Origin: Caldisericota bacterium
GTDB taxonomy: Bacteria; Caldisericota; Caldisericia; JAAYUI01
Direction: 5' to 3'
Length of the DNA: 64,000 bases
NCBI GenBank assembly: GCA_029548865.1
Contig: JAKPMO010000002.1
Location: forward strand, 160,001 to 224,000
In this document: positions 1 to 64,000 of the stretch, in pieces
Position numbering within the stretch: position 1 is the stretch's first letter
Layout of the letters: every line of letters starts with the position of its first letter
Translations under genes and position numbers: made by a program
Notes under the pieces: generated by a model
Seen by the model: only the letters and a program-made list of their open reading frames with translations
What the model was told of the DNA's origin: nothing
The model's database searches: none

Positions 1-412
1 TTTCCTCGCCGAAATTCTTGAATGTTACCTTTGATTCCTGGGTTTTTGAGAGCGGAGAAAACTCTTGCCCTATGATTGTTACACAAGACAACACTGAGTG
101 TGTTTTTCCGGAAAGTTCCCGGAGATATTCCTTTGCCTGTTTCTTGTCTGCGGGTTTCCCATAAACCTTTTCGCCAATACATACCACCGTGTCGCAAGCG
201 ATGACAATTTTGTCAGGGTGATTTGCAAATACAGCCAAGGCCTTCTTTTGAGAGTTGTGTTTGATCGTAAATTCCGCGCTGGAGAAATTCTTTTCTTCAA
301 CGTCGGCATTTATTGCAACAAAAGGAACACCAAGCAGTTTTAATAGTTCTATTCTTCTTGGTGACCCTGATGCTAGAATAATCCTAGCTTCTGTAAGATT
401 TTCTTGTGTCAC
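1..412 (-). CDS. maf: Maf family nucleotide pyrophosphatase (3'-truncated by the window edge)
   Basis: Not in the ORF track because it runs off the window. Manual translation from GTG at 412 gives ..RIILASGSPRRIELLKLLG..VIACDTVV..VYGKP..LRELSGKTH, the Maf signature motifs. Confidence 0.85.
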   Translation of the reverse strand, partial: MTQENLTEARIILASGSPRRIELLKLLGVPFVAINADVEEKNFSSAEFTIKHNSQKKALAVFANHPDKIVIACDTVVCIGEKVYGKPADKKQAKEYLRELSGKTHSVLSCVTIIGQEFSPLSKTQESKVTFKNFGEE

Positions 413-1424
413 TTGTGACTATTCCTAACAGCTCCCCACACCTTGTGCATCTTCCCATTGCGGAGAGGTCCTGTTTTATTTTGTATCCCTCGCGCTCTAT
501 TATCAGGGCCTGGCACCTTGGGCAATACGTATTCTCACCCCTCTGGGTGTGGACATTGCCAATGTAAACATAGGAAAGGCCAACTTGTTTGCCTATTTTT
601 TCAGCCATCTCCAGTGAAGGCAAGTTTGTTGGCATGAGGTGTCTGAAACGGAGCGCTGGATAAAACCTTGTTACGTGCCAGGGTACCTTCGGGCCGAGGT
701 TGTCTCTTATCCAGGTAGCTATGGCTCTCAGCTCGCTTTCACTGTCATTGACAGTTGGGATGATGTTGGTCACGCATTCAACGTGCATGCCCCACCTATC
801 CCGTGCCCATACGGTGCCTTCAAGGATTTCTGATGGGTCAACACCCTTGATGCCTATGCGTCCCAGTGTTATGTCGGTCATTCCCTTGATGTCCACTCTG
901 TAGGCATCGCAATATGGCCCGTAATAGTCAATTGATTCCTTGGTCGATGATCCGTTTGTGACAAGGACTGTATAGAGATCGTGCTTTTTTGCCAACTTGA
1001 AAACGTCCCTCACAAACTCTGGCCAAATGGCTGGCTCATTGTATGTGAACGCCATCCCGTCGGCGTTTTTTGCCAAAGCGTCGCTGATCAGTTTTTCGGG
1101 TGATACTGCGTCTTCGTCCCTAAGGCCTGGGACAATGTGGGCTATTTCATAATTCTGGCACATTCCGCAGCCGAAATTACACCCCCACCCACCGATTGAG
1201 TAAACGTGTGATCCAGGGAAAAAATGAAAAAGGGGCTTTTTTTCGATAGGGTCGAGCGCAATTGAGGAGATGTGTCCATAAGTCAGAGAGTAGAGTTTGC
1301 CACCTTCATTTTTCCTTGTTGCGCAGGCGCCTGTCCTGCCAATTGCGATTCTGCACCGCCTTATGCAGGCGGTGCAGACCACAGAATTATCTTTGTCTTC
1401 AAGCCAAAGCTCGCAGAGCTTCAT
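384..1424 (-). CDS. amrS: AmmeMemoRadiSam-system radical SAM enzyme (PFL-activase-like)
   Basis: N-terminal CTACIRRC..GACATR, DPIEKKP, radical SAM motif GCNFGCGMCQN, TYNEP, and C-terminal CPRC/CTRC. Confidence 0.85.
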   Translation of the reverse strand: MKLCELWLEDKDNSVVCTACIRRCRIAIGRTGACATRKNEGGKLYSLTYGHISSIALDPIEKKPLFHFFPGSHVYSIGGWGCNFGCGMCQNYEIAHIVPGLRDEDAVSPEKLISDALAKNADGMAFTYNEPAIWPEFVRDVFKLAKKHDLYTVLVTNGSSTKESIDYYGPYCDAYRVDIKGMTDITLGRIGIKGVDPSEILEGTVWARDRWGMHVECVTNIIPTVNDSESELRAIATWIRDNLGPKVPWHVTRFYPALRFRHLMPTNLPSLEMAEKIGKQVGLSYVYIGNVHTQRGENTYCPRCQALIIEREGYKIKQDLSAMGRCTRCGELLGIVTSDTRKSYRS

Positions 1425-1430
1425 TTTCTC

Positions 1431-2825
1431 CTATTTGACGTTTGCTTTTATATATTCGTCGATTGAACGTGCGGCGATTTTTCCAGCGCCCATTGCCTGT
1501 ATGACGGTTGCAGACCCTGTTACTGCATCTCCGCCACCGAACACACCTGGCATGGTCGTCTGGTACTTGTCGTCAACGATAAGATTGCCATGCTTGGCAG
1601 TTTTCAGTTCCGGGGTTGTTTGGGCTATGAGCGGGTTTGGCGAAGTTCCGAGTGCAATTATGACTGTATCGAGTTCCACGGTGAACTCGGAGCCTGGTAT
1701 CGGCTCCGGGCGGCACCTTCCAGAAGCATCCGGCTCACAGAGCCTCATTTTGACACATTTCATGCCTGTGACTTTGCCTTTTTCGTCAGCAAGGATTTCG
1801 AGTGGGTTTGTGAGCCAGTTGAATTCTACCCCTTCTTCCTGGGCATGGTGGTATTCTTCAACCCTGGCTGTCATTTCGTTGGATGTCCTGCGGTATACAA
1901 TCATTGCTTTTTCAGCACCAAGCCTCAGGGCTGTCCTTACCGAGTCCATTGCAACGTTTCCACAACCTACGACAGCAACCCTTTTGCCCAGCCACACTGG
2001 GGTGTCAAAATTTGGGAATTTGTAGGCTTTCATAAGGTTGACCCTAGTCAGGTACTCATTGGCGGAAAATACCCCGTTAGAATTCTCGCCAGGGATGTTC
2101 AGGAAGGATGGGAGTCCTGCCCCCGACCCTATGAATACTGCCTTGTAGCCTCCATCAAACAGCTCTTTTATGGTGGTAGATTTGCCGATCAGGACATCCA
2201 TTTTTATCTGTACTCCGAGGTTTTTGACGTAATTGACCTCGGTTTCAATAATGTTTCTGGGGAGTCTGAATGGAGGAATCCCGTAAGATAGGACCCCGCC
2301 TGGCTTGTGTAGTGCCTCGAATATAGTCACTTCATAGCCCATCCTGGCGAGATCGGCGGCGCATGTAAGGCTGGATGGACCAGCACCGACAACTGCAACC
2401 TTGAGCCCGTTTTTGACTGGCGCTTCGGGTGCTTTTACGCCATCTCTTATCTCCTGGTCGGCAACAAACCTTTCAAGTTTTCCAATAGAAACAGGATCAC
2501 CCTTCACTCCAAGCGTGCATTTTGCCTCGCACTGGGACTCCTGCGGGCAAACCCTGCCGCAAATGCCTGGGAGGTTGTTCTTTTCCTTGTTCTTGGCGAT
2601 GGCGCCCTTGAAGTCGCCTTCTGATATCAATTTTATAAATTCTGGTATGTAGACCTCAACTGGACAACCAGCTACGCAAGGCCTGTTTTTGCACTGAAGG
2701 CAGCGCTTTGCTTCTTCGATTGCCTGCTCAGCCGTATAGCCAAGGTTTACCTCTTCAAAATTTCTTGCCCTTTCTTTTGGGTCTCTCTCGGACGTTGGCA
2801 CCCTTTTGAAGTTTATTTGTGGCAT
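1431..2825 (-). CDS. nfnB: NfnB / homotetrameric NADPH-dependent glutamate synthase (GltA-type), large subunit of electron-bifurcating transhydrogenase
   Basis: RCLQC..PCVAGCP, GRVCPQESQCE, two GxGxxG-like Rossmann motifs. ATG at 2825 follows SD AAGGAGG. Adjacent to nfnA. Confidence 0.88.
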   Translation of the reverse strand: MPQINFKRVPTSERDPKERARNFEEVNLGYTAEQAIEEAKRCLQCKNRPCVAGCPVEVYIPEFIKLISEGDFKGAIAKNKEKNNLPGICGRVCPQESQCEAKCTLGVKGDPVSIGKLERFVADQEIRDGVKAPEAPVKNGLKVAVVGAGPSSLTCAADLARMGYEVTIFEALHKPGGVLSYGIPPFRLPRNIIETEVNYVKNLGVQIKMDVLIGKSTTIKELFDGGYKAVFIGSGAGLPSFLNIPGENSNGVFSANEYLTRVNLMKAYKFPNFDTPVWLGKRVAVVGCGNVAMDSVRTALRLGAEKAMIVYRRTSNEMTARVEEYHHAQEEGVEFNWLTNPLEILADEKGKVTGMKCVKMRLCEPDASGRCRPEPIPGSEFTVELDTVIIALGTSPNPLIAQTTPELKTAKHGNLIVDDKYQTTMPGVFGGGDAVTGSATVIQAMGAGKIAARSIDEYIKANVK

Positions 2826-3655
2826 TTGCAGCCCTCCTTTTGCCAAAGCCCAAGCGACTGCTGTTCCATCTCCTTGAACATTGCAAGGCGCTTCATCAGA
2901 AGGTCAAAATCAACCTGGTGTCCGTCGAAGTCCGGTCCATCGACGCACCCGAATTTTGTGACCCCGCCAACGCTTACCCTACAAGCTCCACACATACCTG
3001 TTCCATCGACCATGATGGGGTTTAGTGAAACATAGGTTTTGACTTCATAAGGTTTTGTTGCTTTTGCAACTTCGCGCATCATGATCACTGGGCCAACGCT
3101 GAATACCACGTCTGCCTTGTCGACACCCTGCAAAAGCTCGGCCAGCGGCCCTGTTACGAGGCCTTTCTTGCCGTACGAGCCATCGTCTGTTGTGACGATG
3201 AGTTCATGTGATGCGGCCCTCATTTCGTCCTCAAAGAATACAAGGTCTTTGCATCTTGAGCCAATGATTGATGTGACCTGGACACCCATGGCCTTGAGTT
3301 CTTTTGCGATTGGGTGGATGCAGGCTATACCAACGCCACCGCCAACGCAAATAGCCTTTTTGAATCCGTCCAGATGGGTTGGAGTGCCAAGAGGACCAAT
3401 AATGTCCGTTATGGCATCACCCTTTTCAAAACAGTGCAGTCTGTTTGTGGTTGTCCCGATTGCCTGGACGACTATTTTGATTCGCCCAGTCTTTGGGTCC
3501 GTGTCGGCAAGAGTTATTGGTATTCTCTCGCCTTCTTCGTCGAGCCTCAGTATCACAAATTGTCCCGGCCTGGCTTTTTTCGCGACAAGCGGAGCCTCGA
3601 AGACGTATTCACAAATTTTGTCTGCAAGGTCCCTTTTCTCAAGAATGGTAAACAA
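2813..3655 (-). CDS. nfnA: NfnA, FAD/NAD-binding [2Fe-2S] small subunit (PyrK-like)
   Basis: PGQFVIL, ERIPITLAD, GGGVG, MVDGTGMCGAC..CVDGPDF. TTG start at 3655 after AAAGGGGG. Confidence 0.88.
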   Translation of the reverse strand: MFTILEKRDLADKICEYVFEAPLVAKKARPGQFVILRLDEEGERIPITLADTDPKTGRIKIVVQAIGTTTNRLHCFEKGDAITDIIGPLGTPTHLDGFKKAICVGGGVGIACIHPIAKELKAMGVQVTSIIGSRCKDLVFFEDEMRAASHELIVTTDDGSYGKKGLVTGPLAELLQGVDKADVVFSVGPVIMMREVAKATKPYEVKTYVSLNPIMVDGTGMCGACRVSVGGVTKFGCVDGPDFDGHQVDFDLLMKRLAMFKEMEQQSLGLWQKEGCKCHK

Positions 3656-3692
3656 CGCACACCCCCTTTGGTTTTGTTTACAACCGGAAGTA

Positions 3693-3721
3693 AGTATAGA
3701 TTTTGGCGGGTTTATTGTCCA
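3693..3721 (-). promoter_or_regulatory. Putative sigma70 promoter of the nfnAB-amrS-maf operon
   Basis: Minus-strand TGGACA-N17-TATACT upstream of nfnA. Confidence 0.55.
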
Positions 3722-3794
3722 GTATGAAGCACCCAAAAAATGGCCTGCCAATTCGTGCAAGAATTTTAAACTACGGGGCGTTATAATCCCTTTC

Positions 3795-5468
3795 ATGAAG
3801 AAGTTTTTTATTTTAACACTGGCCTTGCTGATTGTTTTGCCATTACTGCCAGATGGTTTTGGCACTTTGGCTCAGGAAGTTTCCGACTTAAAGTTAATTG
3901 TTGTCGCAGCTGACTTTTCTGATGCTCCGCACAAAAGTGAATTTTCAAATATGTGCGATGAGCTTTTCTCAGAGAGTGGCCAGAGCCTTAACAGGTTTTA
4001 TAAAGAGGTATCATCCGGCACCATAAAGGTTTCGCAGGGGTCTTTTCTTAAGGGTGGCTGGGTAAGGATGCCTAAGCCAATAACATATTACGCGCAGGAC
4101 AACGAGGAATCTTTTGACATCAGATGCCATGAGATGATTGACACATTGATGCACGAAGCTGCAAAAAGTGGGCTTGATTTTGATGAATATATCAAGAGCT
4201 GGTCGCAACCCCCGTGTGTTTGTATTGTTGTGTCAGGTGGGTGTGAAGGATATACCAATTTCCCAAAAAATGACGGTTTCTGGCCGCACATGTCCATGAG
4301 TTCCGTGACCATAGATGGGAAGACAATAGAATTTCTTTACGTCCTTGTTTGTGAAGAGCAATCGGTCAACAGCACTGCAAGCCAGGTCATGGCGCATGAA
4401 TTTGGTCACATAATGGGTTTGGCGGACCTTTATGACTACGATTGCGGAGGGCCTTTCAAGGAAGGTGATTGCGGCTACCCGGTGACCTGTTTTGATATCA
4501 TGGCCGCCAGGCACAAAGGACTTGGGATGAGCGGTTTCCACAGAGAAAGAATGGGTTTCCTCCGCCCCATTGTTGTTGGCCAAAGCGGTGAATACGACAT
4601 TCCACCGATAACCACCAACGCAAATGGGAGCTACCTTGTCGTTCCTATTGAAGGAACCAAGGAATATCTTGCGCTGGAATACAGGAAGAAAGAAGGCACA
4701 GACGCTTTCTGGGGTGGAATACCGTCCGAGGGCCTCTTGGTTTACAAAATTGATGATTCAGTTACTTACAGGCATCGCTTCAACAGTGGCGACAAAAACA
4801 ACCATTATGCAGTCGAAATCTTGAATCCTGGCAAAACAGAATGGCATGAAAATGCTTGCTACTCAATTGAATCTGGCCATACGGTCGCTTCTCCAAAAAC
4901 TGATCCTTCAACGCTCCCTTTTGACAAAAACTATACAAAAATTGTAACAGTTGAGGTTCTTTCAAAGCTCGGTCCCACATTGAAGGTCAGAATAACAATA
5001 ACACCAAAAGAAAACGTCTTTTTCTCTATGGACAAGAACTGGGCGGTGACTGGGGATTTGCATAAGACATGCCTTAGGGTTAGAATGTTCAATAAAGGAA
5101 GCAATCCAGTGATGCTCGATTGTGATCCCCAGGTTTTCGGGGAGAAAAGTGTCAAGCTAAATCCTGATGAGGGCAAAGACATTTCGCTGGTTCTTTCTTA
5201 TCCAAAAGACAAATTGGGGGAGAGACTTGTTGAAAAAAGTGTCTCTGTGGAATCTGAGAACCAAACCTTTTTCTTTAAGGTATTTCTGAGGAATGCTTAT
5301 TTTATCATGGATTACAACTCCAATGGCGTAATTGAGGAGGAAGATCTGTTGAAGATTTTTTCTAGCCTTAGCACTAAAGAGATGAAATATGATCTGGATG
5401 GAGATGGCGCCGTTGGTTATGGGGATTTTATAGTGGCCTCCAGATATATTGGGGTTAAGTATAAATGA
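3795..5468 (+). CDS. Secreted M6-family (immune inhibitor A-like) zinc metalloprotease with C-terminal dockerin-like module
   Basis: Signal peptide MKKFFILTLALL, HEFGHIMGLADLYD zincin motif, EYR..GLLVY. C-terminal duplicated Ca-binding loops DYNSNGVIEEED and DLDGDGAVGYGD. Confidence 0.8.
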   Translation: MKKFFILTLALLIVLPLLPDGFGTLAQEVSDLKLIVVAADFSDAPHKSEFSNMCDELFSESGQSLNRFYKEVSSGTIKVSQGSFLKGGWVRMPKPITYYAQDNEESFDIRCHEMIDTLMHEAAKSGLDFDEYIKSWSQPPCVCIVVSGGCEGYTNFPKNDGFWPHMSMSSVTIDGKTIEFLYVLVCEEQSVNSTASQVMAHEFGHIMGLADLYDYDCGGPFKEGDCGYPVTCFDIMAARHKGLGMSGFHRERMGFLRPIVVGQSGEYDIPPITTNANGSYLVVPIEGTKEYLALEYRKKEGTDAFWGGIPSEGLLVYKIDDSVTYRHRFNSGDKNNHYAVEILNPGKTEWHENACYSIESGHTVASPKTDPSTLPFDKNYTKIVTVEVLSKLGPTLKVRITITPKENVFFSMDKNWAVTGDLHKTCLRVRMFNKGSNPVMLDCDPQVFGEKSVKLNPDEGKDISLVLSYPKDKLGERLVEKSVSVESENQTFFFKVFLRNAYFIMDYNSNGVIEEEDLLKIFSSLSTKEMKYDLDGDGAVGYGDFIVASRYIGVKYK

Positions 5469-6325
5469 AGAAGATTGGAACAATCTTCTTGGCACTTTTG
5501 ATAACTTTTCTCCCCAGTACGTTTGCGCAGGTGGGTGAGAAAACAATAGATTCTGAGCTGGTTCTCGTCTCCCCAGGAATGGTTGTTGATTGGCATTTTG
5601 AGGACAAAGTACTGCTTGACGGTCTTTACAGGGGAATGCTGGAACCAGATGAAACGACTTCAGAGCATGTCTGGGCAGGGCAGGGGTGCATTAACGACTA
5701 TTGCTTCTCTGAAGAGGGCGGATCGCCAGACCCTGTCATCCAGGGTTCATCCCTGCGTTGTCAGATGAGGTTTTTTGTTCCAAGCGATTTTTCTGGTGAA
5801 GATCCGGTCTCGGCAAGGCTTAGGATAATGGATCCATCTGGCCAGGATTTTGGCAATGGAATGCTTTACATGATGCTTGTAAAACCCGTCAAAGCATATT
5901 TCGTTGCTGGTGAAAAGCCTGTTCTTGTAAGAGAAATTGAGATGGATGGCTGTACTCCTGGCAAAACACTTTCAGAAAAGACATTAACAGCCAAAACAGC
6001 ACCAACAATTGTTTCTGGAAACATGATGATTCCCTTCAGACTCCTTGGCGAAATCATTGGTGCGGAGGTTGGCTGGAATAATTCAATTGGAGAGGCTTCA
6101 TATATCATGGGGCCCAAAAAAGTGCTTTTAAAAAAGGGAATTGACAAGGCAAGACTCGTTTACCCAAATCTTGAGAAGACCCTTGCAATGAGCACCGCTC
6201 CAGTTAATATAAAAGGGAACATAATGGTTCCTCTCAGATTTGTTTCAACGGCACTTGGCGGAAGTGTTGAATGGGACCAGTTCACAAACACCGCAATAGT
6301 TACCTTCCCGGGCTGTTCCAACTGA
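5465..6325 (+). CDS. Secreted protein with C-terminal copper amine oxidase N-terminal (stalk) domain
   Basis: Signal peptide, APTIVSGNMMIPFR..GAEVGW and APVNIKGNIMVPLRFVSTALGGSVEW repeats. ATGA overlap with the protease gene. Confidence 0.75.
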   Translation: MKKIGTIFLALLITFLPSTFAQVGEKTIDSELVLVSPGMVVDWHFEDKVLLDGLYRGMLEPDETTSEHVWAGQGCINDYCFSEEGGSPDPVIQGSSLRCQMRFFVPSDFSGEDPVSARLRIMDPSGQDFGNGMLYMMLVKPVKAYFVAGEKPVLVREIEMDGCTPGKTLSEKTLTAKTAPTIVSGNMMIPFRLLGEIIGAEVGWNNSIGEASYIMGPKKVLLKKGIDKARLVYPNLEKTLAMSTAPVNIKGNIMVPLRFVSTALGGSVEWDQFTNTAIVTFPGCSN

Positions 6326-6448
6326 TACTACAATTATAATTGGCAGGGAGTCATCTTGCACCGGATTCCCTATTGTGTAATAATTTGGTGTTATTTTTTT
6401 AACAATAAAAAAGCCTAGCGTGCGCCAGGCCATCTTTCAGGGGGAAGA

Positions 6449-6868
6449 ATGACCAGAAGAGATTATGGTTTGTCCGACAACATGAGACTTACGAAACAAA
6501 GAAGGGTGATTCTGGATATATTAAGAAACACTGATACTCATCCAACTGCTGATTGGGTTTATGCGAAAGCTCGAAGACAAATCAAAAACCTGAGCCTCGG
6601 TACCGTTTACAGGAACCTGGGCATTCTTACCAGAGAAGGTCTTGTCCAAAAACTTGAACTTGGGTTTGGCCAGGCCAGATATGATGGAAGGACTGATGGC
6701 CATATCCATATAGTGTGTGATAAGTGTGGTGTAATAAAGGAAATGATGCAACCCGAGAAGTTTGCCGAAATAAATGAAATACAGGACAAATCAGGTTTCC
6801 AGATCAACCATGTTGCCATGGAGATACATGGCATTTGCCCGAAGTGTAAGACTGACGGAAAGGAGTGA
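6449..6868 (+). CDS. Fur/PerR family transcriptional regulator
   Basis: RLTKQRRVIL, HPTADWVY, SLGTVYRNL, ARYD..HIH, CDKC and CPKC Zn motifs. Confidence 0.9.
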   Translation: MTRRDYGLSDNMRLTKQRRVILDILRNTDTHPTADWVYAKARRQIKNLSLGTVYRNLGILTREGLVQKLELGFGQARYDGRTDGHIHIVCDKCGVIKEMMQPEKFAEINEIQDKSGFQINHVAMEIHGICPKCKTDGKE

Positions 6869-6873
6869 TCCAC

Positions 6874-9126
6874 ATGCAGGAACCAAAAATCTCCGATAAC
6901 GCCAAGGTTGTCCTTGAAAAACGCTATCTGGCAAAAGATATGGATGGCAAAGTTATCGAAACACCACTTGGCATGCTCCAGAGGGTGGCCAGGGCCATAG
7001 CCGATGGAGATAGGGCCCATGGTGCAACTCCTGAACAGGTTGAGGAAACATATAAATCATTCCTTGAGATGATGGTGAATCTTGAGTTTTTGCCCAACTC
7101 GCCAACACTCATGAATGCTGGCAGAGAATTGGGCCAGCTTTCCGCGTGCTTTGTTTTGCCGGTTGAGGATTCGATAGAATCAATCTTCGAGGCTATCAAG
7201 CATACTGCCATGATCCACAAATCAGGTGGTGGTACTGGATTTTCCTTCTCAAGGCTCAGGCCGAAAAATGACATCGTGAAATCAACAAACGGTGTCTCAT
7301 CGGGACCAGTATCTTTTCTGAAGGTCTTTGATGCTGCCACCGAGGCGATAAAACAGGGTGGAACACGCAGGGGCGCCAACATGGGCATCCTGAGGATTGA
7401 CCATCCTGACATCCTCGAGTTCATCAAATGTAAGTCCGAAGATAAAACAATAAGCAATTTCAACATATCGGTTGGCATCACCGAGGATTTCATGAGGGCG
7501 GTGGATGCTGACGAAGAATACCCATTATTAAACCCAAGGGGCAAAGCTGTTGTTGAGAGGCTTAGGGCAAAAGAGGTTTTTGACCTCATAGTTGATATGG
7601 CATGGAAAAATGGTGAGCCAGGAATAATCTTCCTTGACAGGCTCAACAAGGACAACCCAACGCCAACATTGGGTGAAATAGAGTCCACGAACCCCTGCGG
7701 TGAACAACCTTTGCTTCCTTATGAGGCATGCAATCTTGGTTCCCTCAATCTTGCCACTGTCGTGATTGATGGGCAAATCGACTGGGACAAGCTGGCAAAA
7801 CTCATCAAGAAGTCTGTGCACTTCCTCGACAATGTTATCGATGTAAACAGGTATCCGCTTGAGTCGATAACAAAAATGTGCCGTGAAAACCGCAAGATTG
7901 GCCTTGGGGTGATGGGGTTTGCTGACATGCTCTTCCTGCTTGGCATATCATATAACTCGCAGGAAGCGGTTGATCTGGCAAACAAGATCATGGCATTTGT
8001 GCAAGACAAAGGCAGGGAAGCTTCAAGAGAGCTTGCCGAAACCAGAGGCCCTTTCCCCAATTTCCATATCTCAACATACGCGCAAGGCGACGAACCACCA
8101 GTTAGAAATGCCACAATAACTACCATTGCCCCAACTGGGACCATAAGCATGATAGCCGGGGTTTCTTCAGGAATAGAGCCGGTTTTTGCCATCTCCTATG
8201 TCCGCAACATCATGGATGGCAAGCAATTCTTTGAAACCAATACAATTTTCCAGCAAGAGCTTGAAAAGAGGGGCCTTGTCTCTGATGAACTGCTTGCACA
8301 AATATCTTCCGAGGGCACCATCGCCCACATTGACCAACTCCCACCGGACATCAAGAGAGTATTTGTTTGTGCCCATGACATCTCGCCGTACTGGCACGTC
8401 AGGATGCAGGCCGCTTTCCAGATGGCAACAGACAATGCAGTTTCAAAGACAGTCAACTTCCCCAACAATGCCACCAGGGAAGATGTAAAAGAAGTTTTTG
8501 TCCTTGCATACAAACTTGGCTGCAAGGGAGTAACTATATATCGCGATGGTTCAAGATCGGAACAGGTCTTGAGCATCAAGGAAGTAAACAAGGAAGCAAA
8601 GGCCGAAAATGTTGAAACAGGGCCAATTGCTCCAAGGGAACGCCCTGAAATGACGAAGGGTGTCACCTTCAGAATAAGAACTGGTTGCGGAAATCTTTTT
8701 GTAACAATAAATCATGATGAAAAGGGAATTTGTGAAGTATTTGCAACGATGGGCAAGTCTGGTGGTTGTGCCGCGGCGCAGTCAGACGGAATAGCAAGGC
8801 TCATTTCGCTTGCCCTGAGGGCAGGTGTTGATACGAAAGCAGTCATCGGACAGATAAGGGGACTCAGGTGCCCATCTCCAACTTGGGGCCAGAATGGTGC
8901 CGTTCTTTCCTGTCCAGATGCCATCTCACAGGCCCTTGAGCGGGTTTTGTCCTGGGAGACACTTGATTTTGGAGGCAATTCAGAACCCCCAAAAAATGGC
9001 CACTCCACTTCGCTTTCGGGCAATATTCTTGGCTTAAATCCTCAATGTCCTGATTGCGGGGCCATGCTTGAGTTTGCCGAAGGGTGCGTGATCTGCAAGT
9101 CTTGCGGATACAGCAAGTGTGGATGA
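6874..9126 (+). CDS. nrdJ: Class II adenosylcobalamin-dependent ribonucleotide reductase with C-terminal TSCPD/Zn-ribbon domain
   Basis: FLPNSPTLMNAG, LSACFV, GGTRRGANM, TNPCGE, TIAPTGT, SCPD, C-terminal CPDC..CKSCGYSKC. SD AGGAG before ATG 6874. Confidence 0.95.
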   Translation: MQEPKISDNAKVVLEKRYLAKDMDGKVIETPLGMLQRVARAIADGDRAHGATPEQVEETYKSFLEMMVNLEFLPNSPTLMNAGRELGQLSACFVLPVEDSIESIFEAIKHTAMIHKSGGGTGFSFSRLRPKNDIVKSTNGVSSGPVSFLKVFDAATEAIKQGGTRRGANMGILRIDHPDILEFIKCKSEDKTISNFNISVGITEDFMRAVDADEEYPLLNPRGKAVVERLRAKEVFDLIVDMAWKNGEPGIIFLDRLNKDNPTPTLGEIESTNPCGEQPLLPYEACNLGSLNLATVVIDGQIDWDKLAKLIKKSVHFLDNVIDVNRYPLESITKMCRENRKIGLGVMGFADMLFLLGISYNSQEAVDLANKIMAFVQDKGREASRELAETRGPFPNFHISTYAQGDEPPVRNATITTIAPTGTISMIAGVSSGIEPVFAISYVRNIMDGKQFFETNTIFQQELEKRGLVSDELLAQISSEGTIAHIDQLPPDIKRVFVCAHDISPYWHVRMQAAFQMATDNAVSKTVNFPNNATREDVKEVFVLAYKLGCKGVTIYRDGSRSEQVLSIKEVNKEAKAENVETGPIAPRERPEMTKGVTFRIRTGCGNLFVTINHDEKGICEVFATMGKSGGCAAAQSDGIARLISLALRAGVDTKAVIGQIRGLRCPSPTWGQNGAVLSCPDAISQALERVLSWETLDFGGNSEPPKNGHSTSLSGNILGLNPQCPDCGAMLEFAEGCVICKSCGYSKCG

Positions 9127-9148
9127 TCGCTCTTGCCACTAATTTTCT

Positions 9149-9178
9149 AAAAGCCCACTTTGCTGGTGGGCTTTTTTT
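9149..9178 (+). terminator. Rho-independent terminator after nrdJ
   Basis: AAAAGCCCAC-loop-GTGGGCTTTTTTT. Confidence 0.8.
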
Positions 9179-9234
9179 GTTTCTACAGACAATTACGTTA
9201 TGACTCTCGTAACAGATGGAAAAGGAGGCTGCAA

Positions 9235-11439
9235 ATGAAAAAACTATTGCTTGTAGCGCTTGCAGTTATTATTGCCACAATGCCATTTTTCCTCCACCAC
9301 ATAGAATCTGGACAGACATCTTTTAGCCCCAAAAAGTATGTCACAGAAAACGTGATTGTCATCAACACTGATGGGTTGAGGTTTGTGGACGGACTTGGTT
9401 CAGAGGGCAAGTACTTAAGCCATATCTGGAATGATATCAGGCCAAATGGTGCCATCTTCACCAAGATGTACAATGAAACCTGCACTTATACTGCCCCTGG
9501 GCATGCACAGTGCATCACCGGTGCATGGCAATATGAGCCGAACAATGGCAGGATAAGGCCCTCAACGCCAACGATGTTCGAGTATTACAGGCGCCAGTTT
9601 GATGCGCCACCGGAGGATGTTTGCATCCTGCCCGGTAAAGGTAACTGCTGGCACCTGAACTATTCAACATTCCCAGGTTTTGGAAGAAACTATGAGACCC
9701 CATTTTATGATCTTGGCTATGGCGATGATGAGATTGCCTCGAAACTTGCGGAGCTTCTTCTGACCACCAAGCCAAAGCTTGTTTACGCAGTATTACCCCA
9801 TGTCGATGCTGTAGGACACTCAGGTGATTACAAGAAGTACACAGAATCCATTTCTCATGCCGATGAGCTCATATGGAAAATATGGCAGCAGATACAGTTT
9901 AATCCAAACTACAAAGACAAAACAACCCTCATAATAACTACCGATCATGGCAGGCATACCGAGGGTGTTAGGGATGGTTTTAAATCGCATGGCGATTCGT
10001 GTGAGGGTTGCAGGCACACCTATTGCGTAATGATCGGCCCTGATGTCAAAAAGGGTTTTGTTTATCAGTATGAATGCCTCCAGGTCGACATCGTCCCGAC
10101 GGTTGGGGAACTGCTTGGATTTGCTACGCCTGCCTGCGATGGGAGTTCTTTGATGAAGGCCCTTGTAGACAGGCCGCTAAAAGAAATTCCTGACGAGCAG
10201 AAGGCATACATCCTTTCCCTTGAGACTGAATGCAGGAGATTTAAGCAGAGCAAATATGATCAAGACCTTCCACGCATGCTTGACGCAAGCCTTAAAATCC
10301 CGGCTGCCAGTTTGGGACATTCAATAAACGATGCCATATTCTTGAAGGGTGTTCTTGAGGCCTCGGTGTTTTTGAAAAACAGCAGTGGCATAGATTACGT
10401 GAAGGCTTGGGCTGATTCGTGGATAGCAAAGGACGTGCCAAGAGACGACATTACTGATTCATTATGTGGCGAAGTTCTCTTTGAGCTTTTTGATGCCACA
10501 AATGATTCCAAGTACAAAGACATGGCAAGGGGAATTGCTGACTGGGTAATGTCCAAACCGTTTGGCGTGTCCGAGAAGGGTGCACTCCTGTGCAAAGAAA
10601 TTAAATCGCCAAAGCTCCAGGGTACAGCCAAACTCATCAAAGCGGACACGCTTTACGCTGTGGTCCCTCTTTTGTGCTATGCCCAGAAGCTGTTTGACGG
10701 CGAGTACGCGGAATTTGCGCTTGGCCAGTATGAGGCACACAAGAAACATCTGGCCGATGAAAAGGGCCTTTTCAGGCATTTTACACTGGCAAATGCTTCA
10801 CTCAAAATTAATCCAATAAACTGGGTAAGGGGCAATGCTTTTGTTTTGGGCTCAATCCTTGAGGCCTCATCAATACTTGGTGAAGACAAAGACTTCTACA
10901 AAAAGATTTCAGAATTGATCACAAAGGAACCTTTGGGTGACCAGATAGTCATGAGGCAGCAGCAAAATGGTTTGTGGATGGACGACCTCTCAGGGCAGGT
11001 ATCTGATTATGATACTGTTGCAAATTCCATATTGATCGGTGCCATTTCAAAATGGCAGGGTGAAAAAGTATCCAGAAGAGTTGGCGAGGGCAAGCTGTCA
11101 GAGATGTATTTTGACGAAGATGCACCTGCCACAATGGCTGTTTTGCCGGACAAGAAGAAGGTTACAAAGGAAAGCGCGCTCAATGGCTCGATGTACCATG
11201 TAATAGGCGCCTGGGACTCGATGTGGCCACAAATATCAGAATCTGGTCTGGTGTATGGTTGTGCTGAGCCGGCTTATGATGCCCAGTTGTACTACCAGGG
11301 TTTTATTCCTCCAGTTTACAGCAGGGACAGGGGCTTCTACAAAGAGGGCCAGGGTGCTTTCATGTCCGCACTTGTAGGTCTTTCCAGCCTGTGTTCCCAA
11401 CTTGGGCTAGTAAACAAGAGAATTCCGCCGATAAAATAG
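9235..11439 (+). CDS. Exported alkaline-phosphatase-superfamily domain fused to a GH88/GH105-like (alpha/alpha)6 domain
   Basis: N-terminal signal/anchor. AP-superfamily motifs DGLR, TAPGH, DAVGH, TTDHG. C-terminal ADTLYA, GLFRH, WVRGNA, QQQNGLW resemble YteR/UGL motifs. SD AAGGAGG. Confidence 0.65.
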   Translation: MKKLLLVALAVIIATMPFFLHHIESGQTSFSPKKYVTENVIVINTDGLRFVDGLGSEGKYLSHIWNDIRPNGAIFTKMYNETCTYTAPGHAQCITGAWQYEPNNGRIRPSTPTMFEYYRRQFDAPPEDVCILPGKGNCWHLNYSTFPGFGRNYETPFYDLGYGDDEIASKLAELLLTTKPKLVYAVLPHVDAVGHSGDYKKYTESISHADELIWKIWQQIQFNPNYKDKTTLIITTDHGRHTEGVRDGFKSHGDSCEGCRHTYCVMIGPDVKKGFVYQYECLQVDIVPTVGELLGFATPACDGSSLMKALVDRPLKEIPDEQKAYILSLETECRRFKQSKYDQDLPRMLDASLKIPAASLGHSINDAIFLKGVLEASVFLKNSSGIDYVKAWADSWIAKDVPRDDITDSLCGEVLFELFDATNDSKYKDMARGIADWVMSKPFGVSEKGALLCKEIKSPKLQGTAKLIKADTLYAVVPLLCYAQKLFDGEYAEFALGQYEAHKKHLADEKGLFRHFTLANASLKINPINWVRGNAFVLGSILEASSILGEDKDFYKKISELITKEPLGDQIVMRQQQNGLWMDDLSGQVSDYDTVANSILIGAISKWQGEKVSRRVGEGKLSEMYFDEDAPATMAVLPDKKKVTKESALNGSMYHVIGAWDSMWPQISESGLVYGCAEPAYDAQLYYQGFIPPVYSRDRGFYKEGQGAFMSALVGLSSLCSQLGLVNKRIPPIK

Positions 11440-11441
11440 GT

Positions 11442-11488
11442 AAACAAACAAAAAAGGCGCTCCTTGTAGGCGCCTTTTTTGTTTGTTT
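11442..11488. terminator. Bidirectional terminator between convergent genes
   Basis: Perfect 19-bp inverted repeat AAACAAACAAAAAAGGCGC / GCGCCTTTTTTGTTTGTTT. Confidence 0.85.
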
Positions 11489-11501
11489 TGGAGATGGGTC
11501 T

Positions 11502-11939
11502 TTAGTTGAATTTTATTGGCGCAGAAGGCCCTTTTGGAGTTTCCCTGATAATACCTGGGAACTTTGCGACCAGTATTTCAGCGGTAACACCAATGATGTT
11601 GCCATGATCGTCCAGATGACCTCCAGTGAACTCATGGTCATCTATGCAAAGCATTGCATGGATGTGGACCTTTGTTCCGCCAGCCTCTTTTGGCTCGATG
11701 TTTCCTGATGCAAGAAGGAGCTCGACTGCTCCCTCAACTTCCCTCATCGGGGCGTACTTGAAGCCCTCGGGAGTTGAAAGGATCGAAGTGAATCTGGCTT
11801 TTTTCAATGCTCCAACACATGAAGTTATAAAACCTGAACCAATACCAGAAGAGTTTACAGCTTCCCCTACACATTCAAGCAAATCATCGCCTGGATCAAG
11901 TCTGATGGCCAGAAAATCTCCGTTCAGTTTCCAGATCAT
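11502..11939 (-). CDS. DUF296 / PPC domain protein
   Basis: RLDPGDDL, ELLLASGN, HIHA..GGHL, TAEI. Confidence 0.8.
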   Translation of the reverse strand: MIWKLNGDFLAIRLDPGDDLLECVGEAVNSSGIGSGFITSCVGALKKARFTSILSTPEGFKYAPMREVEGAVELLLASGNIEPKEAGGTKVHIHAMLCIDDHEFTGGHLDDHGNIIGVTAEILVAKFPGIIRETPKGPSAPIKFN

Positions 11940-11940
11940 C

Positions 11941-12564
11941 TCACTGTTGAGGAGTAGCGGCCGGTGGTGTTGCTGCTGTTTCGCCAGCAGCTGGTGTTTC
12001 TGCTTCTGCCGCGGCTTTTGGTGCCTTGATTGTTAGGATCATTGCATCTGGCGAGGTGGTAAAGGCTATTCCTTCAGGTGCTGCTAGGCTTCTGACGTGA
12101 AGCAGGGTCCCGAGGTCGAATTCTGCTACATCAACCACGATTTCGTTTGGTATCTTTTCTGGAAGTGCTTGAACTTTTATCTTGTAAAGTCTCTGCTCAA
12201 GTCTTCCGCCGACTTTTACACCCTTTGCATCGCCAATGAGTCTTACTGGCAGTGTGACTTCGATTGGTTCGTCGAGTTTTACGGTGTAGAAGTCAATGTG
12301 TTGGACCCTTCTTGTGATTACGTGCATCTGGCATTCCTTCACAAGGGCGGTCCTCTTTGTGCCGTTTATGTCTAGGTCAAACAAAAGCGTCGAAAGCCCT
12401 TTCCTCGAGAGAAGAACAAACTCTTTCTCGTTTACCTGGACGGGCTTGGAGCCTTGCATGCCTTTACCATAAATCACGGCTGGGATGGTCCCCTGGGCCC
12501 TGAGTTGTGCATTGTGGCCCTTGGTGTCTCCTCTTTCCTCAGCTTTAAGTGATACTCTCTGCAT
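11941..12564 (-). CDS. rplY: 50S ribosomal protein L25 / CTC
   Basis: IPAVIYGK, HIDFY, GVKVGG, LPEKIP, Ala/Pro-rich tail. Confidence 0.95.
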   Translation of the reverse strand: MQRVSLKAEERGDTKGHNAQLRAQGTIPAVIYGKGMQGSKPVQVNEKEFVLLSRKGLSTLLFDLDINGTKRTALVKECQMHVITRRVQHIDFYTVKLDEPIEVTLPVRLIGDAKGVKVGGRLEQRLYKIKVQALPEKIPNEIVVDVAEFDLGTLLHVRSLAAPEGIAFTTSPDAMILTIKAPKAAAEAETPAAGETAATPPAATPQQ

Positions 12565-12577
12565 GTCTTACTCCTTC

Positions 12578-13534
12578 TTATAGTCCTGGGATTCTTCGTT
12601 CGCTCACCGGAACATTGAACAGTTCCGAGATCGAACGATGGTCTCTTATACGGATAATTGCCTCGGCAATCAAGGGTGCAACGGAGAGGACCTTAATTTT
12701 TCCTGCCCGTTTTTCTTGTGGAATTGCTATAGTGTTGGTTATTACAAGTTCTATTATTGGTGATTGGTTTATTTTTTCTACGGCATTACCACCAAGAAGG
12801 CCATGTGTTGCACAGGCAAAGATCCTTTTTGCACCATTTTTATGGGCTTCGTATGCTGCCGTTACCATGGTGCCGCCAGTCTGGACAATGTCATCAACAA
12901 ATATTACATCTTTGTCTTTTACATCGCCGATAAAGTAGAGTGATTCAACAACATCTGGTTTCGGGCGTGTTTTTGCAAACACTGCTACTGTGCCGCTCAT
13001 GCTGTTTGCAAAAAGATTTGCTCTGGTAACGCCACCAATATCTGAAACTGCAACGGGGTTTCTGATGCCAATGCTTTCAAAGTAATCTTTAAAAATCATC
13101 ATTGCAGTGAGATTGTCAAATGGGATATCAAAAAATCCCTGGATCTGGTTTGCATGCAGATCAATGGTCATTGTTCTTGTGGCACCTGCAACTGTCAATA
13201 TGTCAGCAACCAGCTTGGCTGTTATTGGCTCTCTGGCCTGTGATTTCCTGTCCTGTCTTGCATAGCCGTAGTAGGGGATAATTACATTGACCGAGTTTGC
13301 TGATGCTCTCTTCAGGGCATCAATCATTATCAGCAGTTCCATTAGGTTGTCTGCTGGCGGGTTTGTCGGTTGAATAACAAAAACATCGTAACCTCTGACA
13401 TTTTCTCCTGGCCAGCACTTTATTTCACCGTCTGCGAACTTCATTACGTTCATTTTGGAAAGAGGAACATCAACATGTTCGCAAACTTCATTGGCAAGCA
13501 TCTCATTGGCAGAACCAGAGAATATCTTTATCAT
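12578..13534 (-). CDS. prs: Ribose-phosphate pyrophosphokinase
   Basis: FADGEI, PYYGYARQDRK, DLHANQIQGFF, DDIVQTGGT. ATG at 13534 overlaps the glmU stop. Confidence 0.95.
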   Translation of the reverse strand: MIKIFSGSANEMLANEVCEHVDVPLSKMNVMKFADGEIKCWPGENVRGYDVFVIQPTNPPADNLMELLIMIDALKRASANSVNVIIPYYGYARQDRKSQAREPITAKLVADILTVAGATRTMTIDLHANQIQGFFDIPFDNLTAMMIFKDYFESIGIRNPVAVSDIGGVTRANLFANSMSGTVAVFAKTRPKPDVVESLYFIGDVKDKDVIFVDDIVQTGGTMVTAAYEAHKNGAKRIFACATHGLLGGNAVEKINQSPIIELVITNTIAIPQEKRAGKIKVLSVAPLIAEAIIRIRDHRSISELFNVPVSERRIPGL

Positions 13535-14877
13535 TTTCCCTCTCCATTTTGCTCTTTTTTCTTTTTGGCCCAACCTTCTTTTATGACCATAGGACTTCTT
13601 TCAATTGCAAGTGAATCTTCAGGAACATTTTTTGTGATTACAGAACCGGCGCCAGTGTATGCACCATCGCCTATTTCAACTGGCGCCACCAGCATTGTAT
13701 CTGAACCGATAAAGACGCCTTTTCCAATCTTTGTTTTGGATTTGTTTGTGCCATCATAATTGCACGTTATTGTTCCTGCGCCAATGTTTGTTTTTTCACC
13801 TACTTCACAGTCACCCAAATATGTAAGGTGAGGGACCTTTGATCCTTTGCCTATCTTTGATTTTTTGAGGTCGATGAAACACCCTATTGTTGCACCATCC
13901 TCAACTTCGACAAGTGGGCGCATCCTTACGAAAGGCCCTACTTTGACATTGTCGCCTATTGTTATGCCATCTTTTTTGCCATTGAGAAATACGAACGGAC
14001 CGATTTCACAGCCTTCTCCAATACTCATTTTGCCAGCCAGGTAGGTTTGGGGGTAGATTATTACATCTGGTGCTATCTCTACGCTTGTTTCAATGTATGT
14101 GGAGCCTGGATCAATTATGGTGACTCCAGACATTGCTAAATCTTTTAACCTTTTGATTAAAAGATTGCCTGTGATTTCTGCAAGCTGCCATCTATTGTTG
14201 ATTCCTCTGTATTCATCAAGATCGGTGGACCTGACGCTTACGTTTGTTTTTTCCTGCTGGTAGAGGATTTCTATAACATCAGTCAGATAATATTCTTTCT
14301 GGTCATTGTCTGGTGTGATTTTGTCGAGGGCTGGCCAGAGGTCTTCCATTTTGAAAAGATAAACACCTGCATTCACTTCGGCAATCATCTTTTCTTCAGG
14401 TTTGGCGTCCCTTTCCTCGACTATGTCTTTTATAGCACCCCAGTTGTCCCTTATGATCCTTCCGTATCCGGTTGGGTCCGGGACCTTTGCAGTGAGCATT
14501 ACACAGGATGGTTTCTCCGCCTCCGCCAGGTCTATCATTGATTTTAAGGTTGCTGGCCTAAGGAGTGGCGTATCGCCGCACAGAACAAACAAATAGCCGC
14601 TTTGACCTTCAAAGGTTGTTCTGGCTTTTATGACAGCGTCACCTGTTCCGAGCTGGGATGGCTGGGGAATGTAGGAATACGAATCTCCAAGTTCCTCCAT
14701 TACCTCTTTTGCTCCAACCCCTACCACCACGCCAATCTTTTCTATGCCAAGCGACCTGACGCAATCGAGCACATAGGATATCATTGGCCTTCCAAGGATT
14801 TGATGTAACACCTTGGGTGTCTTGGATTTCATCCTGACTCCGGCGCCTGCCGCAAGAATGAGTGCTGAGATTTCCAT
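13531..14877 (-). CDS. glmU: Bifunctional UDP-GlcNAc pyrophosphorylase / glucosamine-1-P acetyltransferase
   Basis: LAAGAGVRMKS..PKVLH, QLGTG, GYGRI, EYYLTD, HLTYLGD, NIGAGTITCNYDG. Confidence 0.95.
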   Translation of the reverse strand: MEISALILAAGAGVRMKSKTPKVLHQILGRPMISYVLDCVRSLGIEKIGVVVGVGAKEVMEELGDSYSYIPQPSQLGTGDAVIKARTTFEGQSGYLFVLCGDTPLLRPATLKSMIDLAEAEKPSCVMLTAKVPDPTGYGRIIRDNWGAIKDIVEERDAKPEEKMIAEVNAGVYLFKMEDLWPALDKITPDNDQKEYYLTDVIEILYQQEKTNVSVRSTDLDEYRGINNRWQLAEITGNLLIKRLKDLAMSGVTIIDPGSTYIETSVEIAPDVIIYPQTYLAGKMSIGEGCEIGPFVFLNGKKDGITIGDNVKVGPFVRMRPLVEVEDGATIGCFIDLKKSKIGKGSKVPHLTYLGDCEVGEKTNIGAGTITCNYDGTNKSKTKIGKGVFIGSDTMLVAPVEIGDGAYTGAGSVITKNVPEDSLAIERSPMVIKEGWAKKKKEQNGEGK

Positions 14878-14890
14878 ATGTCTCCATTTT

Positions 14891-14965
14891 TGGCTGGGGA
14901 GGCAGGATTCGAACCTGCGAGTGTCAGCTCCAAAGGCTGATGCCTTACCGCTTGGCGACTCCCCA
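14891..14965 (-). tRNA. tRNA-Gln (anticodon TTG)
   Basis: 75-nt cloverleaf TGGGGAG..TCAGC-CTTTGGA-GCTGA..GGTTCGAATCC..CTCCCCAGCCA with encoded CCA. Confidence 0.97.
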
Positions 14966-14989
14966 ACGAAAATTTGATACGGCAGATAA

Positions 14990-15017
14990 ATTTTAGCCTT
15001 CATGGTATGCATGTCAA
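14990..15017 (-). promoter_or_regulatory. Sigma70 promoter for tRNA-Gln-glmU-prs-rplY
   Basis: TTGACA-N16-TAAAAT on the minus strand. Confidence 0.65.
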
Positions 15018-15066
15018 CAGTTAAACCATTGACTGAAGCTAAGTGTATTGCCAATGGAGGATTTTG

Positions 15067-17670
15067 ATGAAAAAAATTGCCTTGTTTTTGGCACTGTTTT
15101 TAAGCCTGGTACCCTTTATTGCCATGGCCCAGATACTTCACTGGCCGATGCTGGGTGGGAACCCCCTTCATGAAGGGGAAGCTTCTGCTATCCCTCAATC
15201 TCCGCTTGAACAGACATGGAGAAAATCACTGGGAATCCCGACTTACAGCGCTCCGCTTACAGATGGCAGCAAAATATACCTTTCTTGTGGCACAAGAATT
15301 GATGATTCAGGAGCTTTCTTCTGCCTTGATCCACAAGATGGAAGAGTGGTTTTCAGGCATGATTTTGCCAAAGGCATGCCCCAAACCCCAGTTTTGTCTG
15401 GTGGAAGGATAATCGGTGCCTGTGCTGACGGGCACATATATGGCAGAGACATCAGTGGCTCCGAGGTTTATTCCACCCTCATCGAAGGCAAGGGTTCAAG
15501 ATCGTCCGGCGTTGATAATGCAACCATGGTAATTTTTGGAACGACAGGTTCAAAAAACAATCTTGTCTGCGTCGATGCATATACAGGAAACACGAACTGG
15601 ACTGCGGCAATAGCCTCTGATATCCAGACTGCTCCAGTTGCTTACGGTGGTTTGATATATGTTCTTGCTGATGACAACAACCTTTATGCGGTTAACGATT
15701 CGAATGGAAATATTGAATGGAAATGGGAGGTTGGTTCGTCTCCATCTGCCGCTCCGATGATCTTTGATAACCACCTCCTGATTCCAAGTTCATCGGGTAT
15801 TTCAAGTTTGCATCTTGCATTTGAATACAAAGATTTGAAAGTTTCCTGGACAAGGGATGATATTGGCAAAGTGACAACCATGCCATGTACTGATGGAATA
15901 AACATTTTCTTTGGGACTGATTCAGGCAAGCTCTATTGTCTTAACGGCGCAAATGGCAACCAGGACTGGGAATACAATGCTTCTTCGAGAGTAACCTGCT
16001 CGCCTGTTGTCGCATCTGGCAAGGTTGTTTTTGGGTGTGAGGATGGCAACGTCACTATCCTGGACTCTGAAAATGGCAAGTTTGTAGAAAAAATTGCCTT
16101 GGGAGCCATTCCAACGGCACAGCCGCTGGTTTTTTGGGACAGAATAATCGTTTCCTGCTCAACAGGTGAAGTTGTTTGCCTTGGGCCGAAGGGCGAAGGT
16201 GGCGGTGGTGGCGAAGTGGTTGTTGACCCCGAACCAAAGACGCCCATTCTGAAAATTGATTGCCCACAGTCTGCATTTGTAGGGCAAAAGGTGAAAATAC
16301 CAATACTCATTGAAGACGCACAAAACATAACCGGGCTCAAATTCACCTTTGCTTTTGACCAGTCAAGCATCAAGTATACAGGATACGAACCAGGTCAGTT
16401 CTTCTCCCATGATGGATCCAATCCTGAAACGACATCGCAGGAGGGCGATGGAGAGGTTGTTTTTGGGATTGGTCCAGCCTATCCCGCAAGTGGAAAGGGC
16501 ATGATTCTGGAGCTTGAGATTGAGCCACTTGTTCCAGGAAAGCATGGCCTCACACTAATCGATGCCACTGCAACAGCCGAGGGTGATTTGACCTGCGAGC
16601 CCCTGATTGTTTCTGACACTCTTGAAGTCAAGCTGCCGCGACCGGAGGTGGAAGTCCTTCTTGATCCCGCATTGATTGATCACGGGAAGATAACCGGAAA
16701 GACGAGTTTCAAGCTCAGACTCACGCAAAAAAATGGTGAACTGGCCGATTTTATTGCCAGAGGCTCATCGGAGGCCTGCATGGTTTTTCCTGACTCGGGA
16801 ACAATCGGCGGGAACAATGGAATAGACATCATTGCCACTGTTGACCCGGCAAAATTGCCAAAAGGGCCCAGCGAGGTTGTTGTCTCAGTGAACATAATCG
16901 GAAAGACCCTCAAATCAGTCATAAAAGTCATTGTGCCGGAAGAAGAACTGCCAGGAACCCCACCACCCTGCATCAAGGTTGACCCGATAGCGCTTGATTT
17001 TGGCTTTATCCCGAGGGGCAGAGAGGTATCAATCGATTTCACGCTCACATTTGATACCGACAAGGAAATATCTGGTGTAATCAAAACCGACAAGAGGTGG
17101 CTGAGGGTAACGCCGGCCACGTTCAAAACGAAGGGTGGAGAGGTTACCGGAATAGCCACCATAGCTGCTTCGGAGCTCCCAGGCGTCTCATCAGTGCTTG
17201 GCTACATGACCATTTCGGCCCAGGGGAAAATATGCCAGGATGTCCGCGTGGAGGCCAGGGTGGAGACCCAGCCAAGCATTGTGCTGGAGCTTGATGTTGG
17301 CGTGAAGAGGGCAAGCATTGGCTCGATAAAGGTCGATCTTGACCAGGCGCCGCGTATAAGAAACGAGAGGACGCTTGTTCCAATAAGGTTTGTGTCAGAG
17401 TCTTTTGGGTGCAAGGTACAGTGGGAAGCGACCACAAAAAAGGTCACCATAAACCGCTTTGACGACACGATAATCCTCTGGATAGGCAAAAAAGAGGCAA
17501 TTGTGAATGGCAAAATGGTCAGCCTTGATGTTGCCCCTTCAATTGAGGAAGGTGGGACCCTTGTACCGATAAGGTTTATCTCCCAGGCGTTTGGCGCAAG
17601 TGTCGAGTGGTTTCACGAGACAAAGCACATCAGGATCACCTATACCCCGCCGGATGATTATGTGTTCTAG
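15067..17670 (+). CDS. Secreted multidomain surface protein: PQQ-like beta-propeller, cohesin-like domain, BACON/Ig-like domains, copper amine oxidase N-terminal (stalk) domain
   Basis: Signal peptide, WPMLGGNP, repeated ..LYAV..G..W propeller blades, GEGGGGGE linker, cohesin-like VGQKVKIPI..GLKFTFAFD..SGKGMILELE, LDFG..WLRVTP, and C-terminal AP..RTLVPIRFVSE repeats. Confidence 0.75.
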   Translation: MKKIALFLALFLSLVPFIAMAQILHWPMLGGNPLHEGEASAIPQSPLEQTWRKSLGIPTYSAPLTDGSKIYLSCGTRIDDSGAFFCLDPQDGRVVFRHDFAKGMPQTPVLSGGRIIGACADGHIYGRDISGSEVYSTLIEGKGSRSSGVDNATMVIFGTTGSKNNLVCVDAYTGNTNWTAAIASDIQTAPVAYGGLIYVLADDNNLYAVNDSNGNIEWKWEVGSSPSAAPMIFDNHLLIPSSSGISSLHLAFEYKDLKVSWTRDDIGKVTTMPCTDGINIFFGTDSGKLYCLNGANGNQDWEYNASSRVTCSPVVASGKVVFGCEDGNVTILDSENGKFVEKIALGAIPTAQPLVFWDRIIVSCSTGEVVCLGPKGEGGGGGEVVVDPEPKTPILKIDCPQSAFVGQKVKIPILIEDAQNITGLKFTFAFDQSSIKYTGYEPGQFFSHDGSNPETTSQEGDGEVVFGIGPAYPASGKGMILELEIEPLVPGKHGLTLIDATATAEGDLTCEPLIVSDTLEVKLPRPEVEVLLDPALIDHGKITGKTSFKLRLTQKNGELADFIARGSSEACMVFPDSGTIGGNNGIDIIATVDPAKLPKGPSEVVVSVNIIGKTLKSVIKVIVPEEELPGTPPPCIKVDPIALDFGFIPRGREVSIDFTLTFDTDKEISGVIKTDKRWLRVTPATFKTKGGEVTGIATIAASELPGVSSVLGYMTISAQGKICQDVRVEARVETQPSIVLELDVGVKRASIGSIKVDLDQAPRIRNERTLVPIRFVSESFGCKVQWEATTKKVTINRFDDTIILWIGKKEAIVNGKMVSLDVAPSIEEGGTLVPIRFISQAFGASVEWFHETKHIRITYTPPDDYVF

Positions 17671-17689
17671 ATAAGCATGGCATACAAAG

Positions 17690-17721
17690 AGGCCCTTTTA
17701 TAAATTTGAAGGGGCCTGTTT
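17690..17721 (+). terminator. Putative terminator
   Basis: AGGCCCTTT..AAGGGGCCT hairpin followed by GTTT. Confidence 0.5.
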
Positions 17722-17782
17722 ACTATTTCAAAGTATTATTAGATATCTAATCTAATAATATGATAATTTTTGGTACATTAAA

Positions 17783-19858
17783 TCAACTTTGCTCTTTATG
17801 TTTCCTCTTATATGCCATATTAATAAATATTGATGCTATTATGATAGCAATAGCAGCAATAAGTATGTAATACTTATATTTATTTATATCTTCATAGAAT
17901 GGAGTGGTATTTTGCGCTTTTACATTGTTTTCTTTAGTTTTTTCAATGGTGACCTCGTCCAGTTTTGCGACAAAGAGGACAGAGCTCTCGGCACCTGGTG
18001 TTTCACCCACAAATGATTTGTAGTTTTGCTCCATCTCCCTCATCTTGTCCAGTTCTGCCTGGCCACCAAACAGGAGCTGTTTTGACTCGTCCATCGCCTT
18101 CTGGACTTTTTCCTTTCCGCCATTGCGCTCGATGGCCTGCTGGAGTTTCTTTCCGAGTTCCAGCAACCTGTCTGATTGCGGGCCAAAGTCTTCAGCCATT
18201 TTCTTGAAATCATCAATCATCGAGAGGATTTCTTTCTGGTTTGGCACCTTGACCCCATGGAATGTCCCGCCTGAAACCAGAACATCAAACTGTGAGAGGT
18301 TTTTTGTTATCAGGGCCGGTATTTCTGAAAGCGGCGGTGTTTTTGTCCCGCCTACGTCTCCACCCTTGATTATTGTGTTCAGGCCAGAAGATATTGCGTT
18401 AAGCCCGTCAATGGTTGTGTTTATTCCTGGCATCTGGACGCTCATGACCTCTCCGCCGGAAATGAGCGCGGTTAGCGCCTGATCGAGCAATTTGAGGTTT
18501 TCCGGCATGGAAGATATTGACGGTATGTCCTTGCCTCCGATGGTTCCACCATCCACCAGCACCTTCAGGTTTTGCGATGCCTTGTCGGACTCCTGTTTTG
18601 CAGAATCGATTTTTTGACCGATGATCTTGAGCGAGTTTTCAATGTCTGAAAGTTTGTCCTGGAGGTCCTTGTCACTGGTCTGGGATTTCAGTTTTGAGAC
18701 TGATGACAACGTGTCATCAAGCGTGGTTTTGGAAACAAACAGCTCTCTGGATGATTTGTTTGCAGAATTGGCTGAATTCTGGAGTACGGATACACTCTCT
18801 GTCAAGCCGCTGGTGTTGGAATCAAGCCCCTGCTTCATTGTTTCAACGACCTGCTTGTGACCCTTACTTAGCTGGGAGAGGTTGTCTGCCCCACTGGCAA
18901 GCTCTTTGAGCCCCTTTTCAAGATCAGAGAACGATTTTGTCAGGTCAGAGACCTGTTTTTTGGAGTCATCAATCGCCTGCTTTGAGGCATCAAGAAGCGA
19001 TTGGAGCGATACAAGCTGGGATAATATTTTATCTGGATCAAGGTTGATTTCTACTCCGGCCATGTCGAGAAGATCAGTATTGTCGGCAACGGATGCCAGA
19101 AGGTCCTGAATTGCAGGGTCGATACTTGGTATCGAGATGTCAGGGATTCTTGGCAAGATCGAGACTTGGACAGACGGCAACACAACCGAATCGCTTGAAT
19201 ATTCGAGCACAGCTTTACCATCAGGGCTTGGAAGGAGCGTCCAGATGATCCTTTTACGGCTTCCAATGGTCATCGACATGGCACCCTTTGCTTCGATGGA
19301 GCTATAAGAATCCACTGGTATTTCAGCTTGCACCATCACAGTCATTGGTTGGTAGAGGGTTTTTTCTTTGGTGACTGTTTTGTCACCCTCTTTCCAGCGC
19401 AGGTTAACAGTTTTTGGCAGTTTATTTGTGAAGGACATGGAGAGGGTTATTTTGCCATTTTTCCCAATTGTTTGTTCTGGCTTTGTTTTTTTGCCATCCA
19501 ATAACAATTCCACATCAAAACTTATTGGCAGTGGTTTGTCTGTTTTGCCTGTGTAAAATATATCTTTTTGCCCATTGGAACTGAATTTCCATGTTACATT
19601 GCGGCCAGCAATTTCAGGCTTCATGCCTGGATCAAGCGATATTACATCCGAGATTTCAGGCTTGTCCTGGACTATCATTTCACCCGTTCCTTCGACCCTG
19701 AGCCAGTTTACAACGGATTCTTCAACTGGTTTTCCGTTCCAGTCCAGCACAGTATAGACCGTTTGGGTTCTTTTTACTGTCGCTGGTGTGCTTACAGCCA
19801 TCACCGGCACTGCAAGTGCCAGTGATGCAGTTATTGCTATCAAGAGGACCTTACGCAT
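17783..19858 (-). CDS. Exported, C-terminally membrane-anchored YhgE/Pip-like coiled-coil protein (MMPL partner)
   Basis: Signal peptide, QTVYTVLD.NG..VVNWL, LLDGK..GKNGK, long heptad region, C-terminal hydrophobic helix with basic tail. Typical partner of TetR/MMPL operons. Confidence 0.65.
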   Translation of the reverse strand: MRKVLLIAITASLALAVPVMAVSTPATVKRTQTVYTVLDWNGKPVEESVVNWLRVEGTGEMIVQDKPEISDVISLDPGMKPEIAGRNVTWKFSSNGQKDIFYTGKTDKPLPISFDVELLLDGKKTKPEQTIGKNGKITLSMSFTNKLPKTVNLRWKEGDKTVTKEKTLYQPMTVMVQAEIPVDSYSSIEAKGAMSMTIGSRKRIIWTLLPSPDGKAVLEYSSDSVVLPSVQVSILPRIPDISIPSIDPAIQDLLASVADNTDLLDMAGVEINLDPDKILSQLVSLQSLLDASKQAIDDSKKQVSDLTKSFSDLEKGLKELASGADNLSQLSKGHKQVVETMKQGLDSNTSGLTESVSVLQNSANSANKSSRELFVSKTTLDDTLSSVSKLKSQTSDKDLQDKLSDIENSLKIIGQKIDSAKQESDKASQNLKVLVDGGTIGGKDIPSISSMPENLKLLDQALTALISGGEVMSVQMPGINTTIDGLNAISSGLNTIIKGGDVGGTKTPPLSEIPALITKNLSQFDVLVSGGTFHGVKVPNQKEILSMIDDFKKMAEDFGPQSDRLLELGKKLQQAIERNGGKEKVQKAMDESKQLLFGGQAELDKMREMEQNYKSFVGETPGAESSVLFVAKLDEVTIEKTKENNVKAQNTTPFYEDINKYKYYILIAAIAIIIASIFINMAYKRKHKEQS

Positions 19859-21890
19859 TTTTCCTCCTCGTCTTTCCTTTGAAGATCAAAAGTAATGCAG
19901 GTATTGCGATTATTACTATGGTTCCAGAAATCAACGCTCCTCTGGCCAACAGCATTGTCAGGTCTTTGACCATTGAAATCTGTGAAGTTGCTGAAATTGC
20001 GGCACATGCGCCAAAAAGTGTGAGTGCCGATGTGATAATTGCCGGAGAGCCTTCTCTTATGGATATTTTCATGGCCTCTTCTGGCGATTTGTCTTTTAAT
20101 TCATCGAAATATCTTGTTGCGATTAGAATTGAATAGTCAACTGTTGCGCCAAGTTGTATTGCTCCAAGCGCAACCGGACCAAAGTAGAATGTTGGTGGCA
20201 TGTTCAAGAACCACTGGATTGCTATGTTGAGCCATATCGCCACCTCTATTCCGACTATTAGAACGAGTGATGGCCTAAATCTCCTGAGTGCTATCCAGAC
20301 TATTGCGAATACCCCAAGGATGGTTGCAATATTGACTTTCAGGTTGTCTGATACACCCATTTTTTCAATGTCGTATTGGATCATGTCCGCACCTGTTGCC
20401 AGTACGTTGCCGTTATATTCCTTTTCAATTGCTTTTATGTTCTCAAAGGATTTTTCCAGCTCGGTTTTGTCCGGTGCATTCAGTGTTACAGTCAGCAGAT
20501 GTTTGCCTTCGGACTCGAGTTTCGCAAGCACTTTTTTGGGCACGTACGATCTTGGAACATAGGCAGAGCCGGTTGAAAGTGGGCCGATTATTTCCTTGAC
20601 GTGGGGCACTTTTGATAGTTTTTCCTCAACCTCCAGTCGCTGGTTTTCATCCATTCCAAGCAAAACAACCGAGACTGTGTGGCCGCCACCGAATTTTTCC
20701 ATCACCAAATCAAGGTCTTTTTGCACACTTTCGTCAAATTTGATTCCCTCTTCAAAGGAGTAAGTGACAGGTTGCATGTTCGAGCCTATGAAAGCTGGCA
20801 CTGCAAGCACCAAAAAGACAAGTGCTATTATCCCTTTGTTTTTGACAACGAAATTGCCAAGCTTTTCCATGTTTGGAAAGAGGTTTCTGTGTTTTAGGGC
20901 ATTGAGCGGTTTTTCAATTATCAATATTAGGGCAGGCAGTATCGTAAGTGTCACGATGAAACCCACAAAAACGCCCTGGGCCATTACTATTCCCATGTCT
21001 CCCCCCATCTTCATACTCATGAAGAGGAGCGCCAGGAACCCTGCCATTGTGGTCAGGCCAGAGGAAAGAACAGCTGTGGAAGTTTTTGCAATTGATTTTG
21101 CCATTGCCTCCAGGGAGGGGAGCGTTTTCTTTTCCTCCTCGTATCGGTGTAGCAGGAATATCGCATAATCCATTGTTACCGCAAGCTGGAGTGCAGCGGC
21201 AATAGACGATGTCATGAAGCTCATCTGCCCCCTGAAAAATCCGGTCAGGCCAAAATTTATGAGTATGGCGATTCCTGCAGAAACAAGAAAGAGTATCGAA
21301 TAAGCTGGCTGAGTGAGTGCCAGAACAAGTACCAGGAGAATTGCTATGACAGCAATTACAAGCATCGAGCTTTTTGCTGAATTAGAGAGCCTTTCAACCT
21401 CTTGATTGTACAGAAAATCACCAACAACCCTTGCTTCAACTCCAAGTTCTGCTTTTATGGCCTCAGCCTGTTGCGATGGCTTTCTTCCAGTTGGTGCCAG
21501 CGTGATTTGTATGAGCGTGTCCTCGCCTGAAAGGAATTGGTCCCTGGCCTCTTTTGAAGCAAAATCTTCCGGTATTTTCACATCTTCAAGATCTGAATAC
21601 CAGAAGGTTTCTGCAACATCCGGCATTTTGTTTAGCCTGTCGATGATCTCCTTGGTTTCGCTGACTGTTTTCCCGGAAAGCACCACGTAGATGTTGTCCG
21701 AAAACCCAAAATCCTCCTGTAATATTTTTTGGCCAATCACAGAATTGATGTCCTGGGGAAGGTATGAGTAAAAATCATAATTGATTGAGAGCTTGCCAAT
21801 CCCTATGGCGGAGAGCAGAAGGATACCAAGGCAGGAAATCGCAACGCCTATCCTGTTCTTTACGATCCAAGTTCCGATCTTCTCAAGCAT
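19851..21890 (-). CDS. MMPL / RND family transporter
   Basis: Duplicated topology with LQLAVTMDYAIFL and IQLGATVDYSIL motifs, about 12 TM helices. Confidence 0.88.
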   Translation of the reverse strand: MLEKIGTWIVKNRIGVAISCLGILLLSAIGIGKLSINYDFYSYLPQDINSVIGQKILQEDFGFSDNIYVVLSGKTVSETKEIIDRLNKMPDVAETFWYSDLEDVKIPEDFASKEARDQFLSGEDTLIQITLAPTGRKPSQQAEAIKAELGVEARVVGDFLYNQEVERLSNSAKSSMLVIAVIAILLVLVLALTQPAYSILFLVSAGIAILINFGLTGFFRGQMSFMTSSIAAALQLAVTMDYAIFLLHRYEEEKKTLPSLEAMAKSIAKTSTAVLSSGLTTMAGFLALLFMSMKMGGDMGIVMAQGVFVGFIVTLTILPALILIIEKPLNALKHRNLFPNMEKLGNFVVKNKGIIALVFLVLAVPAFIGSNMQPVTYSFEEGIKFDESVQKDLDLVMEKFGGGHTVSVVLLGMDENQRLEVEEKLSKVPHVKEIIGPLSTGSAYVPRSYVPKKVLAKLESEGKHLLTVTLNAPDKTELEKSFENIKAIEKEYNGNVLATGADMIQYDIEKMGVSDNLKVNIATILGVFAIVWIALRRFRPSLVLIVGIEVAIWLNIAIQWFLNMPPTFYFGPVALGAIQLGATVDYSILIATRYFDELKDKSPEEAMKISIREGSPAIITSALTLFGACAAISATSQISMVKDLTMLLARGALISGTIVIIAIPALLLIFKGKTRRKNA

Positions 21891-22467
21891 TCTTCTCCTT
21901 CAGAAGGCCGTAAAGGCAAATATCAATGAATTCATCGATAGCATTGTCCATTGGGAACTCGTAGCCTGCATTGGAAGTGAAGAACTGCAGGATTGCCATC
22001 AAAGCCATGCTGATGATTGACTTGTAGTCGTTTTCCCTCAGGATGCCTGATTTTTTCCCCAAATTCAGGAGTTCGGTCAGGTAGTTGCTTACCCGTCCCA
22101 GCACCATTATCTGGAACCTGTGGAGCTCCTCGTTGTTTTTGGCCTCGTTTGCAAGGATCCTTATTGTCTGGGCGTTATCGCGCACGATCCCTGTAAAACC
22201 GTGGAATATTTCATATACCTTTTCAATAAACTCTTTTTGTGAGATTGTTTTTTGTCCAGCAAGGTCATACTGGAAGCTGTATTGCATTCTTTCGATGAGC
22301 TCTTTTGCCATTTCCACCATCAGCGCTTCCTTGCTCTCGAAATAGAGGTAGAAAGTCCCTTGTGCCACTCCAGCCTGGGCAACGATGTCTGCAATCCTGG
22401 TTTTGGCAAAACCCTTTTCAGAAATGACTGCGACTGCCGCTTCCATTATCTCGCCTTTTCTGTCCAT
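21883..22467 (-). CDS. TetR/AcrR family transcriptional regulator
   Basis: KGFAKTRIADIV..AGVAQGTFYLYFESKE HTH. SD AAGGAG before ATG 22467. Confidence 0.92.
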   Translation of the reverse strand: MDRKGEIMEAAVAVISEKGFAKTRIADIVAQAGVAQGTFYLYFESKEALMVEMAKELIERMQYSFQYDLAGQKTISQKEFIEKVYEIFHGFTGIVRDNAQTIRILANEAKNNEELHRFQIMVLGRVSNYLTELLNLGKKSGILRENDYKSIISMALMAILQFFTSNAGYEFPMDNAIDEFIDICLYGLLKEKNA

Positions 22468-22479
22468 CTCATCTCCTTG

Positions 22480-22543
22480 TGACTGAACCATCAGTCAGTG
22501 ACTGACTAATCAGTCATATATCACAATGAAGATTTTGAGTCAA
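22480..22543 (-). promoter_or_regulatory. tetR promoter with two tandem palindromic operators
   Basis: TGACTGA-acca-TCAGTCA (22480-22497) and TGACTGA-ctaa-TCAGTCA (22499-22516). Minus-strand TTGACT-N17-TATATG overlaps the second copy. Confidence 0.8.
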
Positions 22544-22630
22544 GGCAGATATGCAAAAGAACTTAACCGATTGAAAGTCGTTGAATAAACTGCGAAGAAT
22601 AGCTGTTTTTGAATTGAAAATTCAGGCGAA

Positions 22631-22667
22631 TAAAAAGCTGGTGGCAAATTAAAAATGCCACCAGCTT
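22631..22667 (-). terminator. Rho-independent terminator after lplA
   Basis: AAGCTGGTGGCA / TGCCACCAGCTT 12-bp stem with T-run on the minus strand. Confidence 0.75.
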
Positions 22668-22695
22668 GCTTTAGAATCAATGATTATAGGCTAGG

Positions 22696-23805
22696 CTAGC
22701 CTATAACGCCGACAGAATTGTCCCTGGCCTTAAAGATGACCTCGACAATGTCCTCCGGCTTGACGCCAAACACTTTTGGCCCTGTGGCAAAAAAACTGTT
22801 TACGGCATTCAAAAGCTCTTCCCTGTCCACTTTTTTGCCCTTGAGCGCGTTTTCAAGGTTTGGAAGTGAGTCTGAAGGCATCATGAAGAAATCGCCGGAG
22901 ATGACGATGTCGTCTATGTGGTCATCCTTGATTGAGAGGGTGGTCCTGATCAGTTTGTCAGATTTGAGGTCAGCCTCGGCGATGATAAGCCCGGCCATGA
23001 CTTTTGTCCTCTTGCCAGACATGTCCATGAGCTTTTCGTGGCCCCTTGTCCTGCGGTGGAGCCATTCATCTGTTTTTGTTGTGGCAAAGATCTCTTCAAG
23101 GTTTTTCTTTTCCGCTTCGGTCATCTCGCCTTTTTCAAGCTTGACGCCCAGTTCGGTTTCAAAGACTGGCAGATACTTTTTCTGGACTTCTTCGTAGGTG
23201 AATTCTTTTCCAAGCTCCCTCTTCAGCGAAGTCATGTGTTCCCTGACGTTTTCGATTATTTTGTCCCTGAATTTTTCAGACGGGACTTTCAGTACCTGGG
23301 CCATCATCTCGACGTCCGCATCCATGATTACATTTCCGATTACAAACGAGGCCCCATGCATGTTCGCCAGGGCGTTCCCAGAGGCCTTTCTGTGGCCTAT
23401 AATTACATCATTTACCGGCTTGAATGACGCATCACAGCCAAAAGCCTTGTATGTAGAAACCGTTGGCCTGAGAAGTCTCTCTGAAACAGTGACGGGATCA
23501 CCCATGACGAGCGGGTCATCATTTTTGACAATGATGTGGTAGAAGAACTGGTATGGGTCGAGGAAAACTGCACCACCACCTGCCTGCCTTCTGACAATGG
23601 GGACATTGTTCTTTTTGCAAAAATCTTCTTCAACCTCCTTTTCCAGCAACTGGTGGACGCCGATGCACACATAAGGCGTTGCCGGGTGGCAGTTGACCAG
23701 CGTATTTGGCGAATTGCCCTTTCCAACCTCTTTTGCCACCGCTTCGTAGATGCTCTGGATTGTCCATCCATCCAGACCGCCACAATCTAGCAATCTCCAA
23801 GCCAT
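22696..23805 (-). CDS. lplA: Lipoate-protein ligase A family (catalytic plus C-terminal accessory domain)
   Basis: PYVCIG.HQ, VRRQAGGGAVFLD, NDV..RKASG, ISGDFF. SD AGGAGG. Confidence 0.88.
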   Translation of the reverse strand: MAWRLLDCGGLDGWTIQSIYEAVAKEVGKGNSPNTLVNCHPATPYVCIGVHQLLEKEVEEDFCKKNNVPIVRRQAGGGAVFLDPYQFFYHIIVKNDDPLVMGDPVTVSERLLRPTVSTYKAFGCDASFKPVNDVIIGHRKASGNALANMHGASFVIGNVIMDADVEMMAQVLKVPSEKFRDKIIENVREHMTSLKRELGKEFTYEEVQKKYLPVFETELGVKLEKGEMTEAEKKNLEEIFATTKTDEWLHRRTRGHEKLMDMSGKRTKVMAGLIIAEADLKSDKLIRTTLSIKDDHIDDIVISGDFFMMPSDSLPNLENALKGKKVDREELLNAVNSFFATGPKVFGVKPEDIVEVIFKARDNSVGVIG

Positions 23806-23906
23806 AAAACCCTCCTGTTTCACAAAATAGATTTATTTTGAATCAACGACTGCTGGTTTACTTTCTTGACAAAAGCGCCTATCTATATAAATTTATCAAG
23901 CGAGGT

Positions 23907-23982
23907 GCCTAGGTAGCTCAGTTGGTAGAGCAGTGGACTGAAAATCCTCGTGTCGGCGGTTCAAGTCCGTCCCTGGGCACCA
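23907..23982 (+). tRNA. tRNA-Phe (anticodon GAA)
   Basis: 76-nt cloverleaf GCCTAGG..CTGAAAA..GGTTCAAGTCC..CCTGGGCACCA. TTGACA at 23866 upstream. Confidence 0.96.
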
Positions 23983-23992
23983 TTTTTATTTT

Positions 23993-24406
23993 CTAGCCCT
24001 CTTCAACGTCCTCTGGTTCTGGGATGTTCTCGTATGGAAGCCCATTTCTCCTCTTGTAGTCGTTTATTGCCCTTGCAAGTGCGACTGCGCCAAGATTTGA
24101 ACAATGGATTTTGTTTGATGGCAAACCACCAAGCGCTTCCACGACTGCTTTGCTGGAGATGGAGAGCGCCTCGTCAACATTTTTCCCTTTCACCAACTCG
24201 GAAATCATTGACGAAACAGCTATTGCCGCTCCGCATCCAAACGTCTTGAACTTGATGTCGGTTATGATGCCGTCTTTTACCTTGATGTAGAACGTCATCA
24301 TGTCGCCGCAGACCGGGTTTCCAACTTCGCCAACACCGTCTGCATCATTGATCACTCCAACATTTCTCGGGTTTCTAAAATGTTCGATAACCTTCTCTGA
24401 ATACAT
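23993..24406 (-). CDS. iscU: Fe-S cluster scaffold IscU/NifU
   Basis: YSEKVIEHF.NPRNVG, GNPVCGD, FGCGAAIA, KIHCS. Confidence 0.95.
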   Translation of the reverse strand: MYSEKVIEHFRNPRNVGVINDADGVGEVGNPVCGDMMTFYIKVKDGIITDIKFKTFGCGAAIAVSSMISELVKGKNVDEALSISSKAVVEALGGLPSNKIHCSNLGAVALARAINDYKRRNGLPYENIPEPEDVEEG

Positions 24407-24409
24407 GAA

Positions 24410-25588
24410 TCACCTCGCTGGTTTGTCGGGGCCAATTGCCGACATTTCTCTTAGTTTTTTTACAATCTGCGGGAAGATCGCCATGACCTTGTCCACATGA
24501 TCCACCGTGTTGTCTTTTCCAAACGAAAACCTTATTGATCCATTTATAAACTCGTGCGGGATGCACATGGCATTGAGCACATGCGATGCGGCAAGTGATT
24601 TTGACGTGCATGCCGACCCGGAAGAGGCCTGTATGTTCCCGTCCATATCAAGAAACATAAGCATTGATTCACCCTCTGCAAATTTGATGCTGATGTTGAG
24701 CAACTGAGGTAATCTGTTTTTTTCGTCGCCGTTTACAAATACGTCCGGGATTTCATCAAAGATTCTTTTCTGGAGAGCATCCCGAAGCATTGCGGTGTAT
24801 TCCATGTGCCAGAGGAGTTTGTCTTTTGCAAGTTTTGCGGCCCACCCCATCCCCACAATTCCAGGGGTGTTATATGTTCCGGAACGGAGGTTTCTTTCGT
24901 GAGAACCACCGGTCATTACAGGGTTTAGTCTGACACCTTTTTTGACATACAGAGCACCAACACCTTTCGGACCATAAAACTTGTGGGCCGACATTGAGAG
25001 CAAATCAACACCAAGCGCCTTGACGTCAACAGGGATCTTCCCTACCGCCTGCACGGCGTCCGTATGGAATGCCACACCCCTCAGCTTGCATATCCTGGCT
25101 ATTTCCTCAACAGGTTCGATTGTCCCGACTTCATTGTTTGCCATCATGATTGAAACCAGGGATGTCTTGCCAGTTATCGCTTTTTCGACGTCTGCCGGGT
25201 TGACCCTGCCCTTTCCATCAACAGGAAGGTATATAGCTTTTGCACCGTAGTGTTTTTCAAGGTCCTGCACCGTGTGCAAAACTGCATGGTGCTCGATTGC
25301 AGATGTTATTATTTCATTTTTCTCAGGGCAAAGCCTCAAAAACAAGCCCCTGATTGCCAAGTTGTCGGATTCAGTACCACCTGATGTAAAGATTATCTCG
25401 CTTGGGCTTGCATTGATGAGCCCGGCCACTTGCAACCTTGCCTCTTCTATTGCCTCGGCCGCTTTTTGGCCCTGGGAGTGCATTGAGGAGGCATTGGCAA
25501 AAATCTCGGAAAAATAGGGCATCATCTTTTCCAGGACTTCCCCGTCAAGCGGTGTTGTGGCAGAATGGTCAAGATAAATGGAGTTCAT
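24410..25588 (-). CDS. iscS: Cysteine desulfurase IscS/NifS
   Basis: IYLDHSATTP, FTSGGTESDN, SAHKFYGPKG, SSGSACTS. ATG 25588 overlaps the upstream stop. Confidence 0.95.
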   Translation of the reverse strand: MNSIYLDHSATTPLDGEVLEKMMPYFSEIFANASSMHSQGQKAAEAIEEARLQVAGLINASPSEIIFTSGGTESDNLAIRGLFLRLCPEKNEIITSAIEHHAVLHTVQDLEKHYGAKAIYLPVDGKGRVNPADVEKAITGKTSLVSIMMANNEVGTIEPVEEIARICKLRGVAFHTDAVQAVGKIPVDVKALGVDLLSMSAHKFYGPKGVGALYVKKGVRLNPVMTGGSHERNLRSGTYNTPGIVGMGWAAKLAKDKLLWHMEYTAMLRDALQKRIFDEIPDVFVNGDEKNRLPQLLNISIKFAEGESMLMFLDMDGNIQASSGSACTSKSLAASHVLNAMCIPHEFINGSIRFSFGKDNTVDHVDKVMAIFPQIVKKLREMSAIGPDKPAR

Positions 25589-25887
25589 TTCCCCTCCTTG
25601 TCCCATAATTTGAGGCATTCATCAACATCTTCGCAATTTTTTTGTTTGCAGTTATCAAATATCTCCAGAAATTTTTTTACACCAGGAATGTTCATCTTTT
25701 TTTCATTGATGAGGAACTTGACGAGTTCGAGACGTTCAAGGTCCCTGGCGGAATAAAGCCTTCTTCCGTTGACCCTGTTCGGGGTTATGAGTCCTTTTTG
25801 TTCCCAAAGCCTGAGGGTCTGCTCACAGACCCCAAGAACATCGGCCACCGCTCCAACTGTCATTACTGGTTTCGTGTCTTCTATCAC
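25585..25887 (-). CDS. MerR-family (HspR-like) regulator with C-terminal three-Cys motif
   Basis: TVGAVADVLGV.EQTLRLWEQKGLITP.R..GRRLYS..DLERL..MNIPGVK, tail NCKQKNCEDVDEC. Confidence 0.85.
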   Translation of the reverse strand: MIEDTKPVMTVGAVADVLGVCEQTLRLWEQKGLITPNRVNGRRLYSARDLERLELVKFLINEKKMNIPGVKKFLEIFDNCKQKNCEDVDECLKLWDKEGK

Positions 25888-26009
25888 GAACCATATAATA
25901 TATCCTCAATGTTAATTTTCAAGTAACCTGTAAATATGATTATAAGGTTTTGGGTTTTTGTGGCCAAGAAAAATTTGTCTGGGACGTTTTTTCTTAGCAG
26001 AGAACAGAA

Positions 26010-27842
26010 CTATTTTGAAAGAGACGCTTTGATTTTTTCGTAGATTGAGGTTGTGTCAAGTTTTTGTGACTCAAGCAATTCTTTTCTGGAGCCATTTTCT
26101 GGAAATGCATTTTGGATGCCGATTATGCGCAATGGTGGTATATGTTCCATCAATCTTTGCCCTATTCCACCACCAGTGACGCCTTCTTCAATGAAGAATA
26201 CAACTTTTTTGCCTTTTGCATGCTTTAACATAGAATCCGTGTCGAGAGGACTGGCGAACCTCATGTTTAAAACAGCGCACGAGAAGCCATCTTTTTCGAG
26301 CATCTCGGAGATGGTGGCCACCTCTTGCCTGAAAGTGCCGATGTATGCAAGAAGGATATCATCGCCATTCTTTGTGAGTTCGGCTTTTCCGAAAACCACG
26401 TCTTCGCAATCGGTTTTTAGGGCTACATCCTTTGGGTACCTGATGGCCGAAGGGCCCTTTGACGAGAAAGCAATTTCGAGCATCTGGCACAATTCCTCGG
26501 CACAGGATGGCGCCATGACGGTGATGTTTGGAACCAGCGAGAGGTAGGCCAGATCAAAAATGCCCTGGTGTGTTGGGCCATCATCTGGAACAAGGCCTGC
26601 CCTGTCGATTGCGAAAATGACCGGCAGATTCATGAGCGCCACATCATGGATTATCTGGTCGTAGGCCCTCTGCAGGAAAGTGCTATATATTGCCACAACA
26701 GGCTTCAGCCCGTTCCTGGCAAAGGCTGAAGCCAGAGACACAGCGTGCTGTTCAGCTATTCCGACATCAAAGAGCCTGCCTGGAAATACCCTCTGGAATT
26801 CCGCAAGGCCGGTTCCATCCGACATTGCGGCAGTTATTGCCACAATCGATTTGTCTTTTTTGGCAGCCTCGACCATGCACTCCCCAAAAACCTTCGAGTA
26901 TGTGGGTTTTCCGTTTGCCGTTTCACCATTTGCAGGCTTGAATGGTGCCGTGCCATGGTATTCGGTTGGTTTTGATTCTGCAAATGAACAGCCCTTGCCC
27001 TTTTTTGTGACAACGTGGAGGAGTACCGGGCCTTTCATGTGTTTTATCCTGCCAAGAAAAGCAAGCAGGAGTGGTATGTCGTGTCCGTCAACCGGGCCAA
27101 GGTACCTGAATCCGAGCTGTTCAAAGTACTGGTCGGCCATAAGAAATCTCTTGAGGGCTCCTTTTATCCTGAAGCCCATCCCGACGGCCCATTCGCCAAA
27201 GCGTCCCATTCTTGAAAAACCTTTGCCGACATAGTGACTGAACCTGCGATAAAAGATTGCCGCCCTGAGTTTGCTTGTGAACAGCGAGAGGGCACCAACC
27301 GATGGCGAGATTGACATCTGGTTGTCATTGAGGATGACAAGGACATCTGTGTCCATCTGGCCTATGTGATTGAGCGCCTCGAAGCATTCACCACCGGTAA
27401 GTGATCCGTCGCCAACAATTGCAATTACTGAATGTTTTTCGCCCTTGAGGTCCCTTGCAATTGCCTCTCCGGCTGCAAGAGAGACGGCCGTTGACGCGTG
27501 CCCTGTTTTGTAAAGGTCATATTGGGATTCGTCAGGATTTGGAAAACCCGAAAGCCCACCTTTTTTTCTTATGCTGCCAAACCTGTCCAGCCTTCCGGTT
27601 ATAATTTTGTGGGCGTAGCACTGGTGGCCCACGTCAAAGATTATCCTGTCTTTGGGGGAATCAAAAATCCTGTGAAGGGCAATTGTCAACTCCACGATTC
27701 CGAGGTTAGATGCCAGATGGCCACCATTTTTTGAAACGGCGTCGACAACCGCTTCCCTTATTTCGCAAGCGAGCTTGCCAAGGTCCCTGGTCCTCAATTT
27801 CTTGAGGTCACCCGGCCCTTTTATTCGACCAAGAATTTCCAT
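26010..27842 (-). CDS. dxs: 1-deoxy-D-xylulose-5-phosphate synthase
   Basis: GGHLASNLG, DVGHQ, GDGSLTGG..NDN, DVGIAEQH, YSTFLQRAYDQ, DRAG..DGPTH. Confidence 0.96.
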   Translation of the reverse strand: MEILGRIKGPGDLKKLRTRDLGKLACEIREAVVDAVSKNGGHLASNLGIVELTIALHRIFDSPKDRIIFDVGHQCYAHKIITGRLDRFGSIRKKGGLSGFPNPDESQYDLYKTGHASTAVSLAAGEAIARDLKGEKHSVIAIVGDGSLTGGECFEALNHIGQMDTDVLVILNDNQMSISPSVGALSLFTSKLRAAIFYRRFSHYVGKGFSRMGRFGEWAVGMGFRIKGALKRFLMADQYFEQLGFRYLGPVDGHDIPLLLAFLGRIKHMKGPVLLHVVTKKGKGCSFAESKPTEYHGTAPFKPANGETANGKPTYSKVFGECMVEAAKKDKSIVAITAAMSDGTGLAEFQRVFPGRLFDVGIAEQHAVSLASAFARNGLKPVVAIYSTFLQRAYDQIIHDVALMNLPVIFAIDRAGLVPDDGPTHQGIFDLAYLSLVPNITVMAPSCAEELCQMLEIAFSSKGPSAIRYPKDVALKTDCEDVVFGKAELTKNGDDILLAYIGTFRQEVATISEMLEKDGFSCAVLNMRFASPLDTDSMLKHAKGKKVVFFIEEGVTGGGIGQRLMEHIPPLRIIGIQNAFPENGSRKELLESQKLDTTSIYEKIKASLSK

Positions 27843-27920
27843 CACTGCCAAAAATAGACCAGATTGGCCATTTTTCAAGGTTCGTTGACCAACCCCGTAT
27901 TAAGGCTATACTCGAGCAAG

Positions 27921-28316
27921 ATGGATAGAATCAAGGACATTCTTGGCAAGGCAAAGGTCATTGCAGTTGTTGGTGCCTCTCTTGATGAGTGTTCTGCAAG
28001 CTTTCCCATAACCAAGTACCTTATTACCAGGGGATTTGGTGTTTATCCTGTCAACCCGAAATATGCTGGCGAAGAAATTTCGGGCGTCAAATTTCTGGCC
28101 AGTCTTTCAGATATAAAAGAAAAAATAGATATAATCGATGTCTTCAGGAGATCGGAGGCAATACCTGGAATGGTGGACGATTTTCTTGCTGCCAGACCGG
28201 GGGTTGTGTGGTTTCAGCTCGGGATATATGCCCCTGACTCGTTCAAAATCCTTGAAGAAAACGGCATAGAAGTGATATATGATCGCTGTATATACAAAGA
28301 ACTGATGGAGTGTTGA
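27921..28316 (+). CDS. CoA-binding protein (YccU-like)
   Basis: IAVVGAS, YPVNP, DIIDVFR, VWFQLG, DRCI. Confidence 0.88.
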   Translation: MDRIKDILGKAKVIAVVGASLDECSASFPITKYLITRGFGVYPVNPKYAGEEISGVKFLASLSDIKEKIDIIDVFRRSEAIPGMVDDFLAARPGVVWFQLGIYAPDSFKILEENGIEVIYDRCIYKELMEC

Positions 28317-28744
28317 TGGAACCCGAATACAAAGGTACTGATTCGAACTGTTTTGCTTGTGGAACATCCAACCAGAGGGGTTTGAAGCTAAAGTTTGCAC
28401 TGATTGATGACCATGTGGAGGCAAGGTTTGTGCCAGACAAGGATTTTGAGGGCTGGGACAATATTGTGCATGGTGGCATAGTGTCCACACTTATAGACGA
28501 GGCGATGTCACATGCCATTTTCAGGCTGGACGGCGGCTCTGTGGTAACGGCCGAAATGACTGTGAGATTTGTAAAGCCGATGTTTGTTGGCAAGCCATTT
28601 GTTGTCCATGGGAAAATTGATGGTCTGAAAGGGAGACTGATTGAGGCTTCGGCCAATATAACTGACCAGGACGGCAACCTGATTGCAAAAGGAACAGGCC
28701 GTTTTATTAGAGTGGGCATAAACCAGAAACTCAACTTTTGCTAG
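28316..28744 (+). CDS. PaaI family hotdog thioesterase
   Basis: CFACG..N..GL, HGGIVSTLIDE, TAEMTVRF.KP. Confidence 0.88.
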   Translation: MEPEYKGTDSNCFACGTSNQRGLKLKFALIDDHVEARFVPDKDFEGWDNIVHGGIVSTLIDEAMSHAIFRLDGGSVVTAEMTVRFVKPMFVGKPFVVHGKIDGLKGRLIEASANITDQDGNLIAKGTGRFIRVGINQKLNFC

Positions 28745-28765
28745 CAATTGCAAAGGGAGGTCCGG

Positions 28766-30139
28766 ATGAAAGAACTGTTTAGGCTGATTCCCCAGGTTTC
28801 TTCAATACTCGAGGATGAAGATTTCAAAAAAGAATATGGACATTTTGACCAGAGAATAACCTCCAGCCTTATCAGGGAGGCCCTCGATTCTGTCAGGGAC
28901 AAAATTGCTGGTGGCGAGGCACTGGATGAATCACAGGTCAAAAAACTCGTTGAGACCACACTTAAAAAGAGACTCTCCCCATTGACCAAAAGGTCATTGA
29001 AAAGAGTGATAAATGCAACCGGCATTGTTTTGCATACGAACCTTGGAAGGGCCCCAATGCTTCCCAATCTGTACCTTGCCCCCCTGCTTGAGGGCTACTG
29101 TAATCTCGAATATGACCTCGCCGAAGGGAAGAGGGGTAAAAGAGGCGTCCATGTGAAATCGGTCATCAAAATGCTTCTTGGCGCTGAATCTACCGTTGTG
29201 GTCAACAACAATGCGGCCGCAATACTCCTTCTTCTCAGGACGCATGCTGAAGGCAAGGAGGTAATTGTTTCCAGGGGCGAACTGATTGAGCTTGGCGGTT
29301 CTTTCAGATTGCCGGAAGTGATGACTGCTTCGGGGGCAATGCTTCATGAGGTTGGAACCACAAACAGGACGCACCTGAAGGATTATGCAGGAGCAATCAA
29401 TGAAAAAACCGGGCTGATCCTGAAAGTCCACCCTTCGAACTATGCAATAAGGGGGTTTGCATCTTCTCCGACAACTGCCGAGTTGTCTGCTCTGGCAAAA
29501 GAGAAGAATGTTCCATTTGTTTATGATGTTGGCTCGGGCCTTTTGCGCAAGATAGACCATCCCAATTTCAGGGAGGAGCCGGACTGCCTCTCGGCATTGA
29601 GTGATGGCGCAGATGCAATACTTTTTTCCGGTGACAAGATACTTGGCGGAACACAGGCGGGTTTTATTGTCGGAAGTGAAAAAATTGCTGGTGCCTGTGG
29701 TAAAATCCCCCTCATGAGGAGCCTGAGGCTTGCGAAGGCCCACATGTGCATGCTCGAAGAAGCATTGAGGACATGGTTGCTACCAGACAGGGAAGTCATG
29801 AAGCTGAACCCTGTCATGAGAATGATATCAATGATGCCTGAGGAGCTGGAAGCAAGGGCAAACACTCTCTCTGGGGAAATCAACAAGGCAAATCCGGCAA
29901 TCGGGTCTTTTGTAAAGAAGGTTGAAGGCTACATGGGCGGTGGCTCACTGCCTGACATCAATTTTGATTCTTATGCGGTGGCCATAAAACCAAAAGAAAC
30001 CCCTCAGTTGTTGCTGCAAAAGTTGAGAAATTCTGAAACTCCGATTGTGGCAAGGATTGAAGATGACCTTGTCCTTTTTGACATGAGAACAGTACTTGAT
30101 GGTGAAGGAGAAAAAATAGCCAGGGCACTCGCGCAATGA
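28766..30139 (+). CDS. selA: L-seryl-tRNA(Sec) selenium transferase
   Basis: VINATGIVLHTNLGRA, NLEYDL..GKRG, VNNNAAA, SRGELIELGGSFR, EVGTTN, SGDKILGG. Confidence 0.93.
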   Translation: MKELFRLIPQVSSILEDEDFKKEYGHFDQRITSSLIREALDSVRDKIAGGEALDESQVKKLVETTLKKRLSPLTKRSLKRVINATGIVLHTNLGRAPMLPNLYLAPLLEGYCNLEYDLAEGKRGKRGVHVKSVIKMLLGAESTVVVNNNAAAILLLLRTHAEGKEVIVSRGELIELGGSFRLPEVMTASGAMLHEVGTTNRTHLKDYAGAINEKTGLILKVHPSNYAIRGFASSPTTAELSALAKEKNVPFVYDVGSGLLRKIDHPNFREEPDCLSALSDGADAILFSGDKILGGTQAGFIVGSEKIAGACGKIPLMRSLRLAKAHMCMLEEALRTWLLPDREVMKLNPVMRMISMMPEELEARANTLSGEINKANPAIGSFVKKVEGYMGGGSLPDINFDSYAVAIKPKETPQLLLQKLRNSETPIVARIEDDLVLFDMRTVLDGEGEKIARALAQ

Positions 30140-30780
30140 CCCAGTCCGAAATAGCAACCAGGGCCATTGAAAAATTGGCCAGATTTTGGGGAGGGTTTGA
30201 ATTCGCAGATTTCAACAAGCGTGACCCGTGGAGAATACTGGTTTCCGCAATAATTTCCCACAGAACACAGGACAACGTAACATATCCTGCAACCGAGAGG
30301 CTTTTTTCAAAATGGTTCGATGTCAGATCGCTTTCGCTTGCTGATCCTGATGAGGTTGCCAAGGTAATATATCCAGCGGGGTTCTACAAAACCAAGTCCC
30401 AAAGGCTTGTCCAGATGGCCATTTTTATCACTTCCCAATATAGTGGGAAAGTACCCGATTCCTTGGACGAGCTATTATGCATAAAAGGTGTGGGCAGAAA
30501 GACAGCAAATCTCGTGCTTTCTCTCGGTTACAATATCCCGTCGGTTGTTGTTGATATTCATGTGCACAGGATTTCCAACAGGGCGGGGTGGGTTAAAACA
30601 CAGACTCCAGAGCAAACAGAGTTTGAATTGATGAAGCTTTTGCCCAAAAAATACTGGACAAAGTCAAATGAGCTCTTGGTTCGTTTGGGTCAAAACATTT
30701 GCAAACCCATCGTTCCAAAATGTGAACAATGCCCGATCTGTCCAATGTGCGTTATGGGTAGTTCTGTTAAGAAAAATTGA
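30136..30780 (+). CDS. nth: Endonuclease III
   Basis: HhH GVGRKTANLV, VDIHVHR, C-x6-C-x2-C-x5-C [4Fe-4S] motif. Confidence 0.93.
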   Translation: MTQSEIATRAIEKLARFWGGFEFADFNKRDPWRILVSAIISHRTQDNVTYPATERLFSKWFDVRSLSLADPDEVAKVIYPAGFYKTKSQRLVQMAIFITSQYSGKVPDSLDELLCIKGVGRKTANLVLSLGYNIPSVVVDIHVHRISNRAGWVKTQTPEQTEFELMKLLPKKYWTKSNELLVRLGQNICKPIVPKCEQCPICPMCVMGSSVKKN

Positions 30781-30857
30781 TGTTGATTTTTAACAGACTC
30801 AATATACAATGCGACTCGCTATTTTTTTACTATCTCTCGTGAAGGGGGTACAATGAG

Positions 30858-31253
30858 TTGTACACATATGGAAGACACCTTCTGTGCGAGGTCTCTGGTT
30901 GTGACCCGTCTATAATAGGTGATGTAGACAAGGTGAAGGAGATCCTTTACCAGGCTGCCGGTCTTGCCAAGGCTGAGATCATGGAATCAACATTCCACCA
31001 CTTTTCACCACAGGGAGTTTCAGGTGTGGTTGTTATTGCAGAATCGCATCTCTCAATTCACACCTGGCCTGAATTTGGCTACGCAGCTCTTGATATCTAC
31101 ACATGCGGGGAACATACCGATCCAGAGGGCGCCCTCAATTATTGCTCCGAGAAGTTTGGCGCCAGTGAAGTCGATATTACAAGAATCGAACGCGGTCTAA
31201 AGGAGGAAACCGGTGGCTTTTCGCACCGGTTGAGTAACGTCGGCGCCGCTTGA
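30858..31253 (+). CDS. speD: S-adenosylmethionine decarboxylase proenzyme (SpeD/SpeH)
   Basis: GRHL, FSPQGVSGV, ESHLSIHTWPE, DIYTCG. TTG start after AAGGGGG. Confidence 0.93.
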   Translation: MYTYGRHLLCEVSGCDPSIIGDVDKVKEILYQAAGLAKAEIMESTFHHFSPQGVSGVVVIAESHLSIHTWPEFGYAALDIYTCGEHTDPEGALNYCSEKFGASEVDITRIERGLKEETGGFSHRLSNVGAA

Positions 31254-31436
31254 TAGGCGGCTGCAAATACTCTGGGAAGATCGGATTTAATATTTCTCTA
31301 GTCGTAAAACAATCCATTAAAATTGAATAAACCAGTTTGTTTTTAAATAAAAACAAATGATAGTGGTTTATTTTTTAATGTCATGAAATGAAGACTGACA
31401 TTGACTTATTTGTGAATTTTGGCTAGAGTTGAGCAA

Positions 31437-31706
31437 GTGAAAGACAATGAAGCCAGATCATCAGTTATAAAGAGGCTCTCAAAGATAGAAGGTCAGGTGA
31501 GAGGCCTTGTGCGCATGATATCTGAAGAACGATCATGTGATGAAATAATCAATCAGATCCAGGCCGTAAAGGCCGGAATAAACAAAGTCGCAGCAATCAT
31601 CCTGGAAAGAAACATCGTTGATTGTTTAAGTCTTTCGGAAAATACAGACCAAACAGAAATTGAGAAGCTCAGAAAGCTTCTCTCCAAAATTGCAGGTAGT
31701 AAATGA
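31437..31706 (+). CDS. CsoR/RcnR family repressor, CstR-like (persulfide sensor signature)
   Basis: RLSKIEGQVRGL..CDEIINQI.AV..RNIVDC. Asn replaces the Cu-ligand His (x-C-N-C). GTG start 7 nt after a TTGACT-N17-TAGAGT promoter. Confidence 0.85.
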   Translation: MKDNEARSSVIKRLSKIEGQVRGLVRMISEERSCDEIINQIQAVKAGINKVAAIILERNIVDCLSLSENTDQTEIEKLRKLLSKIAGSK

Positions 31707-31730
31707 TATAGTTGCCGAAAGGAGCGCTTT

Positions 31731-33203
31731 GTGAAGAGAGAGCTTTTGGATGAATTGATGGGTCTTGGGATTGATATTGTATCAACACCCTTTGAATGCC
31801 AGTTTTATGGTTTTGATGTGACCCCGTTGCCGAAGGAAACCTCCTGGGTTTTTAGGGGGACAACTCCAGACGCAGTCCTCAGACCAAAAAACACCGAAGA
31901 AGTTGTCAAAATAATGGATTTTGCCAACAAGCACAAAGTCCCTGTATGTCCAAGGGGTGGCGGAACCTCTGGATATTACCAGTCGGTTCCGAGAGGCAAG
32001 GGGATTGTTATTGAAACATTGGCTTTAAATAGCATAGGTGAGCTTGACGAAAAAGAGGGACTTATCAGTGTTGGTGGTGGAGTAATATGGTCTCAGCTTG
32101 ACTGGGAATTGAAGAAAAAGGGCTGGACGCTCAAGACATACCCCACTTCCTATAAATCATCCACTGTTGCTGGCTGGACCCAGACAGAAGGCCTTGGTGT
32201 GGGAAGCCTCGCTTTTGGCTCCATAAAGAAACTGATAAAAGAGATCGAGGTTGTTCTTCCAAGCGGTGAGGTTGTATGGATCCCAAATGAAGGTCTCGTA
32301 GAAACCAAATCAGGCAACCTGAAATTTGAAGATTTTATAAAGAGTGAAGGCATGATGGGCATCATTAGCTCTGTAAAACTGGAGGTAAGGCGACTTCCTG
32401 AGTCCACTGTAACGTACCTCCTGAAATTCAAAGACAAAAATGATTTTGCACTGGTCTCTTCGCGACTGGCCGAGATTTCTTCAATATTTTTCATCGAGTT
32501 TGTAAATGGCTCTTATATGGACTTGCTTGCGCAGTCAGGCCATCATACGCCAAAACATTTGAAGGAAGAGGTGTTTGCGGTTATTAGGCTTGAAGGCGGT
32601 AAATCGGATGTTGAAAAGGGCGAGAAAGAGATTGCCGCGCTGCTTGCCGAACATACAGAAATTGCTCAGTTGCCACAGGAAGAAGCTGAGGAAGAGTACG
32701 GCTACAGATTAAAATATTTCAGAATAAAGAACGCCTACTCATCGGTAACACCAGCAGATCTGTCTGTTCCGCTCTCAAATCTTGGGCAATACCTGGACAA
32801 GGTTTCGCGCTTCAGGTTCGAATTTGCATATAAGGGCGAAATTCTAACAAAGGAGCAGTGCGGACTGATGTTTTTCTATGTCCTAGCAAACGAGCTCTCT
32901 TTTGTCAGATTCATGTCGGCTGCACCGTACCAGATGGAATTTATCCTCTCTGCGATGAAAATGGGTGGCAGCCCAAACGGTGGGATTGGATTGCTCAATA
33001 CTCCTTATATTTTTGGGTTGAGAACGCAATCAGAAAGAGAAGCATTTATCCAAAAAAAAGAGATGTTTGACCAAAACTGGATAATGAACCCTGGCAAATG
33101 GACAGATCCACCGTTTTTCCTCCGGCCATCGATTTATTTTAGTGGAATGAAACTCCTGGAGCCGGTTTGCTGGCTTGTTGGCGGGATTGTGGGGAGGTGG
33201 TAG
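31731..33203 (+). CDS. FAD-binding (PCMH) oxidoreductase, GlcD/D-lactate dehydrogenase-like
   Basis: PDAVLRP..EEV, PRGGGTS, TVAGW, SEGMMGII, FDQNWIMNPGK. SD AAGGAG. Confidence 0.8.
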   Translation: MKRELLDELMGLGIDIVSTPFECQFYGFDVTPLPKETSWVFRGTTPDAVLRPKNTEEVVKIMDFANKHKVPVCPRGGGTSGYYQSVPRGKGIVIETLALNSIGELDEKEGLISVGGGVIWSQLDWELKKKGWTLKTYPTSYKSSTVAGWTQTEGLGVGSLAFGSIKKLIKEIEVVLPSGEVVWIPNEGLVETKSGNLKFEDFIKSEGMMGIISSVKLEVRRLPESTVTYLLKFKDKNDFALVSSRLAEISSIFFIEFVNGSYMDLLAQSGHHTPKHLKEEVFAVIRLEGGKSDVEKGEKEIAALLAEHTEIAQLPQEEAEEEYGYRLKYFRIKNAYSSVTPADLSVPLSNLGQYLDKVSRFRFEFAYKGEILTKEQCGLMFFYVLANELSFVRFMSAAPYQMEFILSAMKMGGSPNGGIGLLNTPYIFGLRTQSEREAFIQKKEMFDQNWIMNPGKWTDPPFFLRPSIYFSGMKLLEPVCWLVGGIVGRW

Positions 33204-33204
33204 C

Positions 33205-34407
33205 ATGAAAAAATATGCAGCCATTGAAAAACAGGTCAGAAAATGCATACAGTGTGGCTCATGCCGTGTGGAATGTCCCACTGGTGACGATGTTGGCTGG
33301 ATTTCATGTTCTCCAAGGGCAAAAGTCCTTTTTATAAGAGACTTTCTACTTGGCCGCAAACCCACAAAAGTCAAGATGTCGGAGGAATTTGCCCAGAGGC
33401 TTTTCCAGTGCACGCTTTGTGGAAGATGTGGCGTCGAGTGCATAACGGAAATCGATTTCCCCGAGGTCTGGTTTGAAATAAGGGAGCTGGTCCAGGATGA
33501 AGGTGTTAAACTCCCGATTGTGGAAATGGTCTCCGGAATTATCAAAGACACAAAGAATGTTGCCAACCAGCCAAACGATGACAGGCCGAACTGGCTCAAG
33601 AGGGCAAAACTTGCCTCCGATCCGACAAAAGTCGAAAAGGCCGATGTTGTGTACTATGTTGGGTGCATGAGTTCCTTTTATCCGCAGTCACAGAGCATGG
33701 CCAGGGCCTTTGCCCAGATATTGGAAGCATCAGGCACAAACTTCGCAATCATGGGAACGAGCGAGCATTGCTGCGGGTTTCCGATGATTTCAACCGGAAA
33801 AGTACATGAAGCCAAAGAGTTGATGTACCATAACCAGGAAGAGATAAAGAAATATGGCGCAAAAACTGTTGTGGCCACTTGTCCAGCCTGCACCAGCATG
33901 TGGAAGAAAGAATATCCAAAGCTCTCCGGCAAACCGAATGATTTTGAAGTGATGCATGCAACCCAGTTTGTCCTGAAGCTGATGAAGGAAAATAAGCTCA
34001 AGCTCATTCCGCCAAAGCAGGAAATACAGGTGACCTTCCATGATGGGTGTGATCTTGGAAGGAACGGCGGCGTTTATGACGAGCCAAGGGAAATACTTAA
34101 AATGCTCCCTGGCGTAATGTTCACCGAGCATTCTGAAAGCAAGGACATTTCGGTTTGCTGTGGCGCCGGTGGCGACCTGCTCATGACAAATCCTGAAATG
34201 GCCGACAGGATTGGACAAAAGAGGGCAAGGAGTCTTTCTGAGGTTGCGCCAGTTGCGGTGACCTGTTGCCCGTCCTGCAAAAAACAGCTCAAAGATGCAG
34301 CAAAACATGCCGAGGTCAAACTTGACACCAAAGACCTCCTGGAAATGGTTGCAGACATGCTTGAGAAACCCGAAAAACCAGAAAAGCCAGAGAAAACAGA
34401 AGCTTGA
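33205..34407 (+). CDS. Fe-S oxidoreductase with two [4Fe-4S] motifs and two CCG domains (GlcF/HdrD-like)
   Basis: CIQCGSCRVECP, CTLCGRCGVEC, YVGC, HCCG, TCPAC, HDGC, CCGAGG, CPSC. Confidence 0.85.
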   Translation: MKKYAAIEKQVRKCIQCGSCRVECPTGDDVGWISCSPRAKVLFIRDFLLGRKPTKVKMSEEFAQRLFQCTLCGRCGVECITEIDFPEVWFEIRELVQDEGVKLPIVEMVSGIIKDTKNVANQPNDDRPNWLKRAKLASDPTKVEKADVVYYVGCMSSFYPQSQSMARAFAQILEASGTNFAIMGTSEHCCGFPMISTGKVHEAKELMYHNQEEIKKYGAKTVVATCPACTSMWKKEYPKLSGKPNDFEVMHATQFVLKLMKENKLKLIPPKQEIQVTFHDGCDLGRNGGVYDEPREILKMLPGVMFTEHSESKDISVCCGAGGDLLMTNPEMADRIGQKRARSLSEVAPVAVTCCPSCKKQLKDAAKHAEVKLDTKDLLEMVADMLEKPEKPEKPEKTEA

Positions 34408-34426
34408 TATTTACACCTAAAAAGTC

Positions 34427-34457
34427 AAAGGCCCCCATGAACATGGGGGCCTTTTTT
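34427..34457 (+). terminator. Rho-independent terminator
   Basis: AAAGGCCCCCATG-aa-CATGGGGGCCTTTTTT. Confidence 0.85.
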
Positions 34458-34548
34458 ATTTCTGGTTTTTTTATGCCTTGTTGCACAAAACAGCAAAACA
34501 AATCAAAATCAAAAAATACATTTCAGTAGAATGTATTTCAGTTGACAA

Positions 34549-35409
34549 ATGATAGACTACATCGACAAAATACAGGGTGCAATAAACTTTATGGAAGCAA
34601 GACTCAAGGAGAGAGTGGGGCTTGGTGATATTGCAAAAGAAGCCGGGTTTTCCTCTTTTCATTTCCACAGGATATTCCTTGCCAATGTCGGTGAAACGGT
34701 CACTGAGTATGTGAGAAAAAGAAGGCTTTCAGAAGCTGCGCGCGAGCTGATGGAAACCGACCACAGAATACTCGACATCGCTGTTGACTATCAATTTGAA
34801 AGCCAGCAGGCTTTCACAAGGGCCTTCAAAAAAATGTTTTTTGTACCTCCTGGGCGGTGCAGACGGGAGAAACCTGCTGTGCATCTGTTTTTCAGGAGAC
34901 GTTTGGACAGGGAAGGCCTAAGATTCCTGAGAGGAGGAGTAGTAGGAATGGAACCGAAAATTGTTGAACTTGGTGAAATAAAGGCTGTTGGAATCAGGTA
35001 TTATGGTGATAATAAAAATGGTGAGATAAAGCAAGTTTGGGACAAATTTAATAAAGATATGTGTTGCATGAAGAATGTTAGCAAGCCAGGAATAGCGCTT
35101 GGAATTTGTTCTATGATTGAGGGTGGTGACCCAGGGAAGTTTGAGTATGTTTGCTCCATGAAGGTTGACAATACCTCTGAGATACCAGATGGTATGGTTG
35201 CAAGAGTTCTTCCACCACACAAGTACCTTGTTTTTACCCACAAAGGAAAGCTCGACAACCTTGGCGAGACCTACAATTACATCTATCAGAACTGGATACC
35301 TAAATCAGGCCATGAGATTGATAGCTCGTTTGACTTTGAGCTCTATGACGACAGGTTCTGTTATGGCAAGGATGAATCAGAGTTTGACATCTATATCCCG
35401 ATAAAATAG
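34549..35409 (+). CDS. AraC family regulator with GyrI-like effector domain (Rob-like), copy 1
   Basis: FSSFHFHRIF, RKRRLSEAA, FESQQAFTRAFKK, C-terminal HKG..YNYIY..W.P..DFELYD. Confidence 0.92.
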   Translation: MIDYIDKIQGAINFMEARLKERVGLGDIAKEAGFSSFHFHRIFLANVGETVTEYVRKRRLSEAARELMETDHRILDIAVDYQFESQQAFTRAFKKMFFVPPGRCRREKPAVHLFFRRRLDREGLRFLRGGVVGMEPKIVELGEIKAVGIRYYGDNKNGEIKQVWDKFNKDMCCMKNVSKPGIALGICSMIEGGDPGKFEYVCSMKVDNTSEIPDGMVARVLPPHKYLVFTHKGKLDNLGETYNYIYQNWIPKSGHEIDSSFDFELYDDRFCYGKDESEFDIYIPIK

Positions 35410-35437
35410 TTTAATAAACCACTTCAATACGTTTAAA

Positions 35438-35470
35438 AAAAGACCCCCATGAAAGTTATGGGGGTCTTTT
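35438..35470 (+). terminator. Rho-independent terminator
   Basis: AAAAGACCCCCAT..ATGGGGGTCTTTT. Confidence 0.8.
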
Positions 35471-35553
35471 GGTTTTAATCATTGTTACACGAAATAGCAA
35501 AATAAATCAGAACAAAAAAATCGTGCTCCTATAAAATGTGTCATAGTTGGCAG

Positions 35554-36426
35554 ATGATAGACTACATCGACAAAATACAGGGTGCAATAGATTTTGTGGA
35601 AGCAAAACTCAAAGAGGATGTCAGGCTTAACGATGTTGCTTTTGAAGCTGGTTTTTCATCCTTCCACTTCCACAGGATTTTCCTTGCCAATGTCGGTGAA
35701 ACGGTCACCGAGTATGTGAGAAAAAGAAGGCTTTCAGAAGCTGCGCGCGAGCTGATGGAAACCAATCGAAGAATACTTGATATTGCTGTCGACTATCAAT
35801 TTGAAAGCCAGGAGGCTTTCACAAGGGCCTTCAAAAAAATGTTTTTTATGTCTCCAGGACAGTGCAGACGGGAGAAACCTGCTATATGTCTATTCCTTAA
35901 GAGGTGCTTAGACAGAGAAGGCCTGAAATTCATGAGAGGAGAAAAAATAGAAGTGGAATCAAAAATACTCGAACTTGGTGAAGTAAAGGCCATTGGACTC
36001 AGATGTTATGGCGATGTTAGAGAAAATGGATTGAAACAAGAAATAAAACAACTTTGGGAGAAATTCAATAAAGTGGCAAGTTCCGTAAAAAACATAAGTA
36101 AGCCCGGTGTTGCGCTTGGAATTTGTTCAATGATTGAGGGTGAGGAGCCATATATAATGGAATACGTTTGCTCTATGAAAGTCGATGATTTCTCGGATGT
36201 GCCTCGAGGAATGGTTATCAGAAAACTCTCTCCTCAAAAATATGCTGTTTTTACGCATAAAGGTAAGCTTGATAAAGTTGGGCAAACCTATGATTATATA
36301 TATCAAACATGGCTTCCCCAGTCAGGATGCGAACTCATTGATGCTCCTGATTTTGAATTATACGACGATCGGTTTGCTCCTGATAAGGATGAGTCAGAAT
36401 TTGATATCTATATCTCGATAAAATAG
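35554..36426 (+). CDS. AraC family regulator with GyrI-like effector domain, copy 2
   Basis: Paralog of 34549 with the same MIDYIDKIQGAI start. Confidence 0.92.
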   Translation: MIDYIDKIQGAIDFVEAKLKEDVRLNDVAFEAGFSSFHFHRIFLANVGETVTEYVRKRRLSEAARELMETNRRILDIAVDYQFESQEAFTRAFKKMFFMSPGQCRREKPAICLFLKRCLDREGLKFMRGEKIEVESKILELGEVKAIGLRCYGDVRENGLKQEIKQLWEKFNKVASSVKNISKPGVALGICSMIEGEEPYIMEYVCSMKVDDFSDVPRGMVIRKLSPQKYAVFTHKGKLDKVGQTYDYIYQTWLPQSGCELIDAPDFELYDDRFAPDKDESEFDIYISIK

Positions 36427-36450
36427 AATCCTGGATTTAGCAAAAAATTG

Positions 36451-36476
36451 AGGGGATGGTTTTCCATCCCCTTTTT
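36451..36476 (+). terminator. Rho-independent terminator
   Basis: AGGGGATGG-tttt-CCATCCCCTTTTT. Confidence 0.8.
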
Positions 36477-36527
36477 CCATATAATCACACCATTGCTTTT
36501 TCTTTAATGTAACCAATTTAAGAGCTA

Positions 36528-36581
36528 TTGACAAAATTATATTTCTGAGTTAATTTTGTGGCAAATACCCCATAGGGGTAT
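36528..36581 (+). promoter_or_regulatory. Sigma70 promoter plus CsoR/CstR-family operator of the dsrE-tusA operon
   Basis: TTGACA-N17-TAATTT (36528-36556), then the palindrome ATACCCC-ata-GGGGTAT (36565-36581) immediately before SD AAGGAGG. Confidence 0.82.
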
Positions 36582-36593
36582 AAAGGAGGTTGC

Positions 36594-37073
36594 ATGGCCG
36601 AGAAAGCTACCATCGTAGTGTTTTCTGGTGATCTTGACAAAGTGCTGGCCGCTTTTGTCATAGCCACGGGTTGCGCTGCCCAGGGCATGGAAGTAACGAT
36701 GTTTTATACCTTTTGGGGGCTTAATGTTGTCAAGAAGGACAAAGGCCCAATAGCAGGTGCCAAAAACTGGATGCAGAAAATGATGGGGATGATGAACAGG
36801 GGTGGCATAAGCAGATTGCCACTGTCAAAATTCAACATGGCAGGAATGGGCAGATCAATGATGAAAAAATTGATGAAAAAAACAAACGTGGCCTCACTTA
36901 GCGAAATGCTTGCGATGGCAAGAGACCTTGACGTAAAGATGTGGGCGTGCAAGATGAGCATGGATGTCATGGGTGTGGCAAAAGAAGACTTGATACCAGA
37001 AGTGGACAAGATTGTTGGTGTTGCCGCATACGCAGCAGAAGCACAACAATCCAAAATCAATCTTTTCATCTGA
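36594..37073 (+). CDS. DsrE2/DsrE3-like (YrkE-like) sulfurtransferase
   Basis: IVVFSGDLDK, MFYTFWGLN, LSKFNMAGMG, ACKMSMDVMG, NLFI. Confidence 0.9.
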   Translation: MAEKATIVVFSGDLDKVLAAFVIATGCAAQGMEVTMFYTFWGLNVVKKDKGPIAGAKNWMQKMMGMMNRGGISRLPLSKFNMAGMGRSMMKKLMKKTNVASLSEMLAMARDLDVKMWACKMSMDVMGVAKEDLIPEVDKIVGVAAYAAEAQQSKINLFI

Positions 37074-37087
37074 GGAAGGAGCCATAA

Positions 37088-37321
37088 ATGAACTTCGATG
37101 TTGAACTAAATACGCTTGGAATGCAATGCCCGGTGCCGATAGTCAAGACGGCAAAGAAGATGAAAGAACTACAAATTGGGCAGATCCTGAAAGTGATCTC
37201 TGATGATGAGGGCATAAAAGAGGACATGCCGGCATGGTGCAAGACAACCGGCAATGAATTCCTTGGCCTTGAGGAATCAGGTGGCCAGTACACTGTTTAC
37301 GTCAAGAAGGTGGTAGGGTGA
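37088..37321 (+). CDS. tusA: Sulfur carrier TusA/SirA
   Basis: LNTLGMQCPVPIV, DD..DMPAWC..TGN. Confidence 0.9.
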   Translation: MNFDVELNTLGMQCPVPIVKTAKKMKELQIGQILKVISDDEGIKEDMPAWCKTTGNEFLGLEESGGQYTVYVKKVVG

Positions 37322-37668
37322 AATTAGGGATCGTTGTTCTTACTACGCCGTACACTTTTCAGAACATGGACACAGCCATTTCACTTGCAGGTGCTGCGCT
37401 TGAAAAGGGCCACCAGGCCATGATCTTTTTGTACATGGACGGTGTTATAGCCGCATCAAACCTCATCAAGCCTGGAAATGACAGGAGCATCCCGATAAAG
37501 ATGCAGTCACTTATTGAAAAGGGTGTCAAAATAACGCCTTGTGGTGTTTGTTGTAATTACAGGGGCGTTCGCCAGGCGGACAGCCAGCCAGGCATCAAGC
37601 ATGCTGGCATTGCGGCCCTTGGTCAACTCGTGAGCGAGTGCGATAGGGTTTTGACATTGGGGTTCTAA
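37318..37668 (+). CDS. DsrE/TusD family protein
   Basis: TTPY, IFLYMDGV, CGVCCNYRG (active Cys region), CDRVLTL. Confidence 0.85.
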   Translation: MKLGIVVLTTPYTFQNMDTAISLAGAALEKGHQAMIFLYMDGVIAASNLIKPGNDRSIPIKMQSLIEKGVKITPCGVCCNYRGVRQADSQPGIKHAGIAALGQLVSECDRVLTLGF

Positions 37669-37671
37669 AAG

Positions 37672-38028
37672 ATGGCAAAAAAAGTTGCAATCGTTGTTTC
37701 AAAAGCGCCATATGGCTCAGCAATCATGGGTGAGGCATTCAGGGCGGCCATGGGTCTTCCCTCTGTTGGTTTGGAAACCAACGTTGTTCTTGAGGGAGAC
37801 GCAGTGTTCGCACTTCTAAAAGACCAAAAGCCGAAAGAAGCTCTGGATTTCGGGAGCCTTCATGATGCGTGGCTGCAATTTGAGGACTATGGGTTCAGCC
37901 TTTTTGTTCACAAGCCTTCGGTTGAAGCCAGGGGATTGACCTGTGAACAGCTTTCTCATTGCCAGACACTGGATGATTCCGAATTCAAAAAGATGCTCCG
38001 CGACATGGATGCGATATTGAGGTTCTGA
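37672..38028 (+). CDS. DsrF/TusC family protein
   Basis: KAPYGS..EAFR, GDAVFALLK.Q, SVEARG, D.ILRF. Confidence 0.82.
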   Translation: MAKKVAIVVSKAPYGSAIMGEAFRAAMGLPSVGLETNVVLEGDAVFALLKDQKPKEALDFGSLHDAWLQFEDYGFSLFVHKPSVEARGLTCEQLSHCQTLDDSEFKKMLRDMDAILRF

Positions 38029-38029
38029 C

Positions 38030-38332
38030 ATGGAAAAGAAAATGTTTATAATGCTGACAAAATCTCCATACGGGTGTGAAGAAGGCAAAATAAGGATTTC
38101 AAACGCGCTTGCCGGAGATGTGGTAGTGTTTGCCCAGGATTCGGTCTATGCGGCAACAAATCCGCCAGGCGAGCTTGCAGAATTGGTCAAGTCCAAAATG
38201 TCAGAAGGAATAAAGTTTTATGCCTCTGGGCCTGATTGCAAAGCCAGAGGTGTTGAGCCAAAATTTGGTATAAAACAAATTGGTTATCCTGAAATGATTG
38301 ATCTGATAATGGAGCGCCAGCTCTCGTATTAG
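38030..38332 (+). CDS. DsrH/TusB family protein
   Basis: KSPY, QDSVY, D.KARG, IGYPEMIDLI. Confidence 0.8.
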   Translation: MEKKMFIMLTKSPYGCEEGKIRISNALAGDVVVFAQDSVYAATNPPGELAELVKSKMSEGIKFYASGPDCKARGVEPKFGIKQIGYPEMIDLIMERQLSY

Positions 38333-38499
38333 AGTGACAGGTGGAACAGGGCAAAGCTGAACTCAATAAGGTTTTGCCCTGTATAACACAATTTCCGAAA
38401 ACCACTTCTTAAGAAAGAAACAGTTATTTTTTTATTTGTCCTGATAGGCATTCATTTTTTTGGCAATATCCAGGCCCCATGTTTTTGCCTGTTTTTTAT

Positions 38500-38613
38500 T
38501 TGACAAAACACAGTGGCATCTATAAACTGGCTTAGTTACAAAACGCACATCGCGAAGGCTTTCGGTGAAAGTAAAAACAAGTCGCGATGGAGGCAAAACC
38601 GAAAGGAGCATCA
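38500..38613 (+). promoter_or_regulatory. rpsB promoter and structured S2 autoregulatory leader
   Basis: TTGACA-N17-TAAACT. Leader CGCAC-ATCGCGA..TCGCGATG-GAGG..AAACC has a stem and flanks like known rpsB leaders. Confidence 0.65.
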
Positions 38614-39468
38614 ATGAGCGTAGTAAACATGAAACACCTGCTTGAGGCAGGAGTGCACTTCGGCCACCAGACAAAGAGGTGGAACCCCAAAATGCGTCCA
38701 TTTATTTTTACGGCACGCAATGGAATTCACATTATTGATCTTAGAATCACAGCTGAAAAATGCGAGCAGGCGTATGCCACAGTGAGGCAGATTGCCCAAT
38801 CAGGCGGAAACATTGTTTTTGTCGGCACAAAGAAACAGGCCCAGGACATAGTAAAAGACGAGGCAAAAAGGTGTGGGGCCCATTATGTGAACCAGCGCTG
38901 GTTTGGCGGAACACTCACCAATTTCATCACAATCCATACCAGGATTGAAAAACTCCGCGAGCTTGAAGAAAAAGAAGTCACCGGCGAGCTGAAGCGTCTT
39001 CCAATCAAGGAATATATGGGCTACAAGAAGGAAAGAGAGAAACTCCAGAAGTTCCTCGATGGACTTCGCAATATGGACACTCTTCCGCAGGCCATTTTTG
39101 TCACTGATACCCACAAGGACCGTGCCGCAATAATCGAAGCCCGCAAGCAGAATATTACCGTAATAGCCATTGTGGACACCAACTCTGATCCTGATGAAAT
39201 TGACATCCCGATCCCAGGCAATGACGATGCCATCCGTTCAATAAAATTCTTCACCCAGCTGATTGCAAGCGCCATGATCGAAGGACGCGAGGGTGTTGAT
39301 GTAATGAGACCATCAGAGGAAGACGAAGAAGAGAGCGAAACGGTTTCGATGGAAGAAGTTGTTGCACAGGAAGTCTTGATAGACAATATAGAGAATTTCG
39401 ATGGCTCGGAAGAAGTCAAAAAACCTGATGTCGAAGTCAAATATTCCCAATATGACGAGGAGGAATAG
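38614..39468 (+). CDS. rpsB: 30S ribosomal protein S2
   Basis: LLEAGVHFGHQT.RWNPKM, FVGTKKQA, IPGNDDAIRS, acidic tail. Confidence 0.98.
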   Translation: MSVVNMKHLLEAGVHFGHQTKRWNPKMRPFIFTARNGIHIIDLRITAEKCEQAYATVRQIAQSGGNIVFVGTKKQAQDIVKDEAKRCGAHYVNQRWFGGTLTNFITIHTRIEKLRELEEKEVTGELKRLPIKEYMGYKKEREKLQKFLDGLRNMDTLPQAIFVTDTHKDRAAIIEARKQNITVIAIVDTNSDPDEIDIPIPGNDDAIRSIKFFTQLIASAMIEGREGVDVMRPSEEDEEESETVSMEEVVAQEVLIDNIENFDGSEEVKKPDVEVKYSQYDEEE

Positions 39469-39473
39469 CCCAG

Positions 39474-40337
39474 ATGGAAAATACTTCTGAACTTATAAAA
39501 GCACTAAGAGAGCGCACTGGCGCTGGAATTATGGAGTGCAAGAAGGCCCTCACTGAAACAAAAGGCGATCTTGAAAAGGCAATTGACCTTCTCAGGCAGA
39601 AAGGCATTGCAAAGGCCGCAAAGAAGGCCGAGAGGGAAACCTCTGAAGGCAGGATTGGAACTGCAACCTCTTCTGACAGGAAGCGCGTTTCATTCGTAAA
39701 GCTTTCATGTGAAACAGATTTTGTTGCCAAAAACGAGCTTTTTGCAGACCTGGTAAACAATATCGCAAAGGCTGTTCTTGATGCAAACACTGATGACATC
39801 AACAAAATCCTTGCTCTTCCATACCCAGGTGGCAAGGGCAGCATTGATGAGCAGATAAAAGAACTGATCGGCAAGATCGGTGAAAATATGCAGCTGCAGG
39901 AAGCAACGATCATCGATGCTCAAAAAGGCATCATTGATGTCTATGCTCACCTTGGCAACAAGCTTGCCGTAATGGTCGAGATTCATTCTGACAAACAGGA
40001 CGTGGAGGAGTTGACAAAACTTGCCCACGAGCTGGCGATGCAGATCGCAATTGACAACCCAGACTATGTTTGCAGGGAAGAAGTCCCGACAGACGTTGTT
40101 GACAGGGAACGTGAAGTTATAAAAGCCAGCCCAGAACTTGCATCAAAGCCTGATGCAGTAAAGGAAAAAATCGTGGACGGAAAGCTTGGCGCTTTCTTCG
40201 GAACATGCTGCCTGCTTGAACTCCCATACATGCGTGATGGTAGCATCAAGATCAAGGACATTGTTTCCGAAACTTCCAAGAAACTTGGCGCAAAAGTCGA
40301 CGTCATTTGCTTCAAGAGGGCCTCAATCGGTAAATAA
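39474..40337 (+). CDS. tsf: Elongation factor Ts
   Basis: [28 protein letters not shown]. Confidence 0.97.
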
Positions 40338-40339
40338 CC

Positions 40340-41083
40340 ATGGGAGACCCAGCGCACAGTCAGCTTAAGCCGAAATACAAAAGGATTCTGCTAAAGCTAT
40401 CCGGCGAAGCGCTTTTAGGCGAACAGCCCTATGGCATTGATATAAAATATATCAATGATGTATCAAAAATACTTATCGACCTCCACAACAACGGTGTGGA
40501 GGTCGCTATTGTAGTTGGGGGCGGAAATATCTGGAGGGGTTCAGCTGGTGTTGCGCTTGGAATGGACCAGGTTCAGGCCGACTATATGGGCATGCTTGCA
40601 ACGGTCATGAATGGCCTTGCACTCCAGACAGTCATAGAAAAACTTGGTGTACCCACAAGATTGCAAACTGCAATAGCCATGCATGAGATTGCAGAGCCTT
40701 TCATCCAGAGGAGGGCGATCAGGCACCTTGAAAAGGGCAGAATCGTCATCTTTGCGGCAGGGACCGGAAATCCGTTCTTCACATCGGACACTGCCGCAGC
40801 TTTGAGGGCGGCGGAGGTTCGAGCTGATTGCCTTCTCAAAGCAACGAAAACTGATGGCATATACACTGATGATCCAGCCAAAAAAAGGGACGACATCAAG
40901 AAACTCACAAATATATCCTACACGAAGATCTTGGCCGACAACCTGAGGGTCATGGATGGTGCAGCCGTATCAATTTGCAGGGACAATAAAATTCCAATAA
41001 TTGTGTTTTCTATAGCTGAACCTGAAAATATCTACAAAGTTGTTATGGGTGAAGAAATAGGTTCAATAGTGGAAGGGGGCTAA
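40340..41083 (+). CDS. pyrH: UMP kinase
   Basis: [29 protein letters not shown]. Confidence 0.97.
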
Positions 41084-41085
41084 AT

Positions 41086-41634
41086 ATGGACACCAAAACA
41101 TTGCAGGATCACATGGAGAAAACGATTGGTTCGCTTCAGCAAAATTTTGTGGGGCTGAGGGCTGGAAGGGTAACGCCTGCAATAGTGGCCAAAGTCATGG
41201 TAAATGCCTATGGTTCCGAACTTCCACTTCCACAGGCTGGCAACATTGGCGTTCCAGATGGAAGAACCATGATCATCGAGCCGTGGGACAAATCCCTTAT
41301 TAAAGAGATAGTGACCGCATTACAGAAGGCAAATCTGGGTGCAAACCCAACATCTGATGGCAATCTTATAAGGCTGCCATTTCCTCCGCTTTCGCAAGAA
41401 AGAAGGCAGGAGCTCGCCAAGATGGTCAAAAAATATGGCGAGGACGCCAAGGTGGCGATCCGCAACATCAGAAGGGATGCCATAGAGCAGGTCAAAAAAG
41501 CAGAGAAGAGCAAAGAAATCTCTGAGGACGAAAGATTCAAAAGGGAAGAGGAAATCCAGAAAACCACCGACAAATACTCAAAAAAGGTGGATGAGCTGGT
41601 GGTCCAAAAGGAAAAGGAAATCCTAGAAAGTTGA
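41086..41634 (+). CDS. frr: Ribosome recycling factor
   Basis: LRAGR, PPLSQERR, AKVAIRNIRRD. Confidence 0.97.
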   Translation: MDTKTLQDHMEKTIGSLQQNFVGLRAGRVTPAIVAKVMVNAYGSELPLPQAGNIGVPDGRTMIIEPWDKSLIKEIVTALQKANLGANPTSDGNLIRLPFPPLSQERRQELAKMVKKYGEDAKVAIRNIRRDAIEQVKKAEKSKEISEDERFKREEEIQKTTDKYSKKVDELVVQKEKEILES

Positions 41635-42335
41635 CAAGAACCAAAATCCCAAGGCACATAGCCATCATAATGGATGGCAATGGTCGGTGGGCGACCATGC
41701 GTGGTCTCCCGAGGATTGCGGGCCATAAGCAGGGTGTTGTTTCTGTCAGAAAAACAATAGAAAAAGCTGCTTCAATTGGAATTGAGGTTTTATCACTCTA
41801 TTGTTTTTCAACTGAAAATTGGTCAAGGCCCAGCGAAGAAGTCCAGTTTCTCATGAACACATTTTTGGAGACCCTCTACGAAGAGAGACCCAGAATGCTT
41901 GCAAACAATATCCGGTTCATGATGATTGGCGACAGGACGTCACTTTCTCCTGATCTGGTAAAAACCACCGAAAACCTCGAAAACGAAACAAAAGGCAATA
42001 CTGGTCTGAAACTTGTTCTTGCCATAAATTATGGCGGCAGGAGCGAGCTTTTAAGGGCAATCAAGGGGATTGCATCTGATGGTGTTCCTCCAGATAAAAT
42101 TACTGAAGAAACTGTAAGAGAGAGGCTCTACACAGTAGAGTTGCCCGACCCTGACCTTATAATCAGGACTTCAGGCGAGATGAGGCTTTCAAACTACATG
42201 ATATGGCAATCTGCTTACTCAGAGCTTCTTTTTATGAAAAAGCTCTGGCCTGATTTTCGGGAGAGAGACTTGATGAGTGCAATTGCCGTTTATTCCAGAA
42301 GACAGAGAAGGTTTGGTGGACTGGGAGGCAAATGA
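41631..42335 (+). CDS. uppS: Undecaprenyl diphosphate synthase
   Basis: HIAIIMDGNGRWA, FSTENW, RTSGEMRLSNY, RRFGG. Confidence 0.96.
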   Translation: MTRTKIPRHIAIIMDGNGRWATMRGLPRIAGHKQGVVSVRKTIEKAASIGIEVLSLYCFSTENWSRPSEEVQFLMNTFLETLYEERPRMLANNIRFMMIGDRTSLSPDLVKTTENLENETKGNTGLKLVLAINYGGRSELLRAIKGIASDGVPPDKITEETVRERLYTVELPDPDLIIRTSGEMRLSNYMIWQSAYSELLFMKKLWPDFRERDLMSAIAVYSRRQRRFGGLGGK

Positions 42336-43186
42336 ACCAGAAAATCCAACGTGTTGTAACGGCAGTTGTTCTTGTCCCGCTGGCAATTGGCCTGACCTAC
42401 CTTTCAGGCTGGTTTTTCCTGTGCGCAGTCATCTTGTTGTCCAGCATGGCAATTGTCGAGATGTCCAAAATGGCCAGAAAAACTGCAAAATCACCCCAGA
42501 TTGTTCCTCTCCTTGTTGTGAACCTGGCCATACAGATAATGGCCTATTACAGGTCATGGTATCTGGTTTTGGGAACAGTTTTCTTGTTCCTTGTTTTTTT
42601 GTATCTTGTCGAGATTTTTAGGGGCAATCCTGATGGTTCAATGTCTAGGATTGGCGGCAATCTCTATATCCTTGGCATTGGCATGCTCTTTGTTTTCTTC
42701 ACGCTTATTGAAACCTGCTCGCCTGATCCAATGGGAACAAAGGCCTCGGGATGGAGATTCATGACGACCCTTCTGGCTGGCATCTGGAGCTTTGATACGT
42801 TCTCATATTTTGGTGGAATGCTTTTTGGAAGACACAAGATGGCGCCAAATGTTTCCCCCGGAAAAACCTGGGAAGGTTTTGTTACTGGGGTAGTTTTTGG
42901 GGTTGGTGTTTTTGTCATTGTGGGGTGGTTGCTCCTCAGAAACGCGCACCCGTGGTTTGGCTGGCTAAAACTCACTGCCAGCGGGACTTGTATTGTCTTG
43001 CTTGGCACCATCGGCGATCTTGGAGAGTCGCTCCTCAAGAGGGACTCCAGAATGAAAGATTCTGGCAATATCATTGCTGGCCATGGTGGCGTGCTTGACA
43101 GGCTGGATTCGCTTATTGTTGCCGCCCCTGGGTTCTTTTTTATACTGGCATATTTCTTTTTGAGCTCCGGAAAGGTGTTTTTGTGA
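42332..43186 (+). CDS. cdsA: Phosphatidate cytidylyltransferase
   Basis: SPGKTWEG, GDLGESLLKR..KDSG..GHGGVLDRLD. Confidence 0.95.
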   Translation: MNQKIQRVVTAVVLVPLAIGLTYLSGWFFLCAVILLSSMAIVEMSKMARKTAKSPQIVPLLVVNLAIQIMAYYRSWYLVLGTVFLFLVFLYLVEIFRGNPDGSMSRIGGNLYILGIGMLFVFFTLIETCSPDPMGTKASGWRFMTTLLAGIWSFDTFSYFGGMLFGRHKMAPNVSPGKTWEGFVTGVVFGVGVFVIVGWLLLRNAHPWFGWLKLTASGTCIVLLGTIGDLGESLLKRDSRMKDSGNIIAGHGGVLDRLDSLIVAAPGFFFILAYFFLSSGKVFL

Positions 43187-44334
43187 AGAGAATTGCCATA
43201 ATTGGTTCCACTGGCTCCATAGGTATGCAGGCGCTTGATGTAATCAAATCCAATTATGCCAATTTCAGGGTCGTTGCCCTTGCCTCGCACAAGAATGATG
43301 CCCTGCTCTCGGAGCAGTTGTCCGTATTTGGCGCCAAGATGGCCTGTTTGTATGACAGGGAGGCCTCATCGAGGCTGAAAGCCAGAGAAAGAGGGATTAC
43401 GGTGCTTTCCGGCGACCAGGGGCTGATTGAAATTGCAAATCTTGACATAGATCTTCTGCTTGTGGCAGGCAATGGCCCATCAATGATAGAGCCAACCTTC
43501 GAGGCCCTGAGAAATGGGACAAGGGTCGCGCTTGCAACAAAAGAAGTTGTTGTTTGTGCCGGTCACCTCATTGAGCCATCAAATTATGAGGAGAAAATCA
43601 TTCCTGTCGACTCCGAGCCTTCAGCAATTTTCCAGAGCCTTATTGGTGAGGACAGGTGTAGGATAAAAGAAATATTACTCACAGCCTCTGGTGGCCCATT
43701 TTTTAGCAAAGGGATGACCTGGAACCAGCTTTCACACGTAAGGCCAGAAGATGCCCTGAAACACCCAAAGTGGAAGATGGGCAAGAGGATTACCATAGAT
43801 TCAGCAACACTTGTAAACAAGGGGCTTGAGCTCATTGAAGTTTGCAGGATGTTTGATGTTCCGCCAGAAAAGGTCAGGGTGCTGGTCCATCCACAGGCAG
43901 AGGTGCATTCAGGGGTCATAATGGTTGATGGCTCCGCTAAATTGCAGGCCTCTCCGCCAGACATGCGGTACCCGATATCCTATGCCCTCCATTTTCCGAG
44001 TAGGACAGTGTCTGATCTTGATGGGCTCAAATTTCCGGCAAACTGGTCATTTGGTGAGTTGACCGGCGATGCCTCAAAGTCGGTTGCCCTTGCAAAATCG
44101 GCTTTTTCAAAGGGGCCACCATGGCTGGTTGCCTACACTGCGGCTGATGAGGCGGCAATTGAACTCTTCCTTTCGAAGTCTTTGTCTTTTGGCCTGATCC
44201 CGGAAGTCATTTCCAAGACCATGAGCCGAATTGAAAATATTGATCTTTCCAGCCCCCAAAAGATCACCTCCCACTACACCAATTGCAGGCAGATTGCGTT
44301 GGAGATAGGAAAAAAGCTATGTCAACAATACTAA
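43183..44334 (+). CDS. dxr: 1-deoxy-D-xylulose-5-phosphate reductoisomerase
   Basis: GSTGSIG, PVDSE, LTASGGPF, HP.W.MG..ITIDSAT..NKGLE. Confidence 0.95.
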   Translation: MKRIAIIGSTGSIGMQALDVIKSNYANFRVVALASHKNDALLSEQLSVFGAKMACLYDREASSRLKARERGITVLSGDQGLIEIANLDIDLLLVAGNGPSMIEPTFEALRNGTRVALATKEVVVCAGHLIEPSNYEEKIIPVDSEPSAIFQSLIGEDRCRIKEILLTASGGPFFSKGMTWNQLSHVRPEDALKHPKWKMGKRITIDSATLVNKGLELIEVCRMFDVPPEKVRVLVHPQAEVHSGVIMVDGSAKLQASPPDMRYPISYALHFPSRTVSDLDGLKFPANWSFGELTGDASKSVALAKSAFSKGPPWLVAYTAADEAAIELFLSKSLSFGLIPEVISKTMSRIENIDLSSPQKITSHYTNCRQIALEIGKKLCQQY

Positions 44335-45635
44335 ACATAATATATGCGCTTTTGATTCTTGATGTTCTTGTGATTGCCCATGAATTCGGCCACCTCTTTG
44401 CCGCCAGGTCAATTGGTGTGCCGGCGCTGAGTTTTTCAATCGGCATGGGCCCGGTCATTGCAAGAAAAAAATTCAAATACTTTGGTGATACAGAGTTCAG
44501 GATATCGCTTTTCCCTGTTGGCGGCTATGTCATGGTTTCCGGCGAAGCCGAAGACTCAGATGACCCAAACAGTCTCTATAGAAAAAGCCCCTGGCAGAGG
44601 GCATGGTTTTCTGTTTCAGGTGCCCTGACAAATTTTGTTTTTGCTTTTATTGTCTTTGTAGTTGTGGCGCTGGCTTTTGGTGATCCGGTATATCTTTTCA
44701 ATAGGATAGGCACAGTCGATCCAAACATGCCGGCCGCAAAGGCAGGCATTCAGTCTGGTGACTGGATACTTGAAATAGATGGCACACAAACCCCCACCTG
44801 GGATGCGGTTGTGGCCGAAATAAGGACAAGGCCAGACAAGGAAGTACCAGTTCTTGTTGGAAGGGAATCTGGCAAGGCCGAAGCAGAAGTTTCTCCAGAC
44901 ACATCAATATGGGTAACAGGTAGCCAGGTGGCCAAGCTTTCAGAGTTCAAATTCCCGGAAGAATATCCAAGCGATGATATTTTTATTGGAATAGAAGGCA
45001 AATATTTCAGGCTCAATTCAATTGAATTGGTTGGGAATGAAGAGGCAGGAAACTGGAACAAGACAAAAGAACTCCTGAAGGCGATCACTTCAACAAGCAA
45101 AATTACATTTGGATCGTCACTTGAAACCCAGACTGTCAAAGTAACCATCGCAGGTGTTGAAGAAGAGCAGGAAAACGGCTTGATCAAGGTTGGAAAGCTT
45201 GGGATAACAGCATCGCAGGGAGTCAAATACAAAAGATACAACATTGTTGAGGCGATATGGATTTCGCTGGAAAAATTCTGGCTTTTCCTCGTTGCGTTCT
45301 TCAACTTCTTTGTTGGCCTGTTTTCGGGCAAGGGCGTCGGCGACGTTGCCGGTCCTGTTGGCATCATAAAAATAACAGGCCAGATGGCCAGCATGGGCTG
45401 GGCCGTCATACTCGGTTTTGCCGCGATGTTGTCCATGAATCTTGGGTTCCTGAACCTTATTCCGTTCCCCGGGCTTGATGGTGCCAGGTTCCTGTTCTCT
45501 GTTGTCGAGGGTATCACTGGCAAGAAGTTGCCAAGGGCCGTTGAAAATGTCATCCATGCAGTCGGTTTTATAATATTGATAGGATTGATACTGCTTGTGA
45601 CTGCAAACGACCTGTTCGGGATATTCAGAAAATGA
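44319..45635 (+). CDS. rseP: RIP metalloprotease RseP (M50) with PDZ domain
   Basis: HEFGH, FSIGMGP, GGYV, GPVGI, NLIPFPGLDG. Confidence 0.93.
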   Translation: MSTILNIIYALLILDVLVIAHEFGHLFAARSIGVPALSFSIGMGPVIARKKFKYFGDTEFRISLFPVGGYVMVSGEAEDSDDPNSLYRKSPWQRAWFSVSGALTNFVFAFIVFVVVALAFGDPVYLFNRIGTVDPNMPAAKAGIQSGDWILEIDGTQTPTWDAVVAEIRTRPDKEVPVLVGRESGKAEAEVSPDTSIWVTGSQVAKLSEFKFPEEYPSDDIFIGIEGKYFRLNSIELVGNEEAGNWNKTKELLKAITSTSKITFGSSLETQTVKVTIAGVEEEQENGLIKVGKLGITASQGVKYKRYNIVEAIWISLEKFWLFLVAFFNFFVGLFSGKGVGDVAGPVGIIKITGQMASMGWAVILGFAAMLSMNLGFLNLIPFPGLDGARFLFSVVEGITGKKLPRAVENVIHAVGFIILIGLILLVTANDLFGIFRK

Positions 45636-46651
45636 GCAGGAGCGTCTTGGTTGGCAACGTCAGGATTGGTGGTGGTGCGCCCATTGCCGTCCAGACGATG
45701 ACAAAGACCGACACCAGGGACGCGAAGAAAACAATCGAACAGATATGGCGTGTATATGGGGCTGGCTGTGAAATAGTCAGGTGCGCCATTCCCGACATGG
45801 AAGCTGCAAAGGCCCTTGCCGAAATTGTAAAAGGAAGCCCCATCCCTGTTGTTGCAGACATCCATTTTGATTACAGACTGGCGCTTGCATCTCTTGAAGC
45901 CGGTTGCCACAAGCTCAGGCTCAACCCTGGCAATATAAAGGACAAAGAAAAAATAAGGCTTGTTGCAAGAGAAGCCAAGGCCAGAAATGTTCCCATAAGG
46001 GTCGGTGTCAATGCTGGATCAATCAAACACACGGACAATGTGTCCAATGAAGCGGTTCAAATTGCATTGGAGGAGGTAAAAATACTTGAAGATGAGGATT
46101 TTAGAGACATTGTTGTATCTGTAAAAACATCCGACATAAAAACGACCATTGAGGCAAACCGTCTTTTGAGAAAAGCATGTGACTACCCGATACACATAGG
46201 CTTGACCGAATCTGGCCCATTGATACAGGGCCTCGTGAGGTCAAGCGCCGCACTTTTGCCCCTGCTTGAAGAAGGCACGGGGGACACGATAAGGGTCTCG
46301 CTGACCGATGACCCGGAATCAGAAGTGGAAGCGGCGTGGTCAATGCTCGAGACTGTGGGTGTCAGGTCGTTTGGGCCAACAATAATATCCTGCCCCACCT
46401 GCGGAAGGACAAGGCAAAACCTGCGCGGGAAGCTGTCGGAGATCCGTATGGCACTAAAAGGGGTCAAAGGTAAAAAAATAGCTGTCATGGGCTGCGAGGT
46501 GAATGGGCCTGGTGAAGCCAAGGACGCTGATATGGGGATTGCCTTTGGAGCAACAAAATGTGTTGTTTTCAGAGGTGGCAACATGATTGGAACTTTTGAC
46601 ACCGACGAGGCCGTAAGGATATTGATAGAAATGGCCAAGGAGGATAATTGA
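45632..46651 (+). CDS. ispG: HMBPP synthase
   Basis: VQTMT.TDT, ADIHF, RLNPGN, CPTCGR, MGCEVNGPGEA. Confidence 0.96.
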   Translation: MSRSVLVGNVRIGGGAPIAVQTMTKTDTRDAKKTIEQIWRVYGAGCEIVRCAIPDMEAAKALAEIVKGSPIPVVADIHFDYRLALASLEAGCHKLRLNPGNIKDKEKIRLVAREAKARNVPIRVGVNAGSIKHTDNVSNEAVQIALEEVKILEDEDFRDIVVSVKTSDIKTTIEANRLLRKACDYPIHIGLTESGPLIQGLVRSSAALLPLLEEGTGDTIRVSLTDDPESEVEAAWSMLETVGVRSFGPTIISCPTCGRTRQNLRGKLSEIRMALKGVKGKKIAVMGCEVNGPGEAKDADMGIAFGATKCVVFRGGNMIGTFDTDEAVRILIEMAKEDN

Positions 46652-47736
46652 GTAAGGTTTTTATAGTGGGCCTCAGAATGAAAGAAGACGATCAGCACGA
46701 GGCTCTTGAATCATTTAGCGAACTGATGCAACTTGCCAGGACGCTGGACATGGAAATAGTTGGAAAAGGTTTTCAGGTAATCAGGGAACCCACCCATTCG
46801 CACCTTCTGGGCAAGGGCAAAGTTGAAGAACTGGCGCAGGAAATAGCGTCTCTAGACCCAGAGAGAGTCCTTGTTGATTTTGAGCTCTCGCCACTCCAGT
46901 GCAGGAACCTGGAAGAGTCATGGGGAAGGCCGGTCCTCGACAGGCATGGCCTGATAATTGAGGTGTTTTCAAAGCACGCCACCACATCTGAAGGAAAACT
47001 TCAGGTGGAACTTGCACTCCTTAAATATAAACTCCCAAGGTTGTCTGGCAGAAATCTTGCCTATGACCAGCAAACGGGTGGTGGAGGTTCTGCATACCTT
47101 AGGGGTTCTGGTGAAAGGGCAATAGATATTGCAAGAAGGCAGATCCGCTCCAGAATCAGGGTGCTCGAGAAGAAGATAGAACTGGTGGCCAGACATAGGG
47201 AAATAAAGTCCAAAAGACGCGAAAAGAGTGATGTTCCGCTAGTTTCACTTGTTGGATACACCAATGCTGGCAAGTCAACACTCCTGAACAGTCTTACAGG
47301 GGCGAATGTCCTCACACAGAACAAACTCTTTTCAACGCTTGACACAACTGTCAGGGCGAGAATTCATGATGGGCAAAAAATACTGTTCGCAGATACCGTT
47401 GGTTTTATAAGAAACCTCCCTGTCGATCTCGTTGCAGCATTCAGGTCAACACTTGAAGAGGTGCTGTCTTCAGATGTCATACTGCATGTGTTTGATGCCA
47501 CAAACCCTGATTGGGAACGTCACATTGAAGTAGCACAAGGCATCCTCGATGATCTTGGAGCAAGCAACATCCCAATGCTGTATGTTGCCAACAAGAGCGA
47601 CCTTGTATCCGAAGAAAAACAAAAAGAAATATCAAGTCATCTTGATGACGTGGTTTTTGTTTCGGCCCTTGAAAGAAGGGGGCTTGATATACTTCTGGGC
47701 AAATTATCACAAAACCTTTTTGCCCTCAAAGTTTAG
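46648..47736 (+). CDS. hflX: GTPase HflX
   Basis: EGKLQVELA, GYTNAGKST, LFSTLD, DTVGFI, NKSD. Confidence 0.95.
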   Translation: MSKVFIVGLRMKEDDQHEALESFSELMQLARTLDMEIVGKGFQVIREPTHSHLLGKGKVEELAQEIASLDPERVLVDFELSPLQCRNLEESWGRPVLDRHGLIIEVFSKHATTSEGKLQVELALLKYKLPRLSGRNLAYDQQTGGGGSAYLRGSGERAIDIARRQIRSRIRVLEKKIELVARHREIKSKRREKSDVPLVSLVGYTNAGKSTLLNSLTGANVLTQNKLFSTLDTTVRARIHDGQKILFADTVGFIRNLPVDLVAAFRSTLEEVLSSDVILHVFDATNPDWERHIEVAQGILDDLGASNIPMLYVANKSDLVSEEKQKEISSHLDDVVFVSALERRGLDILLGKLSQNLFALKV

Positions 47737-47788
47737 CCAGAACAAAATCCATGCGTTGTAAAATAATGACCCGAAAAGGAGTGGTTAG

Positions 47789-50700
47789 ATGAAAAAATAT
47801 TTGACTTTGACACTAGCATTACTGATGGTTCTCGTATCGTTTGGTAATGTTGGTTTTGCCTTGCAGAAATCCGATCCGGTCCATCAGTCAAGGATGGCCT
47901 ATGTTTCACCGGGCATCATCGCACAGATGGACGAAGGATCAATCGATGATCCAATAGATGCCATGGTGTGGACATCAACACCGATAGACAAATCATTGGA
48001 GAGGATGGGCCAGAATGAAGGCCTCCTGAGATTTGAACCATTCAAGTTCATGTCCTGCTATTATGTCAGCGCGACCAGCCAGGCCCTAAAAACCATCGCA
48101 TCCATGCCTGAAACGCTGAGGGTCCAGGAGAATTATTCTATAAAAGCACCAGATACCAAGATGGCTGACACAAAGAATACAAAAGTCAATTGGGGCCTCG
48201 ACGACCTAAAGGTTAGGGATCTCTGGAAGCAGGGCATCAGGGGCCAGGGTGTCAAGGTTGGTTTGCTTGATACTGGTGTTGATGCAAAGCACCCAGAGTT
48301 GGCAGGCAAGGTCACAAAGTTCGCAACGTTTGACACGTCTGGCAAGGTTATACCAGATATGACCGAACCTTTTGACAATGTTGGTCATGGTACCCATTGT
48401 GCTGGAATAATCGCTGGTGGGAAGAGTGGCCAGGACGGCGTTGGCGTTGCCCCTGACTGCGAACTCATAGTTGGTTCGGTAATCCCTGGCGGGAACGGAA
48501 CACTTGCGCAGGTTATTGGCGGCATGGAATGGATCCTTGATCCGGACGGAGATCCAAACACCGATGATGCCCCAAGGGTGGTTTCAATGTCCCTCGGCGG
48601 TTCGATTCCAGATGAAGACATGGTTGCTGCTACGGATGCATTTGAGAGAAAGGGTGTTCTCCTTATCGCCTCCATTGGCAACAGTGGAGATGGTTCAACT
48701 GGCTCACCAGGCAATATACCATCGGTCACATCTGTTGGTGCCTATGACAAAAATCGTCAGCCAGCAAGTTTCTCAAGCGGCAACAAGATCGACTGGGAAA
48801 TAGAGCCATACCATGAATCGGTAATAAAACCAGATGTTTCTGCACCTGGTGTGTCAATATACTCAACCTTCCCAAAAGGCAAGTATGCAATAGCAAGCGG
48901 AACATCAATGGCCACCCCCCATGTGGCTGGCGTTTGTGCATTGCTCATGTCAACCGACAAGTCTTATTCGGCAATTGACTTGAGAATGGCAATCAAGGCA
49001 ACAGCCGATGATCTGGGCTCAAAAGGATGGGACACCAGATATGGTATTGGCGCAATCAATCCAAAGGCCGCACTGGATTATCTCAAGAAAACCGGGAAGG
49101 TGCAGGTTGACATCAACCTTCCGGACAAAAAAGTGGCAAACCTTGTAATCGGCGACAATCATTACAGAGTGGACAAGAGCTTCGCACTACACCTTCCACC
49201 TGGAAAAACAAACATAGAACTGAGTTCTTTTGGGTTTAAAAAGCTCGCCCAGGAAGTCAATGTTATTGCAGGAAAATCATCTTCCATAAGCTATGAAATG
49301 TCTGAGCTGCCAAAAACTTCTTTCAAAGCAACGATGTATGGTGCAGATGGAAATCCTGCAAACGTCGGGCAGATGAGGATTACTGGAACTAACTTCAGCG
49401 CTGATAGCGATGAAAATGGAAATTTTGACGCAGAGATTCCAACGGACGAATATGACGTTGAATTCTGGTCTATTGGCTATGTGCCAAAAACCATGAAGAT
49501 TGACTTCTCAAAAGACCTGCCAAAGAAAATACAGCTTGAAAAGGCAGACGTGCTCGTTGTTGCCTTGCAATACACCACCCCAAGCCAGTATTACAGCAGA
49601 AGGTTTGACAAATACTGTTTCAGGGCCTTTGATGAGATGGGGATAAAGTATTGCCCGGTCAATCCATACAAGTTTGATCTTACAAGCGATCAAATGAAGA
49701 TGTTTGACAGGGTGTACTGGTTTGCCGGCGAGAATGGTCTTTATTCCGAAGACGTAGAAATCCTTGAGGACTACCTTAAGGAAGGTGGGAAACTTCTTAT
49801 TTCGGGCTCCAATCTTCTCTACTTTGAAAGCTACAGAAGGGACAACTCGTTCTTCACGGACAACTATGGCGTTATCCTGAAAAATTCACCAACACCACTT
49901 ACAACAATGATGGGTGTGAAGGACGACGACATAGGCGATGGCCTTGTCTTCTCGTTTAGCGGTGGTGATGGTGCGTCCAACCAGCTTGGCGCGGATGGGT
50001 TTGTTGTCAACAAGGGGAACGGCAAGCCATTCATGTACTATCTTGGTCCAAAGGAAACTTCCCCTGCAGATCTCGGCTATACTGGCCTAAAGCTCCAAAC
50101 CCAGAACTTCCTCTCGATCTTCCTTGCGTTTGGCTTTGAGGGAATCAATAGCAAAGAAGCCAGGCAGATGCTGCTCTCCAGGGTTGAAAAGTGGTTCACC
50201 AGTTTTGGTGGCGTCGATATTACTTTCGAGGACGAGAAGGGCAATCCTGTTTATGCAAAAGCAAAGATAGACGGCATTGGTGATGTTGAAACAAACGATG
50301 AAGGTCACCTGATTCTCTCATATCTACCACAGGGCAAAATTTCCTTGAAAGTTGTCCCGTTTGGCTTTGCGGAGCAGAGCTTCACAGCCACTGTCACGCC
50401 AGGAAAAACGACCAGGATAAGTCTTGGCCTGTCAAACCCAACTTCAGTAAAGATCTCCGGAAAGGTTGTTGACTCAGCAACCGGAACACCGATGAAATGC
50501 GATTTCAAGATCATAGGTTTTGAAACAAAGCAGTATTCAACGGACGATGCCGGAAACTTCTCATTGACCCTTCCAAAATACAAGTATTCGCTCAAGATCT
50601 TCAAAAAGGGCTATATGAATTACTGGATGGATATCCTTGAAAATGCCGAAGATCTCAAAGTCAAAATGGAGAAGCCGAAGAGGGTTGTTGCGCTGTTCCA

Positions 50701-51322
50701 GCAGATAGCTCCAAGCTGGGACACGAGGAGTTTTGCAGGGATTGCCCAGATATACGAGAGGGTTGCAAGAGGTTCTGGCACTGATTTCGACAACATTATA
50801 GTACCTCCCGGCAATGTAGTGGACTATGAAGACATGCAGCAGTTTAGCAAGATAATCTGGTACTGTGGCTTCAACGACGAAATAGGGGCCTCATGGTGGC
50901 TGGACAACCTTGCAAGATACGTCAATGATGGTGGTTCAATAGCCATCATAGGCCAGAATGTGCCGCAGGCAATCAGCTCAAGGCCCGAGCTTGCAAAAAC
51001 ATTCGGGTTTGAGTTGCTCGAATCCAATACCAGCATCTATGCTGTCAAAGGTGTGAAGGGAGACCCGATTGGTGATGATTTGATATTCTCGCTCTATCAC
51101 CCATTCCTTAGAATGGGACTTCTTTCGGTTGCACCATCGATGAAGCCTGTTGGTTCTGGAGTGTCCTGTTTTGATTATCTTGGCGGAGCATCGGCAGGAG
51201 TGAGGGTTGGAACCGACAAACAAAAAACGCTTGTGCTCCCATTCGGTTTTGAGAACATGTATGCAGACACCAAGGAAAGTCAGGATCTTTTCAAGAGGAT
51301 AGTGAGCTACCTGGGGAAGTAA
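47789..51322 (+). CDS. Secreted S8 subtilase with carboxypeptidase-regulatory-like beta domains and two repeated alpha/beta domains
   Basis: Signal peptide and catalytic triad LDTGVD / HGTHCAG / GTSMATPHV. Confidence 0.9.
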   Translation: MKKYLTLTLALLMVLVSFGNVGFALQKSDPVHQSRMAYVSPGIIAQMDEGSIDDPIDAMVWTSTPIDKSLERMGQNEGLLRFEPFKFMSCYYVSATSQALKTIASMPETLRVQENYSIKAPDTKMADTKNTKVNWGLDDLKVRDLWKQGIRGQGVKVGLLDTGVDAKHPELAGKVTKFATFDTSGKVIPDMTEPFDNVGHGTHCAGIIAGGKSGQDGVGVAPDCELIVGSVIPGGNGTLAQVIGGMEWILDPDGDPNTDDAPRVVSMSLGGSIPDEDMVAATDAFERKGVLLIASIGNSGDGSTGSPGNIPSVTSVGAYDKNRQPASFSSGNKIDWEIEPYHESVIKPDVSAPGVSIYSTFPKGKYAIASGTSMATPHVAGVCALLMSTDKSYSAIDLRMAIKATADDLGSKGWDTRYGIGAINPKAALDYLKKTGKVQVDINLPDKKVANLVIGDNHYRVDKSFALHLPPGKTNIELSSFGFKKLAQEVNVIAGKSSSISYEMSELPKTSFKATMYGADGNPANVGQMRITGTNFSADSDENGNFDAEIPTDEYDVEFWSIGYVPKTMKIDFSKDLPKKIQLEKADVLVVALQYTTPSQYYSRRFDKYCFRAFDEMGIKYCPVNPYKFDLTSDQMKMFDRVYWFAGENGLYSEDVEILEDYLKEGGKLLISGSNLLYFESYRRDNSFFTDNYGVILKNSPTPLTTMMGVKDDDIGDGLVFSFSGGDGASNQLGADGFVVNKGNGKPFMYYLGPKETSPADLGYTGLKLQTQNFLSIFLAFGFEGINSKEARQMLLSRVEKWFTSFGGVDITFEDEKGNPVYAKAKIDGIGDVETNDEGHLILSYLPQGKISLKVVPFGFAEQSFTATVTPGKTTRISLGLSNPTSVKISGKVVDSATGTPMKCDFKIIGFETKQYSTDDAGNFSLTLPKYKYSLKIFKKGYMNYWMDILENAEDLKVKMEKPKRVVALFQQIAPSWDTRSFAGIAQIYERVARGSGTDFDNIIVPPGNVVDYEDMQQFSKIIWYCGFNDEIGASWWLDNLARYVNDGGSIAIIGQNVPQAISSRPELAKTFGFELLESNTSIYAVKGVKGDPIGDDLIFSLYHPFLRMGLLSVAPSMKPVGSGVSCFDYLGGASAGVRVGTDKQKTLVLPFGFENMYADTKESQDLFKRIVSYLGK

Positions 51323-51349
51323 AATAGTCTAAAAGCGACAAAAAACCGT

Positions 51350-51393
51350 TTGACAATGTCATATCACACAATAAAATGTGTGATATGACATTG
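51350..51393 (+). promoter_or_regulatory. Promoter embedded in a perfect 17-bp inverted repeat (putative XRE operator)
   Basis: TTGACA-N16-TAAAAT. Arms CAATGTCATATCACACA (51354-51370) and TGTGTGATATGACATTG (51377-51393). Confidence 0.75.
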
Positions 51394-51729
51394 GGAGTGA
51401 TTATAAAGACAGCGTTAGTCCGCAAAGGTAAAACACAGGCCTGGCTTGCATCAAAGCTGGGCCTTTCTTCTATGAGTGTTTACCGGATATGCAATGATCT
51501 GGTCAAGCCGAGACAGGACGTTCTTCTGGGGATGGCTGAAAACCTTGATCTTCCATCTGAGTTTCTCATAAAAACATGCATTCAGACACAGTATAAAACA
51601 TCAGAGGGGTTTGACCTTTCCAGAACAAAAAAGGTCCTCGAGCAACTTGCGCTCGAGGACCCCACGTTAAGCGCTGACAAGAAAGAGGCGCTATTTAAGG
51701 CCGCAATGGTTTTGTCTGAGATAGACTAG
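51385..51729 (+). CDS. XRE family HTH regulator
   Basis: MTLG..IK..KGKTQAWLASKLGLS..VYRI....KP. Confidence 0.8.
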   Translation: MTLGVIIKTALVRKGKTQAWLASKLGLSSMSVYRICNDLVKPRQDVLLGMAENLDLPSEFLIKTCIQTQYKTSEGFDLSRTKKVLEQLALEDPTLSADKKEALFKAAMVLSEID

Positions 51730-53207
51730 ATCACTTTCTGGATATCTGGATCAAGGGAGAGGAACTGGTCGAGCCAGGCCCTGCGCTCTTTTCTGAGAGA
51801 GTCATTCTTTGCTTTCAGCTCTTCAGGCGTGAAATAGTTTCTTGGGTCAAGCCTGTTTATGTCAACACCTTCACACTCTGAGAGGACTTCATACCCCCAA
51901 TAATCGTCCTTGCGCCACTTTACAGCGCCCCTTGCGATCTGTTTGAGAATTCCAACCGAGTCTGATATTCTGATCTTCTCTTTGTTGCCAATCTTGCCAG
52001 TGTTGAGGAGGAAGCATTGCATGTGTGGATTTTTTTTGAGAAGGTCCATGATATAGTTGCCTTCATCATCGAGTGGTCCGACAATAAATGGGTTTGTTCC
52101 CACTTCGCGCTTTGACTGGCCAGCTTTTGTTGGGTCTCCGGCTGATGTTTCGATTGACTCACCAAGCATGAAGAAGGCAGCTGCCTGCTCTGGAGACAGT
52201 TTTGCCACCGGCGGGACAATGTCGTCCCTGCGAGTGATGAAAACCACCATGTCGGTTTTTGGGATATCGATGCTGTTATCGGTGAATTTTATGTCAGAGC
52301 GCTGCACGACTGCTCTTCCATTTGTCCCTACATCGTAGTTGAGGAAATCGACTTTGCCGTTTTCTTCAACATGGATGTTCTCCAGGACAGCAGTTCTTGC
52401 CACGGCCGCGTTGTAAAGGACGGGCTGGCCAACCGGCTCAAGACCCTCTGTTTTGATGTAGAAGTTCTTTTCCGTTCCAACACACTTTGTGTCTGGATAA
52501 ATAATTACGACGTCATCCTGACGAATTGCCACACCCTCTTCGCCCTCAAGGAAATGGTGATGGCAGGTGAGGGTTGTCTTGCCTGTTCCAGAAAGACCAA
52601 ACAGGATTATTCCCTTTTCGACGAGCTTTCCGTTGACGTCCTTGACCTTGATCATCTTTGAACCTGCATGAAGACCGAGTCCGCCATCCTGCTTGCCGCG
52701 ATACATTGTCATCCTGAGGAATGATTTTTTGACCTCTCCAAAATAGTCCGTCCCCAGAACATAAGTCACACCATCGAGCGCATTTACTATGACCTTTCTT
52801 TCCGGCCATTCCGGGACATCAACTGTTGTGAGGAAAGGACGATCGAGTTTTGTTGGCGGGAAGAGCAGGTTCTGCCACATATAAGGAACTCTGGCGTATG
52901 GTTTTGTGATGTAGAGCCTGCAGGGAATCTGGTGGCCCGGTGTCTGGCACATCGTTCGCTCGGTATAGATGACTTCTTTGTCTTTCAGATACTCTCTTAC
53001 CTTCAAAATAGTCTCTACCTGTGATTTGGTTGGCTCAATTCCAACTATTTCTGTGAATTTTGCCGACCTATTCCTGATTTTTGTAACATAGGAAGCGGAA
53101 CCAAATTCAGTGGTTCTCTCATCTTTCCTGGCCATTTCCCTCAGCTCGTCCGGACCCAGTCCGGCAATTAGACGCCCCACTTGAAGGGGTTTAGTAAAAA
53201 TGTCCAT
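51726..53207 (-). CDS. pckA: Phosphoenolpyruvate carboxykinase (ATP)
   Basis: YFGEVKK, GLHAG, FGLSGTGKTTL, QDD, NGRA. Confidence 0.88.
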   Translation of the reverse strand: MDIFTKPLQVGRLIAGLGPDELREMARKDERTTEFGSASYVTKIRNRSAKFTEIVGIEPTKSQVETILKVREYLKDKEVIYTERTMCQTPGHQIPCRLYITKPYARVPYMWQNLLFPPTKLDRPFLTTVDVPEWPERKVIVNALDGVTYVLGTDYFGEVKKSFLRMTMYRGKQDGGLGLHAGSKMIKVKDVNGKLVEKGIILFGLSGTGKTTLTCHHHFLEGEEGVAIRQDDVVIIYPDTKCVGTEKNFYIKTEGLEPVGQPVLYNAAVARTAVLENIHVEENGKVDFLNYDVGTNGRAVVQRSDIKFTDNSIDIPKTDMVVFITRRDDIVPPVAKLSPEQAAAFFMLGESIETSAGDPTKAGQSKREVGTNPFIVGPLDDEGNYIMDLLKKNPHMQCFLLNTGKIGNKEKIRISDSVGILKQIARGAVKWRKDDYWGYEVLSECEGVDINRLDPRNYFTPEELKAKNDSLRKERRAWLDQFLSLDPDIQKVI

Positions 53208-53221
53208 CGTTCCTCCTAAAT

Positions 53222-53617
53222 CTATTTTTTGTCTTTCACAACAGAATTGATGAATTCAACTACTTTTGAGGTTGGCGTTCCAGGGCCAAAAACTGCCGAA
53301 ACACCAATTTTCTTTAGTTCCTCAGCATCGTCGGCTGGTATGATTCCGCCCACGAAAAGCGGTTTCCCCCAGATGCCGTTTTCTTTCATCTTTTCAATGA
53401 TTCTTGGCACAATGGACATGTGCGCACCAGAAAGGATTGATACACCTATGACATCAACATCTTCCTGTATTGCTGCCCTTATGATCATTTCAGGTGTCTG
53501 GTGAAGGCCGGTGTAAACAACCTCCATCCCAGCATTGCGAAGAGCTTGGGCGATTACCTTGGCGCCCCTGTCGTGGCCGTCGAGACCAGGTTTAGCAATT
53601 ATGACCTTTATTGCCAT
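53222..53617 (-). CDS. Acyl-CoA (methylmalonyl-CoA) mutase cobalamin-binding small subunit
   Basis: [27 protein letters not shown]. Confidence 0.93.
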
Positions 53618-54540
53618 GGTTCCTCCATTTTATTTTTCCACAAAGTTTTGGCAACAGTCCACGGTGGGATATCCTCGCCGAAAGACTTTTGGATATATTT
53701 TTTTCTTTCCGGCTCAAGCGCTTTGTCAAAAACAAAACTTCCAAGCCAGAAATCTATTTCTGAAAAATACCTTTCTATACATTTTTTGCTTCTCTCATCG
53801 TTTTTTATCAAATGCTCCATGTGTTTTTTTATTTGCGTATAGAGTTCTGATATACCGATGCTTTCTTTGGCTATGGTTTTAACTATTGGAGGTGCCCAAT
53901 CTCTTGATGACAAGCCAAGTCCAAATGTCAGATCGGCTTCCATGACATCGCCACCAGGCCGATCTGTTTTGTTGATGCAAAAGATGTCTGCGCCCTCAAG
54001 GAGCCCAGCCTTCATCATCTGTATGGAATCGCCTGACTCTGGCGTTATTATCACGACAACCGTGTCGGTTTTTGAGACAACATCAACTTCTGTTTGGCCA
54101 ACGCCAACAGTTTCTATGAGGATCACGGGATAGCCGCAGAAATCCAGGAAGTCAGCAACGATGGAGGTTGTTGGTGCCAATCCACCAAAATTTCCCCTGG
54201 TTGCCATTGATCTGATGAATACGCCAGGATCAGTGAAATGGTCAACCATCCTTGTCCTGTCTCCAAGGAGCGCGCCATGGGTGTAGGGAGAGCTTGGATC
54301 ACAAGCAACAACGGCACACTTTGAGCCAGCCCTTCTGACCTCCGTGATGAGTTTTGAAACCACCGTGCTCTTGCCTGCCCCTGGTGGCCCCGTAATGCCG
54401 ATTCTGTGGGCATTGCCAATGCAATGGTAGGAATCACCAAAAATAATCTCGGGGTTTTTGCCGTTTTCCAGGTATGTTATTATTTCAGCTTGGGCCTGAT
54501 GATTGCCAGCTTTTGCCCTTTCAACAGTTTCAGTATTCAA
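53608..54540 (-). CDS. meaB: Mutase-associated GTPase chaperone MeaB/ArgK
   Basis: [40 protein letters not shown] start at 54540 (alternative 54558). Confidence 0.92.
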
Positions 54541-55051
54541 TGCCTTCCCTCGCCTCAAGATTTTGTGTTTTGAAATAATGTTTTATTTCTTTCATTTCAG
54601 TAACAAGGTCTGCCATTTCAATGATTTCCGGATGGGCGTATCTTCCAGTCAAGACCATCTCGGTCCCAGGGTATTTATCAAGCAACATTTTTTTGGTTTC
54701 TTCAAGGCTTATCAGGCCAAAATATATGGCTACGTTTATTTCATCGGCAACTATGATGTCCCATTCTCCAGAAGCAGTTGCTTTTTTCAGAAAGGAAAGC
54801 CCTTCCTTTGCGAGCCCGATATCTATAGGATCAGGATTTTTGGGATCAACAAATGATGGCCTTCCAAATTGCAGGACCGTGATGCCCAGCACTCGCGAAG
54901 ATTCAAGCTCACCGTAATCCTCTGATCCTTTCATGAACTGGACAAACAAGACACTTTTTTTGTGCCCTCTTGCCCTCATCGCCAGCCCGAAGGCACATGT
55001 TGTCTTGCCTTTGCCACAGCCGGTGTAAACTTGAATTTTTCCAAGGCTCAT
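54530..55051 (-). CDS. cobO: Cob(I)alamin adenosyltransferase CobO/BtuR
   Basis: IQVYTG.GKGKTT.AFG, QFMKG, DEIN, LTGR, ADLVTEM..KHY..GIEY. Confidence 0.92.
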   Translation of the reverse strand: MSLGKIQVYTGCGKGKTTCAFGLAMRARGHKKSVLFVQFMKGSEDYGELESSRVLGITVLQFGRPSFVDPKNPDPIDIGLAKEGLSFLKKATASGEWDIIVADEINVAIYFGLISLEETKKMLLDKYPGTEMVLTGRYAHPEIIEMADLVTEMKEIKHYFKTQNLEAREGIEY

Positions 55052-55130
55052 TGGTCTCAATCATAGGCCCACAAATGCACCTGTCAACTCAATACTTGAT
55101 TTGATCTGGCTAGGGTCTAGAATCTTTCTT

Positions 55131-55538
55131 GTGCCAAAAAGCAAGGCAAAAAAAATTACTATTGCCACCGGAAGGATAATGGTTTTTCTGGCTGTGCTTG
55201 CAGTGTTGTATTTTTTGCTCAGGCCCATAGCCCAGATTGATTACAGGGTTGCGAATTTGCTTACTGAAGCAAAAACCCTAGACGAATCCATTAACTCGCT
55301 TAAAAACGACATAAATACTGCTAAAAATGAGCTTGACATTAATCCGGGTGTTTACGAACGGCTGGCCAGAGAACAGTGGCAAATGGTCCATCCTGGTGAG
55401 ATGATATATATCTGCAAGGATGATGAAGGTAACAACATCTTATCGCAATCTAATCTTATATTCAGGGAAAGAACTGAGCAAAAAAAACCCAATCCATTTG
55501 TGATGCTTTGGAACTGGATTTTATCTTTATTTAGATAA
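55131..55538 (+). CDS. ftsB: Septum formation initiator FtsB/DivIC family
   Basis: One TM helix, coiled coil, ERLAREQWQMVHPGE. GTG start 7 nt after TTGATT-N16-TAGAAT. Confidence 0.75.
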   Translation: MPKSKAKKITIATGRIMVFLAVLAVLYFLLRPIAQIDYRVANLLTEAKTLDESINSLKNDINTAKNELDINPGVYERLAREQWQMVHPGEMIYICKDDEGNNILSQSNLIFRERTEQKKPNPFVMLWNWILSLFR

Positions 55539-55588
55539 AGCCCTTGTGTTTCGGGTAGATTTCATTAACATTTTTTGGAGTGCATTAG

Positions 55589-55664
55589 GGCGAGGTAGCT
55601 CAGCGGTCAGAGCACGCGGCTCATACCCGCGGTGTCGTGGGTCCGATTCCCACCCTCGCCACCA
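55589..55664 (+). tRNA. tRNA-Met (CAT), elongator type
   Basis: 76-nt cloverleaf with paired G1-C72, anticodon loop CTCATAC, CCA encoded. Confidence 0.9.
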
Positions 55665-55756
55665 TTTGTCTGGGTGATTCTGTCGTTAGGTTGTCGTTTT
55701 TTTGTTCACATCTAGCTATTGCATTTTTTTAATTGTTAGTATAGGATTTGGGCAAG

Positions 55757-56137
55757 ATGGCAAAACAAACAATGACGACTTTAGGAGAGTTTCTTAATCA
55801 GCAGCGGTTGCAAAAGAAAGTTACCTTCGCAGAACTTGCCAAGTCTTGCAGCATGGCTACGCCAACAATATGGAAAGTAATAAAAGACAAAGCAAGGCCC
55901 AAAGATTTGACACTCCAGGCGCTTTCTGAATCGCTGAACATTCCTTTGCAGGAATTATTCAGGATAAGGGACAAAACCCGCTACCCGTCCACCAAGAGAA
56001 GAACAAGAAGGGCCGCAGAAGAGATCTATCAAAATCAGTCAATTGGAAAAGAAGAACTAATGGAACTTATACAAAACTCCAAGATTTCCAACCAGACGAT
56101 TGAGGCAGTCTACGACCTGATCCAATCGATAGGCTGA
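55757..56137 (+). CDS. XRE family HTH regulator
   Basis: TLGEFL...R..KKVTFAELAK..M..PTIWKV....RP...TL..LSESLNIP..ELF. Confidence 0.8.
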   Translation: MAKQTMTTLGEFLNQQRLQKKVTFAELAKSCSMATPTIWKVIKDKARPKDLTLQALSESLNIPLQELFRIRDKTRYPSTKRRTRRAAEEIYQNQSIGKEELMELIQNSKISNQTIEAVYDLIQSIG

Positions 56138-59100
56138 TTAGTTCTCGGTTTTGATTCCCAAACGATTGCTGAAATTTTTTAGCTCTCTTTCGAGTATTGC
56201 AGTATTTTCTGATGATTCTGCTTTGTCTTCCAATCTTAATGATGATTCAAGATCAGTGATTATTCTAAAAAGATCTTCATCATAGGCCATCCCTTTTATT
56301 TCATGGGCGCATTTTGATGCTTTTTTGAGATCGTTTTCCTGTATGTGTTGTTTTATTTCTTTGATATTTTTTAGGCTTCCTGTAATATATTCCGCCATCA
56401 TCTCTTTTAATCTGGTTTTTTCTATCAACAGCTTCTCAGACAAGCATGACAGGGCATCTTTTTTTGATTCGGGGCTGGTTTTTGAGATTGCCTGTGCCAT
56501 TCCTGTGACCAAGTCGGCTATTTTTATCGGTTTTGACAGATAGCCATCCATCCCGCCTTCGAGGCATTTCTTTTTGTCATCCTCGGTGGCAAAAGCTGTT
56601 AACGCTATGATCGGCAATCTGGGTCCATGTTCCTTGTCTTCGTTGTATCTTATCTGCATTGTTGCGTCCAGCCCGGACAAGTCGGGCATCTGGATGTCCA
56701 TCAGGCAAACATCAAAATGGTTTTTGAGTGCCAGATTGACGGCAGCAAGGCTGGAGGTCGCAGAAACCATTTCGCAATGGATTGTTTTGGAAATTTCCTC
56801 CAGGAGGGCGATGTTCATCTTGTTGTCTTCGACCAGCAGGATCTTTTTATCCTCGATAGTCTTTAATGCTATTTCGTAGTTCCATGGGTAGAGCTTTGCG
56901 AGAGAAAAATAGATCGATTTTATAAAATCATCCTTGTTCGATTTGTTGCTGGCAAAACACGGAATGTCCTTTCCTATCGTTAATATGTTGCACTCTTTTG
57001 ACCATTTCTCAGACTGTTCGTCGTTTTTGGGGTTTTCTGTAATGATTAATCCTGATCCTTCAACCCAAATTGACTCCTCAACTGCTATGCCGACTTTTGC
57101 TAGGAGATTTGCAACAAGCTCTTTCAATTGCGGGGAGCTGATATGCAAGAATGCCCTGACCGGTGTTTGAATATTTTGTATAGTGGCACCTTCAGCCTTT
57201 GATAATGAGAGACCTATTACGAACGTGGTTCCATTTTTCTCATTTTCTATTGCCTTTATCGTTCCACCCATTGCATCCAGGATTCCCCTTGTGATTGCAA
57301 GGCCGAGTCCTGTTCCGCCAAAACGCCTGGAATATGACCCATCAACTTGCATGAACGCCTGGAATATTTTTTCCCTCATCTCCCAAGGGATTCCTATACC
57401 AGTATCACTTACTGAAATCTCGTAATCAATTTTTGATTTGGTCTCTTTTTTTGCTGCCACCTTGATTTCAATGTGGCCCTTTTTTGTGAATTTTGCTGCA
57501 TTATCAAGCAGATTCACCATCACTTGCCTGAGTTTTGGTGAATCAATGAGGCAGATCTTGTCAGAGCCAGCTCCAAATTCTACTTCTATTGAATTTTTTG
57601 AGAGTTCAGCTTTTGGTTTTACCAACAAAACAGATTCTTCCACAATATTTTTGATGCTGCCTGGGACAAGTGAAAGTTTCAGTTTCCCAGCCTCTATTTT
57701 TGTAATGTCCAAAATATCTGCGGTGATTGTGTTGATGGCATTTGCTGCCGTTGTGATGGCTGAGAGATAATTGCCAGATTCAGGTGAATTTGCATTTCTC
57801 TCAAGGAGCTCGACAAAACCAAGCAGTGCGTTCAGCGGAGTTCTGATCTCATGCGACATGTTTGCCAGAAATTCACTTTTTGCCCTGTTTGCTTCCTCGG
57901 CCATTTTTTTGGCCTCTTCGAGCTGGACCATAAATTCCCTTTGCTCTGTAATGTCGTGGGCCAAAATGAGTACCTGGTCATTACTATAAGGGACAGCCCT
58001 GGCTTCCCTGTATATTGTTTTGTTGTTTGTGTCCACCGAGTACTGGTAGATTTTCGTGGCACCTTCAACTATCGCTTTTTCAAGATTTTCCCTGGTTATT
58101 TTTGCAATGTTTTCTGGCAGGATTTCCTCAAGGGCCTTTCCTTTTGCATCAATGGGCATTATCAGGTCGCTTGCGTTGTCTGCTTTGTAATCAATGAGCT
58201 TTCCTGAAAAATCCACCCTAAAGATCATTTCTGGAATTGCCCTTAGGATTGCCCTGTTCTCGGATTCCCTTCTTCCCAGCTCCTCTTCATTGCGTTTGTT
58301 GTCAATGAAAGCCCCAATTGTTGCGGCCATGGTTTCCAATATTGATTCGTCGCTTTTTCTCCAGATCCTCTCATAGTTGAAATCGCTAAAACTAATTCCA
58401 CCCCAAAACTTTTTATCAACAAATATTGGCACTACAATAAAAGAAGAGATTTCCCTTTCCTCAAAAAATAGTTTTTCCCTGTCAGGCAGTTCCCTGACCA
58501 ATTTTTTTATTGTCTTCCCTTGGGACAGGGTATTAAAAAATTGCTCAAAATCAGGTTGAATTATGGCAATGCGCTTATTTTGTTGTGTAGTATTTGGTTT
58601 GTTCTTTCGCCATTCACCCAGCACAGAAACAACCAGTTTGCCAGACTCTTCATCTTTTATGAACTGGCTGAGATTTACCATGCCTATATCTGTTGATTCG
58701 CCGAGTGCGCCTATTGCCTGGGAAAGTGCCTCTTCGAGCGGGCCTTTTGTCATTAGCCTGTTGGTGGCGTTTGCAACACCCCTGAAGAGCCTTTCATGTA
58801 TGTCAGGATCAAACCTGGTTTTGTATCTCCTGGATTCATTGGCCATTGTTATGGAAAGCAGCGTCCTAACGTGTTCCAGCATTATCTTTTCATCATTGGT
58901 GGGGGTACGTCTTCTTGTGTCGAACATTACAAGGTCCCCCAGAATCAGATTGGAGACACTCAAAGGAAGTATTACGGCACCCTTGATTCCGTAGAGCTTT
59001 GCCAGTTTGTCCATTGGCCTTCGGATCATCGGTTCGTCCCAGAAATCGAAATTATCGCCCTTGTGGTATTCATTTTGCCACAGGCGAATTATTTCCATGG

Positions 59101-59272
59101 CATCGCTTGGCATGTTGTAGTGGATTACTGGCCCGATTTCTGAATCTATCGGAATAACAACACCTGACATGAAACCCATTGTGGAGCAGGCCACTTCAAG
59201 CGTCTTGGCGACAAACTTGTCAATTTCGAGTGATGGATCAATTGCAGATATTGCTTTGTAGAAATCTATCAT
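56138..59272 (-). CDS. Cytoplasmic hybrid histidine kinase (GAF-GAF-PAS-HisKA-HATPase-REC-Hpt)
   Basis: MSHEIRTPLN, NAAKFT, DTGIG, GTGLGL, EDN..MDIQMP..KP, AHEIKG. No TM segment. Confidence 0.92.
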   Translation of the reverse strand: MIDFYKAISAIDPSLEIDKFVAKTLEVACSTMGFMSGVVIPIDSEIGPVIHYNMPSDAMEIIRLWQNEYHKGDNFDFWDEPMIRRPMDKLAKLYGIKGAVILPLSVSNLILGDLVMFDTRRRTPTNDEKIMLEHVRTLLSITMANESRRYKTRFDPDIHERLFRGVANATNRLMTKGPLEEALSQAIGALGESTDIGMVNLSQFIKDEESGKLVVSVLGEWRKNKPNTTQQNKRIAIIQPDFEQFFNTLSQGKTIKKLVRELPDREKLFFEEREISSFIVVPIFVDKKFWGGISFSDFNYERIWRKSDESILETMAATIGAFIDNKRNEEELGRRESENRAILRAIPEMIFRVDFSGKLIDYKADNASDLIMPIDAKGKALEEILPENIAKITRENLEKAIVEGATKIYQYSVDTNNKTIYREARAVPYSNDQVLILAHDITEQREFMVQLEEAKKMAEEANRAKSEFLANMSHEIRTPLNALLGFVELLERNANSPESGNYLSAITTAANAINTITADILDITKIEAGKLKLSLVPGSIKNIVEESVLLVKPKAELSKNSIEVEFGAGSDKICLIDSPKLRQVMVNLLDNAAKFTKKGHIEIKVAAKKETKSKIDYEISVSDTGIGIPWEMREKIFQAFMQVDGSYSRRFGGTGLGLAITRGILDAMGGTIKAIENEKNGTTFVIGLSLSKAEGATIQNIQTPVRAFLHISSPQLKELVANLLAKVGIAVEESIWVEGSGLIITENPKNDEQSEKWSKECNILTIGKDIPCFASNKSNKDDFIKSIYFSLAKLYPWNYEIALKTIEDKKILLVEDNKMNIALLEEISKTIHCEMVSATSSLAAVNLALKNHFDVCLMDIQMPDLSGLDATMQIRYNEDKEHGPRLPIIALTAFATEDDKKKCLEGGMDGYLSKPIKIADLVTGMAQAISKTSPESKKDALSCLSEKLLIEKTRLKEMMAEYITGSLKNIKEIKQHIQENDLKKASKCAHEIKGMAYDEDLFRIITDLESSLRLEDKAESSENTAILERELKNFSNRLGIKTEN

Positions 59273-61821
59273 TGTCCCAGATAAGTTTCTTTTGGTTCTG
59301 CAAGAATTGTGGCCGTTCTGGTTTGCGCGTTCCACTCGACCCCAAATCCAAGCAGAGTCGATGCTGCCCTGAGTGGGATGAGGGTTCTTCCGTCAACAAT
59401 GAGCGGAGCATTCGTCAAAGTGACCTCCTCCGTATCGACAATGGCTTTTTTTGAGTTTATCACAAGATTCACATGTTTTGAAACTGCAACCAGCGAAACT
59501 GTTTTTGTTTTGGCGTCCCAGAGCGCTTTTCCACCCAAGGGCTCAACCAGATACCTTGCCGGTATATATGTGGAACCACCGATTATCTTGGGTTCAACAG
59601 TCATCTGGAGCTTTTCTTCCCCGAACTTCAATTCTTTGGAGCCGACCACAAAATCTATTTTATATGATGTCTTGAAAGGCGCAACTTTTTCACCGCCAGA
59701 GAGCCATGAAATGAACCCGATTACCTTTTCTCTGAACAATGCCATTTTGGCAGGATCAAGGACAAGCGAAAGTAGTCTCAATGATTGCCAGTTTCCGGTT
59801 CCAAGGGCTTCTGTCATTAGAGAGCCTGCTTTGACTGCTGAATCACCTTTGGACACCATCATTTTTGTATTCAACAGATCAAGCAATTGCCTGTCTTTAA
59901 GGCCCTCCAGCAAACACTCCCACCTGATGGAATGGAAGACATTGTATGATTCGTTTACATATGTCCACATTGAGTCGCCTGGCGTGTAGGAGCCATCGCC
60001 AAGCATCTGGTCAAAATCATTAAAGGGGTCTCCGTAATATTGCTGGTAGTTGCCAAAAGAAAGATATTTCAATCCATGTGTATAAGCGTAGGCACCGGCA
60101 AAAACTCTCGACTGGTGGGCCATTCCCCAGTGGGGCGATGGCTGGAAATTTACAATCACACCTTCGGGGAGTTTCCCTTGCCGTTGGATGACTGTATAGT
60201 CAATGACTGCCCAGTCAATTATTGGGAAATCAACCTGGGACTGGTCCGGCCACAATGTGAAGTGGCAGGCCGTTCTTGGCGTGGCGTTGATGGATGTGGC
60301 TATGGAAAACATTTCTTTTTGGCCATCATCGAGTTCGCTTGTGGTTTTTCCGATGTAGATTATAGGCTCAAGGCCAATCTTCCTTATGGTTGACAGCGAC
60401 TGCTCAAGTGACCTTGAAAGCTCGGATTTCAGTTCTTCTGGGGCTGATTTTTTTGCCAGCCCGTAGGCCTCGGTGATGTCCATGAAAAACCTGTTGAAGC
60501 CTGATGAAGAGGCCATTTTTGCAAGGTTTTCCAGTTTTGGCAGGTCCGGCATGTATGGTGGGTCAGAAACAAGCGGTACCGGCAAAACAACTGAATTCAC
60601 GCCTCTTGATGCCATTTCATCAAAGTCCGATTTGTAGCGCTTCCAGCCATCATCAGGGGAAACTTTTCCTTTTTGGACAAGCTTTATGTGGTTTGTGGCC
60701 TGGAACATCAGGCATTCCGGGTTTTTGGGGAGGTCGAGGTTCCATGCCCTAAGATTGATGGGCAGATAGAGGTCTTCGGTTGCGGCATTCTTGATTTTCA
60801 GGAGTCCCTTGAATATTCCTTCCTGGGATTGCTCGGGTAGGCTGAATTTTAGCCAGAAAAAGCCTGTCCTGCCTTCTGGTATCACAAGTTTTGAGTCTTT
60901 TGAGATATACTCGGCCATTTCAACTTTTTCGCTGACCGGCCCATTGATATTGAACCGTTTTTTCATGTATGAGACGGTGAAAAATTCAACATTTGCCTGC
61001 GCATTTCCCGAAACCAGCGGTTTATTGAGGGAAATCTCCACATCACCCAGGTTTACTCCACCAGTGATGGCGAGGACGAATGGTTCGGAGTGGCCCCTTA
61101 ACACATTCACATCGATTTTGGAGATGATGGATGATTTTGACGGTTGCAGGGTATTCTTGAAAACTGAAGTAATTGGCAGTGTCCAGAACATTACCTTTTC
61201 GGTGTAAAAAGTTTCAGGTGCAAACTCTGGGTTTGAATCCTGCGGCCTCCATTTGCCGTTGCCAATGTACATGGCATCGATTTTTATTTTGAACGGTTTT
61301 GATGCGTCTATAAGCATCCTCAGTTTGTACCTGGCCGGTAGCCCGTAATCCATCCCATCCGAGACCCCGAAGCGCTCCCACTGAAAACCATTACCGTATG
61401 TATTGCCTTTTTCAATGAAAACTGATTGCCTGTTTTGTGTTTTTGGTGACTGGGTATCAAGGTTTTCTGCCTCGAAGACAACTTCTGGCTTTTCACCAGC
61501 AACTGACCATGAAAGCCAGAGCTCCTCGAATGAGCAGATATTTTTTGAATCGACCATAAATTCTATGGGCAGATATTTCGAATCTGGTGTGAGCTTTGTG
61601 CCTTGCCCACCTGGTTTATAGTCGACAGAGAGATAGGTCGAGCTTGAGGCCTCTGGGTCAAAGCCGGAAGCAAAGGTGCAGTATAAATCGTAGGTGCCTG
61701 CGTAGGACATCTGGGTATCTTCCACCCACACACCGTTTGTGCCTGATGGTGAACTGAAGCTGGATGGGCAATATGGAAAGATTGTGACCAGAACAGTGGC
61801 AATGGCAAGTGTTCGTTTCAT
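59269..61821 (-). CDS. Secreted DUF4091/GH123-like protein with C-terminal copper amine oxidase N-terminal (stalk) domain
   Basis: Signal peptide, SIRWECLLEGLKD (DUF4091-like), C-terminal EPKIIGGSTYIPAR..W and APLIVDGRTLIPLR..VEW. Confidence 0.6.
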   Translation of the reverse strand: MKRTLAIATVLVTIFPYCPSSFSSPSGTNGVWVEDTQMSYAGTYDLYCTFASGFDPEASSSTYLSVDYKPGGQGTKLTPDSKYLPIEFMVDSKNICSFEELWLSWSVAGEKPEVVFEAENLDTQSPKTQNRQSVFIEKGNTYGNGFQWERFGVSDGMDYGLPARYKLRMLIDASKPFKIKIDAMYIGNGKWRPQDSNPEFAPETFYTEKVMFWTLPITSVFKNTLQPSKSSIISKIDVNVLRGHSEPFVLAITGGVNLGDVEISLNKPLVSGNAQANVEFFTVSYMKKRFNINGPVSEKVEMAEYISKDSKLVIPEGRTGFFWLKFSLPEQSQEGIFKGLLKIKNAATEDLYLPINLRAWNLDLPKNPECLMFQATNHIKLVQKGKVSPDDGWKRYKSDFDEMASRGVNSVVLPVPLVSDPPYMPDLPKLENLAKMASSSGFNRFFMDITEAYGLAKKSAPEELKSELSRSLEQSLSTIRKIGLEPIIYIGKTTSELDDGQKEMFSIATSINATPRTACHFTLWPDQSQVDFPIIDWAVIDYTVIQRQGKLPEGVIVNFQPSPHWGMAHQSRVFAGAYAYTHGLKYLSFGNYQQYYGDPFNDFDQMLGDGSYTPGDSMWTYVNESYNVFHSIRWECLLEGLKDRQLLDLLNTKMMVSKGDSAVKAGSLMTEALGTGNWQSLRLLSLVLDPAKMALFREKVIGFISWLSGGEKVAPFKTSYKIDFVVGSKELKFGEEKLQMTVEPKIIGGSTYIPARYLVEPLGGKALWDAKTKTVSLVAVSKHVNLVINSKKAIVDTEEVTLTNAPLIVDGRTLIPLRAASTLLGFGVEWNAQTRTATILAEPKETYLGQ

Positions 61822-62561
61822 GGCAGTCTCCCTGTGAGTATCATGCGCTGGGTCTGGAGTCCGTATGGTTTTCCGTCCCAGTCTCCAAGAAGTTTTATTT
61901 CCTGGAGGCCGCTTGCTTTTGCAAGCTGGATTATCTCTGTTGCAGTGTACATCCTGACGTGGCGTGTGTAGATTTTCTTTGTGCCGTTTTCAATGATTGT
62001 CCTGTTGCATTTTATCCTGCTTGTTTCCGGGTCAAACTTGTTTCTCTCAAGAATGATTGCCTCGTCCTTTGTCCTCCACTTCTCATGGATGAAGTTTTTC
62101 AGGATGTATTCCCTGTTTTCTAGGTCCATGAAGAATTTCCCGCCAGACCGCAGTGACCTTACCATCCTGAAGAAAATGTCCCTGTTTGTATCATCATCAA
62201 AGTATCCAAAAGAGACCCACAGGCAGCACGCAACATCAAACAGGCCCTCTTCCTGAAAATTTCTCATGTCCTGCTTGAAAAAGAATGCAGACACCAGACC
62301 GCAATCCAGCGCCTGCCGTGAGGCACAATTTATGTAGTAATCGTTGAAATCATAGCCAACAGAGAGGTAGCCCTTCTTTGCAAACTCGACCGTGTGCCTT
62401 CCGATGCCACAGCAGAAATCTGCAACTTCACAGGGGGGTGATATGCCAAGGACATTTTCTATGAAGGCAACCTGCGAAGAAGTCCTTTCCTCATCGACAG
62501 GTTCTAGAAAATATTTTGCATATGTTTCATCAAAGTAGTTATTTATCCAGTCCATTTTCAT
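61818..62561 (-). CDS. Class I SAM-dependent methyltransferase
   Basis: ADFCCGIGRH, QDMR, SFGYF, LRSGG. Confidence 0.88.
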   Translation of the reverse strand: MKMDWINNYFDETYAKYFLEPVDEERTSSQVAFIENVLGISPPCEVADFCCGIGRHTVEFAKKGYLSVGYDFNDYYINCASRQALDCGLVSAFFFKQDMRNFQEEGLFDVACCLWVSFGYFDDDTNRDIFFRMVRSLRSGGKFFMDLENREYILKNFIHEKWRTKDEAIILERNKFDPETSRIKCNRTIIENGTKKIYTRHVRMYTATEIIQLAKASGLQEIKLLGDWDGKPYGLQTQRMILTGRLP

Positions 62562-62644
62562 GCTCTAATGTAATTCCTTGCATTGCTAAATGCAACGAAC
62601 AGGCCGGTTGAAAAGAGGGACCACAAGCTATAATATCTTCTATT

Positions 62645-63985
62645 ATGCTTTCAGTTGAACCCAGACTTCCACCATTCGCGCTTGATATGGAACAGGCGAT
62701 ACTCTCGGGCATCATGATGGACGCTTCGGCGATCCCCCAGGTGACCGACTGGATAACTTCGCCTGAAGATTTCTATGAGCCACGCCATAAAATCCTGTAC
62801 GGAGCAATCCTTGAGCAGTATGAAGGTGGCAAACCTGTTGACTACCTTGCAATAGCAGAGAAGCTCAAGCAGGACAAAAAGCTTGAAAAAGCTGGCGGAA
62901 TCGAATATCTGTCAGAGCTCACAACGGCCCTGCCAACTGCCGCCGACCTTGGATACTACTCCCAAATAGTCAGGGAAAAATCGCTTCTAAGGAAGGTCAT
63001 CGAGGTTGGTGGAATACTCACGTCGAATGCCTATCAAGATGGTGTAAAGGCGGATGAACTCATCGACAGTGCCGAGAAACTCCTCTTTGAAGCGGCCGCC
63101 CACAAAAGCACTTTCTCGCACATCAGGGATTTGCTGGGCCCAGTATTGAAGAGGCTTGAAGCACTCTCAAAGACAAAAGCTGGCATAACGGGACTACCTT
63201 CAGGATTTTATGATCTGGACAAGCTTACTGCAGGGTTCCAGACATCTGATCTTATCATCCTTGCCGCGAGGCCTTCTGTCGGAAAATCCAGCTTGGGACT
63301 GAATATGGCGTGCAATGCCGCCTTGCGCTCTGGCAAACCCGTGGCCATCTTCTCGCTTGAAATGTCAAAAGAACAGCTCGTGGAGCGCATGATTGCCAGC
63401 GAGGCCAGGGTGAATGCTTCCGACATGAGAAGGGGCATGCTTGGTGATGATGCCTGGCCACGCATCGGCCATGTCATGAGCGAGCTCTACAATGCCCCGA
63501 TCTATATTGATGATTCGTTTGACCTCTCGGTCCTGGAGCTGAGGGCAAAGGCCAGAAAGCTAGCGAAAGAGGCCAATATAGGCATGATAATTGTGGACTA
63601 CCTCCAGCTACTCAGGACGCCACAGAAAACTGAAAACAGGGTGCAGGAAATCTCCCAGATGACGCGCTCGCTCAAGGCACTGGCAAGAGAACTAGACATA
63701 CCGGTTGTTGTGCAGTCCCAGCTCTCAAGGTCGGTGGAGCAGAGGCAGGACCGTCGTCCTGTCCTTTCAGACCTCAGGGAATCTGGCTCAATCGAGCAGG
63801 ATGCCGATGTTGTAATGTTCCTCTCGCACCCTGAAGCACAGAAGGAGCGCGATCTCAACATTATCGACCTTGTGCTTGCCAAGCAGAGGAATGGCCCGGT
63901 GGGCGTGATCAAGCTAAAATTTCTTCGCCAGTTCACGAGGTTCGAGAGCCTTGCCGCACCCGATGGGAACGATTTCGAAATCTGA
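62645..63985 (+). CDS. dnaB: Replicative DNA helicase
   Basis: AARPSVGKS, FSLEMS, VDYLQL, SQLSR, DLRESGSIEQDAD, KQRNGP. No intein. Confidence 0.98.
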   Translation: MLSVEPRLPPFALDMEQAILSGIMMDASAIPQVTDWITSPEDFYEPRHKILYGAILEQYEGGKPVDYLAIAEKLKQDKKLEKAGGIEYLSELTTALPTAADLGYYSQIVREKSLLRKVIEVGGILTSNAYQDGVKADELIDSAEKLLFEAAAHKSTFSHIRDLLGPVLKRLEALSKTKAGITGLPSGFYDLDKLTAGFQTSDLIILAARPSVGKSSLGLNMACNAALRSGKPVAIFSLEMSKEQLVERMIASEARVNASDMRRGMLGDDAWPRIGHVMSELYNAPIYIDDSFDLSVLELRAKARKLAKEANIGMIIVDYLQLLRTPQKTENRVQEISQMTRSLKALARELDIPVVVQSQLSRSVEQRQDRRPVLSDLRESGSIEQDADVVMFLSHPEAQKERDLNIIDLVLAKQRNGPVGVIKLKFLRQFTRFESLAAPDGNDFEI

Positions 63986-64000
63986 TGAACCGCACACCCC

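Follow-up and report, generated by a model that had tools for sequence, protein, structure and literature searches.

Gene content and layout of the locus

The window, a stretch of 64,000 nucleotides, comes from an uncultured sludge bacterium of the Caldisericia (genome 1.80 Mb, 93% complete), which was compared with its family (f1, 11 genomes), with the sister families f2 and f3, and with other genomes of the class (n = 30). Two relatives carrying a dsrE2-tusA-dsrE-dsrF-dsrH operon, G014 and G083, served as outgroups. The following features were identified (positions are those of the window):

31401..31429, plus strand: predicted sigma-70 promoter of cstR-FAD-CCG, TTGACT-17-TAGAGT (inferred from sequence)
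31437..31706 (longest ORF from 31419), plus strand: CstR-like CsoR-family repressor gene (PF02583)
31731..33203, plus strand: VAO/PCMH-fold FAD oxidoreductase (FAD_binding_4/FAD-oxidase_C, profile match)
33205..34407, plus strand: 2x[4Fe-4S] + 2xCCG protein, TfrB/HdrD-like below cut-off (profile match)
34427..34454, plus strand: intrinsic-terminator-like hairpin at the end of the cstR-FAD-CCG unit (hairpin scan)
34549..35409, plus strand: AraC/GyrI-like (Rob-type) regulator, copy 1 (profile match)
35438..35470, plus strand: terminator-like hairpin 3' of AraC copy 1 (hairpin scan)
35554..36426, plus strand: AraC/GyrI-like regulator, copy 2 (profile match)
36451..36472: third hairpin of the gap, terminator-like on the minus strand (hairpin scan)
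36528..36556, plus strand: predicted carrier-operon promoter, TTGACA-17-TAATTT (sequence)
36565..36581, no strand: predicted CstR/CsoR-type operator ATACCCC-ATA-GGGGTAT, 17 bp, over the predicted +1 (sequence)
36594..37073, plus strand: DsrE2/YrkE-type carrier with invariant Cys119 (PF13686)
37088..37321, plus strand: TusA with CPxP motif and invariant Cys14 (PF01206)
37318..37668, plus strand: DsrE/TusD-like subunit (PF02635)
37672..38028, plus strand: DsrF/TusC-like subunit (PF02635)
38030..38332, plus strand: DsrH/TusB-like subunit (PF04077; above the TIGR03011 cut-off)

An earlier, sequence-only reading of this DNA had named the CsoR-family gene, the FAD protein, the 2xCCG protein and the five carrier genes, and we recovered all of them. 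It had also treated 31401..38332 as a single cluster, which we do not retain, since two AraC/GyrI-like genes and three hairpins separate the halves, which thus make up two or more units, and in one of three genera the linkage is absent. The carriers do lie downstream, but the gap of "about 2 kb" described in that reading is filled by these genes and hairpins. AraC copy 1, which it had missed, lies outside the conserved units and has 209 identical residues in common with copy 2; G002 and G003 have a single copy each. In seven of the 11 family genomes (two genera; in G005 the interval spans a contig break), no more than about 8 kb separates the cstR-FAD-CCG genes from the carrier operon; in two single-contig genomes the distance is 406 kb and about 58 kb, and in two more the two units are on different contigs with different flanks. 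Separation of the oxidoreductase pair from the carriers in relatives, which the sequence-only reading had named as evidence against itself, is thus found in 4/11 family genomes.

A CstR-like repressor

The repressor scores 77.9 bits against PF02583 (gathering score 22.8) and is the sole CsoR-family protein of the source genome, each of the 11 family genomes having one such gene. Numbered from TTG, it contains Cys40 (preceded by Ser), Asn65 and Cys69, in agreement with the C...N-x3-C fingerprint of the sequence-only reading, and the Asn aligns to N55 of S. pneumoniae CstR (PDB 7MQ1). The CstR fingerprint x-C-x-C, i.e., two Cys with no His at Y and no second-shell Tyr, is present in all 11 family repressors: the His position holds Asn in four and Lys in seven, and none has a Tyr ahead of the first Cys. 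The Y-C..H..C pattern occurs in 17 of 19 other Caldisericia CsoRs of the first genome set. A copper-sensing CsoR identity, which calls for x-C-H-C with Tyr beside copA/copZ, does not fit this repressor.

Taken as a whole, the protein resembles CstR no more than it does InrS or copper CsoR. The PDB matches InrS, CsoR and SpCstR all fall within 5 bits, the nearest database matches are InrS and copper CsoRs, and no CstR-named NCBIfam model matches the repressor; our repressor tree contained no characterised CstR sequence, the published CstR similarity clusters being 3, 4 and 10. A GTG lies 7 nt 3' of the cstR -10 with no SD there, as in the similar SD-less starts of relatives, so the message is probably leaderless. 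No operator was found before cstR, and by the predicted sites the repressor is not autoregulated.

The predicted operator before the carrier operon

As the sequence-only reading had described, a perfect ATACCCC-N3-GGGGTAT palindrome sits between the carrier-operon promoter and its SD (AGGAGG, 36584-36589). The family shares the TTGACA; the -10 is a weak one. RNA contigs beginning at 36522-36582 give a weak hint of the operon start. The exact palindrome occurs once in 1.80 Mb (chance expectation 0.005), and the search for further copies suggested earlier returned no second exact copy, with similar weaker sites elsewhere. The site precedes dsrE2 in all 11 family genomes (10 exact, one with one mismatch), 34-38 nt downstream of TTGACA in the nine relatives measured, while the flanking DNA has diverged. 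Neither outgroup, both of which have the operon, has a CsoR-family gene or the site. The S. mitis CstR operator core (bioRxiv 2021.07.25.453692) is ATACCCTTATGGGGTAT, from which the palindrome differs at one arm base.

The palindrome type is uninformative about the inducer and not diagnostic of CstR alone, because in G036 a near-identical sequence (23.2 bits) accompanies a His-bearing CsoR gene before a copper-type ATPase. Most of the top plasmid BLAST hits inspected were csoR-cop loci. Nevertheless, the site in 11/11 genomes, the match to the CstR operator, the repressor's status as sole CsoR-family member and the joint absence in 2/2 outgroups together support the earlier proposal that this repressor governs the carriers. 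By these comparisons it is CstR-like and very likely controls dsrE2-tusA-dsrEFH, presumably in trans.

Other predicted regulon members

When a site matrix trained solely on nine dsrE2 sites was scored on 1464 genes, PDO-trxA (a protein-disulfide-oxidoreductase/thioredoxin pair) ranked 2nd and a NapH-like gene 6th. The site precedes PDO in 4/4 genomes having it. As PDO is present in only 4/11 family genomes and the site is missing at the six trxA genes without PDO (at most 3.5 bits), the proposed sink does not share this control across the whole family. The NapH-like ferredoxin orthologue has a site in seven of the 11 genomes; its score in the source genome (16.0) compares with a top score of 16.6 for a reversed, slightly different control matrix, which gave 21 sites above 11 bits versus 10 real ones, so this site rests on its conservation. 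The membrane ferredoxin operon runs on into an Mrp/NBP35 Fe-S carrier gene, with a Moco-type oxidoreductase gene nearby. As expected of CstR, the sites mark sulfur-handling genes (dsrE2-tusA-dsrEFH, PDO-trxA) and not metal efflux, the copA-like ATPase gene of the source genome having no site (5.6 bits). Nor was one found upstream of iscS, mnmA or trxB (6.3 bits or less).

The FAD/CCG oxidoreductase pair

The FAD protein corresponds to the N-terminal half of a family also found as ~1025-aa FAD-FeS-CCG fusions. The earlier description "GlcD-like" holds for its fold (VAO/PCMH; TM-score 0.70-0.78 to LDHD, AGPS and LctD), but not beyond: it scores 133 bits against the GlcD model (cut-off 568) and has conserved Arg/Lys instead of the His..His / Glu-His motif, the metal-binding site of LctD-type 2-hydroxyacid dehydrogenases. 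These results do not support a GlcD/LctD identity or the suggestion of an organic-acid-driven route. The partner shares the 2x[4Fe-4S] + 2xCCG architecture of HdrD/TfrB/DsrK and EtfD-type CCG proteins with GlcD/LctD-fold flavoproteins, and all ten Hdr-type cysteines (two noncubane clusters) are invariant; unlike those systems, the pair falls below every NCBIfam cut-off (TfrB equivalog, 193 of 385 bits).

It is possible but unlikely that, within the same CstR regulon, this pair performs the terminal step, using its noncubane clusters to reduce persulfide carried by TusA or DsrE, in place of the CoA-persulfide reductase of the sister families. Those families encode CoADR-rhodanese-TusA-DsrE2 fusions of about 820-845 aa, with a CoADR orthologue in 8/8 f2 and 7/8 f3 genomes; f1 CoADR amounts to two weak 29-30% matches in 10 relatives and none in the source genome, and f1 alone has the FAD orthologue (56% identity or more). 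cstR-FAD-CCG moves as one three-gene unit in 11/11 family genomes despite changed flanks. The CCG protein has neither the Thr nor the His changes by which EtfD clusters become non-catalytic (PMC13083937), and in Aquifex TusA co-purifies sHdrB1/B2/C1 (PMC11094781). However, neither the upstream region (11 of 11 genomes, at most 0.8 bits against a background median of 0.5) nor the interior of the unit (10 of 10 scanned, at most 9.1 bits against a background 95th percentile of 11.4) holds an operator, the unit is unlinked from the carriers in the four genomes described above, and G014 has the operon with neither the FAD/CCG enzyme nor CoADR. A second pair on contig C9 has the same ten cysteines and no sulfur genes around it, and CCG domains can act in simple electron transfer as well (PMC13083937). 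We therefore no longer count the pair as a regulon member, as the sequence-only reading had; on this reading, cstR-FAD-CCG would be a separate unit not repressed by CstR.

Sulfur carriers and their possible acceptors

The carrier operon holds the genome's only TusA. Its three adjacent DsrE, F and H homologues have the DsrEFH/TusBCD arrangement, and DsrE Cys75, part of a CxxC, matches the active Cys in the alignment with A. vinosum DsrE. Against the equivalog cut-offs for type I/TusBCD proper, TusD (51.9 of 89) and TusC (49.3 of 94) fail and TusB (52.5 of 49.2) passes. PF04143 (YeeE/YedE) was not found in the source genome, so this is not a YTD cluster; yeeE/yedE with tusA and dsrE occurs at five other Caldisericia loci. 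The sequence-only reading's statement that dsrC/tusE and dsrAB are missing agrees with our searches: DsrC/TusE is absent from all 11 family genomes, the source genome (93% complete) included, which also has no NIR_SIR-family sulfite reductase. A tusE/mnmA pathway had been named as a result that would count against that reading; mnmA is present, but its product is of the CxxC-C type, which in T. thermophilus takes sulfur directly from cysteine desulfurases (PMC7025502), and no TusE/DsrC accompanies it. The Dsr and TusE-MnmA routes are thus unlikely, as had been argued for Dsr and 2-thiouridine synthesis.

An improbable alternative is a biosynthetic relay from IscS through TusA and DsrEFH to Moco, Fe-S or tRNA enzymes, with the repressor reporting general thiol oxidation instead of persulfide load. 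iscS-iscU lie within the window (23993-25618), and the sole TusA and the Fe-S and Moco genes at the NapH-like operon would suit it; the lack of TusE/DsrC, an MnmA of a type not known to need Tus proteins and the siteless iscS, mnmA and trxB argue against it, as does the patchiness of the carriers beyond the family (DsrE in 7/30 class genomes), unlike a housekeeping route.

That the carriers feed a cytoplasmic MvhAGD-HdrABC complex for H2-driven reduction of protein-bound persulfide or disulfide is likewise improbable. The source genome has an hdrC-hdrB-...-hdrA-mvh cluster at C19:228-238 kb, some 31-41 kb away from dsrE2, HdrB occurs in 11/11 family genomes, and DsrE/TusA carriers always accompany sHdr systems (PMC11094781); yet hdrC has no upstream operator (4.0 bits), the cluster and the carriers are not neighbours in the source genome, and no GcvH/LbpA-type lipoyl carrier was found there. 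Finally, a repressor sensing a metal or other ligand, or a different protein reading the palindrome, is very improbable: copper CsoRs use the same C/G-tract sites and are, with InrS, the nearest matches, but His and Tyr are missing from all 11 repressors, the sited genes are sulfur/thiol genes, and G014 and G083 have neither site nor repressor.

Comparison with known systems

The predicted regulon resembles that of B. licheniformis YrkD, a two-Cys CstR homologue released by elemental sulfur that represses yrkE (DsrE-family carrier), yrkI (TusA) and a thioredoxin gene (PMC9918477). Unlike that system, it includes a complete DsrE-F-H triad as well as a NapH-like ferredoxin, and genes for rhodanese, persulfide dioxygenase, TauE and SQR are all absent from its operon; YrkD also binds upstream of its own gene (PMC9918477), whereas the Caldisericia repressor would act in trans and has no site before its gene. 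With CstR of S. pneumoniae, S. mitis, E. faecalis and S. aureus, (bioRxiv 2021.07.25.453692; PDB 7MQ1), the repressor shares x-C-x-C, an Asn four residues before the second Cys (replaced by Lys in 7/11 family repressors), a Cys spacing of 29 and a 17-bp operator one arm base apart; the operons of those species carry rhodaneses and CoA-persulfide reductase, of which no orthologue was found in the source genome.

Three adjacent DsrE/F/H-fold genes beside tusA, with the active Cys in DsrE alone, are shared with DsrEFH type I (A. vinosum, 2HY5), TusBCD (E. coli, 2D1P) and DsrEFH type II / YTD clusters (PMC13293266). In contrast to these, the source genome has no DsrC/TusE, DsrAB or YeeE, and the operon has a CxxC in DsrE, a leading DsrE2 gene and a predicted CstR-type operator. 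DsrE/TusA carriers without DsrC in an anaerobic fermenter also recall Thermotoga maritima yeeE/dsrE/tusA (PMC9431562) and tusA-yeeE-dsrE-dsrF-dsrH of other Caldisericia, whose DsrE is 38-43% identical with the CxxC in common. Here, DsrE2 stands in place of the YeeE importer (induced 42.6-fold by thiosulfate in T. maritima), and no import gene is linked.

A predicted regulon for sulfane sulfur

The explanation we favor, at a probability of roughly 0.5, is that a CstR-type regulon acting in trans serves to buffer sulfane sulfur and to remove it by reduction. The sole CsoR-family protein would be a CstR-type persulfide sensor, predicted to bind the palindrome before dsrE2-tusA-dsrE-dsrF-dsrH and similar sites before the PDO/thioredoxin pair and the NapH-like membrane ferredoxin operon. 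By homology, persulfide would cross-link Cys40 and Cys69 and the repressor would leave the DNA, such that sulfane-sulfur stress may induce both the sulfur-binding carriers and a thiol system releasing sulfide. TusA Cys14 would trade sulfur with DsrE Cys75 and DsrE2 Cys119, and DsrE, F and H would form one complex, again judging from their homologues. Sulfur may then exit by PDO/thioredoxin reduction, the weakest step of the scheme, rather than through Dsr or tRNA thiolation. For this organism, the purpose of the regulon is probably the clearing of excess reactive sulfur.

Gene layout and the operator before dsrE2

The Caldisericota genome studied (1.80 Mb, 93% complete; contigs are numbered C, loci L) belongs to a family of 11 genomes in three genera, with four genomes in g1 (this one included), four in g2 and three in g3. 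All eight genes named in the sequence-only reading are present in the window; two AraC genes and the hairpins between the two halves had been omitted from it.

Features of the region (window coordinates)
+ strand, first in order, before the csoR-like gene: speD
31419/31437-31706, +, csoR-like repressor gene (cstR)
31731-33203, +, FAD oxidoreductase (flavoprotein)
33205-34407, +, FeS/CCG protein (2x[4Fe-4S], 2xCCG)
34427-34454, hairpin 3' of the FeS/CCG gene
34549-35409, +, first araC-gyrI gene, then a hairpin
35554-36426, +, second araC-gyrI gene, then a hairpin
36565-36581, palindrome ATACCCC-N3-GGGGTAT, 37 nt past the start of TTGACA (36528) and 12 nt 5' of the ATG
36594-38332, +, dsrE2-tusA-dsrE-dsrF-dsrH (carrier operon), then rpsB-tsf

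The AraC/GyrI-like regulator at 34549-36426 is a tandem duplicate with its upstream and terminator sequence repeated, and its copy number differs between congeners (1 or 2). Three genes 5' of cstR in g1 and g3 lies selA, for selenocysteine synthase (28748-30139 in the window), and a minus-strand row at 22696-25887 holds a MerR-like ORF, iscS/nifS, iscU and a lipoate-protein-ligase-like gene. The cstR gene itself (31401-31439) seems leaderless or SD-less: the distance from the -10 to the start codon is 7 nt in g1 and g3, and three of the four g2 genomes have about 10 nt there. A search of the genome collection with the flavoprotein returned three loci, all from congeners (93-96% identical, titled Caldisericales/Caldisericia), and the sequencing runs containing the stretch are, where a habitat is named, sludge metagenomes.

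When the genome was searched for further exact copies of the palindrome, the one before dsrE2 was the sole copy (chance expectation 0.005). It precedes dsrE2 in 11/11 genomes of the family, exact in ten and with one mismatch in the other, and its spacing from TTGACA stays at 34-38 nt in the nine relatives measured, though the flanking DNA diverges. We conclude that this operator is real. The -10 of the carrier promoter, TAATTT, falls under the scanner's threshold. The order of all five carrier genes is likewise kept in 11/11 genomes (across a contig break in G003), and the same order occurs in G014 and G083, members of another family (97% and 75% complete). In these two we found no PF02583 gene and no operator before the operon, the best matches having 5 and 6 mismatches; as they are congeners, their shared absence of site and repressor represents one event.

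In five RNA-labelled runs from four studies, contigs start, free of any loose end at that point, at 36522, 36543, 36575, 36578 and 36582, and in two DNA-like or unlabelled runs contigs continue through the 36522-36582 region, a weak hint that transcription starts at the operator. A single contig spans all five carrier genes in three of the five RNA runs, which in itself does not prove a single transcript. Depth in the RNA runs was left out of the evidence, since contig depth cannot rank genes, and an uncovered bin at 34438-34754 in four RNA runs was discounted.

Predicted targets of the operator

We trained an operator matrix solely on the relatives' dsrE2 sites, nine distinct ones, and scored with it the DNA upstream of the 1464 called genes, where the background has a median of 0.5 bits and a 99th percentile of 10.8 bits.

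Highest matrix scores in the genome
dsrE2: 27.8 bits
PDO-trxA pair, C27:3966 (L100): 19.6 bits; outside the window, 103 nt 5' of a one-CxxC protein-disulfide oxidoreductase (PDO)
Divergent site, C19:303241: 18.8 bits; counted for two genes
C3:14231: 17.1 bits; intergenic, 5' of the gene for a secreted 572-aa protein; single-genome score
NapH/MauN-like ferredoxin, C23:39244 (L099): 16.0 bits; annotation under cut-off

A reversed control matrix reached 16.6 bits, so conservation is needed before a single-genome score of about 16-17 carries much weight. All four genomes in which a PDO was found (4/11 of the family), one of them in g2, have the PDO site, and six trxA genes without a PDO have no site (scores <=3.5 bits). 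The NapH-like site is present in 7/11 orthologues (g1 4/4, g3 3/3, g2 0/4) and in one of five paralogues scored (that of G010), and in other families the eight homologues scored stay at <=6.2 bits. At L099 the ferredoxin gene is followed by genes for a 276-aa partner with no match over 0.82 in the ESM Atlas, an Mrp/NBP35 ATPase and a DUF1858 protein. The divergent site, also intergenic, is flanked by gltX and a gene for a secreted 203-aa product, and the three congeners have similar sequence there. The matrix scan found no site at hdrC, iscS, a copA-like gene, trxB (identified by motif alone), mnmA or the rhodanese gene. Upstream of cstR itself the best score is <=0.8 bits in 11/11 genomes, and the entire cstR-FAD-CCG unit stays at <=9.1 bits, within background, in the ten genomes scanned.

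Among operator-like matches in the relatives, forty surrounding regions were inspected, and most matches lie within ORFs; one that recurs, at C17:50335 and in the orthologues, sits within coding sequence, and we do not accept it as an operator. One match, at L059:~450-560 (G001:C12), falls in an apparent CRISPR spacer flanked by direct repeats and is probably due to chance.

Proposed mechanism

As the most probable mechanism we propose that sulfane sulfur would cross-link the repressor cysteines, lifting repression of the PDO-trxA operon, of the NapH-like operon and, at its +1, of the carrier operon, that TusA (C14), DsrE2 (C119) and DsrE (C75, in a CxxC) would bind and pass the sulfur, and that sulfide would finally be set free from it by the thioredoxin system. 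We give this whole chain a probability of about 0.5; the regulatory step alone, derepression by sulfane sulfur through the cstR product, we regard as likely. This resembles YrkD of Bacillus licheniformis, where CstR-type control covers DsrE- and TusA-type carriers together with thioredoxin (PMC9918477). The passage of sulfur between TusA and DsrEFH is bidirectional in vitro (PMC13293266).

Where the sulfur might go

The expected acceptors were sought in the genomes. As the sequence-only reading had it, DsrC and sulfite reductase were not found: DsrC was detected in 0/11 family genomes, two of which are single-contig, and this 93% complete genome has no NIR_SIR match. It also has no match to YeeE or to a GcvH-type lipoyl carrier, the latter despite the lipoate-protein-ligase-like gene in the window.

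One alternative is that the FAD/CCG enzyme, whose genes accompany cstR in every case, represents a novel type of protein-persulfide reductase that would accept sulfur from TusA/DsrEFH without DsrC or CoA as intermediary and would replace the CoA-persulfide reductase fused to TusA-DsrE2 in sister families; we consider this unlikely. In its favor, sister families f2 and f3 fuse DsrE2 and TusA to a CoA-disulfide reductase and rhodanese (about 810-845 aa; L223-L227, L230; no operator-like site in the stretches shown), and that reductase is absent from the family studied here, to which close flavoprotein orthologues are limited. However, G014 has neither enzyme. The cstR-FAD-CCG genes form a single unit in 11/11 genomes, but the linkage of this unit to the carriers is not general. 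The two are near each other in g1, where one or two araC genes separate them, and in g3, where about five other ORFs do so (with a contig break between in G005). The distance grows to 406 kb and about 58 kb in two single-contig genomes of g2, and the remaining two g2 genomes have unit and carriers on separate contigs, the unit being flanked differently.

The flavoprotein has a VAO/PCMH fold (model pLDDT 83), and its sequence is about 20% identical to LDHD, AGPS and LctD, which it matches with TM 0.70-0.78. The His..His and Glu-His motif of LctD, which we take to bind the catalytic metal, is missing from it, so the earlier suggestion of an organic-acid-driven enzyme is unsupported. Of 37 matches to the family profile, 33 are FAD-FeS-CCG fusions of about 1000-1125 aa with E<1e-74, and the pair thus represents, in split form, a wider family that has no name. 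Of the 52 loci that a metagenome search with the flavoprotein gave, one is a 1.6-kb contig at 30% identity and the other 51 are fragments or generic FAD-oxidase matches; the ESM Atlas gave generic FAD-oxidase clusters only. In the CCG subunit all ten cysteines are present, and the Thr and His substitutions by which the EtfD clusters become non-catalytic (PMC13083937) are not. In Aquifex, TusA co-purifies sHdr proteins (PMC11094781). Disulfide chemistry is therefore possible, but the cysteines are not diagnostic, because a paralogue on C9 has the same ones and no sulfur neighbors. This second FAD/CCG pair (C9:53015-55572, L102) lies upstream of an aldehyde-dehydrogenase-like gene, and there is no Glu-His motif in its flavoprotein either.

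The carriers might instead serve a biosynthetic relay, which we judge quite unlikely. MnmA, which the sequence-only reading named together with TusE as a pathway that might account for TusBCD, is indeed encoded, but it is of the CxxC-C type, which in Thermus thermophilus is Fe-S dependent and supplied directly by desulfurases (PMC7025502). As HdrB occurs in 11/11 family genomes, HdrABC-Mvh is a second candidate sink, albeit an improbable one. An hdrC-hdrB-NAD(P)H oxidoreductase-ferredoxin-mvhD-like-large hdrA-mvhG-mvhA cluster is located at C19:227878-238470 of the contig (L101).

The repressor and its inducer

This genome and each of its ten relatives in the family have one CsoR-family gene. 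Its product keeps Cys40 and Cys69, has Asn (4 genomes) or Lys (7) at the His position, and has lost the Tyr preceding the first Cys in 11/11 cases; 17 of 19 other Caldisericia CsoRs in the first set read Y-C..H..C, and most of those listed precede heavy-metal-ATPase-like ORFs. In the alignment, this Asn falls on the residue at which 7MQ3 is a mutant of 7MQ1, N55 of Streptococcus pneumoniae CstR; the same study takes x-C-x-C as the defining mark of persulfide sensors and reports ATACCCTTATGGGGTAT as the Streptococcus mitis CstR operator core (10.1101/2021.07.25.453692).

Overall similarity does not favor CstR, as InrS and a copper CsoR score equally high, and no CstR-named model matched the repressor. 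Five of eight plasmid matches examined adjoin copper genes and one adjoins thioredoxin. In the CsoR tree, which has long branches and contains no characterized CstR, the 11 family proteins group together with support of 92/87 (not starred). Because similarity shows no such preference and a copper-type CsoR in G036 carries a near-identical site, we infer the inducer from fingerprint and targets, which point to sulfane sulfur or persulfide as the probable signal; a metal or other inducer, for which the copper-type similarities would speak, seems very improbable.

Family f2 has a second, His-less CsoR-family gene directly 5' of trxA and an HrcA-like gene (L215-L221), with no operator seen nearby; its second Cys aligns one column off, so the label C..NxxxC needs caution.

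Relation to known systems and significance

The initial observation was thus confirmed in part and its interpretation supported in part. We view the system as a CstR sulfane-sulfur regulon built on DsrC-less DsrEFH, a new variant whose terminal enzyme is at candidate level. The individual parts and the regulatory logic are already known, making the surprise moderate unless the FAD/CCG enzyme is the sink. In Thermotoga maritima, where we found no DsrC when using it as a control, a yeeE/dsrE/tusA unit is thiosulfate-induced (PMC9431562). Other Caldisericia families carry tusA-yeeE-dsrE-dsrF-dsrH clusters (L017-L022; G036, G027, G029, G024, G013, G019) that are YTD-like by gene content and may or may not be the same orthologous group as those of PMC12998232, where YTD is reported, among the genomes studied there, only from Desulfobacterota, Nitrospirota and Acidobacteriota. 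Our literature search, run mostly over papers outside subscription access, returned no link between a CstR/CsoR operator and dsrEFH and no description of such a system in Caldisericota.

According to PMC13293266, the share of genomes that also have dsrAB is 75.9+2.4% for type I and 73.9+4.7% for type II, leaving about a fifth with DsrEFH but without dsrAB (100 minus these figures); one supplement of that paper has no "Caldiseric" or "Thermotog" string, and its other genome lists may cover the lineage. For the role of DsrEFH in genomes without dsrAB, the conserved CstR-type operator described here ties DsrC-less DsrEFH to persulfide sensing, names putative co-regulated partners (PDO/thioredoxin and the NapH-like ferredoxin) alongside two candidates for the terminal enzyme, and would widen the range of CstR-type regulation to include Caldisericota. 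The carriers are all small, soluble and assayable in Escherichia coli. If the FAD/CCG enzyme did prove to be the sink, it would supply a terminal enzyme for DsrC-less DsrEFH and assign a function to a widespread family of ~1025-aa FAD-FeS-CCG proteins. In such genomes, dsrEFH should not be taken as a marker of sulfur oxidation.
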